A stretch of DNA of 64,000 bases from NCBI GenBank assembly GCA_045577985.1, contig JAZNJJ010000028.1, forward strand, positions 133,403-197,402, written 5' to 3'. Of this stretch, positions 1-64,000 are shown in pieces (the first letter of the stretch is position 1; the number at the start of each line of letters is the position of its first letter). The translations under genes and the position numbers were made by a program. The notes under the pieces were generated by a model. That model had not been told where the DNA came from. It saw nothing but the letters and a program-made list of their open reading frames with translations, and ran no database searches. This DNA comes from Alphaproteobacteria bacterium (GTDB taxonomy: Bacteria > Pseudomonadota > Alphaproteobacteria > RF32 > CAG-239).

Positions 1-997
1 CAACCATTTCTTTTGCTAAAGCAGCTAAATCATATTGAGGTTTCCATCCTAAAGTTGTGCGAGCTTTTGTGCTATCGCCTAATAACAATTCAACCTCTGC
101 CGGACGGAAAAATTCTGGATTTACGGCAACAACAACCTTACCTGTTACTTTATTTATAGCTTTTTCTTCAACTCCGGCACCTGACCATTCTAAATCAATT
201 CCTAATTCTGCAAATGTAAGTTTAACAAAATCACGAATTGAAGTTGTAGTACCTGTTGAAAGAACATAGTCATCAGGTTTTTCTGCTTGAAGCATACGCC
301 ACATACCCTCTACATAATCTTTGGCATGTCCCCAATCTCTTTTAGCATCTAAATTACCTAAATATAAACAATCTTGTAAACCTTCTTTAATTCTGGTTGC
401 TGCTAAAGTAATTTTACGTGTTACGAAATTTTCACCTCTACGAGGAGATTCATGATTAAATAAAATTCCATTACAAGCAAAAATATCATAACTTTCACGA
501 TAGTTTACAGTAATCCAATAACCATATAATTTAGCTACACCATATGGAGAACGTGGATAAAAAGGAGTTTTTTCTGATTGAATAGGCTCTTGTATTAAAC
601 CATATAATTCAGATGTCGATGCTTGATAAAATTTGGTTTTTTTAGTCAAACCATTTATTCTGATCGCCTCTAACAATCTTAATGTACCTAAAGCATCACT
701 TTCTGCTGTAAATTCAGGGCAATCCCAAGAAATTTTAACGTGACTTTGAGCTCCCAAGTTATAAATTTCATCTGGTTCGATTTCTTTAACTAAACGAATT
801 AAATTTACAGAATCTGTCAAATCTCCATAATGCAAATGCAGATTTTTATTATCCATTAAATGTTCAATTCTTTGAGTATTATATGATGAACTACGACGTA
901 TAATCCCGTGAACATCATATCCTTTTTCTAACAATAGTTCAGCCAAATATGAACCGTCTTGCCCCGTAATTCCGGTAATAAGTGCTGTTTTAACCAT
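1..997 (-). CDS. gmd: GDP-mannose 4,6-dehydratase, N-terminal ~332 codons (C-terminus lies beyond the window edge)
   Basis: Absent from the ORF track because it has no stop inside the window. My translation from ATG 997 gives [32 protein letters not shown]...[15 protein letters not shown], which shows the GxxGxxG Rossmann motif and the NHESPRRG Gmd signature. The start overlaps the stop of the upstream GT gene by 8 nt. Confidence 0.9.
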
Positions 998-2210
998 TTT
1001 TCTCTCCCTTTACAATATTAACTACGGCATTAATCACAACATCAGCAGTATTTTGCCAATTGAATTTATTTGCTTGTTCTAAACCTTTTTGGCGAAGAGT
1101 TTCGCGCAATTCGTTATCTAAATACAACTTGTTTAAAAACATGGCTGTTTCGTGCTTATCTTTTCCGCTTATATATAATACTGCATCTCCGCCTACTTCT
1201 GGTAATGAGGTATTATTACACGTTATAACCGGTGTTCCGCACTGCATTGCTTCTAATACGGGAAGTCCAAAGCCTTCATACATACTCGGATAAATAAATC
1301 CTGTTGCTCCACTATATAACGGCGCTAAATCTTCGTTATCAGCAAAGCCTGTTTGGATTATTTTATCTTTTATATTATCCAAGCCTTGTATTCGTTTTGC
1401 CACATCTTCATAGCCTTTGCGTACAGGACCGACCAAAACAAGCGAAATATCTTTAACCTTGCTATCTTTTAGAAAACTAACAAAACTTTCTAGTAAATGT
1501 ACCAAATTTTTGCGAGCGGTTATTTCGGATACGGCTAAAAAATACTTATCGGTTTTTATGCCGTATTTTTCTTTTATTTGAGATATTGTTTCTTTATTCG
1601 TTATTGGCTTAAAGTTCTCACTTGCCCCTAAATATGCTCGATACATTGATTTATTTTTTAAATCAGGGCGAAAACGGCGTAAATCTTTTATTGTGTAATC
1701 TGAAACGCAAAAGTACGCGTCCGGATTGCTACGTTTTATCCAATCTGTGAATTTTTTAACAAATTTTGGCTCGCAACCATCTGGATATACTATCGGTATT
1801 AAATCATGCACTATCATAAAGGTTTTTATCGGATGATTATATAACACCGGAGATATCGGGCTAAATGGTGATAAATACGCATCAAATTCACTCAGTTTTG
1901 TAGCATATTTTGCTAATAACCATTTAGTGAATAATTTCGTTCTAAGGCGTTGATACCAATTTTGATTTTTTGTTGTGGCCTTTAGCTCAGGCATATAAAC
2001 CAATTTTTCTTCTAAGCGTTGCAAACCTTTAGCCGAAAGATATTTATGTATATCTCCCCTTTTGGTTGTGATTATGGGATACAAATCTATCGTCGGACTT
2101 TCCATTAGTTTATGCAATAAAACATCGCAAACTCGAACAACGCCAGTTCCCTTTAATCCGTCTACGCTTAGTTGCTCTACATCAAAAAGTAATTTTACTT
2201 TTGAACTCAT
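990..2210 (-). CDS. Glycosyltransferase, GT-B fold, family 4 type
   Basis: 406-aa ORF. The C-terminal [32 protein letters not shown] matches the Glycos_transf_1 / E-x7-E region. It overlaps both neighbours, consistent with an operon with gmd. Confidence 0.85.
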
Positions 2211-2641
2211 TTATTATTCCACTTTTCTAATATCCATGAAGATGAATTGGCTTTATTATCTCCGCCAACACCAAAAACTAACTCTACATTGCATTCTGCA
2301 CATGTTGGACCCTCAGGAATATTATCTTTTCCTCTGTCGCCCCCGTTAGCGAAAACTAAGTGTACATCAGGATATTTTTGACGTGCTTTACGGATGCCAT
2401 CTGAAGCGGAATTATCCGAATCATCAAATTCTAATACATCTACTACACCCTTTAGATTCTCTAATATGGCTTTACGCGTCTTCATGGAATGGAAATTTTT
2501 CCCTTTTTTACGACATAACCAATCATCTGAATTGGCTAAAACGATTACTCCATCAGATGCCTTTGCTGAGGCTTTTATCATTTCAATATGCCCCTCGTGA
2601 ATCGGATCAAATCCACCGCTTACTATGTAGTATGTTGTCAT
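2207..2641 (-). CDS. Cytidylyl/adenylyl-transferase family protein (RfaE-domain-II / TagD-like sugar-phosphate nucleotidyltransferase)
   Basis: YIVSGGFDPIHEGHIEMI carries the HxGH nucleotidyltransferase signature. I moved the start to ATG 2641, 5 nt behind a GGGGA RBS (the track ORF starts at 2674). There is a 4-nt overlap with the GT4 gene. Confidence 0.7.
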   Translation of the reverse strand: MTTYYIVSGGFDPIHEGHIEMIKASAKASDGVIVLANSDDWLCRKKGKNFHSMKTRKAILENLKGVVDVLEFDDSDNSASDGIRKARQKYPDVHLVFANGGDRGKDNIPEGPTCAECNVELVFGVGGDNKANSSSWILEKWNNK

Positions 2642-2870
2642 TTTATTCCCCTTCATTGAAATTTTATAAACCAAAATGAATGTATCTCATTGTTTGGGGA
2701 AATAATATCAATATGTGAAAAAATCTATGTTGTATAAAAAATACACCATCGCTGGCGAAAATAATTTTATTCTTCGCCCTTTTAATAAAAAATCATCACA
2801 CCAGATATTATAAGGCTTCTTACGACCCCGCACTTCTAAGTACTACCGCAAATTGGCTTATTTGCTATGT

Positions 2871-2899
2871 TTTAGAGGGTAAAATTTTGTACTTATAAT
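2871..2899 (+). promoter_or_regulatory. Candidate sigma70 promoter with no downstream CDS
   Basis: TTTAGA (2871-2876), 17 nt, TATAAT (2894-2899) on the plus strand. It faces the hairpin+T7 at 3025-3067. Confidence 0.3.
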
Positions 2900-3024
2900 G
2901 TCAACGATGTTTTGATACTTATACATATATTAAAAATTGTAAAAAAATTTCTTGTTATTTTTGTAGAAAGTTATATTTTATATATGAAAATGCTTTAATT
3001 ATATATGGTTAGAGCTTTCGGAAA

Positions 3025-3067
3025 GGAGCTCTTGTTGTATTCGCAGCGGCAAGAACTCCTTTTTTTG
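3025..3067. terminator. Hairpin with T7 tract (plus-strand intrinsic terminator; also lies just 3' of minus-strand gene 3084-4295)
   Basis: GGAGCTCTTG (3025-3034) pairs with CAAGAACTCC (3050-3059) with one mismatch, followed by TTTTTTT (3060-3066). Confidence 0.5.
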
Positions 3068-3083
3068 TGCTTAAATCTTATGG

Positions 3084-4295
3084 CTATTGGCAAAATCCCT
3101 TTTGTTGAAGATAATACATAATCTCATCATCTGCCTGTTTGGTTTCTGCGTTCTTTTGAGCGCTGATAAATCGTACTCCCCCGTCAATGTATTCTCTTTT
3201 TTCGCCATATTTTGAAATCAATTCGCTGTATGTATCGGCAATATGTTGAATTTCTTTTTCAGGAATCGGACAACGAATGCTATAGTCTTCAATACTGCCA
3301 TCTATTTCTAACTCATTTTGCAACTTTATTACGCAGGTTTGGTTGATGTATTCGGTTGAAATACCTCGTTTTATGCTTACGAATTCGCTACTTTGAGTGC
3401 TACTTTCTCCTCGGTGATCTTCGTGATGTTTGGCACAATGATCTATTTCAAATAGTAAACCGTTATATGAATATTCCAGCTTTTTGTTATATTTCGCAAT
3501 ATCCCTATTTTTCAGCAATGTTTCCAAACTATCAAATCCCGTAATATTTGGTATTATATTTGTTGGAACGAATAAATCAAAATCAGAATATTTGATATAA
3601 CAATTATCATCTTGCATACCTATAATTTCTGCCTTCTTTGACAATATAAACATAGAAAATTCTTCTGTATCGGGTTCACATTTTCGTAATGAGTTTATAA
3701 ATTCATGTGAAAATGAAAGCATATCTTTTTTAGACTGTTCTTTCTCTTCTTCGCTATATGTGATTTCTTCTATTTCGCATGAACTTCCTGTTATTTTGGA
3801 ATATTCTACAATAAAACGACCTGCTGTGATTTTTGTTTCATAAGGAATACGTTGAACTTCATCTCCCATTTCAATTGTTGAATAAGAGGTATATGTCTCT
3901 GTAATTAATTCCGTTGAACGATCTTTCATTGCTTCAAGCAACTCTTTTTGTTGTTGAGCATTAATTTGACAAGTATACTGACTTCCACCCATACCCTTAA
4001 ATTCATGCTTTACAACAAATTTACATAACCCGTTGTCTTTTCCTAAAATGTTTATGGTTATTTTTGGACTCATTCCAAAAAATGAAATTGTAGAGTTATT
4101 TTTACTAAAATCTTCTGAGTATGGAGAACAATTTGCCGTCGCTTGTAATAATTCATCGCTAAAGTTATATAATTTTACTTTATCCTCTTTATATTCGCTT
4201 GTCCCTCCAATTGACATTTCCATTGTTTGCGATTGTGCTTTATCACTAAGAAACAGGCTTAAACATAAAAATGACAACAACAGTGCTTTGTTCAT
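3084..4295 (-). CDS. Secreted hypothetical protein
   Basis: 403-aa ORF with a GGAGG RBS upstream of ATG 4295 and the signal peptide MNKALLLSFLCLSLFLSDKAQS. No domain recognised. Confidence 0.6.
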   Translation of the reverse strand: MNKALLLSFLCLSLFLSDKAQSQTMEMSIGGTSEYKEDKVKLYNFSDELLQATANCSPYSEDFSKNNSTISFFGMSPKITINILGKDNGLCKFVVKHEFKGMGGSQYTCQINAQQQKELLEAMKDRSTELITETYTSYSTIEMGDEVQRIPYETKITAGRFIVEYSKITGSSCEIEEITYSEEEKEQSKKDMLSFSHEFINSLRKCEPDTEEFSMFILSKKAEIIGMQDDNCYIKYSDFDLFVPTNIIPNITGFDSLETLLKNRDIAKYNKKLEYSYNGLLFEIDHCAKHHEDHRGESSTQSSEFVSIKRGISTEYINQTCVIKLQNELEIDGSIEDYSIRCPIPEKEIQHIADTYSELISKYGEKREYIDGGVRFISAQKNAETKQADDEIMYYLQQKGFCQ

Positions 4296-4360
4296 ATATA
4301 CCTCCTCAAAATAATTATGTATTCAGAATTGTAATGTACTCTGTATTAATTTTTATTTAA

Positions 4361-4930
4361 TTAGCGTTCTCGTTTTACATTTAACACTAACATAGATGTT
4401 TGTGCATTTGGTGATATCGATGCTTGTTGAGTTTCTTCTTTGATTTGTGCTGTTTCTTTAGAAACTTTATCATTCTTCCTTGATGCACGTTCCTTTTCTT
4501 TAATATGTGGAATATCTAAGCTATTTATTTCTAAGGTTGCTTGAAGTGCATCTTCTTTCATGATTTCTGAGATAATATTTTTATCAAGAGTAACCATTGC
4601 TTCTAGTTCCTCCATTGCTCTGGACGGATAAATAGCCTTGGCTTCAGTTCCTTGCAGTACTGCTCTTTCTTTACTATCTAATTTCATTAAACCACTAGTA
4701 CCCATTTTTAGACGTTTACTTATACTATTTCTATATTCGCTTGCCGTTGCTTGAACGTTGGTAGATAATGCCTTATGGATATCTTCTATATATATATCCT
4801 TTTCTGTATATGGTGGATGTAAGCGCTTTTGTGCCTCAGACATAATATGTTCATAGCTTTTATTGCTATATTTCATTTTTTCTTTCAATATTGCTTCCTG
4901 ATATGATGGAGAACGACGGAATTCTTCCAT
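4361..4930 (-). CDS. Hypothetical protein (charged, K/E-rich)
   Basis: 189-aa ORF with no recognisable motif. The reading frame stays open upstream of the ATG, so the start is uncertain. Confidence 0.5.
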   Translation of the reverse strand: MEEFRRSPSYQEAILKEKMKYSNKSYEHIMSEAQKRLHPPYTEKDIYIEDIHKALSTNVQATASEYRNSISKRLKMGTSGLMKLDSKERAVLQGTEAKAIYPSRAMEELEAMVTLDKNIISEIMKEDALQATLEINSLDIPHIKEKERASRKNDKVSKETAQIKEETQQASISPNAQTSMLVLNVKRER

Positions 4931-5064
4931 AGCTAGTTGTTTTTCTTCATCTGAAAAGCTTGCAATATATTGTTGTCCTATTTTAATACCCCCTCCTATA
5001 ATACTTAAGATTAGTTTAGCATATTATATCTTTCTTTACAAGATTGTTTAATGTGAATTTTTTA

Positions 5065-5099
5065 TGAAAAAAGGAGAAAGATTAAGCATCCTTCTCCTT
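5065..5099 (-). terminator. Intrinsic terminator (minus strand)
   Basis: On the minus strand, AAGGAGAAGGATGCTTAATCTTTCTCCTT forms a hairpin followed by TTTTTTCAT. Confidence 0.5.
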
Positions 5100-5102
5100 C
5101 AT

Positions 5103-5177
5103 CTACCTCTTTTGTGATATAAAAGAATAAAAACTGTTAAATATCATCAAACTCAACAAAATTCTTTTACTATACAT
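5103..5177 (-). CDS. Candidate 24-aa hydrophobic small ORF (MYSKRILLSLMIFNSFYSFISQKR)
   Basis: My own translation; it is below the ORF-track size cut-off. It sits between the candidate promoter at 5233-5260 and the terminator at 5065-5099. No clear SD sequence. Confidence 0.2.
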   Translation of the reverse strand: MYSKRILLSLMIFNSFYSFISQKR

Positions 5178-5232
5178 CAAAATACAGGTCTTTCGCTTTA
5201 TTATATATGGTAAAAGAATCTCGTTGATTAAA

Positions 5233-5260
5233 CTTATACCTATAATCTGCGACGTTTCAA
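5233..5260 (-). promoter_or_regulatory. Candidate sigma70 promoter (minus strand)
   Basis: On the minus strand: TTGAAA (5260-5255), 16 nt, TATAAG (5238-5233). Confidence 0.35.
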
Positions 5261-5389
5261 ATAATATAATTTAGAATTTAATTGCTTAAAAACATCATTA
5301 TTTATCTGAACAATTATAATTTAATCTTTATTTTGTTGTTTTGTAGTAACTTAAAACCAATTATATATAAATATAATCTTTTGTATAAC

Positions 5390-5422
5390 AAAAACCGTTA
5401 TTCTCTAGGAATAACGGTTTTA
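5390..5422 (-). terminator. Intrinsic terminator of gene 5431-6498
   Basis: On the minus strand, AAAACCGTTATTC-CTAGA-GAATAACGGTTTTT forms a hairpin plus T-run, starting 9 nt after the stop. Confidence 0.7.
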
Positions 5423-5430
5423 TTCAATGC

Positions 5431-6498
5431 TTAGGCCGATGCGTGTGCTTTTTGCCTTTTAATCTCTTGTTGCAATTTATTATCTACTTCTGCACTAACT
5501 GACTTTGGCGAATATAGTTTCATAATCTCAATAGAAAACTTATCAGATTCCGTAAAACCATAATGTCCATATAAGTGAAGCAGAGCGGTATCGTAGAAAT
5601 TGCGTAATGGTGTCAAAATTAATGAAACCATACCCAAAGAAGAAATAACAGGCTTGATTTTAACAAGCAAATCACGACTCATCTCACTCAAAAATCCACG
5701 ATCAAAAATAAACGAGATAATTGAGGGAGAGATATATCCAATCAGAGGAACTTGCTCGGCAACAAATTCACATATCTCGCGATAAATAGATCGACGTTGT
5801 TCTTCACTGGGAAGTGAATTGTAGATATCAATAATCCACGCTTCAGTCTGACGATATAATTTCTCACGACGGCATCCTTGCTTTGAATAAAGCAAAAGTC
5901 TGATCTCATTAACTCCCATCTGACAACGATTTTTTTGAAGAGCATTGAGATGATTTAATGTTTGTTTCAAAAATTGTTTGTTTTCTTCAAAAACTGCATC
6001 TTGCAAAATTGCTTTATCGCTCCAGACCTCCAAGTCAGGAGATTTGCCTTCTTTTAGCATTTGAAATGCTATGCGAGAAAGTTCTTCTACTTTCTGAATA
6101 TACTCATTTATTTTACTAATGAGATATTCCAATTGACGGTTACCACCTTCCTGCACAAAACGGGAGCGTACCTTCTTTAAGATTTTAGTATAAACGTGGT
6201 GGTTATAAATCCTAACCTGTTTAAACTCTTGAAAATACTCTTCTGCCATTTTGTTCAAACCATGAAGTTGAATATGATGACATAATGTATCTTTCATTGT
6301 CTCGTATAGTTTACACTCTGTAAACACAATTTCAAGGTAATCGTCTTCAAAATCGGCAAAATCTTCGCCGTTTTTCATTCGATAATCAGCCCAACGACGT
6401 GCAGCCGGTGTCCCTTTGTTTAGTTCATCGTGAATCCATTGTTTCTTTTGTTTGTCTGTAATCACGATGTCTGTCGGATAAATTTCTCTTTCTGCCAT
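5431..6498 (-). CDS. Hypothetical protein
   Basis: 355-aa ORF with no recognisable domain and no obvious SD. Confidence 0.55.
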   Translation of the reverse strand: MAEREIYPTDIVITDKQKKQWIHDELNKGTPAARRWADYRMKNGEDFADFEDDYLEIVFTECKLYETMKDTLCHHIQLHGLNKMAEEYFQEFKQVRIYNHHVYTKILKKVRSRFVQEGGNRQLEYLISKINEYIQKVEELSRIAFQMLKEGKSPDLEVWSDKAILQDAVFEENKQFLKQTLNHLNALQKNRCQMGVNEIRLLLYSKQGCRREKLYRQTEAWIIDIYNSLPSEEQRRSIYREICEFVAEQVPLIGYISPSIISFIFDRGFLSEMSRDLLVKIKPVISSLGMVSLILTPLRNFYDTALLHLYGHYGFTESDKFSIEIMKLYSPKSVSAEVDNKLQQEIKRQKAHASA

Positions 6499-6587
6499 GT
6501 ATATAAATATTTATATTAATAATAGTACAATCTTTGGCATAGTATCATCCAAAAGCAAATTTGTCAAGTTTTTATCTAAAAACCAAA

Positions 6588-7967
6588 TTAACAACTCAAA
6601 GCATTTTTTGCTATTCCGGCTAAAGAGGTTTCTTTATAATCACTATTTAAGCTTAAACCTGTTTCATACATTGTTTTAATTATGCTATCTAAACTAACTA
6701 TATGATCTCCGGTGCCTTGCATTGCCAATCGTGCAGCGTTTACCGCCTTAATTGCACCCATCGCATTTCGTTCAATACATGGAACCTGAACTAATCCGTT
6801 GATTGGATCGCAAGTCAAACCAAGATTATGTTCCATGGCAATTTCTGCGGCATTTTCAATTTGTTTATTATTACCACCAAGTGCGGCAACAAGACCTCCG
6901 GCTGCCATTGAACATGCAACCCCTATTTCTCCTTGGCATCCTACTTCTGCTCCGGAAATAGAGGCGTTTGTTCGATATAAACTGCAGATTGCTGAAGCTG
7001 TTGCTAAAAATGTTACAGATGCTTGTTGTTTATCTGTTTCATTTTTAAATTTTCCATATCTTTTCATATAGCGCATAACGGCAGGAATTAACCCTGCTGA
7101 TCCCATTGTCGGAGCTGTAACCATACGACCTCCGGATGCATTTTCTTCTGCAACTGCAAACGCCCAAATATTTATCCAATCAATAGCTGTTAATGAATCT
7201 GTAGAATTATGCTCAAAATTGGCCATTAAACGTTCGTACATTTCTTTTGCGTGACGTTTTACTTTTAACCCCCCCATTAAATAGCCCTCTTTTTGCATAC
7301 CTATATCAATATTTTCTTGCATAATCTTGACTAATTTTATAATGTTTTTAGTAACATTATTTTTCCATATAGCTTTTTCATTTTGTAAAACTAATTCAGC
7401 TATCGTAAGTTTATTTTTATGGCATAAATCCATTAACTCTTTGCATGAATCAAATTGATATGGAACATTATATGGCTCTCTATCTATTCTGCGACTTATT
7501 TCGTCTTGGCGTGCAATTGTTCCTCCGCCGACTGAGAAATATGTTTCTTCCAAAATAATTTTATTATTTTTATCATAGGCAATAAAAGTCATTCCATTGG
7601 AGTGTTCTTTTAAAAATGTTTTTTTATCTAAAAAAAAGTCATTATCAAAAGAGAAATCTATGATTTTTTCACCACCTAAATTGAGTTTGCCTGAAGATTT
7701 AACATTTCCAATATAATCAATTTTAGGATCTACGTCTTCGGCAATCATTCCTAACAAACCGTATATAACCGCATTGAGTGTACCATGACCAATTCCTGTT
7801 AATGCGAGAGAACCATATAAATTTATTTTTACAGAATCTACTTTTTTTAATTTTCCTTGTTCGGCAATATTATCAACAAACCTTTTAGCTGCTTTCATCG
7901 GTCCAACTGTATGAGAACTTGAGGGACCAATGCCAATAGCAAAAATTTCAAATAAACTATAATACAT
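6588..7967 (-). CDS. sdaA: L-serine dehydratase, single-chain Fe-S type
   Basis: N-terminus [22 protein letters not shown] and C-terminal [25 protein letters not shown] are characteristic of L-serine ammonia-lyase. Confidence 0.92.
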
Positions 7968-7978
7968 TGTAGATCCTT

Positions 7979-8905
7979 TTATGATAAAAATGATTGTAAT
8001 TGCTGTTTAAATACCTTCAATAACTGAGCTGAAGAATGCTCATATCCAGGATTTATAATAATGTTAGATTTAGGTAATTCTTTATGTAAATCCCATGCCT
8101 GTTTTACCGGACAACAAAAATCTAGGCGATTATGGACTATAAGAGTTGGAATATGTTTTATTTTATCTATATTTTCTAAAATTTGATTGGGTTTTAGAAA
8201 ATATTTATTTTTTTCATAGTGAAAAGCAACACGGGCTGATTTTAATTCATTTTCATCTAACTCTTTTCGGTCAATGAATTTTGGATCTAATTGTCCCAGC
8301 ATATGTTCATAACTACCTAAATATGTTAAAGCCTTAAGATTATCTCTTTTATTATTGGAAAACAATAAGTTATAACAATTTTGATATACATTTTTACTTT
8401 TATGCTGTATGCGTAGTTCATCCCAAATATCAGGATAAAACCGCTCACTTTCATGGCTTACCCACTTAACATCTTCTGCACGTGCTAAGAAAACTGAAGA
8501 AATAGCAATTTTGGAAACTTTATCTGGATATCTTTCAGCAAATAATAAGGCTAATGTTGAACCCCATGATACTCCATGCACAATTACTTTTCTTTTAATA
8601 CCTATACTATCTAATAATCGTTTAGCATCTATAAGCAAATTTTGTGTTTCATTGTCTTTAAATGCATTAACAGCTACCGAATTTCCACATCCTCGTTGAT
8701 CAAATTGAATAAAATGATATTTTTTCAAATTGAACAACTTTGCATATTTTGAACGAACTGAACCCCCAGGACCTCCATGGAAAGATAGTACGGGAGTTCC
8801 TTTGGGATTACCAAATTCCCTGAAATATATTTCATGACCACCGGAGGCTGGTAACCACCCTTCTCTAAATGCTTTGGGTTCACGATTAAATATGTTTAAC
8901 CACAT
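7979..8905 (-). CDS. pip: Proline iminopeptidase (S33 alpha/beta hydrolase)
   Basis: GGHEIYFREFGNPKGTPVLSFHGGPGGS and the nucleophile elbow GVSWGSTLAL. A GGAGA RBS is present. Confidence 0.88.
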   Translation of the reverse strand: MWLNIFNREPKAFREGWLPASGGHEIYFREFGNPKGTPVLSFHGGPGGSVRSKYAKLFNLKKYHFIQFDQRGCGNSVAVNAFKDNETQNLLIDAKRLLDSIGIKRKVIVHGVSWGSTLALLFAERYPDKVSKIAISSVFLARAEDVKWVSHESERFYPDIWDELRIQHKSKNVYQNCYNLLFSNNKRDNLKALTYLGSYEHMLGQLDPKFIDRKELDENELKSARVAFHYEKNKYFLKPNQILENIDKIKHIPTLIVHNRLDFCCPVKQAWDLHKELPKSNIIINPGYEHSSAQLLKVFKQQLQSFLS

Positions 8906-9045
8906 TGTTTTCTCCTTGTTTAATGATAATATAAATGGATATTTTTAACATGCAATTCTGTTTATAAAGCCATTAACAGAATTTCTTTAATAAAATAATT
9001 GCACATTCTTTTTCAATATATTATAATCATTTTAGGAGAGTGATT

Positions 9046-10116
9046 ATGAGTATTAAATCAAAAATTTTAACGTTTACAACTTTTTTATCTTCATGGGCTG
9101 GTTCGTCTGCTCAAGAGCAGAAGCCGGAACACAGTGATTCTGTTCCTATCCCAGCAGAAAAAATTACGGATAGAAATATTCATCAGTCTGAAGATAGTTG
9201 TTTTAATACTAATGAAGCTCTTAATAATGCATATAATCTAGCAGATTCTATTAAAGTTGAGGTTGATACTACGAAAATTGATTCTTTACGAGAGAGAATA
9301 TTAACTCCTGAACAAGCCGATAGTATCGCAAATGTGCGAGCAACAGAAAATTTTGAAAATGCCAGATATGATATGTTATGTTTTATTGCTCATTGCGAAG
9401 GGGTAAAAGCCAGAGCATATTGGGATCCGAAAGGAAAATGTTATACAATAGGTATCGGAAACACAATTCGTCCTGATGGTAAAAAAGTTAGAGCCGGCGA
9501 TTTTATCGAAAATGAAGAAGAATTATTGCAATATTTTAATACTCATCTTGATAAATATATGTTCAATGATATGAAAAATTATCTGCCATTAGATTCCATG
9601 GAAAAAGCCGAAATTGTTGCTGTTGGTAGTTTAATTTATAATTGCGGTAGCGGTATATTAAAAACAAAAAACAATGAACCTTCTAATTTTGCAAAAAATA
9701 TAAAAACTTATGTTGAAACTAAAGGTGATACAACCAAATCTACTCTTAATGAAGTAGCAAAAAATAATATCTTAGCATACTTTAGTAAAAAGATATATGC
9801 TGACGGTCATACTCTTATTCCTTTGGTAAAAAGACGCGATTTAGAATTGAGAGTGTTTTTAGGTGAAATTCTTTTAGGAAACAGTGAAGAGATGAAACTT
9901 GAAAACTCTGTTGATTTTTCAAAAGTTGCGCTAGGTGGAATTTATGGTATTAGTAGTATAAAAAAGAAAGATTCTACAGTTATAAGCTCACATCTGCGGG
10001 AAACTATGGGTAAAAATTTAACCGATACCATTTCTTCACAATTTAATAAATTACCTAGAAAATCTTATAATAGAGTAAATAACAATACAAGAAATCAAAG
10101 AGCATATGTGAGATAA
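9046..10116 (+). CDS. Secreted GH24 (phage-type) lysozyme-domain protein
   Basis: HCEGVKARAYWDPKGKCYTIGIGNT fits the E-G-x4-A-Y-x-D-x2-G-x2-T-I-G-x-G muramidase motif, and an N-terminal signal-like segment is present. I moved the start to ATG 9046, 7 nt after AGGAGA (the track uses GTG 9040). Confidence 0.7.
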   Translation: MSIKSKILTFTTFLSSWAGSSAQEQKPEHSDSVPIPAEKITDRNIHQSEDSCFNTNEALNNAYNLADSIKVEVDTTKIDSLRERILTPEQADSIANVRATENFENARYDMLCFIAHCEGVKARAYWDPKGKCYTIGIGNTIRPDGKKVRAGDFIENEEELLQYFNTHLDKYMFNDMKNYLPLDSMEKAEIVAVGSLIYNCGSGILKTKNNEPSNFAKNIKTYVETKGDTTKSTLNEVAKNNILAYFSKKIYADGHTLIPLVKRRDLELRVFLGEILLGNSEEMKLENSVDFSKVALGGIYGISSIKKKDSTVISSHLRETMGKNLTDTISSQFNKLPRKSYNRVNNNTRNQRAYVR

Positions 10117-10884
10117 TCATAACTGGTGTTTTTTAACATAATCATTATGTTTATCTTTTTCCCAATGTACACCTTGTTTAATTGTTCTTGCCGGATTACC
10201 CGCTATAATAGTATATTCTTCTGAAAATGACTTTGTAACTACTGAACCATAACCAACAATGGTGTTATTGGGAATGTTTATTCCTTTCAATATACTGGAA
10301 TTTGCTCCTAACCATACATGATTGCCAATGCTTAAATTAGAAGATTTATTTATTATATTATTTTTATCATCTAAAATAACGTGGCTATCACTATTACGAA
10401 TATGTATGTTTATTGAACACATAACATAATTACCAATACAAAGATGAGTATTATCCTCTTCATTCCAAATTAAACCGCTACCAATGGAAAAATCTTCTCC
10501 TATTTGCATTAAACGATTATCACCTTTTGCAGACATATGAAATTTAGTATCCGAAGAACCAAATCGAGATTTTTCTTTCTGAAAAACATTATTTTTCCCG
10601 CGAATAAAAATTTCACAGTTGGAAAAACCACCAAAAGGACGTGCTAATTTAACGATATTATTTTCACCTTTAATGATGATTTTCAACCCATTTATTTTTT
10701 CATACCATCTGAGCTTTCGTTCTTTCCCATTAGGATTCAATATAATTATTTTATTATTTTTGCCGGAAATTTTATTGGGTGAAAATAAACTGAAAGATAT
10801 TGAACATAAATCTTCTCTATATTCCTTACGTTTTTTCTTATCTTTTATTTTATATGATAACAGTTTAGCCAAGATATAATTCAT
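10117..10884 (-). CDS. Hexapeptide-repeat (left-handed beta-helix) O-acetyltransferase
   Basis: IGNHVWLGANSSILKGINIPNNTIVGYGSVVTKSF...IIAGNPARTIK is an LbH acyltransferase repeat. RBS AGAGGTG. Its TGA stop directly abuts the TAA stop of the convergent lysozyme gene. Confidence 0.8.
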   Translation of the reverse strand: MNYILAKLLSYKIKDKKKRKEYREDLCSISFSLFSPNKISGKNNKIIILNPNGKERKLRWYEKINGLKIIIKGENNIVKLARPFGGFSNCEIFIRGKNNVFQKEKSRFGSSDTKFHMSAKGDNRLMQIGEDFSIGSGLIWNEEDNTHLCIGNYVMCSINIHIRNSDSHVILDDKNNIINKSSNLSIGNHVWLGANSSILKGINIPNNTIVGYGSVVTKSFSEEYTIIAGNPARTIKQGVHWEKDKHNDYVKKHQL

Positions 10885-10899
10885 GTTACACCTCTAAAA

Positions 10900-11036
10900 T
10901 GTCCGAAAAAAGGGATCCTTTTTTTCGGACATAAAAATTTTTTTAGCTTGCAATTTAATTTATTGATTTTATTATGAATTTGATTTTGATTTTTTATAAA
11001 AAAATGTCCGAAAAAAAGGATCCCTTTTTTCGGACA
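10900..11036. repeat. Paired-palindrome cassette, copy 1 (32-nt palindromes at 10900-10931 and 11005-11036)
   Basis: TGTCCGAAAAAAGGGATCCTTTTTTTCGGACA and its exact reverse complement TGTCCGAAAAAAAGGATCCCTTTTTTCGGACA, 105 nt start to start. The same 32-mer family recurs at 30037, 30144, 37313 and 37418. Confidence 0.95.
10948..10975 (+). promoter_or_regulatory. Sigma70-like promoter inside cassette copy 1, facing prepilin-like gene 1
   Basis: TTGCAA (10948-10953), 16 nt, TATTAT (10970-10975). The block CTTGCAA-N7-TATTGATTTTAT is conserved in cassette copy 2. Confidence 0.55.
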
Positions 11037-11053
11037 ATGGAAAGGAGAATATA

Positions 11054-11698
11054 ATGAATAAAATGTGTAGAACAAATAATCAATCCGGTCGTTCAATGAT
11101 TGAAATGCTCGGAGTACTCGCAATTATCGGCGTATTATCTGTAGGTGGTATTGCCGGATACTCTAAAGCGATGATGAAATTTAAAATCAATAAAACTATC
11201 GACCAAATATCACAAATGGTGGCAAATACAAGAACTCTTTATGCCAGACAAAGAAATTATGGTAATTTGAGTGGAAAAGTAGCATATAAAGCAAATTTGG
11301 CACCGAGAGAAATGTTTGAAGGAGGTTCCGGAGATTATAGTATGACCAATGCTTTTGGTGGTTATGTTTATATTTTTAGTACAGGAAGAAAAAATGATGG
11401 GGATAATAGAGCTTTCGGTATTACTGTTGACGGTTTACCGGAGGAAGCATGTATTGAATTAGTTACGCAAGATTGGGGAGACACTTCTTCATCTGGTTTA
11501 CTTTCTGTAGGTATTAATTCCGGAGTAATACTTGGGGCTTATGAGGGATGTGATGGACAATCTGCAACTTGGGAAACATATGCTTGTCCGAATGGAAATA
11601 ATGTTGCAACTCCCATGCCTATTGATGTAGCGGTAACCGGTTGTGATGCTTGTTCTTCTCTATATGGTAGTTGTTCGCTATCTTTGAGATTCTACTAA
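11054..11698 (+). CDS. Prepilin-like protein 1 (type IV pilin / pseudopilin class N-terminus)
   Basis: NNQSG|RSMIEMLGVLAIIGVLSVGGIAGY is a class III leader: a short basic leader, Gly, Glu at +5, then a hydrophobic helix. The C-terminal half is Cys-rich. AAGGAG RBS. It is a paralogue of 37468-38073. Confidence 0.7.
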   Translation: MNKMCRTNNQSGRSMIEMLGVLAIIGVLSVGGIAGYSKAMMKFKINKTIDQISQMVANTRTLYARQRNYGNLSGKVAYKANLAPREMFEGGSGDYSMTNAFGGYVYIFSTGRKNDGDNRAFGITVDGLPEEACIELVTQDWGDTSSSGLLSVGINSGVILGAYEGCDGQSATWETYACPNGNNVATPMPIDVAVTGCDACSSLYGSCSLSLRFY

Positions 11699-11712
11699 TG
11701 ATTATTGACTTC

Positions 11713-11746
11713 AAAAAAAACTCGGAATATTCATTCCGAGTTTTTT
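11713..11746. terminator. Bidirectional intrinsic terminator (prepilin-like gene 1 / proS)
   Basis: A8, then CTCGGAAT-ATTC-ATTCCGAG, then T6. Confidence 0.8.
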
Positions 11747-11767
11747 ATTTTTTGAGATTTCTATATC

Positions 11768-13285
11768 TTAGTATGATCTGGCATAAATTACATCCATTGT
11801 GGCATCTTTGCCGGTTAATAAGCATTTTCCGGTTGTACCACTTTGATCAAACGGAACACAACGAATTGTGATACGCATAGATTTTAAGATTTCTTCAGTT
11901 GCAGAATCTCCACACCATTTACCTCTTACAAAGGCTACTTTTCCCTCTTTACCATCTTCAATCCATTCGTTGGAATTAGCAAAGTATTCTTTGAATTGTT
12001 CAGGTGTTGTGATATCTGTTCTGACATTTGTATTCATTCTATCTTTTGCTCGTCTAAACATTTCATTTTGTAAAAATTCTAAACGATCAGAAATTGTAGA
12101 TACAAACTCTTCAACCTTCATAATTTTTTTGCCTTCAGGTTGACCAAAGAAAATACGCTCTTTAACCATTAGGCCATTATTTTCAATATCACGAGCACCA
12201 ATTTCACAAACAACTGGAGCACCTTTTCTTACCCATTCCCAAACTTTATCAACACTTGCTTTATCTCGTGAATCAACTTTAGTACGAATTTTTTCACCAA
12301 AAGCTGTTTTATTTTTTAATTCTGACTGAAGTTTGGTAATATACTCCATAATCTTTTGTGCATCATCATTCTTTTTAATTAAAGGAATAAATACAACCTG
12401 ATATGGAGCAATTCTTGGAGGAACAACCATGCCTTCATCATCAGCGTGGCTCATAATTACACCACCGATTAAACGTGTAGAAACACCCCATGATGTTGTA
12501 TATGCATATTCTTGTTGATTATCAGAATTTACGAATTTAATATCTGCTGATTTCGCAAAGTTTTGACCAAGATAATGTGATGTTCCTGCTTGCAAAGCTT
12601 TTCCATCTTGCATCATTGCCTCTATGCAATATGTATCAATTGCTCCCGGAAATTTATCATATTCAGGTTTCTTACCTACAATCACAGGCATTGCCAATGC
12701 GTTTTCAGCCATATCTTGATATACTTCAAGCATTTTTGTTGTTTCTTCAACGGCTTCTGGCTCGTTAGAATGTGCAGTGTGTCCTTCTTGCCACAAAAAT
12801 TCACGTGTACGCAAGAATAAACGTGGACGCATTTCCCAACGAACAACGTTCGCCCACTGATTTAACATTACCGGTAAATCACGATAGGACTTTACCCATT
12901 TTGAAAAAGAATCGGCAATGATTGTTTCACTTGTCGGACGAACAATCAATGGTTCTTCTAATGGAGATGATGGTTTTAGTTTTCCATCTTCATTCATTAA
13001 ACGAGAATGGGTTACAACAGCCATCTCTTTAGCAAAACCTTCAACATGGTCTGCTTCCTTTTGAAAAAATGATAATGGAATAAACATTGGAAAATAATAG
13101 TTTTCATGACCTGTTTCTTTTATTTGTTCATCTAAAACCCTTTGAATACGTTCCCAAATTCCATATCCCCATGCTTTAATAACCATACACCCCGGAGATG
13201 ATGAGTTTTCTGCCATATCTGCTTCAGAAACTACACTTTGATACCACTCTGGATAATTTTGTTTGCGTGTATTTTTTAACGCCAT
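11768..13285 (-). CDS. proS: Prolyl-tRNA synthetase, archaeal/eukaryote-like (Thermus-type) architecture
   Basis: 505 aa. YFPMFIPLSFFQKEADHVEGFAKEMAVVTH, RPTSETII, NQWANVVRWEMRPRLFLRTREFLWQEGHTAH, GKALQAGTSHYLGQNFA and a C-terminal ...RCVPF...ARSY ending in Tyr. Confidence 0.93.
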   Translation of the reverse strand: MALKNTRKQNYPEWYQSVVSEADMAENSSSPGCMVIKAWGYGIWERIQRVLDEQIKETGHENYYFPMFIPLSFFQKEADHVEGFAKEMAVVTHSRLMNEDGKLKPSSPLEEPLIVRPTSETIIADSFSKWVKSYRDLPVMLNQWANVVRWEMRPRLFLRTREFLWQEGHTAHSNEPEAVEETTKMLEVYQDMAENALAMPVIVGKKPEYDKFPGAIDTYCIEAMMQDGKALQAGTSHYLGQNFAKSADIKFVNSDNQQEYAYTTSWGVSTRLIGGVIMSHADDEGMVVPPRIAPYQVVFIPLIKKNDDAQKIMEYITKLQSELKNKTAFGEKIRTKVDSRDKASVDKVWEWVRKGAPVVCEIGARDIENNGLMVKERIFFGQPEGKKIMKVEEFVSTISDRLEFLQNEMFRRAKDRMNTNVRTDITTPEQFKEYFANSNEWIEDGKEGKVAFVRGKWCGDSATEEILKSMRITIRCVPFDQSGTTGKCLLTGKDATMDVIYARSY

Positions 13286-13295
13286 TTTATATCTC

Positions 13296-15680
13296 CTATC
13301 TTAATTCTCCGCCGGTTTTCTTGCCGACTTCAATTATAACTTTGTTCATTAAATTCTCAATATCTTTATCAGTAAATGTTTGCTCTACCGGTTGGAATGT
13401 TAAACCTATTGCTACAGATTTTTTCCCTTGAGGTAAATGTTCTCCTTCATAAACATCAAAAATTCTTACGTCTGTTATATGATTCCTATCTGCATTTTTG
13501 GCTGCTGAAATAATTGTGGCAGCGTTAACATTTTTATCAACCACAAAAGCTAAATCTTTATCTACCGGTTGGAATTGAGAAAGTTCTAACTTTTTGCGAG
13601 CTTTTCCTTTTGAACCGCGAGGTAATGGAATATTGTTTAAGTTAACCTCAAATGCGACAACTCTTGTTTTTATATCCAAAGCTTTTAATACGCTAGGATG
13701 AATTTCGCCAAAATAAGCCATTACATTTTTACCCAAACGAATTGTTCCTGAACGTCCGGGATGATAATATGACGGAGCATCAGTTGTTATTTGCGGATTT
13801 TCAATCGGTCCGTTAGCTGCGGCTATTGCGCATAAAGCATCAGCTTTAGCATCAAATACATCATATTCTCGTGAATATCCTGTCCAATCTTTTTTTGAAG
13901 TTAAACCCGCTCTAACACCGCTGGCAGACATCACTTGTTCCTGTGGATTGCGACCATAAAATTCAGGACCAACTTCAAATAAAGCTACATTTGAATATCC
14001 TCTTGCTATATTATTTCTGATTGCAGTCAATAAGTTCGGCAAAATAGACGGACGCATTTCATCTAACTCTTTGACAATTGGATTTTGCAATAAAATGGCC
14101 TCTTGATTTTTGCGGAAATATTTAGCAACAGAACTATCGGCAAAACTCCATGTAACCGTTTCATACATCCCTCGTGATGCAAGTTCATGTTTTACAATTA
14201 ATGCATTATGTTGTTCTGCACTCAATGTTTCTTTAGGAAATGTATTTGAAGGCATGGATATGGCAGGAATTTCATCTAAACCAATCATACGAACAATTTC
14301 TTCAATTAAATCGTGTTCACCTTCAATATCGCCACGCCAACTTGGAGAAACAGCCTTAATTTGACCATTTTCAAAAGATACCTTAAATCCTAAATTTTGT
14401 AAAATCTCCATTGATTTTTCTGCTGAAACAGGCATACCAATAAATGTTTCCAATCTTTCAGGACGTAAATATGCTACTCTTTCTTGACACTCTTCTGAAC
14501 CAACAACAACTAAATCAGATGCTTCTCCACCGCAGATATCTAATATCATAGATGTAGCATAATCTGATCCACTGATATTTGATTTAGGATCAACCCAACG
14601 TTCGTATCTATAGCGAGAATCGGAATCAATTTGTAAACGTCTACCGGTGCGAGCAATACATTCAGGTTTAAATAATGCACATTCAAGCAAAACGTTTGTT
14701 GTTTCTGCCGAACAGCCTTTTTCTAATCCACCCATAACACCACCCAAGCATTGTACTCCGTTATCATCACAGATACCTAGATTTTGGTCGTTTAATTCAT
14801 ATTCTTTTTCATTTAAGGCTACAAATTTTTCACCATTTTGTGCCATTTTAACAACAATATTACCACTGATTTTATCTGCGTCAAAAACGTGCAATGGACG
14901 AGCCATATCATAATTGATATAATTTGTTATATCTACTAGTGGAGAAATAGAATGTATACCAATGGCGTTGAGTCTGTCTTTCATCCATTTTGGTGTTTCA
15001 GCCTTATTATTTACATTTTTAATATAACGAGCTGTATATGTAGGACATTCTGTAGGACATTCAACACTAACTTTGATTGGATTTGTAAATTTAGCTTCAA
15101 CTTTAGAGATATTAAGTGGTTTAAGCTCACCTAATCCGGCTGCAGCTAAATCACGAGCAATTCCTCTTACTCCTAAGCACTCAGCTCTGTTTGGAGTAAT
15201 GGAAACTTCAATCACCGGGTCAATATTCAATATTTCAGTAGCAGGTCTGCCAATTGGTGTATCTGCTGATAATTCAATTATACCGGTGTGATCTTCTCCT
15301 ATGCACATCTCTTTTTCAGAACACATCATTCCACAGCTATCTACACCACGGATTTTTGTTTGTTTTAGGCGTTCGTTATATAGTGGAATTAATGTACCAG
15401 ATGGAGCAAAAATACCTATCATGTTTAATTTAACATTTGGAGCTCCGCACACTACCTGAAATTTTTCTTGTCCGTTGTTTACGGTTAAAATGTGTAAATG
15501 ATCAGAATCTGGATGCATTTCAACACTTTCAACTTTAGCTGTGATAAAACCGTCTAATTGAGAAGCAGGATTAACAACTTCTTCAACCTCTAAACCAATA
15601 CGTGTCAATGTTTCGCTAATTTCATCAACAGATGCATTTGTATTTAAATGCTCTTTTAACCAAGATAATGTGAATTTCAT
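13296..15680 (-). CDS. pheT: Phenylalanyl-tRNA synthetase beta subunit
   Basis: 794 aa. MKFTLSWLKEHL N-terminus and a domain order typical of PheT. It overlaps the pheS stop by 4 nt. Confidence 0.95.
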   Translation of the reverse strand: MKFTLSWLKEHLNTNASVDEISETLTRIGLEVEEVVNPASQLDGFITAKVESVEMHPDSDHLHILTVNNGQEKFQVVCGAPNVKLNMIGIFAPSGTLIPLYNERLKQTKIRGVDSCGMMCSEKEMCIGEDHTGIIELSADTPIGRPATEILNIDPVIEVSITPNRAECLGVRGIARDLAAAGLGELKPLNISKVEAKFTNPIKVSVECPTECPTYTARYIKNVNNKAETPKWMKDRLNAIGIHSISPLVDITNYINYDMARPLHVFDADKISGNIVVKMAQNGEKFVALNEKEYELNDQNLGICDDNGVQCLGGVMGGLEKGCSAETTNVLLECALFKPECIARTGRRLQIDSDSRYRYERWVDPKSNISGSDYATSMILDICGGEASDLVVVGSEECQERVAYLRPERLETFIGMPVSAEKSMEILQNLGFKVSFENGQIKAVSPSWRGDIEGEHDLIEEIVRMIGLDEIPAISMPSNTFPKETLSAEQHNALIVKHELASRGMYETVTWSFADSSVAKYFRKNQEAILLQNPIVKELDEMRPSILPNLLTAIRNNIARGYSNVALFEVGPEFYGRNPQEQVMSASGVRAGLTSKKDWTGYSREYDVFDAKADALCAIAAANGPIENPQITTDAPSYYHPGRSGTIRLGKNVMAYFGEIHPSVLKALDIKTRVVAFEVNLNNIPLPRGSKGKARKKLELSQFQPVDKDLAFVVDKNVNAATIISAAKNADRNHITDVRIFDVYEGEHLPQGKKSVAIGLTFQPVEQTFTDKDIENLMNKVIIEVGKKTGGELR

Positions 15681-16786
15681 CGTGCTTGTCCTCCGTTATT
15701 GCTTAAACCACCTGTCATTGATGATATATCCAATGGTGTAAATCCGTAGTGTTTCAGCCATCTGACATCTGATTCAAAAAATGTTCTTAAATCAGGAATA
15801 CCATATTTTAACATTGCTAAGCGGTCTATACCCATACCAAAAGCAAAGCCTTGATATTCATTAGGGTCAATTCCGCCGGCTTTCAACACATTTGGATGAA
15901 CCATTCCGCATCCCAAAACTTCAAGCCAATCCGTGCCTGCTCCAATTTTTAACTCTGTTTTTGTTTTAAGGCATCCTATATCCATTTCAGCAGATGGTTC
16001 TGTAAATGGAAAATATGATGGACGATATCTAACCGGTAATTCATCCAGCTCAAAAAATGCCTTCATAAAATCATATAAACAACCTTTCAGATGTGCCATT
16101 GTTATGTTTTTATCTATAACCAATCCTTCTACTTGATGAAACATTGGGGTATGTGTGGCATCATAATCTGAACGATATGTACGTCCGGGAGCAATTATTC
16201 TGATTGGAGGTTGCTGTTTTTCCATTGTTCGAATTTGTACTCCGGATGTGTGTGTTCTGATTACATAGGCATTATCCATATCAAAAGGCTCGTTTGGATT
16301 ATTGTTAAGATAAAATGTATCTTGCATTTGACGAGCAGGATGATTTGCCGGCATATTCAATGCGTTAAAATTATGAAATTGATCTTCAATATCGGGACCA
16401 TTAGCTACCTCAAAGCCCATTTGACCAAAGATTGCAACAACTTCTTCATAAATTTTTGAAACCGGATGAATACGCCCTTGTGTTTCTGGTCTGATTGGTA
16501 ATGTTACATCTATTGTTTCTTTTGCTAATTTATCATTTAAGGCTTTTTCTTCTAATGTCTTTTTGTGTGTTTCTATAGCACTTTCTATTTCATTTTTAAT
16601 TACATTTAGAGTTTTGCCCATTGCAATTTTTTCTTCTAAAGGTAAAGCCCCTAACCCCTTCATTTGTTCGGTTAATTTACCTTTTTTCCCTAAAATTGAT
16701 ACTCTTATTTCATCTAATTCTTTTAACTCGGAAGATGTATTTATTTTATTTAATACTTCTTGTTTTAATTCATCTAAATTTTCCAT
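15677..16786 (-). CDS. pheS: Phenylalanyl-tRNA synthetase alpha subunit
   Basis: HPARQMQDTFY, FRPSYFPFTEPSAEMD and GFAFGMGIDRLAML. I moved the start to ATG 16786 (the track uses an upstream TTG). Confidence 0.95.
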   Translation of the reverse strand: MENLDELKQEVLNKINTSSELKELDEIRVSILGKKGKLTEQMKGLGALPLEEKIAMGKTLNVIKNEIESAIETHKKTLEEKALNDKLAKETIDVTLPIRPETQGRIHPVSKIYEEVVAIFGQMGFEVANGPDIEDQFHNFNALNMPANHPARQMQDTFYLNNNPNEPFDMDNAYVIRTHTSGVQIRTMEKQQPPIRIIAPGRTYRSDYDATHTPMFHQVEGLVIDKNITMAHLKGCLYDFMKAFFELDELPVRYRPSYFPFTEPSAEMDIGCLKTKTELKIGAGTDWLEVLGCGMVHPNVLKAGGIDPNEYQGFAFGMGIDRLAMLKYGIPDLRTFFESDVRWLKHYGFTPLDISSMTGGLSNNGGQAR

Positions 16787-16810
16787 AATCAGCAACCTTT
16801 AATTTTAAGC

Positions 16811-16841
16811 AAAATAAAAAAGAGTCAGCAAAGGAACTGAC
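16811..16841 (-). terminator. Hairpin + U-run between rplT and pheS (terminator/attenuator candidate)
   Basis: On the minus strand, GTCAG-TTCCTTTG-CTGAC followed by TCTTTTTTATTTT. Confidence 0.45.
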
Positions 16842-16882
16842 CTTCAGCTAACTCTTTTTATTTTAATGTGTTTGTATCGATA

Positions 16883-17242
16883 TTATTTCTTAAGAGCCGC
16901 TTTGGCAGTTTCTACCAACTTAGCAAATGCTTGGGGCTCCTTCAAAGCGATATCAGCAAGAACTTTACGGTCAAGCTCAATACCTGCTTTAACCAGCCCG
17001 CTGATAAATCGAGAATAAGTCATATCGTGAATACGTGTTGCAGCATTAATACGTTGAATCCACAAAGAACGGAAACTTCTTTTCTTTGCTTTTCTATCAC
17101 GGTATGCATATTGCAAACCTTTTTCAACTTTTTCAACTGCTACTCTAAATACATTTTTATTACGACCTCTATAGCCTTTCGCCATATCTAAAATTTTTTT
17201 ATGACGAGCATGAGCCGTTAAACCTCTTTTAACACGAGACAT
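16883..17242 (-). CDS. rplT: 50S ribosomal protein L20
   Basis: [27 protein letters not shown]. Confidence 0.95.
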
Positions 17243-17254
17243 ATCCTATCCTCC

Positions 17255-17449
17255 CTAAATAAACGGTAAAAACTTTTTGATAAACTGATTGGCAGCATTG
17301 ATAATCATTGTGCCTCTAGCTTGTCTTTTTTGTTTAGTTGGTTTGTTAAAGAGAAGGTGTCTCTTGAACGAATGGTTTCTTTTTAATTTGCCGGTACCTG
17401 TAACGCTGAAGCGTTTAGCTGCGGCTTTTTTAGTTTTTAATTTAGGCAT
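17255..17449 (-). CDS. rpmI: 50S ribosomal protein L35
   Basis: [24 protein letters not shown]. Confidence 0.9.
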
Positions 17450-17530
17450 TTTATTCCCTTTCTAATTAATTGGAATTAAACAAAAGCTGTCAGGCATGCC
17501 AATTTAGCCCGTACAACTCAAACAAAAGCT

Positions 17531-17559
17531 GTTATAACTTATATCTATTTTAAATTCAA
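17531..17559 (-). promoter_or_regulatory. Candidate promoter of rpmI-rplT
   Basis: On the minus strand: TTGAAT (17559-17554), 17 nt, TATAAC (17536-17531). Confidence 0.4.
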
Positions 17560-17717
17560 GTATTTTTTTATATTATTTAAATTTCTCTTTGATTTAAAGT
17601 AATATTTTATCTTTATTAAAAGTTTCTTTTATTTATCAATTTCTTAATAAGAGCTGAAACTCCCCCCCTTTGGGGTGGTTTTGTATTTTATTTTTCTCCC
17701 TTACTGCTCCTACCAAT

Positions 17718-17742
17718 AAAAAAAACCGCCTGATTGGGCGGT
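17718..17742 (-). terminator. Intrinsic terminator after tRNA-Lys
   Basis: On the minus strand, ACCGCC-CAATCA-GGCGGT followed by T9. Confidence 0.8.
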
Positions 17743-17750
17743 ATTTTTAT

Positions 17751-17827
17751 TGGTACGCGCGCGGGGATTCGAACCCCGGACCCACTGATTAAGAGTCAGT
17801 TGCTCTAGCCAACTGAGCTACGCACGC
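17751..17827 (-). tRNA. tRNA-Lys (anticodon CTT)
   Basis: On the minus strand: GCGTGCG-TA-GCTCAGTTGGCTAGAGC-A-ACTGA-CTCTTAA-TCAGT-GGGTC-CGGGGTTCGAATCCCCG-CGCGCGT-A-CCA. It folds as a cloverleaf with two G-U pairs in the acceptor stem. Confidence 0.85.
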
Positions 17828-17843
17828 ATGAACAACAAACAGT

Positions 17844-17872
17844 TTTATAATCTATTATATTTTTATTTGCAA
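17844..17872 (-). promoter_or_regulatory. Candidate promoter of tRNA-Lys
   Basis: On the minus strand: TTGCAA (17872-17867), 17 nt, TATAAA (17849-17844), about 17 nt upstream of the tRNA 5' end. Confidence 0.5.
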
Positions 17873-17890
17873 CACTTTTTTTTATTATTT

Positions 17891-19423
17891 TTATTTTATT
17901 GTTGTTACATTGTTTTTTACTTCATTTATAAGCTTGGAAGTTTTTAATAATTGTTGTTGTATAGCCTCCCTTATACTTGTTCCAACTTCTTGATATTGTT
18001 TAACAGGATATTTATCTCCGCCCTGTGCAATATATAAAGAGGTTAAAACTCGATATATTTTGTTTTCTTCTAAAGGTTTGCCATTTATTGTTATATTCGT
18101 AACTACCTTATTTGTTGTTGAAAATTCATATTCCAATCCCGCTACTTGTAACAATTCATTGGTTCGCTCTTTCAATGAATAATTCTTTATTCCATGTTGT
18201 ATATACTCTTTTATTTCCGCACCGCTTAATTCGATTAATACTGCTTTTGTATCATAAGGATAAACCTGAGCTAAATTTGTAAATGAGACTTGTCCCTTAC
18301 TTATTGCCTGACGAATTGCTCCGGAATTAATGAAAACAATATCAATAAGCGGAAATGCTTGTTTTAGTAAATCTGTAATTAAATCACCTATCGCACATCT
18401 CTCAGCACAATATTCTTTATTTGGACTAAAATTATAATCATTCTCGCTTTCAGCTAATGGTTTATTGAGAATCTGCTCTAAATTATGTAAAGCCTCTAAA
18501 ATAATTTGTGATGTTATTTCATCATTTGCTATATGATTATCTATCGCTTTTGTATCACCAGAAAAATTAGTTATTTTCCCATCTTTATTAAATTTTACAT
18601 TTAATACCCCTACATACTGTCCACCCATGCCTGCAGTAACTATTAGCGTTTTATCATTTATGACTAGTGGATATTTACCATCTTTAATAGATATATTTTC
18701 GTCATTGGATAATAATGAATGAGAATGACCACCAACAATTACATCTATATCTTCAACTTGTTGAGCTAACTTTATATCTTCATGTAGCCCCAAATGCGAT
18801 ACGACAACAATTATATTAGCCCCATTTTTTTGTAACTCTTTAATTTCAGAGTGTATTTTTTCATATATAGGGAAGAATTTAACGGTATCTTTTATACCTA
18901 AAGGGCTTAAATCTTCAGTAATTAAACCTATTACACCTATTTTTCTGTTATTTTTCTCTATTATCACACTTGGTTTGATTATATTTGATAAATTTGAATT
19001 GCCGATAAATTCTGTATTTGCAACTACAACAGGAACACCAAGAGCTTGTAAAAATTTTTCCGTTTCCTCTATATTATCATCAAATTCATGATTTCCTAAA
19101 CCAATGACATCATATGGCATTCGGCTCATTGTTTTTATCAGATATCTACTTTTAGTCAATGTATAAAAAGACGTACCCGTAAATCTGTCTCCGGCATCTA
19201 TTATTAGAGAATTTTCAGAACCGTCTTTCTCATTATTCAAAAATGTTACTATTCGAGCAAATCCCCCTTTACACTCATTACTATTGATATCACAATCGCC
19301 ATAATCATTGAAAGGTAATAAATGAGAATGCAAATCATTGGTATGTATGATTTTCAGTTCGTAATCCTCATTGAAGCAACCCGTTAAAAAAATAAATAAG
19401 AAAACAATTAAAATTTTTTGCAT
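17891..19423 (-). CDS. Bifunctional metallophosphatase / 5'-nucleotidase family lipoprotein (UshA-like)
   Basis: Lipobox FLTGC. Motifs HTNDLHSH, DAGDRFTG, GNHEFD and GGHSH, plus a C-terminal 5'-nucleotidase domain. I moved the start to ATG 19423 behind GGAGAA. Confidence 0.85.
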   Translation of the reverse strand: MQKILIVFLFIFLTGCFNEDYELKIIHTNDLHSHLLPFNDYGDCDINSNECKGGFARIVTFLNNEKDGSENSLIIDAGDRFTGTSFYTLTKSRYLIKTMSRMPYDVIGLGNHEFDDNIEETEKFLQALGVPVVVANTEFIGNSNLSNIIKPSVIIEKNNRKIGVIGLITEDLSPLGIKDTVKFFPIYEKIHSEIKELQKNGANIIVVVSHLGLHEDIKLAQQVEDIDVIVGGHSHSLLSNDENISIKDGKYPLVINDKTLIVTAGMGGQYVGVLNVKFNKDGKITNFSGDTKAIDNHIANDEITSQIILEALHNLEQILNKPLAESENDYNFSPNKEYCAERCAIGDLITDLLKQAFPLIDIVFINSGAIRQAISKGQVSFTNLAQVYPYDTKAVLIELSGAEIKEYIQHGIKNYSLKERTNELLQVAGLEYEFSTTNKVVTNITINGKPLEENKIYRVLTSLYIAQGGDKYPVKQYQEVGTSIREAIQQQLLKTSKLINEVKNNVTTIK

Positions 19424-19549
19424 AATTTTCTCCACTAGATGAAGAATAAAAAAATAAATTAATAAAGTAAATTTTTTTTATAATTTATTTGCAAAATATT
19501 AAATAAATAATATAAATTATGTAGATAACTTATTAAAAGGAGTATTCTT

Positions 19550-20473
19550 ATGGCAAAAAAAGATAATGAAAAAAAACAAGAAAAAATTTGTTCAACTAGT
19601 AAGTGTCCTCTATGTTTAGGATGTAAATATATTTGGAATATAAAAAAAAGATATAAAATATTATTAGCTTTTATATTACTCTTAATTGGAGGTGTATATT
19701 TTGCACTAAATACAGATTGGCAATCTATTGTTCGTTCTTTAGTTCATAAATATGGTTCTCAAGTTGTAGGAACAAGTGTTGATATCGGTAAAATAGACTT
19801 ATCTTTATTAGACGGGAAAGGTGCAGTTAGTAATATTACTGTTGCTAATCCTAAAGGATATAGTTCTGACTATATTATTAAATTAGGAAATGTTTCTGTT
19901 AATGTTGATATTAACTCAATTACAAAAAATACAATCATTATCAAAGAAATTAGAGTTGATAAACCTGAAATAACCTATGAAATGTTAACTCTTAAACAAA
20001 ATAATGTTAATGATATTTTAGCAAATATTCAAAAAAATACCGCATCAAAACCATCTGAAACGACAGAAGCTGAACCTAAAGAGAAATCTACCGGTAAACA
20101 AGTAGCAATTAAAAAAGTTGTTATTGCTGATGGTGTTGTTTCTGTTGTAAGCAATATGCTCGGCTCCTCTCAATCAATGAGTGTTAATTTACCAACCGTA
20201 ACAATTAATGATATCGGTTCTGAAAAACAAGGTGTTACAATTGAAGATGGAATCGCCAGAGTATTTAAAGAAATTCTAAATAGTACAAAAAATATTGTTG
20301 CCAGTATTGATATCAGTAAAATAGCCGGTTCTGTAAATGATTTAGCAAATAATGCTGTTGAAGGAGCCTCTGATGCTGTAAAAGGCGCAGGTAAAGCTGT
20401 TGGAGATGCTACTAAAGGAGTTAGTGATAGTGTGAAAAACTTAACCGATGGTGTGGGCGGATTATTCAAATAA
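19550..20473 (+). CDS. Membrane-anchored hypothetical protein
   Basis: 307-aa ORF with AAGGAG RBS and one N-terminal TM segment. The C-terminus has G/A/K/D-rich short repeats (GASDAVKGAGKAVGDATKGVSDSVK). No confident family call. Confidence 0.55.
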   Translation: MAKKDNEKKQEKICSTSKCPLCLGCKYIWNIKKRYKILLAFILLLIGGVYFALNTDWQSIVRSLVHKYGSQVVGTSVDIGKIDLSLLDGKGAVSNITVANPKGYSSDYIIKLGNVSVNVDINSITKNTIIIKEIRVDKPEITYEMLTLKQNNVNDILANIQKNTASKPSETTEAEPKEKSTGKQVAIKKVVIADGVVSVVSNMLGSSQSMSVNLPTVTINDIGSEKQGVTIEDGIARVFKEILNSTKNIVASIDISKIAGSVNDLANNAVEGASDAVKGAGKAVGDATKGVSDSVKNLTDGVGGLFK

Positions 20474-20488
20474 TAAAAAAGCTTTTTT

Positions 20489-20515
20489 AAGCCCCTACTA
20501 TGGGGCTTTTTTTTA
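20489..20515 (+). terminator. Intrinsic terminator
   Basis: AAGCCCC-TACTAT-GGGGCTT followed by T7. Confidence 0.8.
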
Positions 20516-20579
20516 TTGCAATTTATGAAAATAAATACTAAACATAGATTCAAAATATAAATTATTAATTTATTATCAT

Positions 20580-21284
20580 ATGAAAAAGTTTATTATTGTT
20601 TTGTTGTGTACGGTGGTAATAACGGCTATGTTAGTCTTTTTTGCTATCGAAATGAAATCATGGGTAGTGATGTCATTTGCATTGATATTTTTTGGAATAA
20701 TCTTATACATTTTGGCTTATGATCTTGTAAAAGAACGTTTGAGCCAAAATGATATTTCAAATGATAACATAGACTTACCACTACCGCTTGCGTATATTAA
20801 AGATGGCAGAATGGAGATTTTGCCGTATCTTGATGAAGCAAGAAAAGATGAAATTTGGGGTATCGTTTGTGATGATTTAATTGTTCATACACAAAAATAC
20901 TTTCATCGTTGTTGGTTGAGAGCAGTTACTCTAAGTAATATTATTTGGCTCAACGTTAATCAAAGTGCTTTTTCTTCATATTTTTGTGGAAAGCGCATTA
21001 CTGTTCCTAATGTTGATGATTTCAAAAATATCTGTGATCATTTAGACAAGTTCAAAGAAACTACGGATATTTTAAGAGAATATGGTGTATATGCTTGTTG
21101 TTTGGATGAAGTTATTTATTGGACGCAAGGTTTCAATTTTTATAATACAAAAGACGACGTCCAATGGGCTTACACTTTTAACATTAAAACTCAAGAGATT
21201 AGCGCTGAAACCCAAAATGTCGCTCTTGCTAGTGTAAACAAGTTGAAAATTTATACAATTTATGTAATGAAAACATCAGCGTAA
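20580..21284 (+). CDS. Two-TM hypothetical membrane protein
   Basis: 234-aa ORF with two N-terminal hydrophobic helices. It shares the motif YIK(D/N)GRMxI-x11-(I/L)WGI with the protein at 55577-56107. Confidence 0.55.
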   Translation: MKKFIIVLLCTVVITAMLVFFAIEMKSWVVMSFALIFFGIILYILAYDLVKERLSQNDISNDNIDLPLPLAYIKDGRMEILPYLDEARKDEIWGIVCDDLIVHTQKYFHRCWLRAVTLSNIIWLNVNQSAFSSYFCGKRITVPNVDDFKNICDHLDKFKETTDILREYGVYACCLDEVIYWTQGFNFYNTKDDVQWAYTFNIKTQEISAETQNVALASVNKLKIYTIYVMKTSA

Positions 21285-21316
21285 CAAAAAAGCGACGGAT
21301 TTCCGTCGCTTTTTTG
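21285..21316. terminator. Bidirectional intrinsic terminator
   Basis: A-run, then AGCGACGG-ATTT-CCGTCGCT, then TTTTTTG. It lies between convergent genes. Confidence 0.8.
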
Positions 21317-22066
21317 TTATTTGCAATTCTTTGGGGTAAATTTGATGATTTTTACTCTTTTTTCTTCTTTTGTTTTATCATCATTTTTACTAATTGTAAA
21401 AGGATGATTACTTCGAGAAAGATAAAGTTTTCCGTTTTTGTCTTTGTTAAGCTGGTAATAATAACCATGTGCAGAAAATCTTCCGCCGACGAATACTTCT
21501 TCTTTAAGATATGATGTAACATCTCTATCCATAAAATAATATTCATCTTCATCAAAAACAGGAAGATACTCTATCATATTATTTTCAAGCATCTTTACCC
21601 AACATGTGGTACAATACTTCTTACCATTTTCGATATCGTAGAAGTTTACCATATAGATCTCTTTGATGGGAGAAGCATCAAAATCATAGAAAGCCATGTC
21701 TTCTACGACTTTTTGTGACCATAAAGTACGCACGCTACGAATAATAGTTTTGCCATTATTCATTTTATGCAAACAATACACCCACCCATTGAAACAAAAA
21801 ACTTCACCATCTGCAATTTCATGGATTTCTTTTATATCACAGATGTCATCATCACCACTACCTTGAAACACAGGTACAAACTCCGGAAACTCAGTTTTGA
21901 TGCTTAAATCAGACCATACAAAATGAACGTTTCCATCTTCCGTTGTTAGTCTAAGCAGTGACGAGTTTGTTGCATTTTCTAGCAATAAATTAGCCATGCT
22001 TTGACAATATACAACGCATTGATCATTAGCATCACAAGATGATTGTCTTAAAGTTAATGCATTCAT
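21317..22066 (-). CDS. Hypothetical Cys-rich cytoplasmic protein, paralogue A
   Basis: 249 aa. It shares GKKYCTTCWV / GNKYITTCWC and a C-terminal ...NGKLYLSRS / ...ADKLYISKS with the next gene. Confidence 0.6.
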   Translation of the reverse strand: MNALTLRQSSCDANDQCVVYCQSMANLLLENATNSSLLRLTTEDGNVHFVWSDLSIKTEFPEFVPVFQGSGDDDICDIKEIHEIADGEVFCFNGWVYCLHKMNNGKTIIRSVRTLWSQKVVEDMAFYDFDASPIKEIYMVNFYDIENGKKYCTTCWVKMLENNMIEYLPVFDEDEYYFMDRDVTSYLKEEVFVGGRFSAHGYYYQLNKDKNGKLYLSRSNHPFTISKNDDKTKEEKRVKIIKFTPKNCK

Positions 22067-22103
22067 ATATAAAAAATTTTTAAATAATTACTTTTGTGAA
22101 TGT

Positions 22104-22131
22104 ATTGTAACAAAATACATTTTTTTGTCAA
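22104..22131 (-). promoter_or_regulatory. Near-consensus sigma70 promoter of paralogue A
   Basis: On the minus strand: TTGACA (22131-22126), 16 nt, TACAAT (22109-22104). Confidence 0.6.
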
Positions 22132-22145
22132 CTAGTAATATGTAA

Positions 22146-22171
22146 ACAAAAAAGCGAGGAAAAACCTCGCT
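22146..22171 (-). terminator. Intrinsic terminator of paralogue B
   Basis: On the minus strand, AGCGAGG-TTTTT-CCTCGCT followed by TTTTTTG, starting 2 nt after the stop. Confidence 0.75.
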
Positions 22172-22172
22172 T

Positions 22173-22892
22173 TTAACCAATTCTTATGTGAGCAATTTGC
22201 ATAGTACTTTTGGAAATATAAAGTTTATCGGCCTCATCACGTTTCAAAATATAATGAACGCTACCGGCAAAAAAACCTTCATTTTCCATAACCATTTCAG
22301 TATTTACATCGTTCACATCGTATTCTTGCAAAATCCGAGAATCTCGTAAATCTACCGGAACGAGAGAACAAATTTCTTCTTCCTCATTATCCGGATCAGA
22401 TGCATCTGCACAAAGAACACACCAGCATGTTGTTATATATTTGTTTCCTAAAATGGTGCGTATCTTGACCAAATAGGCATCTTTAACAATTTTGCCTTGT
22501 GCTACCAAAAGTGCAGATATTAAATCTTGATTAGCAAAAATTTTTACTGTATAAATGTCTATTTTTCCATCGTCAGTAGTGTTCAAAATATATGAAACTC
22601 TATTACGAAGAAAAAACTCATGTCCCGTAACACGCTGAATTGTATCATAATTAAACATCGGCCATTCGATATTTTCGAAAAAAGCAGGAAGAACACCTAC
22701 CGGTTTGTTTTTATTGATGGCGACCCAAATTAAATGGCAACCGCCGTTAATGTCTTTTATTTTGCATAAAATCACATCACCGGAAATGTTAGAATCTTTA
22801 AAATACGCTTCGGCTGTAGACTGGGTAGGAAACATACATTCCCCGAGTGCTATTTCTGAATAATCAGTTAAGCATAATACATTAGCATTCAT
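22173..22892 (-). CDS. Hypothetical Cys-rich cytoplasmic protein, paralogue B
   Basis: 239 aa; see paralogue A. Confidence 0.6.
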   Translation of the reverse strand: MNANVLCLTDYSEIALGECMFPTQSTAEAYFKDSNISGDVILCKIKDINGGCHLIWVAINKNKPVGVLPAFFENIEWPMFNYDTIQRVTGHEFFLRNRVSYILNTTDDGKIDIYTVKIFANQDLISALLVAQGKIVKDAYLVKIRTILGNKYITTCWCVLCADASDPDNEEEEICSLVPVDLRDSRILQEYDVNDVNTEMVMENEGFFAGSVHYILKRDEADKLYISKSTMQIAHIRIG

Positions 22893-22938
22893 AATTTATA
22901 GGAATTAAGGGTATCTAAAAAATTTATTATCGTCTGGA

Positions 22939-22967
22939 ATTGTAAAAAAAATTAAATTTGTTGTCAA
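22939..22967 (-). promoter_or_regulatory. Near-consensus sigma70 promoter of paralogue B
   Basis: On the minus strand: TTGACA (22967-22962), 17 nt, TACAAT (22944-22939). Confidence 0.6.
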
Positions 22968-23114
22968 ATAAAAAAAATGTGCATAATTTTTGAAAATAGT
23001 ACTTGACTTTTTTTTCAGAATATGTAAAAAGCATTTTGTATTTGCTAACGCTGTCTGTTTACATTTTGAGAAATACTACGCAACAGTACAAAATGTGGAG
23101 AGTATGTAGATACT

Positions 23115-23204
23115 GGAGAGGTGGCAGAGTGGTTTAATGCAGCGGTCTTGAAAACCGTCGAGGGTGCGAGCCCTCCCAGAGTTCGAATCTCTGCCTCTCC
23201 GCCA
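23115..23204 (+). tRNA. tRNA-Ser (anticodon TGA), long variable arm, CCA encoded
   Basis: GGAGAGG-TG-GCAGAGTGGTTTAATGC...GCGGT-CTTGAAA-ACCGT-(variable arm CGAGGGTGCGAGCCCTCC)-CAGAGTTCGAATCTCTG-CCTCTCC-G-CCA. Confidence 0.9.
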
Positions 23205-23217
23205 ATTGTTGTAAAAA

Positions 23218-23249
23218 AAGCACCCGTTTCGGGTGTTTTTTTGTTTTTT
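23218..23249 (+). terminator. Intrinsic terminator after tRNA-Ser
   Basis: GCACCCG-TTT-CGGGTGT followed by TTTTTTTGTTTTTT. Confidence 0.8.
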
Positions 23250-23505
23250 AATAATATCTATATTGCTGATGGTTTAGGAGTGAATTATTTTGAACTAATT
23301 GCTCAAGGCGAATTTTTTGGCGGATAAACTCTTCTATTCCCTCATTTCTAATGCATCGCATTTGTGAATCAGGATGTTGTTGGCGCAACTTTACAATAAA
23401 CTCTATAAATGTTTCGTTTCCCGCAAACTCACATGTCGGATTATCTTTGTGCGGATAAAAAGCAGCAATCTTATCATCAACGTGCAAAATATAAATATGT
23501 TTCAT
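23248..23505 (-). CDS. Small hypothetical protein
   Basis: 85-aa ORF with a G-rich SD-like GGGGG upstream. No homology recognised. Confidence 0.4.
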   Translation of the reverse strand: MKHIYILHVDDKIAAFYPHKDNPTCEFAGNETFIEFIVKLRQQHPDSQMRCIRNEGIEEFIRQKIRLEQLVQNNSLLNHQQYRYY

Positions 23506-23829
23506 GTTTGCCCCCGCCGTATGTTTTTATATTTTTAATATAATACCGATGAAATTATTTTTATACTGCTTATATAAGTGGATTTAGGTTTTATAATATA
23601 AATAACAAAGAGAGCTTGATTTTATACGTCAAAGTTATTATTTAAACGAAGCTATTGATTGGAATATAATACAACTCCCAACATCCAAAATTTCATGCTT
23701 AGTTTTATTGGTTATAAATATAATTATAATACTTGTCTCTTATGATATTCTAAATTCAATATAATATCATTATTTCTACATAATAATTCTGTTACAAATA
23801 GAATTATTAATATAGTTTCTATCATATAT

Positions 23830-24495
23830 TTACTTTATTATTTTTTCTTGATATATGTACTGAGCAATTTTAAAATCCTCTTCAGTATCAATATCAATCA
23901 AATTTGCATCAGTATTATATAAATAAGAATTGCGACCTATATTATAATAGCATTGATTGAGCATTTCTCTTTTCATGCAGAAACAAGCCCACGTTACCAA
24001 ATAATAAGATGGCAATTCTTGACTTATTTTATGCCAATATCCAAAATTAAAATTTATGGGCATTCCATATTCATTTAAAATATGATGCCTTAATTTTTGT
24101 ACAACTGTTAATGAATCGTATTGTTCATATACTTGTTCCCATTTATTCATTACTTGTTTGAATTCATCAAATAATGGTTGAGTTACTTGAACCCACATTA
24201 TATCTGCGTCATTATCTATTTTTGTAACTATATCTTTAATAACTTCTGACCATGGAGCACTGTTAGGTGTTAATTTTATATCTCTATGCAAAAAATTAAA
24301 TCCATATTTTTCAATTTCATTTCTAACATTATTATCTTCACAAGAAACAAAGATATCTTCTGGAGCAAAAACTTTTAATAACTGTTTTGCCTTTATATCA
24401 AACAAACTATTTTTTCCAATAAATGGTCTTAAATTTTTATTAGCCACTCTTGTGGAGTTAGTTTTTAGAGGTATTGCTACTTTAATTTTGTTCAT
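23830..24495 (-). CDS. Acylneuraminate cytidylyltransferase-family (CMP-sugar synthetase-like) protein
   Basis: MNKIKVAIPLKTNSTRVANKNLRPF resembles the N-terminal P-x-K-x2-S-x-R-x3-KN motif of CTP_transf_3 enzymes. I moved the start to ATG 24495 behind GGAGAA, which overlaps the upstream gene by 14 nt. Confidence 0.6.
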   Translation of the reverse strand: MNKIKVAIPLKTNSTRVANKNLRPFIGKNSLFDIKAKQLLKVFAPEDIFVSCEDNNVRNEIEKYGFNFLHRDIKLTPNSAPWSEVIKDIVTKIDNDADIMWVQVTQPLFDEFKQVMNKWEQVYEQYDSLTVVQKLRHHILNEYGMPINFNFGYWHKISQELPSYYLVTWACFCMKREMLNQCYYNIGRNSYLYNTDANLIDIDTEEDFKIAQYIYQEKIIK

Positions 24496-25348
24496 TTTTA
24501 TTCTCCAATATTTCAACTTCATCAGGGTTTATCTCTGGATGGTCAGTCAAATATTCTTTAGTATAAAGATCTCTAAATAATCCTTTTAATCCAACAGGAT
24601 TGACTGAAATAATTTCTGTATCAGGGTAAAACTTTTGTGAAAAGTCTTTAAAAAAAGTCCATGCTTCAAATTGATCTGAACAATCTCTCTCAGGTTGAAC
24701 CTTTTTAAAGTGTCCATTGCTAGAACAATCACAACCAATCAAAAATATTTTTTTTGCGCATCCCCATAAAATAAATTGCAATGCTGCAAATGATATTGGA
24801 ATTGCTGGAATAGGTTGTGTTGAAATATCGTTTGTAAATATCACTGTATTTTCGTAATATGTAGTGTCATAAACATATCTCTCTGCATTTGCTTTAATTG
24901 CATGATAATCTGGTATATTCATAATAGAAAACGAACCATAATGTAACTGCCCGTAAAATTTTTTGCACGTATCTGGTCTATATAAGTTCATCTCATTTAT
25001 ATATGACTTTACAACAGAATAATCTTGTGCAAATAAATAATCTAGTTTAATTTTCTCATTTAAAAAAGCCGCATTCACACCAACATATATCCCTTCGGGA
25101 TCATCAGGTACAAAATATTGTAATGTTGGACCTGTTGCAATCAAATATACATTCTTATCTATAAAAATACCTCTATATTTAGAAAATGTTTTTTGATGTA
25201 ACATGCAAGTCTGATTATTAACCTTTAATAAATGATGTATATGTCGCCATGTAACTGTTTTTTGTTCAAAAGAATCAATTTTTTTCTCAAGCGAAGAAAT
25301 CTTATCTATTAAAATCTGAATCAAATTAAAATTATCTTTATCACTCAT
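24482..25348 (-). CDS. DUF115 / MptE-like (motility-accessory-factor-type) putative nonulosonate transferase
   Basis: LIATGPTLQYF, YLFAQDYS and KKIFLIGCDCS resemble the conserved blocks of Maf/DUF115 proteins. This is a family call from motif memory only. Confidence 0.5.
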   Translation of the reverse strand: MSDKDNFNLIQILIDKISSLEKKIDSFEQKTVTWRHIHHLLKVNNQTCMLHQKTFSKYRGIFIDKNVYLIATGPTLQYFVPDDPEGIYVGVNAAFLNEKIKLDYLFAQDYSVVKSYINEMNLYRPDTCKKFYGQLHYGSFSIMNIPDYHAIKANAERYVYDTTYYENTVIFTNDISTQPIPAIPISFAALQFILWGCAKKIFLIGCDCSSNGHFKKVQPERDCSDQFEAWTFFKDFSQKFYPDTEIISVNPVGLKGLFRDLYTKEYLTDHPEINPDEVEILENKNEQN

Positions 25349-25350
25349 GT

Positions 25351-42639: not shown

Positions 42640-43077
42640 ATGTTAATTACTTTTTTGACAATTATCGCTCCGCTGTTAATTTTGGTTCCACCTTTGCAAA
42701 GGAATCGTTTTTTTATATTATATTTTGCAATTATGATGGGAGCGGCTTATATTACAGAAAATTATTATTTTAGAGTAATAATGTTTTCTCATAAGGCTTT
42801 TTTGGTATTTATTGTATATCATTTATGTGCAATTAATTTTGTTACATTTTGGGCATACGGAGCAGATAAAAAAGCAGCCAAAAGAGGAGATTGGAGAATA
42901 CCTGAAGCTCAGTTGCATGCTTTGGAGTTTTTAGGCGGTTGGATCGGGGCTTTCATTGCACAAAAATTCTTTCGCCACAAAAATAAAAAGAAAAGTTTTC
43001 AAGCCATGTTTTGGTTTATGCTTATTTTACAAGGTGGTGCAATATATATTATTTTGAATTATTTGAAGTTGATTTGA
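42640..43077 (+). CDS. DUF1294-family membrane protein
   Basis: GADKKAAKRGDWRIPEAQLHALEFLGGWIGAFIAQKFFRHKNKKKSF matches the DUF1294 core as I remember it. Confidence 0.6.
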   Translation: MLITFLTIIAPLLILVPPLQRNRFFILYFAIMMGAAYITENYYFRVIMFSHKAFLVFIVYHLCAINFVTFWAYGADKKAAKRGDWRIPEAQLHALEFLGGWIGAFIAQKFFRHKNKKKSFQAMFWFMLILQGGAIYIILNYLKLI

Positions 43078-43089
43078 AAGGAGATTAAT

Positions 43090-44586
43090 ATGCGTTGGAG
43101 TATATTGCTTTTGGCGTTAAATATTGTTTTTATAACAAATGCCAATGCCGAACCTTTGGTTTTGAAAAATGATAATAACTATTTATCTTTAAGTATATAT
43201 AATAACTTGGCTCTGGTTAAGGACACTCGCTCTGCTGATTTAATGTCTGGAATGAATGAAGTTGTGTTTGATGGTGTTGCTGAAAAAATTCAACCGGAAA
43301 CAGCCATCATTTATGCTCAAGACGTTAAAGTTGTAGAACAAAATTATAGTTATAATCTGATGACTAATAATAATTTGATTGATCAATCAGTAGGACAAAA
43401 GGTAAAAACTGTGCGTCAAAACCCTGAAACAGGTGAAAACATTTTTGAAACAGCAACTATTATCGGTGCAATATACGGACAACCTATTTTAGAGTTTTCT
43501 TATGGTATAGAATCTAATTTTCCGGGAAGAATTGTATTTGAAAAATTGCCGAACGGAGTTAGTAATAAACCAACTTTAACAGCCAAATTAAATAACAAAA
43601 AATCCGGAAGTAAAAACCTAAATTTAGCTTATTTAACAAATGGTATAAGCTGGAAGACTGACTATGTGGCAAATGTTACTAGTTTAGGAAGATTAAACTT
43701 AACCGGTTGGGTAACAATTAAAAATGAATCCGGTATTGATTATCATAATGCAAAAATTCAAGTTGTTGCCGGAGATGTTAATACTACCAAAACTCGTATG
43801 AAAAATACGTTTGGAATGTTACTTGAGGCTGGTAGAGGTGCTAACTTGGCATATTCTGATACAGCGAATATCAGTCCGGAAAGTGTTAATAGTTATGAAA
43901 TTTATACACTTCCTCTAATGACTTCTATTGCAGATAAACAAACTAAACAAATTGGCTTAATTGAAAAAAATAATGTGATTTTCTTTAAAGAATTTGACTT
44001 AATTTCTCCTTTGTATTTTCATGAAACTAAATACGATGCAGAATTTAAAAAAGTTCATCCAAGTATAACTTACAAAATCAATAATGATAAAAAATCTAAT
44101 TTAGGTATTTCACTTCCTGAGGGAACTATTCGTTTTTATGAAAACGATAAGTTGGGAAATATGCAGTTTATCGGAGCTAGCAGAATCGATAATACGGCTA
44201 AAGAAGATACTTTGGAAATTAAACTTGGAGAAGCTTTCAATATATCTGTCAGCGGAAAAATTAAAAGTATGAATGAAAGGGAAATTTCTCGAATTCCAAA
44301 TAAAGAATGCTTTAATGTTAAAACCGTGGAAACTTACAATGTGGAAATGATAATTAATAATGCAGAAAATAATGATAATGATATTGTAATATCACAAGAT
44401 TTTCCTAGTGATTATAAGATTGTGAAAGAAAGTGTTAAGGGTAAAAAAATAAATAAAAATAGATATCAATGGTCTGTTAAAACATTAGCGAATAACAAAA
44501 ACACTTTAACTTTTACGGTTGAATTAGAAAAATCTAAGCGAAAATGCGGAGCTGATATTACAAATTTAATAGTAAATCCATTCTAG
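43090..44586 (+). CDS. DUF4139-like secreted protein
   Basis: 498 aa with a signal peptide. LAYLTNGISWKTDYVANV...LTGWVTIKNESGIDYHNAKIQVVAG resembles DUF4139/MuiA-type proteins. Confidence 0.5.
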   Translation: MRWSILLLALNIVFITNANAEPLVLKNDNNYLSLSIYNNLALVKDTRSADLMSGMNEVVFDGVAEKIQPETAIIYAQDVKVVEQNYSYNLMTNNNLIDQSVGQKVKTVRQNPETGENIFETATIIGAIYGQPILEFSYGIESNFPGRIVFEKLPNGVSNKPTLTAKLNNKKSGSKNLNLAYLTNGISWKTDYVANVTSLGRLNLTGWVTIKNESGIDYHNAKIQVVAGDVNTTKTRMKNTFGMLLEAGRGANLAYSDTANISPESVNSYEIYTLPLMTSIADKQTKQIGLIEKNNVIFFKEFDLISPLYFHETKYDAEFKKVHPSITYKINNDKKSNLGISLPEGTIRFYENDKLGNMQFIGASRIDNTAKEDTLEIKLGEAFNISVSGKIKSMNEREISRIPNKECFNVKTVETYNVEMIINNAENNDNDIVISQDFPSDYKIVKESVKGKKINKNRYQWSVKTLANNKNTLTFTVELEKSKRKCGADITNLIVNPF

Positions 44587-44591
44587 AGATT

Positions 44592-44630
44592 AACACCCCT
44601 TGTTAGCAGAAGCTAAAAGGGGTGTTTTAC
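44592..44630 (+). terminator. Hairpin terminator
   Basis: AACACCCCTT...AAGGGGTGTT followed by TT. The U-run is short. Confidence 0.5.
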
Positions 44631-44639
44631 TACTGTTCA

Positions 44640-44906
44640 TTAAAACAGCTCATGTAAATGGCGTAGAATTACAGAAAAGAAAACTATAATGAGGATAAAA
44701 CTTGCGTTATTTGCAATATATTCTACTTTATTCTCATTAGTCCTTGGTCTGTTAATTGCCCAAAGTAGTATAGCGATTAATGCTAAGAGGGCAAATCCTA
44801 AGATCATTACTAAAGTACTAACGTCTTGCTCTACTCCTAAACAAAAAGGAATTACTCCTAGTCCCACAAAAGCAAGAACTGACAATAATTTTTTCGTAAA
44901 CTTCAT
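44640..44906 (-). CDS. Small membrane protein
   Basis: 88 aa from ATG 44906 (MKFTKKLLSVLAFVGLGVIPF...) with three hydrophobic segments. I consider the longer track ORF unlikely. Confidence 0.4.
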   Translation of the reverse strand: MKFTKKLLSVLAFVGLGVIPFCLGVEQDVSTLVMILGFALLALIAILLWAINRPRTNENKVEYIANNASFILIIVFFSVILRHLHELF

Positions 44907-45093
44907 AAAAATATGTAAAAAATTTAAATTATGTCTCTCATATATCACACAACAATAGAGAATGCAAACTATTTTTAAAACACCCCCTATTTCAGCCAAA
45001 GCAGAAAGAGGGTTTGTTTCTAAGCACTATTGTTTGAATAATAATATATATGTTGGCTATATCGTAACATATTTTTGTATTGGTTAGAAGTGC

Positions 45094-45127
45094 AAAAAAA
45101 CACCTATCAGTTTTGAGCTGATAGGCG
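45094..45127 (-). terminator. Intrinsic terminator of the OMP gene
   Basis: On the minus strand, CGCCTATCAG-CTCAAAA-CTGATAGGTG followed by T7. One pair is G-U only on the minus strand. Confidence 0.75.
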
Positions 45128-45148
45128 TTTTATACGTATTATAGAACA

Positions 45149-45709
45149 TTAAAATCTATATTGAAGACCTGCTGTTACTTCCATTAAATTATCAGTATAA
45201 GCAGAGCCGATATAAGAATATCTACCAACTACGCGAGCTGACATATTTTTAGTGAAGTCATACTGCATACCTACACCGGCACGATAACCTACTCTATCAT
45301 ATCCGCGCTTAGATAATCCCTTATATTTAACATGATAGATTGCTGTACCTACTGTTGCTAATGCGCTTAATTTAGAACAGAATAACGGATATTTTCCGTA
45401 TGCATCTAAAGCATATGCAGAGAAATAGTTTTTAACATGTCGACCACCCTCTCCGTTTTTACTTTTTAATTCTCCAGATTGTTGGAAAGAAAATTCTAAA
45501 TCCCAATTTTGATATATTTGCATACCAAGATTAAATTTCATTGAATTAAAATCGTCTTTAATGTGGCGAGCTTCTCCACCTTGTTTAGCATATGAATAAA
45601 CATAATCTGCTCCTACATATGGGCGGATGTTTTTCATGTTCCAACTCATAGCATTTGCATTGGCAGCCATTAAGCAAGCAACTCCAGACAATAACAACAT
45701 TTTTTTCAT
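45149..45709 (-). CDS. Outer-membrane beta-barrel protein (OmpA-like TM / OMP_b-brl type)
   Basis: Signal peptide ending ANA-MS, alternating aromatic/hydrophilic strands and a C-terminal ...GLQYRF. Confidence 0.75.
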   Translation of the reverse strand: MKKMLLLSGVACLMAANANAMSWNMKNIRPYVGADYVYSYAKQGGEARHIKDDFNSMKFNLGMQIYQNWDLEFSFQQSGELKSKNGEGGRHVKNYFSAYALDAYGKYPLFCSKLSALATVGTAIYHVKYKGLSKRGYDRVGYRAGVGMQYDFTKNMSARVVGRYSYIGSAYTDNLMEVTAGLQYRF

Positions 45710-45852
45710 TTTTTATCTCCATTTATAAACGTTGAAAATGACAAAAAGTATTTCATAACACTTTACAAAATTGTATATAAACGTGAAAAATAAAATTTAA
45801 ATGGTAGACTATCAGAAAAAATAATTTTATTGTGTTTTTAGAGGAGATTATA

Positions 45853-46485
45853 ATGTTTGAATGCCCGAAATATAATTGCAATAAATGTCCGAGATTAGTT
45901 GATTTCAGAAATAATAATAAAATTAAATTTCCTAATTATCATAACGGACCTGTAGAATCGTTTGGTTCATTAAATGCCGAAATATTAGTTGTCGGATTGG
46001 CTCCGGGGTTAAATGGTGCAAACCAAACTAATCGACCATTTACTAATGATTATGCCGGTGATATTTTGTACCCTGCCCTGAAAAAATTTGGTTTTGCCAA
46101 AGGTGAATATAAAAAAGTTAAAAATGACGGATTTGAACTTATTAATGTCAGAGTTACAAATGCAGTTAGATGTGTTCCGCCTCAAAATAAGGTTATAGCA
46201 GAGGAAACCTCGGCTTGTAGAACTTTTTTGCAAAATGAAATAAATGAAATGAAAAATCTTAAAATTATTCTATCTTTGGGGGCTGTTTCTCATGGAGCCG
46301 TTTTGCAAGCTTTGGGATATAAAAAATCAGAATTTAAGTTTATGCACGGCGCAGAACATAAGTTATATAAACATAATATCTTATTGATAAACTCTTATCA
46401 TACGTCACGCTATAATATTAACACAAATGTTTTAACTGCTGAAATGTTTGACAAGATTATTGCGAAAATAAAAACACTTTCTTGA
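45853..46485 (+). CDS. Uracil-DNA glycosylase superfamily protein (family 4/5 type)
   Basis: GLAPGLNGANQTNRPFTNDYAGDILY, HTSRYN and an N-terminal Cys cluster (CPKYNCNKCPRL). I set the start at ATG 45853 behind GGAGA. Confidence 0.7.
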   Translation: MFECPKYNCNKCPRLVDFRNNNKIKFPNYHNGPVESFGSLNAEILVVGLAPGLNGANQTNRPFTNDYAGDILYPALKKFGFAKGEYKKVKNDGFELINVRVTNAVRCVPPQNKVIAEETSACRTFLQNEINEMKNLKIILSLGAVSHGAVLQALGYKKSEFKFMHGAEHKLYKHNILLINSYHTSRYNINTNVLTAEMFDKIIAKIKTLS

Positions 46486-46535
46486 ACTTGAAATTGCATA
46501 TACTCCGACCATATTAATTGATGAGGAGTTAGGCT

Positions 46536-47195
46536 ATGTTAAAAAAATATTTTCATAATTTGAAAAAGTGTTCTTATGCGCAAATGTATTTATCTTTACG
46601 CAAGAATATGATTTTATTTGCTCAATGGTTGATAAAGCATAATGTTAGCGAAAATCACTGTTTTCTATTTGATGTGATATTATGTTTATTCGGGCTTAAT
46701 TTTTTGGCTCTAGAAAACTATCTGTTGGCTTTGCTATGTTTGTGTTTATTTAGGTTTTCAAGAAAAATATCTGTTTTTATGTATCGATTAAAAAACCATA
46801 CGCAAAATTTTTTTATAAACTCAACTGATTATATATTCTTAGCATTATACTTATTTGGTTTTACTTTAGCTAATCCTGAAAAAAATGCAATTGGCGCTTG
46901 TTTATTGCTTGCAACTTTATTAATTAATTGTTCAACAGTAATAAACTATAACGCGTTATCTTGTTTTCTGGAAGATTTTAAATGTCAGAATATGCGTAAA
47001 TATATCAATAATGGATTAGCTAAACCGAACGAAATCTTTTATATTTTACTGATTATGTGTATTTTCCAAAATTATTTTTTGCAAATCTCTATATTTTTTG
47101 GTTTAATGTCTCTAATGAAAGCTTTATTGTTGTTTTCAATAGCTTTTTATGACTTAGAAATAAAAAATAGGGATTTAAACAAGAAAAATGATTAA
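46536..47195 (+). CDS. Polytopic membrane protein, unknown function
   Basis: 219 aa with several hydrophobic helices and an 8-nt overlap with the dsbD-like gene. Confidence 0.5.
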   Translation: MLKKYFHNLKKCSYAQMYLSLRKNMILFAQWLIKHNVSENHCFLFDVILCLFGLNFLALENYLLALLCLCLFRFSRKISVFMYRLKNHTQNFFINSTDYIFLALYLFGFTLANPEKNAIGACLLLATLLINCSTVINYNALSCFLEDFKCQNMRKYINNGLAKPNEIFYILLIMCIFQNYFLQISIFFGLMSLMKALLLFSIAFYDLEIKNRDLNKKND

Positions 47196-48933
47196 AAAAT
47201 ATGCAGTATTTCTTTTAGGTTGTTTGGTTGCATTATTCACTCCTTATGTTTGTAATGCCGAAAATATCAAAAATTCAGAAAATGTTTCTGTGAAAATGTT
47301 TACAGACGGAAACGGAGATTTTATTGCTCATTTTTCTATCAATGAGGGATGGCATATATATTGGAGCAATCCCGGAGAAATTGGAAAACCTACAGAAATA
47401 AAAGCCCAAGCAAATAATTTACAAATATTAAATCAATCTGCTCCCCTTTATCATAAAGCTTATGATATTATGGATGAATATATTTATAAAAATTCGGCAT
47501 TTTTCCATTTTAAATTAAATCCTATTGTAGCAAATAATAAAATTGAAGTTATTTATACCGAATGTAATGATGTTTGTATTTCTGAAAAATTGATATTTAA
47601 TGCCGATTTAATTGAAAAATCTTCATTGGAAAAATGGAATGAAATAAAAGAAAAAGCTGAACATTCATTTCCAACTAAAATTAAACTTAGAAGCCCTATA
47701 GACGGAAATTCCGTGTGGTTTGAGGCAAATGAAACTGATAATATTCGTTTTGTACCAAATAAAAGAGAAATAATTAAAGATGAAATTATAACTAAAGGTA
47801 TCGAAAATAATGGTATTCGTGTTAGTTGGCAAACATTAGAAAATAATATTTTGAGCGAAGCCTTGATTATGACGCCTCAAAACTCGTTTATTGCTGAAAT
47901 TGAATATATTGAGGAGCCTAAACATTCATTGTTTTATATTCTTTTATTGGCATTTTTAGGAGGAATTATTATTAATGCCATGCCTTGTGTTTTTCCTGTT
48001 TTAAGCATTAAAATACTAAGCATTATAAGACATAGTAATGGAGAAAAACGCTATAGCAATGCACTGTTATATAGTTTAGGTGTTATTTGTTCTTTTATGA
48101 TTTTAACGACAATTATTGTATATTTGAAGCAACAAGGTGAATCTTTGGGATGGGGATTTCAACTTCAATCTCCGTGGTTTGTGGCGGCAATGGCTCTATT
48201 ATTTTTAGCTATGTTTTTGTTCATGATAGATGCTGTTCCTTTTCCTATGGTTAGTAGTAATTTGCTTAGTAAATTAAATAAGCTAGATTCATTTGGAACC
48301 GGTTTTTTTGCGGTATTGATAGCTAGTCCATGTACCGGACCTTTTATGGGTGTAGCTATCGGATATGCATTCATGAGAGAAACTAGCGAAGTATATGCAG
48401 TATTTATGGCTTTAGCCATTGGGTGTGCTTTACCTTTTGCTTTGATAGAACTTTGTCCTCATGCAATCAGTAAAATTTTGCCTAAACCGGGAAAATGGAT
48501 GCGAAATGTAGAAGTTGCTCTGTCTATTCCGGTATTATTAACAAGTTTATGGCTTTTCTCTATATTAGCTACACAATTATCTTTCCGTAATACAGAAAAT
48601 AATTCAGCATTAAATTGGCTAAATTATGATGCAGATAAAATTGCCGAATTAGCTAATAATAATGAAAAAATATTTATAGATTTTACGGCTGATTGGTGTT
48701 TAACTTGCAAATTTAATGAAAAAGTTATACTGAACTCAGATAAATTTATTAACTTTGTAAAAGATAATAATGTATTTTTGTTCAAGGCTGATTTAACTGA
48801 AGAAAATAGTGAAATAAGTAATGCTCTGAGTTCTTATGGTCGAGATGGTATTCCGGTTTATGTGTATTATGAAGATGGAAAATATAAGATTTTACCGCTA
48901 TTTTTTAATGTAAAAGATTTAGTAAAAGACTAA
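47188..48933 (+). CDS. dsbD: Thiol:disulfide interchange protein DsbD family
   Basis: N-terminal GWHIYWSNPGEIGKPT, the CcdA-type TM core with MPCVFPVLSIK and ASPCTGPF, and a C-terminal thioredoxin-like DWCLTCKFNE. Confidence 0.8.
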   Translation: MIKKYAVFLLGCLVALFTPYVCNAENIKNSENVSVKMFTDGNGDFIAHFSINEGWHIYWSNPGEIGKPTEIKAQANNLQILNQSAPLYHKAYDIMDEYIYKNSAFFHFKLNPIVANNKIEVIYTECNDVCISEKLIFNADLIEKSSLEKWNEIKEKAEHSFPTKIKLRSPIDGNSVWFEANETDNIRFVPNKREIIKDEIITKGIENNGIRVSWQTLENNILSEALIMTPQNSFIAEIEYIEEPKHSLFYILLLAFLGGIIINAMPCVFPVLSIKILSIIRHSNGEKRYSNALLYSLGVICSFMILTTIIVYLKQQGESLGWGFQLQSPWFVAAMALLFLAMFLFMIDAVPFPMVSSNLLSKLNKLDSFGTGFFAVLIASPCTGPFMGVAIGYAFMRETSEVYAVFMALAIGCALPFALIELCPHAISKILPKPGKWMRNVEVALSIPVLLTSLWLFSILATQLSFRNTENNSALNWLNYDADKIAELANNNEKIFIDFTADWCLTCKFNEKVILNSDKFINFVKDNNVFLFKADLTEENSEISNALSSYGRDGIPVYVYYEDGKYKILPLFFNVKDLVKD

Positions 48934-49241
48934 TCATCTAAAATTATAAACTCATCTTCGCCAATCATATTCAAAATTGTGCGAGCTCTTTCATCTAATA
49001 AATCTAAATCTAAACTAGATGATGACATCAGTTTTACTTTCTGCTCCCAATCGTTACGTTGACGAGCATATTCAACGCTGATTTTCTCAGCCTCTGCTAC
49101 CTTATCTTGTAAAGACATATATGTGAATAAGCCTCTATCACCTTTTATGGTAAAATAAGTAAAATAGCAAAATAAACAGATGAGTAGGACAATAAAGCCT
49201 GAACTCTTACTTTTTGCAACTATGTATGAATACAATCCCAC
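48930..49241 (-). CDS. ftsB: Septum formation initiator family protein (FtsB-like)
   Basis: 103 aa with one TM then a coiled coil (LQDKVAEAEKISVEYARQRNDWEQKVKLM...LDLLDERARTILNM). Confidence 0.6.
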   Translation of the reverse strand: MGLYSYIVAKSKSSGFIVLLICLFCYFTYFTIKGDRGLFTYMSLQDKVAEAEKISVEYARQRNDWEQKVKLMSSSSLDLDLLDERARTILNMIGEDEFIILDD

Positions 49242-49315
49242 TTATTTTCCCTTTTGTTTATTCACTAAAGAATATACGAACATATTTTTATTAAAAAAAA
49301 GTTATAATTCGATAT

Positions 49316-50038
49316 TTAATAGAAATTTTCTGAATTTTTTATAAAATTAGAAGCTCTATTATCAACTAAACAACCATCTCTTAGAGTTACTTCTCTATCC
49401 ATTTTATGTGCTAATTCAATATTATGAGTAGCAATAAGAGCTGAAAGTCCGGTTTCTTTAACAACTTCTAATAATGTTAAAAACACATTATCTGATGTGC
49501 TAGGATCTAAATTTCCGGTTGGTTCATCAGCTAATAAAAGTTTAGGTGTATTTGCCAATGCTCTGGCAATAGCTACACGCTGTTGTTCTCCTCCTGATAA
49601 TTCTGCCGGACGATGATGTTCTCTATCAGTTAACCCTAGACGACGCAACAACCACATAGCTTTTTCTTGAGCTTCTTTATATTTAACTCCCGCAATCAAT
49701 TGAGGAATAATTACATTTTCAGCAGCATCAAAATCAGCTAGTAAATTATGATATTGATATACAAAACCCAAATAATCTCTACGTAATAAAGTACGAAACG
49801 AATCGGTGTTAGATGTACAAGACTCTCCATTTACATAAACTTCACCATCTGTAGGCTCTTCTAATAAGCCGGCAATTTGTAATAAGGTAGACTTTCCGGA
49901 GCCTGATGGACCAATTAAAGCTACAACTTCTTTAGGTTTAATTTCTAAATTAACATTTTTCAAAACTTCTAATGTTTCAGAACCTTGAACAAATGTTTTA
50001 TTGATATTTTTTAATATGAGTGTAGCTTTTTTATTCAT
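49316..50038 (-). CDS. lolD: Lipoprotein-releasing system ATP-binding protein
   Basis: Walker A GPSGSGKSTLL, signature LSGGEQQRVAIARAL and Walker B LLLADEPTGNLD. I set the start at ATG 50038, which overlaps the lolC/E stop by 8 nt. Confidence 0.85.
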   Translation of the reverse strand: MNKKATLILKNINKTFVQGSETLEVLKNVNLEIKPKEVVALIGPSGSGKSTLLQIAGLLEEPTDGEVYVNGESCTSNTDSFRTLLRRDYLGFVYQYHNLLADFDAAENVIIPQLIAGVKYKEAQEKAMWLLRRLGLTDREHHRPAELSGGEQQRVAIARALANTPKLLLADEPTGNLDPSTSDNVFLTLLEVVKETGLSALIATHNIELAHKMDREVTLRDGCLVDNRASNFIKNSENFY

Positions 50039-51278
50039 AACGTAAAGCCTCCGCCGGATCAAATTTTGAAGCACGATATGCCGGATAAAGAGTTGCTAAA
50101 AATGAAAGTAACAAAGTTATCACAACAATTAGTGTAACTTCTGTAGAATCTACTTTTGCCGGTAAATGTGAAAGAAAATATATTTCTGCTGAGAATAAAT
50201 CTCGCCCAGACATATTTTGCAAAAATTGGCGAATATTTTCAATATTGTTGCAAAATAATAAACCTAACGTTACTCCAATGGTGGTTCCTACTAAGCCGAT
50301 GAATGCACCGTCCATAAAAAATATACGCATTATCATTCCTCTGGTGGCACCCATAGTGCGTAAAACAGCAACATCCCTACTCTTATCCTTAACAAGCATT
50401 ATTAAACCTGTAATAATGTTAAATGCAGCAACTAAAATGATTAATGTTAAAATTAAAAACATTACATTTCGTTCAACATCAATCGCATTAAAAAATGCTG
50501 AGTTTGTTTGTTTCCAATCATATACATAGGCATCTAGGCTTACACTTTTTTCAATAAGAGCTCGCATTTTAGGGAGTTGTTTATCATCTTTAAGGCTAAC
50601 ATCAATAACTGTAGCAGAATTTTTTAAACCAAAATATTTTTGTGCAGCTTCAAGAGGCATGAAAATATAATTAGCATCATATTCAAACATTCCCATACTG
50701 AAGGTTCCTACTATTTTATATGACTTCATGCGTGGCACAGAACCAAAAGCAGTTACCTTCCCGTTTGGAGAAATAAGTGTTATTTCATCATCAACAAAAA
50801 CACCTAATTTATTAGCAAGTTTATCACCTATAACAACAACATCACCTTGGAAATAATCAATATCCATTTGCGAAAAACCATCTCGCATAACTTTTTTCTT
50901 TAAGATATCTTCTTTATTGATACCTCTAACCATTGCTCCTTCAGCAACCCGAGATGAGGAAACCAACAATTGTTTTTCAATCAGCGGAAATGCGTGTTGA
51001 ATGCCTTCTATACTTTCAATATCGGCAACAGCTTTTTTATAGTTGTTAAACGGAAATCCTGCAGATGCAACAATTGAAATATGTCCGTTTATACCGAGAA
51101 TTCTGTTTAACAGCTCTGCTTTGAAACCGTTCATTACTGACATAACAATAATCAATGTCGCAACACCTAATGCTATTCCGGTGAAAGCGAATCCCGTTAT
51201 TACAGATATAAAACCTTCTTTTCTTTTAGCTCGCATGTATCGCCATGCTGCCATACGTTCAAATTTTGAAAACAACAT
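50031..51278 (-). CDS. lolC: Lipoprotein-releasing system permease LolC/LolE family
   Basis: MLFSKFERMAAWRYMRAKRKEGFIS N-terminus, FtsX/MacB-type topology and C-terminal PAYRASKFDPAEALRYE. I set the start at ATG 51278 behind AAGAGGAG. Confidence 0.85.
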   Translation of the reverse strand: MLFSKFERMAAWRYMRAKRKEGFISVITGFAFTGIALGVATLIIVMSVMNGFKAELLNRILGINGHISIVASAGFPFNNYKKAVADIESIEGIQHAFPLIEKQLLVSSSRVAEGAMVRGINKEDILKKKVMRDGFSQMDIDYFQGDVVVIGDKLANKLGVFVDDEITLISPNGKVTAFGSVPRMKSYKIVGTFSMGMFEYDANYIFMPLEAAQKYFGLKNSATVIDVSLKDDKQLPKMRALIEKSVSLDAYVYDWKQTNSAFFNAIDVERNVMFLILTLIILVAAFNIITGLIMLVKDKSRDVAVLRTMGATRGMIMRIFFMDGAFIGLVGTTIGVTLGLLFCNNIENIRQFLQNMSGRDLFSAEIYFLSHLPAKVDSTEVTLIVVITLLLSFLATLYPAYRASKFDPAEALRYE

Positions 51279-51360
51279 AATACTCCTCTTATTTTCTATT
51301 GAATTTATAGAGAATATGTTCTTTTTGCAACCCTCAACAATGGATATACACACGCAAATA

Positions 51361-52455
51361 TTACATACCTATTCGCATATTCAATTTTAAGATATTTACA
51401 ATTGAAAAGACTGTATAAAATTGTTGGAATACTAAATCAATACGCTCTTTATTTACAGTATTAGAAAAGAATGAATTTGCTTCAAACAAATTTTGCGTTG
51501 TTGGGATTACTATTAATAAATGATTATCACGGAAAGAAAAAGCCATTCCTTTTTTGCAATTAAATAATTCTCGTAATTTAATCATTCTGTACATAAATGC
51601 TGTTGTTAACAAGTAACGTGCCTCAACTTGATCTGATGAATAAACTTCAAATATTTTTTCAAAAACACTATCTTCTAATTTAACATTAGATTTACCATTT
51701 TTTGAATTAAAAAAGTTGAATATACCTCCATCAGGAACTGCGATTGTATGACCTGAAAAATTTTTATTCATTTCTAATCTGATGCAAATTCCTTTGAATA
51801 CATGGATACCAGATGCGTGATCGATAAATGTAGGAGCTCCATTGTTTAATGGTGCAAAAGCAGATGGTTTTCTATTTACCTTTTCTTTTCTTTTACTTAA
51901 TTCTTCTTCTGAAATGGTGATACCAACATCATTATATATTCCTGAAAAATAATCATCTCCGGAATGGATATCAAAATTTTTAAACAACCCAGATGACTGC
52001 AAAGCATAATCATCAATATATTTGCCATATTGGTACTCAAATGTTCCAAAAAAGTTAGCAAATTTTCCCATTATCGTTTCTTTGACAGCCTTCTTATACA
52101 TAAGTATAGGACCGCTAACAATAGCTATAAAGATGGCGATTACAATTAAAGATGCATCATTTTTTGAATTTTGAGGGGCTCCTGTATTACTTACTAAGTT
52201 TGCAATATTTTCTATGGATAAAGAAATAACAAGCGGGCAAGCAACTAAAGATATTAATAACAAACTTATAAACATCTTAAAATACTTTTTACGAACCTTT
52301 TCATTTTCAACTAAAACAGGCTCTAAGGTTGATTTGTAATATTCATCAAATTTTCCCTTCAGGTTAATATACTCCTCTTCTTGAGTTATATCTGCCACAA
52401 AATTATCCTTGCCAAATTTTTTAACCCCTTTTACTAAATCACTGATCCTTATCAT
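51361..52455 (-). CDS. DUF3137-like membrane protein
   Basis: 364 aa with two central TM helices. The C-terminal FEKIFEVYSSDQVEARYLLTTAFMYRMIKL resembles the DUF3137 family, which often follows lemA. Confidence 0.5.
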   Translation of the reverse strand: MIRISDLVKGVKKFGKDNFVADITQEEEYINLKGKFDEYYKSTLEPVLVENEKVRKKYFKMFISLLLISLVACPLVISLSIENIANLVSNTGAPQNSKNDASLIVIAIFIAIVSGPILMYKKAVKETIMGKFANFFGTFEYQYGKYIDDYALQSSGLFKNFDIHSGDDYFSGIYNDVGITISEEELSKRKEKVNRKPSAFAPLNNGAPTFIDHASGIHVFKGICIRLEMNKNFSGHTIAVPDGGIFNFFNSKNGKSNVKLEDSVFEKIFEVYSSDQVEARYLLTTAFMYRMIKLRELFNCKKGMAFSFRDNHLLIVIPTTQNLFEANSFFSNTVNKERIDLVFQQFYTVFSIVNILKLNMRIGM

Positions 52456-52458
52456 TTG

Positions 52459-53406
52459 TTATCTCTCTATCATGTTAATTATATTAATAAATGTTTGAGT
52501 AAAGGACAGTGTTCGTTCAAACTGTCTGTGCAATCTGCGAAAACGTTCTTTATCTATCTGACGGCTCCAAAACTTATATGTATCAAAATACAGTTCACTA
52601 TCAACTAAGAAGATTTTAATTGTGTTATTACGGATTTCAGCATGAATTTTTTTGGCTCTGAATACATCCTGTAAATCAAGCAAACCTTCAAAAAATGCAG
52701 AACATAACAATTCTTTTGCATATGCTACATCTGTTGAACACATTGAAAAATAATTTGATGCCGGAATATTTAAGTCAAATTTCTGACATCCATCAGGAAC
52801 AACATTACGTTTTGAACTAGATTTATCAAATAAGAATATCTGAGCAGGAAAGTCTTCCGGCATCGTGAGATTTATACGAACTCCTTGCCCCACGACTCTA
52901 CGCCACTTTAACTTCTTATAGGTTGTTTCTTGCACGTAATCTGTATCTCTGATTTCTACTTTTACATTCTGAGAATACCCCATTGCATTGTGATAAATAC
53001 GTAAAATATTATGTTTCGGAGCCATTGGCAAATGAGCATCATATACTTGGCAATCTTTGAGGTGTTCAAAATCTCCGTAAAAGCGGATAAAAACATCAAA
53101 CATATCTGTTTTTTTATGTAAATAATATTTAATAATTGGAATAAAAATTATCAAAATACATACAAAACCTATAATTAATTGCTGTTCATAATTTACCTTA
53201 TGTCCGGACATTAAGTGCCGAAACAACTCAATCATCACATTAATTAAATATAAAAAGGATACTGACCAAAAATAAGTCCAAAATTGTGAACGATATTTAC
53301 GTTTTATATCATTATCATTATCAGCCAGTGGAGTAATTTGGTTAGCAAAATATTCCTCAAAAGGATCTATTGGCTCATTATCCGGCTTTGTTACAAAATC
53401 TATCAT
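52459..53406 (-). CDS. DUF3137-like membrane protein, divergent paralogue
   Basis: 315 aa with the same topology. FSMCSTDVAYAKELLCSAFFEGLLDL is equivalent to the block in the downstream gene. It overlaps the lemA stop by 4 nt. Confidence 0.45.
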   Translation of the reverse strand: MIDFVTKPDNEPIDPFEEYFANQITPLADNDNDIKRKYRSQFWTYFWSVSFLYLINVMIELFRHLMSGHKVNYEQQLIIGFVCILIIFIPIIKYYLHKKTDMFDVFIRFYGDFEHLKDCQVYDAHLPMAPKHNILRIYHNAMGYSQNVKVEIRDTDYVQETTYKKLKWRRVVGQGVRINLTMPEDFPAQIFLFDKSSSKRNVVPDGCQKFDLNIPASNYFSMCSTDVAYAKELLCSAFFEGLLDLQDVFRAKKIHAEIRNNTIKIFLVDSELYFDTYKFWSRQIDKERFRRLHRQFERTLSFTQTFINIINMIER

Positions 53407-53972
53407 TTGAAATAATCTTTACTGTTTATTGCTTGTCTTTCAACTTCAGCTATTTCAAAGAATGGTGTTTTTTCACAAGTAATTCCCAACATTTTAGCGA
53501 ATATACTTTGAGGAAAAATTTCAACAGCATTTTTAAGTTCATTAACATTAGCATTATAAAAACGGCGAGCAGCAGCAATATGTTCTTCAACTTCATTCAT
53601 ACTTTGCATAGCTGTAATCATAGTTTGGTTTGATTTCAAATCAGGATAATTTTCCAAAGAAATGCGAAAATCATGCAATTTTTGGTTTAACAAGTTTTCA
53701 GCTTCCATTTTTTGCGCAGGATCACCAACAAAACTATTTTCCATAGCTCTCGAACGCAGTTCTGTTATTTCTGTAAGCAATGTTTTTTCGTGTTCCATAA
53801 ATTTGGCTGCCATATTTAACATATTAGGTATCAAATCATAACGTTTTTTAAGCTGAACATCTATATCTGCCATTGATTCCAAAGTTTTATTTCTTTTTTC
53901 AATAACACCTTTATATAACCACCATGATATTACAGCAACGCCTAGCAAAACATATAAAGTGATATCATCCAT
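53403..53972 (-). CDS. lemA: LemA family protein
   Basis: N-terminal TM, DVQLKKRYDLIPNMLNMAAKFMEHEKTLLTEITELRS, and ARRFYNANVNELKNAVEIFPQSIFAKMLG. Confidence 0.88.
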   Translation of the reverse strand: MDDITLYVLLGVAVISWWLYKGVIEKRNKTLESMADIDVQLKKRYDLIPNMLNMAAKFMEHEKTLLTEITELRSRAMENSFVGDPAQKMEAENLLNQKLHDFRISLENYPDLKSNQTMITAMQSMNEVEEHIAAARRFYNANVNELKNAVEIFPQSIFAKMLGITCEKTPFFEIAEVERQAINSKDYFK

Positions 53973-54058
53973 TTTCTTTTCTCCTTTTATTTATTAACCT
54001 TAAAAAACTTTAACACTCTTTTATTAATAAAAACTGAATCTAAATGTTTATTTTTTTA

Positions 54059-54087
54059 TTGAATAAAAACTGTTATTGTGTTATAAT
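54059..54087 (+). promoter_or_regulatory. Candidate promoter
   Basis: TTGAAT (54059-54064), 17 nt, TATAAT (54082-54087). Confidence 0.5.
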
Positions 54088-54115
54088 CGTGAAACTTTTA
54101 AAGGAGGTGGGTAAA

Positions 54116-54391
54116 ATGAGCGAACAAGTTATGAGTAGAGAAGACAAAATTAGAGAGTACATGGAAAAAATTCATTTACTTAACAGCAAAAATCATCAAA
54201 AGGTAAATGTATCTGGCAGAGAAAATACTGACGGTTTAAGAATGGAAATAACTGTAGATACTATTAAAGCAAGCAAAATTCTTAATGAGGGTAGTAATAC
54301 TCGTAAAGAACGCCAAATTGAAGATAAAACCCGCCAAAACACAAAATTACGTTCCAGACAGCGAGTTAGAGAAAAAGTTAGAGGACTATAA
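54116..54391 (+). CDS. Small highly basic hypothetical protein
   Basis: 91 aa from ATG 54116, 6 nt after AAGGAGGTG. The longer track ORF includes the promoter region. Confidence 0.55.
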   Translation: MSEQVMSREDKIREYMEKIHLLNSKNHQKVNVSGRENTDGLRMEITVDTIKASKILNEGSNTRKERQIEDKTRQNTKLRSRQRVREKVRGL

Positions 54392-54465
54392 TTTGTATTT
54401 GACAAAGTATTTTTGATGTTATACTTTGTGTGCCGATCAAAAAATTATTTAATAATTATTCGTAT

Positions 54466-54969
54466 ATGGGAAATAAAATCTTAACACTCATTCAGCAAAA
54501 TGAGTTTCAAGAGCTTGAAGCTACTCTGTTTAATAGAAAATTAGCAGATAACAGCGAAGGCTCTTTTACTGAAGTTATGGAGCTTGAAGAAGAGCTTGCT
54601 CTTGTTGATTTACTAAAAAGCAAAAATGAAACAGTCGCTCAAAACGCTGAAGACATTTTGCAAAAATACTCGTCTTGTTACCCTTTATTCAATGATACAC
54701 TCAATGTGTTAATTGAAAATATTGCAGAAAACAGAATGAGAAATATCTTGTTCAATCAGATAACAAGATATTCATGTAATGATACAAGTGCTCGAAAAAT
54801 TTGCATGATAGCAAATTCAACTCCTCCAGATGAAGAACTGTTACATATATTTTGTAAAAGTGCGCGCATTTTCTTTTCAGATATATATCAGATGCTAGAT
54901 AATATTGATGAAAGATGGGCAACACTATACAAAACCTCTATTGTACAGTACAATGCTAAAAAGCTTTAA
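54466..54969 (+). CDS. Hypothetical protein
   Basis: 167 aa from ATG 54466. The track starts at GTG 54430, immediately after a TATACT -10-like box. The start is uncertain. Confidence 0.45.
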   Translation: MGNKILTLIQQNEFQELEATLFNRKLADNSEGSFTEVMELEEELALVDLLKSKNETVAQNAEDILQKYSSCYPLFNDTLNVLIENIAENRMRNILFNQITRYSCNDTSARKICMIANSTPPDEELLHIFCKSARIFFSDIYQMLDNIDERWATLYKTSIVQYNAKKL

Positions 54970-55097
54970 AATGCTTATGTTCGTACCTAAATCTATTATA
55001 GATTTAGGTATTTTTGTTTTTACAAATAATTTTTATTATAAAAATAATTGACAACTCACAAGATTATTCTTACTATTTAGTGATAGAGGAGAAAAGT

Positions 55098-55538
55098 ATG
55101 CGTAATTTATATAATGCAGTTCATTTAACAACCGAACAAAAAGTCGCATATATTCGTGTACTTACGTATTTAGCAAAGTCAGATAGAAATCCCGATTATA
55201 TTGAGCGTGGATTTATAAAAAAACTTATTTTGAGAATGAATTTAACTGACGATATTTTAAAAAGCATTTTCGTTCCTCGAAATCAAGAAGAACTATATAG
55301 AGCTTTAATGCCTATAAGCACAAGAACTATTGCAATTGATTTAATTCACTGTTTATGGTTTGCCGCTTCAGTTAATAGTATGATTACTGATGAAGAAATT
55401 GCTATTATCAGAAAAGTTGCAATGATTTTAAGAATTGATAATGATACATTGTTAAATATTCATAACTTCGTTACTGATGAGATTATGTTCTTACAACAAG
55501 CAAGAGATGTTTTGGAAGCTGATGATATAAGATGCTAA
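55098..55538 (+). CDS. TerB-like / DjlA-N-like hypothetical protein
   Basis: 146 aa from ATG 55098 behind GAGGAG. There are paired amphipathic segments (VAYIRVLTYLAKSDRNPDYIERGFIKKLI ... LIHCLWFAASVNSMITDEEIAIIRKVA). The family call is tentative. Confidence 0.4.
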   Translation: MRNLYNAVHLTTEQKVAYIRVLTYLAKSDRNPDYIERGFIKKLILRMNLTDDILKSIFVPRNQEELYRALMPISTRTIAIDLIHCLWFAASVNSMITDEEIAIIRKVAMILRIDNDTLLNIHNFVTDEIMFLQQARDVLEADDIRC

Positions 55539-55539
55539 A

Positions 55540-55572
55540 ATAAAAAATCCTGAGAAATACTCAGGATTTTTT
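55540..55572. terminator. Bidirectional intrinsic terminator
   Basis: A6, then ATCCTGAG-AAATA-CTCAGGAT, then T5. Confidence 0.8.
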
Positions 55573-55576
55573 ATTA

Positions 55577-56107
55577 TTAAAGCTTAAACATGGGCCAGCG
55601 ACCGATGTCACTTAAATAGCAAGCTGTGATATTATCATATTTTCTTAAGACATTCACAGTAGCATTAAAATTAAAAATTTGCCCATCGTTAAATTCTTTA
55701 TGGATATCCAAATCAAAAATCAATTCATCAATCGGCACACCTTTAAGATGACCTTCTTCATGAATCTGCTCAAGTTCACATCCGGTTACAAAGCAAGGAA
55801 AGACGACATATCTACCGACTTTTATTCCCCATAGATATTCTAAATCTTTATACCAGACTTCATTGGTGATGAGCATTCTTCCATTTTTGATGTAGACCAA
55901 ATCCAAACAAGTGCCTTTTAAAGTTAGTACGCTATAGAACCAATCATACAGGCAAAATACCAACAAGCAAATAGCAGATAACGCTAAAAGCCACCAATAA
56001 TTTTGTGCAAATCCGAGCTGTTCAATACATCGTCCGATAAACAGACCAAACGTAAGTCCGGACACCACCAGCAAAAACTCTCGAAACGCTTTCCAGTAAA
56101 TATTCAT
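55577..56107 (-). CDS. Two-TM hypothetical membrane protein (related motif to 20580-21284)
   Basis: 176 aa with two N-terminal TM helices, then LVYIKNGRMLI...LWGI. Confidence 0.55.
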   Translation of the reverse strand: MNIYWKAFREFLLVVSGLTFGLFIGRCIEQLGFAQNYWWLLALSAICLLVFCLYDWFYSVLTLKGTCLDLVYIKNGRMLITNEVWYKDLEYLWGIKVGRYVVFPCFVTGCELEQIHEEGHLKGVPIDELIFDLDIHKEFNDGQIFNFNATVNVLRKYDNITACYLSDIGRWPMFKL

Positions 56108-56149
56108 AATAATATAAATTTAGATTAATAATTACATTTATGGTTTGAA

Positions 56150-56178
56150 GATTTAACATTTATTTTATTTTTTGTCAA
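56150..56178 (-). promoter_or_regulatory. Candidate promoter of 55577-56107
   Basis: On the minus strand: TTGACA (56178-56173), 17 nt, TAAATC preceded by TGT (extended -10-like). Confidence 0.4.
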
Positions 56179-56182
56179 CTTT

Positions 56183-56218
56183 AAAAACGAAAAAGGGGCT
56201 TCTCACGAAGGCCCTTTT
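56183..56218 (-). terminator. Intrinsic terminator with GUGA tetraloop
   Basis: On the minus strand, GGGCCTTC-GTGA-GAAGCCCC (one mismatch) followed by TTTTTCGTTTTT. Confidence 0.6.
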
Positions 56219-56281
56219 CCTTAATAAACAAATAAACAAAAATGGCAAAACATAGTGTGAACCTCAATAAAATGAGATCAG

Positions 56282-56299
56282 GATCTTCTCACGAAGATC
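56282..56299 (-). other. GUGA-capped hairpin 29 nt after the stop of gene 56328-57215
   Basis: On the minus strand, GATCTTC-GTGA-GAAGATC. It shares the 12-mer CTTCGTGAGAAG with the hairpin at 56195-56214. Confidence 0.6.
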
Positions 56300-56327
56300 A
56301 TTTTTGACTTAAAACAGAGAACTCTCT

Positions 56328-57215
56328 CTATGAATGATGAACACATGTGTAGTGTCCGTTCACAATCTTATAGACATCAAAGCAGTCAAACTCTTCTCCA
56401 TCGCATCTAAATAGATATTCGTGCGTAATGCTACCATCTTTATTAATATGGCAGTCATCATCAAACGGAGAGTAGACAACTTTGTCAATAAAATCATCAC
56501 CTAGGTGAAAACATTCGTTGCCGTACGTTGTTCCCGTCAACAAAATATCAGAAACATCTGTACGCTTGATAACAACAAAAGATCCCAGAGGGCGAATTTC
56601 TGCACTATCAAAAACAGCGAAAACAAAGTTGTTCAACAAGAACAAATGATACTCTTCTGACCGATCGTACACTAAACTCCATGGCATTTGCTCGAACTTA
56701 TTGTTGCGTAAAACGTAGCCGTCGCATCCCCAAACAAATGACATTCCACACTCGTTATTAGCGAGAACATCGTCAGTAAGAATTTGCGGTTCGCCGTTTT
56801 TATCTTCACAACAAATATAGTATCTTCCATCGGAGAACAACACAAACTTTTTACGACTTTTCAGTTCTTCAGATATCTTCAGACTATTGAAAACATCTGA
56901 AATTCCATCAGGTAGTTTTTTGAAACCGGCTTTGTTCTTTTCAACAAACAGCAAACAATCTCCAACTTTTGAAAACTGTTGGTTAACAAAATCATCACCA
57001 GAACCGAACTCGTAAAATTCTGCATTTGTCATCCATTTTTCAAAATAGTCGTTATGCTGATCATCTTGTTTTTTAACATAGATGTCTTTACCAATTTGAA
57101 AAATTTTGCCCTGCCATAACTCACGCATTTCTGTTACTTTACCTAAACTTACTAGGTTTCTTCCGTCAAAGCTGTATGCATTTGACAAAGAATCTAAAAT
57201 AATTTGACTCTCCAT
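56328..57215 (-). CDS. Hypothetical Cys-rich cytoplasmic protein
   Basis: 295 aa from ATG 57215 (MESQIILDSL...). The 46 extra N-terminal residues in the track ORF are a translation of the A+T-rich divergent promoter region. Confidence 0.55.
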   Translation of the reverse strand: MESQIILDSLSNAYSFDGRNLVSLGKVTEMRELWQGKIFQIGKDIYVKKQDDQHNDYFEKWMTNAEFYEFGSGDDFVNQQFSKVGDCLLFVEKNKAGFKKLPDGISDVFNSLKISEELKSRKKFVLFSDGRYYICCEDKNGEPQILTDDVLANNECGMSFVWGCDGYVLRNNKFEQMPWSLVYDRSEEYHLFLLNNFVFAVFDSAEIRPLGSFVVIKRTDVSDILLTGTTYGNECFHLGDDFIDKVVYSPFDDDCHINKDGSITHEYLFRCDGEEFDCFDVYKIVNGHYTCVHHS

Positions 57216-57346
57216 AACACAATTTTTTTGAATGAATAATATATTGATTAACTCGAAGAATCTTACTAAAAAATTGACTATAATTATAATTTTTGTATCC
57301 GTAAAATATACAGCAAAAATAAAAAAAGCAAGTAAAAAATCAACTA

Positions 57347-57375
57347 TTGACAAAATATATCAAAAATAGTACATT
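57347..57375 (+). promoter_or_regulatory. Candidate promoter of 57418-57927
   Basis: TTGACA (57347-57352), 17 nt, TACATT (57370-57375). Confidence 0.5.
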
Positions 57376-57417
57376 TCTAATGTTATTCAAATTATTAATC
57401 TTAAATTTACATACATT

Positions 57418-57927
57418 ATGCGTTTAGTATTATTTCTTTTATCAGTGCTCGGCTTTCTTTCATTAATTTTTATGGGATTATATGAAACAACCGTTGAATG
57501 CACTACGTTCTTTGGCATTTTAGCCGGTATTTTCACCGTTATTACAGTACCTATTTTATATTACAGACTGTATAAAATGAGAGGCGGTGTGATAGCGTAT
57601 ATTTCCGTTTGCGGTCTAATTTTAGGACTATGTTGCGCATTGGGAAATATGTTTTGTGTAAATTTGCCAAAAACTGAAAATATGATGTTTGTCGTCGGTT
57701 TTAGTGCATGTATTTTATTATCTGCATTTTACAGAAATAGAAACAAACAAAACTTATGGTTTATTATAGCGTTATCATTTCAACTGATTGCGAAATCATT
57801 GAACTTGTGTATACTGTACAGTTTGTTGCCTCAAATGCCATGGGTAATGGCAATCATAGGCGCTCTTTGTATAGTAAGCTGTATCATATTCATTGTAATC
57901 ATGAGCAAGATCTTAATCAAAAAGTAG
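57418..57927 (+). CDS. Polytopic membrane protein, unknown function
   Basis: 169 aa with about five hydrophobic helices. Confidence 0.55.
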   Translation: MRLVLFLLSVLGFLSLIFMGLYETTVECTTFFGILAGIFTVITVPILYYRLYKMRGGVIAYISVCGLILGLCCALGNMFCVNLPKTENMMFVVGFSACILLSAFYRNRNKQNLWFIIALSFQLIAKSLNLCILYSLLPQMPWVMAIIGALCIVSCIIFIVIMSKILIKK

Positions 57928-57933
57928 AACATT

Positions 57934-57967
57934 AAAAAACTCTCTTCAATATGAAGAGAGTTTTTTA
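57934..57967. terminator. Bidirectional intrinsic terminator (57418-57927 / ugd)
   Basis: A6, then CTCTCTTCA-ATA-TGAAGAGAG, then T6. Confidence 0.85.
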
Positions 57968-57969
57968 TT

Positions 57970-59268
57970 TTAACTCTTGCGACCAATACAATGATATACG
58001 AAACCTAAATCATGTATTTGCTTCTTATTAAGTATATTACGGCAATCAATTATTATTCTATTATTAACTAAAGTAGATATTTTTTGCCAATCTAAGTTAA
58101 CAAAATCCTTCCACTCTGTTAAAATTGCAACAACGTCAGCACCTTTTACTGCTTGATATGCATCTTCTGCGTATTCTATCGAATCATTTAATATTTTTTT
58201 TGCCGATGACATTGCTTTAGGATCATAGCCGATAATCTTAATGTTTTTGTTTAACATTTCTTGCACTATCTTAATTGCCGGACTTGTACGACAATCATCT
58301 GTTCCGTCTTTGAATGCTAATCCCAAAACAGCAACTTGAGCATTATCTTTTCCTGCTGATTTCAATATTCTTTGTGCAATCTGTGCATGACGTTTCTCAT
58401 TTTCGTCAATAGTTATATCGATTAGAGGCATTGTAATTCCATATTGGCGAGCCATAAATGACATTGCATTAGTATCTTTAGGAAAACAACTTCCACCAAA
58501 ACCGGGACCAGCCTTTAAAAACTTGTGACCGATACGACTATCTAACCCCATTCCTTGAGCAACTTCGTCAATATCTGCACCGGATACTTCACAAAAATTT
58601 GCCATTTCATTAATATAATTAATCTTTACAGCTAAGAAAGCATTAGAGGCGTACTTTATTGTTTCACTTGATTTGCGACTAACATAAAGAATCTTAGCAT
58701 CTTTAAATGGTGCGTACAATTCAGCCATAACTTTACGAGCCTTTTCCGAATCTGTACCAACAACAATTCTATCTGGTGAGAAAAAATCATGTATAGCAAA
58801 ACCTTCTCGTAAAAATTCCGGCAAAGAAATTACATCAACATCTGCTTGAGGATTTACTTTTTGGATAATGCTTTCAATTTTATCTCCGGTTCCAACCGGA
58901 ACTGTTGATTTTGTAGCTACAACAGTATAACCAGTTAGATATTCAGCCAATTCAGATGCTGCTGCTTCTATATATCTTAAATCAGCCTCCTTAGTTATTG
59001 GATGAGGAGGTGTGCCTACAGCCAAAATAACAACATCAGCACCTTCTACTCCACTTTGCATAGATGTTGTAAATGAAAGCCGTTGAGCTGCTATATTTTT
59101 TTTGAATAATTCTTCAAGTCCGTCTTCAAAAAGAGTTAATTCACCATTTTGAAGTTTTTGAATTTTATCTTCATCTTTATCAATGCAACATACTGTATTA
59201 CCCAATTCGGCAAAACCAACTCCTGATGGCAATCCAACATATCCGGTACCAACTATGGCTATTTTCAT
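57970..59268 (-). CDS. ugd: UDP-glucose 6-dehydrogenase
   Basis: MKIAIVGTGYVGLPSGVGFAELG, and GGSCFPKDT with the catalytic Cys. Confidence 0.9.
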   Translation of the reverse strand: MKIAIVGTGYVGLPSGVGFAELGNTVCCIDKDEDKIQKLQNGELTLFEDGLEELFKKNIAAQRLSFTTSMQSGVEGADVVILAVGTPPHPITKEADLRYIEAAASELAEYLTGYTVVATKSTVPVGTGDKIESIIQKVNPQADVDVISLPEFLREGFAIHDFFSPDRIVVGTDSEKARKVMAELYAPFKDAKILYVSRKSSETIKYASNAFLAVKINYINEMANFCEVSGADIDEVAQGMGLDSRIGHKFLKAGPGFGGSCFPKDTNAMSFMARQYGITMPLIDITIDENEKRHAQIAQRILKSAGKDNAQVAVLGLAFKDGTDDCRTSPAIKIVQEMLNKNIKIIGYDPKAMSSAKKILNDSIEYAEDAYQAVKGADVVAILTEWKDFVNLDWQKISTLVNNRIIIDCRNILNKKQIHDLGFVYHCIGRKS

Positions 59269-59304
59269 AAATAATCTCCTAATTTCATAAGCTCGTTAAT
59301 TAGA

Positions 59305-60957
59305 TTATACTAAACGTGAATTGTCAATAGCCGCCTTGATAAAAGACACAAATAATGGATGTGGCTCAAAAGGACGAGATTTTAATTCTGGATGGAACTG
59401 CACTCCAATAAACCAAGGATGATCAGGTCTTTCAACTATTTCAGGTAATTTACCGTCAGGAGATGTTCCGACAATACTCATTCCTGATTTAGTCAGCATA
59501 TCTTTATATTTAATATTTACTTCGTATCTGTGACGATGGCGTTCAAAAATTGTTTCTGCACCATAAATTTGCGCCACTTTTGATGATGGACTAAGTTTAC
59601 ACTCATATGCACCTAAACGCATTGTGCCACCTAAATCACCGTCTTTATGACGAATTTGTTTGGCGCCATCTTTATCCCATTCAGTCATCAAACCGACTAC
59701 AGGTTCACAATTTTCATCTAATTCCGTTGTATTGGCATTCTTTATACCGCATAAATTTCTCATTGTTTCAATAACAGACATTTGCATTCCAAAACAAATT
59801 CCTAAGAATGGAACGTTGTGTTCACGAGCATATTGAACTGCGTTTATCATTCCTAAAGTTCCTCGCTCGCCAAAACCTCCCGGAACCAAAATAGCGCTTA
59901 CATCATTTAATATTTCAGAAGGATTACGTTTTTCCAAATCTTCAGAATCGACCCACTTAATTTTGACTTTATATTTATTGGCAAGCCCGCCATGAATAAT
60001 AGCTTCGTGCAATGATTTATATGCTTCGAGCAACATCATATATTTACCTACAACGGCAATACGTACCTCTCCTTCCGGAGATTTTAATATATTGACAATA
60101 TTTTGCCACTTACTTAAATCACTTGGTACATCATATGGTAAATTAAAATGTTTGCACACTTGTTTATCCATTCCTTCAGCAGAATATGCTAATGGAACCT
60201 GATAAATGCTTGCTGCATCCATAGCTGTTATAACATTTTCTTCTTTTATATTACAGAAAAGAGCTAATTTACGTTTTTCATTCTCAGGTATTGGCATTTG
60301 TGAGCGACATAAAAGCATATCTGGCTGAATACCATATTCCTGTAATTTTTTAACAGAGTGTTGTGTTGGTTTTGTTTTTAACTCTCCTGCTGTTGGAATA
60401 AATGGTAATAATGTTACATGAACAAACATTGTTCTATCACGCCCTAGTTCATAAGCTATCTGACGAATGGTTTCTAAATATGGTTGTCCCTCAATGTCAC
60501 CAACAGTTCCCCCTATTTCACATAAAACGAAATCTTCATCAGTAATATCAGATAAGATGAACTCTTTAATTTCATTAGTAACATGAGGGATCACTTGGAT
60601 GGTTGCGCCTAAATAATATCCATGACGCTCTTTATCTATAACTCTTTGATAAATTTTTCCGGTTGTAATACTATCTGTTTTCTTGGCAGGAACGCCCGAA
60701 AATCTTTCATAATGTCCTAAATCCAAATCAGCTTCTGTTCCATCATCTGTTACAAATACTTCGCCATGTTGACAAGGATTCATTGTTCCCGGGTCAACAT
60801 TTAAATAAGGATCCAACTTGCGTAGTCTTACTTTATAACCACGTGCTTGTAAAATAGAGGCTAATGAGGCAGAGGCTAAACCCTTTCCTAAAGATGAAAC
60901 TACTCCACCTGTGATAAATATAAATTTAGATTTTGGATTAACATTAATTTCAGACAT
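59305..60957 (-). CDS. pyrG: CTP synthase
   Basis: [16 protein letters not shown], the glutaminase LGICFGMQ and HRHRYEVN. I set the start at ATG 60957 (the track uses TTG 60975). Confidence 0.95.
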
Positions 60958-61003
60958 AGTATTACCTTTATTCAATGAAAAATTAGTCTATAAAAAAGCG
61001 ACA

Positions 61004-61027
61004 AAGGCACTTAAGGAAAAGTGCCTT
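61004..61027 (-). terminator. Hairpin between secG and pyrG (weak terminator/attenuator candidate)
   Basis: On the minus strand, AAGGCACTT-TTCCTTA-AGTGCCTT, then TGTCGC, then TTTTTT. Confidence 0.35.
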
Positions 61028-61052
61028 ATGTCGATTGAATTTCTCAATTTTC

Positions 61053-61388
61053 TTACTCCGCTACAGGAACTTCTGGTTCACTTGGAGCTGGCTGTGTTTC
61101 AGCAGGTGCTGTTTGAGAAGCAGGAGCACTATCAACAATTGATGTGCTTTTATATTCAACTCTGCTGAAGTAAATGGATATTGCCATACTTAAAGCGAAG
61201 AATAATGTCGCTAAAATTGCCGTAATTTTAGTCAAGATATTACCCTTTCCTCTAGCACTCAACAAACCACCTACACTATTGTCTCCTCCTAAACCACTCA
61301 AAGCACTACCGTTTGAGCGTTGTAACAAAATTACAGCTACTAAAAAAATAGCTACGATAAGTTGTAAAACTAACAATACAGAACCCAT
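61053..61388 (-). CDS. secG: Preprotein translocase subunit SecG
   Basis: LLVLQLIVAIFLVAVILLQRSNGSALSGLGG, followed by a second TM helix. Confidence 0.85.
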   Translation of the reverse strand: MGSVLLVLQLIVAIFLVAVILLQRSNGSALSGLGGDNSVGGLLSARGKGNILTKITAILATLFFALSMAISIYFSRVEYKSTSIVDSAPASQTAPAETQPAPSEPEVPVAE

Positions 61389-61401
61389 TTCTAATCCTTT
61401 C

Positions 61402-62160
61402 TTATTTACAAGCGTTTTGAGCTATACCAATAAAATCTTCAACCTTTAAACTTGCGCCACCGATTAAAGCACCGTCAACATCAGGAAGAGATAATAATTC
61501 TGCAGCATTACTTGGCTTTACAGAACCGCCATACAATATACGCATCTTATTGGCTGTAGATTTTCCTAATTTTTTAGCTAATGCCTTTCTGATTGCGGCA
61601 TGAACTTCTTGAACATCAGAAGCGGTCGGAGTTTTTCCAGTACCAATTGCCCAAATCGGTTCATATGCTATAACAGTATTTTTGGCTGTTGCTGTTTCAG
61701 GTACTGAACCAAAAATCTCTTCTTGGCAAACTTTAATAGTTTTTCCTTCAACACGTTCTTGATCTGTTTCTCCGATGCAAATTACAGTATTTAACCCAGC
61801 ATTATGAGCGGCTACTGCCTTTTTACATATTAACTCGTTAGACTCCATATGATCAACTCTTCTTTCTGAGTGACCAATAATAGCATATTGACAGCCCAAA
61901 TCAGTTAACATCAAAGGACTGATATCACCAGTATGAGCACCCTTTGTTTCAAAATGTACATCTTGTGAACCTAAAGCAATTTTTGTTCCACGCAAACATT
62001 TCTTTACGAAGCCAATCAAGGTAAAGGGAGGACAAATTAAAAATTCGCAATTAAATTTATTCTCTTTTACTTTTGTAGCAATACCTTTTGCCAAAGATGT
62101 TCCTTCTTCTAACAAACAGTTCATCTTCCAATTTCCGGCAATAAGTTTCTTTCTAGCCAT
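61402..62160 (-). CDS. tpiA: Triosephosphate isomerase
   Basis: LIAGNWKMN, AIIGHSERR and AYEPIWAIGTGKT. Confidence 0.95.
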   Translation of the reverse strand: MARKKLIAGNWKMNCLLEEGTSLAKGIATKVKENKFNCEFLICPPFTLIGFVKKCLRGTKIALGSQDVHFETKGAHTGDISPLMLTDLGCQYAIIGHSERRVDHMESNELICKKAVAAHNAGLNTVICIGETDQERVEGKTIKVCQEEIFGSVPETATAKNTVIAYEPIWAIGTGKTPTASDVQEVHAAIRKALAKKLGKSTANKMRILYGGSVKPSNAAELLSLPDVDGALIGGASLKVEDFIGIAQNACK

Positions 62161-62279
62161 TATCGATTTCCTTATAAATTATTTAAACTGGTGTTCTTTT
62201 AACATACTAAAAAATATTTTTCTACTATAAAAAACAATTTAGCCACTATTTTATTGCGTTGAATAATTTAATTTAGCAA

Positions 62280-62307
62280 TTGCATTCACTATTTAATTAT
62301 TTATAAT
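62280..62307 (+). promoter_or_regulatory. Candidate promoter of ppiD
   Basis: TTGCAT (62280-62285), 16 nt, TATAAT (62302-62307). Confidence 0.5.
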
Positions 62308-62341
62308 GAGGCAAAAATAACTTTTTATAGGAATAATAATA

Positions 62342-64000
62342 ATGATTAGTAAGTTTTCAAAAATGCAAAACAGTGTATTCACAAAAATTGTATTATCTGT
62401 TACTGCTTTGAGTTTTGTGTCTTTATTTGGTGTTTCGGGCTATATTAATACCGCAAACAACAATAAAACAGTTATAAAGGTTGATGATATTGAATTAAGC
62501 CAAAGCGAATTTAATTATATGTTGCAAAAAGAATTTGCAAAATATAAAGCAGCTACAGGCGAAGAGTTTGACGAAGAAAATGATGATAAGAAAAAAGAAA
62601 TTGTGGTTGGTTTGGCACAAATTAATATTGAAAATGCCTTGATTGAAAATACCATGAGAAAACATAACGTTGATTTTACAGAAGATCTTATCCGTAATAT
62701 TATTTTTTCAACTCCGCAATTCCAAAGTGAAGGTAAATTTGATAAAGAAGCTTACGAGTGGTTTTTAAACCGTTCCGGACAAAGTGAAAGAGAGTTAATT
62801 ACAGAAATCAAACGCAATTTGGCTCGCAAAATTTTGTTAGATTCTCAAGTTGCTTACGCAAATGTTCCAACAATATTACAAAAACAAATGGAAAAAATTT
62901 TGGGACAAAGACGTACATTTAAATACATTAAAGTATCTAATAGTAATGCAAAAATAGATAGAGAACCTACAAATGAAGAACTTGATCAATATTATGAAGA
63001 TTTGAGTGAAGAATTTATGGTACCAGAAAAAAGAGACATTTCTGTTTTATATCTTTCTATGAATGATATTGAAAAAGGAATAGAGGTTTCTGATGAAGAA
63101 ATTAACGAATACTATAAAGAACATATTGATTTGTTTGAACAACCTGAACAACGTCATGTTTTACAAATGATTTTCGAATCTGAAGAAAAAGCCAATGAAG
63201 CAAGAAATAAAGTTGTTAATGGCACTGATTTTATGTCTGTTGCTACTGAAAGCGGACAGACCGCTGAAGATACAGATTTTGGCTTTGTTGGTCAAAATGA
63301 TCTTTCAGATGAATTGGCTGAAATCGTATTTTCTTTGAATAAAGGACAATTATCTGAGGCGAAAAAAGTTGATGATACTTGGCGAGTTGTTAAAGTTGTA
63401 GACATTAAACCTGAATATAAAATGCCTCAAACAGAAGCCAAAGCTCAAATTGTTGCAGATATTCGTCAAGAAAAGGCTTATGAAGGTAGTTATGATTTAA
63501 TTTCAGATATTGAGGATAAACTCGGTGCCGGAACAAATCTGGAAGATATTGCAAAAGAATATAATGTTGCATTGATTGATGTTAAATCTTTGGCAGAAGA
63601 TGGCTCATCTGATAGCAGAAACATGGATATTCAAAGTATTTTACAATCTCAAGATGTTCGTGATGCAGCTTTTTCATATAATGAAGGTGAAACAACTCAG
63701 GCTATTGAAGGTGATGCAGGAATCGTTGTTTTGAAAATAAACAAAATTCATGAAATACATCAACAACCTCGTGAAGAAGTTACGGCAAAAATCAAACAAA
63801 TTTGGCAGGAAAATGAACGAGCTTCTATTACTCAAGAAACTATTGACAATATTGAGCATGATTTAGAAGCCGGTGATTCATTAAAAGATGTAGCTTCTCG
63901 TTATGGATTACAAGTTATGAGAACTATGCCGATTACTCGCGGAGAAACTTTTGATGCGTTGGGTTATAATGAAATGAAAACTTTGTTTTCTTTGCCTAAA
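62342..64000 (+). CDS. ppiD: Periplasmic chaperone / peptidyl-prolyl isomerase PpiD family, N-terminal 553 codons (runs off the window)
   Basis: Absent from the ORF track because it has no stop. My translation from ATG 62342 gives MISKFSKMQNSVFTKIVLSVTALSFVSLFGVSGY...VIKVDDIELSQSEFNYMLQKE...TPQFQSEGKFDKEAYEWFLNRSGQSERELI, an N-terminal anchor plus SurA_N-like region. The frame is open to position 64000, and the gene diverges from tpiA as in many Proteobacteria. Confidence 0.75.
   Translation, partial: MISKFSKMQNSVFTKIVLSVTALSFVSLFGVSGYINTANNNKTVIKVDDIELSQSEFNYMLQKEFAKYKAATGEEFDEENDDKKKEIVVGLAQINIENALIENTMRKHNVDFTEDLIRNIIFSTPQFQSEGKFDKEAYEWFLNRSGQSERELITEIKRNLARKILLDSQVAYANVPTILQKQMEKILGQRRTFKYIKVSNSNAKIDREPTNEELDQYYEDLSEEFMVPEKRDISVLYLSMNDIEKGIEVSDEEINEYYKEHIDLFEQPEQRHVLQMIFESEEKANEARNKVVNGTDFMSVATESGQTAEDTDFGFVGQNDLSDELAEIVFSLNKGQLSEAKKVDDTWRVVKVVDIKPEYKMPQTEAKAQIVADIRQEKAYEGSYDLISDIEDKLGAGTNLEDIAKEYNVALIDVKSLAEDGSSDSRNMDIQSILQSQDVRDAAFSYNEGETTQAIEGDAGIVVLKINKIHEIHQQPREEVTAKIKQIWQENERASITQETIDNIEHDLEAGDSLKDVASRYGLQVMRTMPITRGETFDALGYNEMKTLFSLPK

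Follow-up and report, generated by a model that had tools for sequence, protein, structure and literature searches.

The window analysed here, a stretch of 64 kb of DNA, carries two divergent genes, one for a sugar O-acetyltransferase-like protein and one for a type IVb pilin-like protein, whose starts are separated by little more than a palindromic cassette. The question raised by this locus is whether the cassette is a promoter that can be inverted, so that it would serve one gene or the other. A preliminary description of the DNA had proposed such an either/or switch. The core of the cassette was found in both orientations in near-identical strains, and a recombinase-driven invertible promoter is the reading we favour, with a probability of about three in four.

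Architecture of the intergenic cassette

The gap between the two genes extends over 169 bp (10885-11053), with starts diverging at 10884 (minus strand) and 11054 (plus strand). Cassette copy 1 (c1) occupies 137 bp of it (10900-11036) and consists of two 32-bp arms and an AT-rich core of 73 bp. The left arm, TGTCCGAAAAAAGGGATCCTTTTTTTCGGACA (10900-10931, central AT), is proposed to be a recombinase crossover site that binds one dimer; the right arm, TGTCCGAAAAAAAGGATCCCTTTTTTCGGACA (11005-11036), is its exact reverse complement. The arms are 100% complementary over 32 nt and bound the 73-bp segment as inverted repeats. Each of them is also near-palindromic in itself, with one base pair (positions 13 and 20) being off.

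The acetyltransferase RBS, AGAGGTG (10889-10895, minus strand), lies between the left arm and the start codon (10884-10882, minus strand; read from the sequence), and the RBS of pilin-like gene 1, AAGGAG (11042-11047, plus strand; also read from the sequence), lies beyond the right arm. The distance from arm to ATG is 15 nt on the minus strand and 17 nt on the plus strand. Since only an RBS and these 15 or 17 nt are located outside the arms, there is no room for a promoter of either gene there. The gap, the starts, the sizes of arms and core, the outward RBSs and the spacing of 15-17 nt between palindrome and start codon, as given in the preliminary description, all agree with these measurements.

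The acetyltransferase-like gene (10117-10884, minus strand) is monocistronic and encodes a hexapeptide-repeat protein of 255 aa (Pfam Hexapep). In NCBIfam, the families WbbJ, Vat, maltose O-acetyltransferase, and WcaF were matched only weakly, below threshold. Pilin-like gene 1 (11054-11698, plus strand) encodes a protein of 214 aa with matches to Pfam PilS (1.3e-13) and Bundlin (4.6e-11), and one below the cut-off to N_methyl. It displays a prepilin cleavage/methylation motif, G/RSMIEML (Glu5), and a pilin globular domain, and its homologs carry the name 'type 4 pilus major pilin' and the label 'MAG: Alphaproteobacteria bacterium'. By sequence criteria, the predicted product is a type IV pilin (type IVb, PilS/bundlin-like). 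The acetyltransferase and pilin-like gene 1 are the two candidate outputs of the switch.

Some further features of the window may be recorded here. A lysozyme-domain gene (9040-10116, plus strand) and the acetyltransferase gene (10117-10884, minus strand) converge stop to stop at 10116/10117, with no spacer and no terminator room for either. Two tandem paralogs (21317-22066 and 22173-22892, both minus strand) code for proteins of 249 and 239 aa that belong to no database family. The same holds for a pair of small membrane proteins (20580-21284, plus strand; 55577-56107, minus strand), which have the motif YIK(D/N)GRM in common. An Rfam scan of the window identified two tRNAs only and no RNA family at the cassettes.

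A consensus scan of the c1 core recovered the promoter-like element TTGCAA-16-TATTAT (10948-10975, plus strand), which faces pilin-like gene 1 in the window. The preliminary description had listed this element as the single good promoter of the cassette. Its position and its TTG-bearing -35 box hold; its uniqueness is weakened by TTTATA-18-CATAAT on the opposite strand (11000-10971), which reached an equal score of 9/12 in the same scan. Also, 1.6 sites of such score are expected by chance in this AT-rich stretch. One promoter serving the c1 core is still plausible, because the TTG of the -35 box occurs only in the plus-strand site and CTTGCAA is kept in the second copy of the cassette. Expression of one or the other of the acetyltransferase and the pilin-like gene is moderately likely.

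Orientation of the core in near-identical strains

Eight contigs from eight ENA metagenome samples (L031-L038; also L006-L008) carry the c1 core (10932-11004) as the reverse complement of the window. These contigs were retrieved via exact-sequence look-up of the acetyltransferase and then of P0001, the closest relative of the pilin (95% identical). In L031-L038, TTGCAA-16-TATTAT faces the acetyltransferase, while flanks, RBSs, and arms keep the form that they have in the window. The acetyltransferase genes of this sister strain and the window are identical at 767 of 768 nt (99.87%), and the ProRS genes at 1516 of 1518 nt. The c1 cores are identical at 70 of 72 nt, only when one of them is reverse-complemented. 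The break points of the inversion are located at or inside the arms. The flip thus separates strains that differ by approximately 1 nt per 750 in the near-identical flanks, and it is very recent. The inversion of the 73-bp core that had been predicted from the window does occur, both orientations being present when the window is compared with these eight contigs. An orientation fixed across strains, the finding that had been named as speaking against a switch, is contradicted by the two states between near-identical flanks.

In one sample, the pilin-side arm of c1 (L031:1958-1989; ERZ28018977) contains a G-to-T exchange two bases from its centre, AGTATCCC. This variant indicates that the arm centre can vary within a population.

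The arms have folding potential as well. Read inward, they form perfect stems of 14-15 bp that include a G-U pair and have folding energies of -18 to -21 kcal/mol; runs of T come after several of them. Read outward, the stem contains an A-C mismatch in five of six arms (about -16 kcal/mol), but not in the left arm of the second cassette, which is a perfect palindrome. From these predicted folds, the arms could insulate the switch from read-through and yet let the internal promoter out. A purely structural reading, with RNA hairpins or two operators and no inversion, was rejected because inversion is observed.

The orientation is constant in the sister strain (8/8 contigs, all consensus assemblies), each sample displays one orientation only, and the opposite state comes from the window alone, so that orientation is confounded with strain. 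This constancy would suit a rare accident, RecA-mediated or by template switching between the 34-bp repeats, that has become a fixed strain difference. The arms would then be mainly operators, insulating terminators, or 5'-UTR hairpins of a surface-gene regulon rather than recombination sites, as their inward folding and the T runs behind several of them could also indicate. We consider such an accident improbable. It fits poorly with a flip between strains as close as 1 nt per 750, and with a core that holds the only promoter candidates for genes lacking other promoter space. Another type of core, described below, occurs in both orientations at paralogous loci, which also argues against an accident.

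A family of cassettes with invariant arms

The window contains the arm pattern six times (0.00 expected from shuffled sequences). The occurrences form three pairs, 10900/11005, 30037/30144, and 37313/37418, which are spaced 105, 107, and 105 bp from start to start. Copy 2 (c2; 30037-30175) has arms as in c1 and a homologous core in reversed orientation (z=5.1 as the reverse complement of c1). Its promoter-like element, TTGCAA-16-TATGAT (30126-30099, minus strand), faces GT2/RgpF polysaccharide genes, and its orientation is identical in another assembly. Copy 3 (c3; 37313-37449) is located upstream of pilin-like gene 2 (37468-38073), a second pilin paralog. Its arm centres are GGGTTCC/GGAACCC and its core is of a different subtype, with a similarity to the c1 core of only z=2.7 as reverse complement. 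The consensus promoter scan of the c3-type core gave no recognisable promoter in either orientation.

Three further pilin paralogs, each preceded by the same arm (c4, c5, and c6), were found on a scaffold of a sample in which the sister strain is present as well; these copies are seen in L039-L046. The core of c4 is of the copy-3 type and reversed relative to its pilin, whereas c5 has the same core type in forward orientation, both on a single scaffold. The c4 and c5 pilins do not differ in residues 1-54, and their genes have the same leader before the start codon. The arm centre is GGGATCC in c1, c2, and c6, and GGGTTCC/GGAACCC in c3, c4, and c5. Copy 1 belongs to a genome-wide family of at least six cassettes.

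The 12 outermost bp on each side of the arms are invariant in the six arms of the window and in c4-c6, while the cores diverge strongly, which points to selection on the arms as sites. An arm is located 15-22 nt 5' of the start codon of five pilin paralogs, the GT2/RgpF operon, and the acetyltransferase gene. Every contig spanning c1, c2, or c3 has kept the cassette there.

Several further genes are located next to the cassettes. A gene at 30266-33145 (minus strand) encodes a protein of 959 aa with many ankyrin repeats and MORN-variant repeats, both of them eukaryote-like repeat domains; its 3' end and terminator (30209-30245) abut c2. Another ankyrin protein is encoded beside c5 in L039. Immediately upstream of c3 are genes for a highly charged protein of 724 aa (33818-35992, plus strand) and for a protein of 386 aa (36099-37259, plus strand). 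Neither belongs to a Pfam or NCBIfam family, and both are kept in the sister strain.

Outside these loci the arm is rare. A pattern scan of 185,579 species-representative GTDB genomes gave hits in one species only, an unrelated Rhodothermales MAG, and a scan of JGI metagenomes and IMG/VR gave no related arms, only unrelated palindromes. This restriction points to a lineage-specific site, not a generic terminator. In the Rhodothermales MAG (L001-L005), a GAAGTGGTCCGAAAAAAC...GTTTTTTCGGACCACTTC palindrome is repeated at five places in one genome. In five JGI contigs of 43% GC (L013, L015, L016, L018, and L019), another palindrome matching the pattern is located beside long AGTCCGAA tandem arrays. 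Tandem arrays of GTCCGAAA that match the arm pattern were rejected as unrelated palindromes and not cassette loci. Exact-protein look-ups with pilin 1, the GT2 protein, pilin 2, and P0008 gave no matches; the related loci were obtained via the acetyltransferase, ProRS, Lon, RgpF, P0001, P0043, P0015, and P0041. A literature search revealed the arm sequence in no relevant context and no description of phase variation for this uncultured gut lineage.

The cassettes also have a motif in common at the midpoint. In c1, AATCAATAAATTA (10956-10968, minus strand) is an exact match to the IHF consensus WATCAANNNNTTR, with its W at the midpoint 10968. An exact match is present in c2 (30106-30118, plus strand), and c3 contains the IHF-like sequence CATCAACAAGTTA (37381-37393), which starts at the midpoint 37381 and departs from the consensus once, at W. 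In all three copies, the motif begins exactly on the arithmetic midpoint (10968, 30106, and 37381). The window holds 12 exact matches to WATCAANNNNTTR in total, and any given 75-bp core would contain one by chance with a probability of about 0.014. The cassettes align almost without gaps once the copy-3-type cores are reverse-complemented. In this alignment, the core columns that are invariant across all subtypes read YAANNNNTTGAT, the opposite-strand form of the IHF consensus WATCAANNNNTTR. The distance from one arm centre to the other is 105, 107, 105, and 105 bp, and 105 bp corresponds to ten helical turns.

In the IHF-H' complex, the bend is centred roughly one base 5' of where the motif begins. 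An IHF-type protein would, on the basis of this motif, bind at the midpoint of the cassette; genes for IHF or HU are absent from the fetched DNA. Bending of the midpoint into a U-turn would place the arms side by side, which answers the main physical objection to so short an inversion. Both the midpoint motif and the 105-bp phasing would be without purpose if the c1 flip were a mere accident.

We infer recombinase type, IHF binding, reversibility, switching rate, and effect on expression from these features, and the proposed switch would operate as follows. Each 32-bp arm would be a full dyad-symmetric binding and crossover site for a recombinase dimer encoded elsewhere in the genome. An IHF-type protein at the exact midpoint would force the DNA into a U-turn and bring the arms side by side, and strand exchange at the arm centres would flip the 73-bp core. 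In the state seen in the window, transcription from the promoter would cross the right arm and enter the pilin-like gene; after the flip, it would cross the left arm and enter the acetyltransferase gene.

The cassettes are about 137 bp long, have terminal inverted repeats and a conserved core, contain an IHF-consensus site and candidate outward promoters, and occur in multiple intergenic copies. They might also be taken for a Correia-like MITE, and the difference in orientation for a result of element mobility rather than of a host switch. All these traits are named as hallmarks of the Neisseria CREE, which also give rise to hairpin-forming transcripts (PMC2649163). CREE are mobile, produce a target-site duplication, and are not known to flip in place. 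No target-site duplication was found around any of the five full copies, each arm is itself a full palindrome, unlike the terminal inverted repeats of a MITE, and the spacing to the RBS of the adjoining surface gene is the same for every copy. The flip has left arms and flanks intact base for base, which is unexpected for excision and re-insertion. A MITE is therefore very improbable, and we rejected this reading for want of target duplications and of an account of the in-place flip.

The sixth copy differs from the others. Directly before the RBS of pilin P0041, a lone GGGATCC arm with no partner within 200 nt was found in three samples (L039:12427-12458; L044 and L045:7951-7982; L046:3490-3521). 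Upstream of it is TTGTTA-16-TATAAA, which looks like a fixed promoter. The lone arm could be a target of long-range exchange, the relic of a deleted cassette, or a sign of a second role of the arms, as its position behind a seemingly fixed promoter suggests. A single arm between a promoter-like region and an RBS in three samples is also what arms acting mainly as operators, terminators, or hairpins would look like, and thus counts in favour of the accident.

Other observations concern traffic between the loci. The left arm of c2 (30037-30068) is a perfect palindrome (A6-GGGATCCC-T6) with two 'outer-type' halves, as it is in L027 from another strain; unlike it, the c1 and c3 arms have one A6GGG half and one A7GG half each. 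From its sequence, the palindrome would be the expected leftover of a past exchange between two left arms. In L010:1-90 (ERZ28654271 scaffold_32585), the GT2 start, a single arm, and the acetyltransferase start are joined. This sequence equals window positions 30000-30068 joined to 10899-10860 and fits a 19-kb inversion between the left arms of c1 and c2. The pilin-side contig of the same sample, L037, breaks inside that same arm. In L043:1-896 (ERZ27317589 k141), the left flank of c3 (with the terminator of the 386-aa gene) is followed by a cassette, the c5 pilin P0015, and the DNA downstream of c5; this is either an exchange between cassette loci or a chimera. Since the loci share long identical stretches (the 34-bp repeat at L010), both junctions are indistinguishable from assembly chimeras. 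In each case, the joined loci have arms with one and the same type of centre, which a central-dinucleotide rule would predict.

A broader reading, which is speculative and rather unlikely to hold as a whole, would see the arms as portable sites before every pilin paralog and several surface-glycan genes. They would form a network that flips local 105-bp, IHF-bent promoters and exchanges promoters and genes between distant loci, with compatibility set by the central dinucleotide, AT in c1, c2, and c6 and TT/AA in c3, c4, and c5. In such a network, c1 would be a natural, near-minimal and 'recombinase-addressable' switch with two outputs, worked by a stand-alone resolvase-type enzyme with neither enhancer nor accessory sites.

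A conserved stretch of 25 nt, AAATTCTTTCTTCTACACAAAAAAG (window 38080-38104; L039:4826-4885), follows the stop codons of pilin 2 and the c5 pilin. It precedes terminators that differ between these two genes and is absent after pilin 1. Gene conversion among the pilin loci may use it as a cassette boundary.

Candidate recombinases and known invertible promoters

No recombinase was detected in the window when nearly all ORFs of at least 120 aa were compared with Pfam and NCBIfam, with permissive E-values for unannotated proteins. The enzyme would therefore have to act in trans. The arm may be compared with the symmetrised site I of Tn3 resolvase, TGTCTGATAATTTATAAATTATCAGACA, which has a central AT (PMC4499144). 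Written as TGTCCG-AAAAAA-GGG-AT-CC(T)-TTTTTT-CGGACA, it has the outer TGTCYGA and the A/T tract in common with that site and is 4 bp longer. The central AT is as in Tn3 site I in the arms of c1, c2, and c6. In its layout, with dyad symmetry, an outer block, an A/T tract for minor-groove contact, and a central 2 bp, the arm corresponds to res site I and hix. Judged by this layout, there is an even chance that the recombinase is a small serine recombinase of the resolvase/invertase family.

Neither accessory sites (res II/III) nor a Fis enhancer were found, the 73-bp core being the only intervening DNA and no other arm-like half-sites occurring in the window; the position of such elements is taken by the IHF-like site. 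For this reason we regard the cassette as resembling res and hix sites in design but do not assign it to either system. Speaking against a small serine enzyme, invertases of the Hin kind require an enhancer and longer loops.

One gene of this family was found in the related DNA. It is located in L044 and L045 (14236-14898, minus strand), between a GT2 gene and the gene for a phage terminase large subunit, and encodes a Resolvase+HTH_7 protein of 220 aa. The gene is 5.6 kb from the c6 pilin and is the only recombinase gene in about 200 kb of related DNA. The best solved relatives of its product are the gamma-delta and Tn3 resolvases (E ~2e-14). Its recognition helix is similar to theirs (SRVTLYK versus ARSTVYK), and the linker before the HTH is nine residues longer, which would suggest, from the alignment, a fit to a longer half-site. 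The link to the cassettes is weak, because the family is very widespread at 60-64% identity and no arm is located near the gene.

The same switch could tentatively be assigned to a tyrosine recombinase, with the arm as a lox/FRT-like 13-8-13 site and IHF as cofactor, as in fimS. The 34-bp arm would then read ATGTCCGAAAAAA-GGGATCCT-TTTTTTCGGACAT, with an asymmetric spacer that is inverted between the arms (GGGATCCT/AGGATCCC in c1 and GGGTTCCT/AGGAACCC in c3). Tyrosine recombinases, among them FimB/FimE and lambda Int, are typically accompanied by an IHF site, and the centred IHF-like site would suit this combination. To our knowledge, the outer TGTCCGA and the A-tract match half-sites of the resolvase type and no tyrosine-recombinase site, which speaks against this enzyme class, as does the lack of a Phage_integrase-family protein in the window and the fetched loci. 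In terms of the arm sequence itself, the 13-8-13 and the serine recombinase readings would fit equally well. Promoter inversions at the mpl genes of Mycoplasma penetrans, with 12-bp inverted repeats, depend on a tyrosine recombinase (cited in PMC3047005).

In Bacteroides, inversion at 7-13 capsular-polysaccharide (CPS) loci is under the control of a single conserved serine recombinase (PMC10403206). The invertons of Bacteroides fragilis, flipped in trans by the serine recombinase Mpi, are, like the cassettes as interpreted here, scattered short promoters with a common inverted repeat that serve surface genes and depend on a recombinase encoded elsewhere. They differ in belonging to Bacteroidota, in the repeat sequence, and in acting as ON/OFF switches for one operon and not between divergent genes. 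The system described here is that of an uncultured low-GC bacterium, with self-palindromic arms 105 bp apart from centre to centre and a centred IHF-like site.

The fimS element of E. coli (FimB/FimE plus IHF) is the invertible promoter of a fimbrial subunit gene and has an IHF site inside the segment. It comprises 314 bp with 9-bp inverted repeats, adjoins its recombinase genes, and is an ON/OFF switch for one operon. With c1, as interpreted here, it shares a promoter for a pilus or fimbrial subunit gene and the internal IHF(-like) site; size, repeats, and recombinase position differ. Site I of Tn3/gamma-delta has the same dyad design in 28 bp, versus 32 bp here (PMC4499144). It is a direct repeat with accessory sites II and III that resolves cointegrates, whereas the arms are lone inverted sites 105 bp apart.

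The paralogous surface lipoproteins encoded by the M. penetrans mpl genes each have their own small invertible promoter, which is switched by the tyrosine recombinase MYPE2900 (cited in PMC3047005). This resembles the proposed action of the cassettes in the per-gene invertible promoter and in making combinatorial expression possible; the mpl repeats are 12 bp long and differ between loci, versus invariant arms of 32-34 bp here. In Ureaplasma parvum, opposed genes (mba/UU376 and UU172/UU171) are expressed alternately via inversion at short repeats (PMC3047005). The mba/UU376 pair is a natural either/or switch, as proposed for c1. Ureaplasma inverts a promoter together with the 5' coding region and so produces gene fusions; here only the non-coding 73-bp core is inverted, and the genes at c1, unlike those of Ureaplasma, keep their own RBS and start codon. 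In the vpma, vsp, and vsa loci of M. agalactiae, M. bovis, and M. pulmonis, respectively, a recombination site is located 5' of every paralogous surface-protein gene (PMC3047005). Re-pairing of promoters and genes as in these loci is hinted at here by the lone c6 arm and by the junctions in L010 and L043. Each of vpma, vsp, and vsa forms a single cluster with one promoter; here most genes come with a cassette of their own, and exchange over long distances is only hinted at.

What is new relative to these systems are the self-palindromic, resolvase-like arms, the size of 105 bp, the centred bend motif, the non-coding core between intact divergent genes, and the host lineage. Invertible promoters are well known; the one proposed here would be near-minimal, with two complete palindromic crossover sites, a 73-bp core, a midpoint bend site, and one promoter for two divergent genes. 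If the enzyme is an enhancer-independent small serine recombinase acting on a 105-bp loop, this would bear on how such enzymes are controlled and would provide a very compact two-output memory element for synthetic biology. In the bacterium itself, the cassettes would tie the choice of a pilin to the sugar acetyltransferase gene and the polysaccharide operon, and a coordinated variation of the cell surface is thereby suggested.
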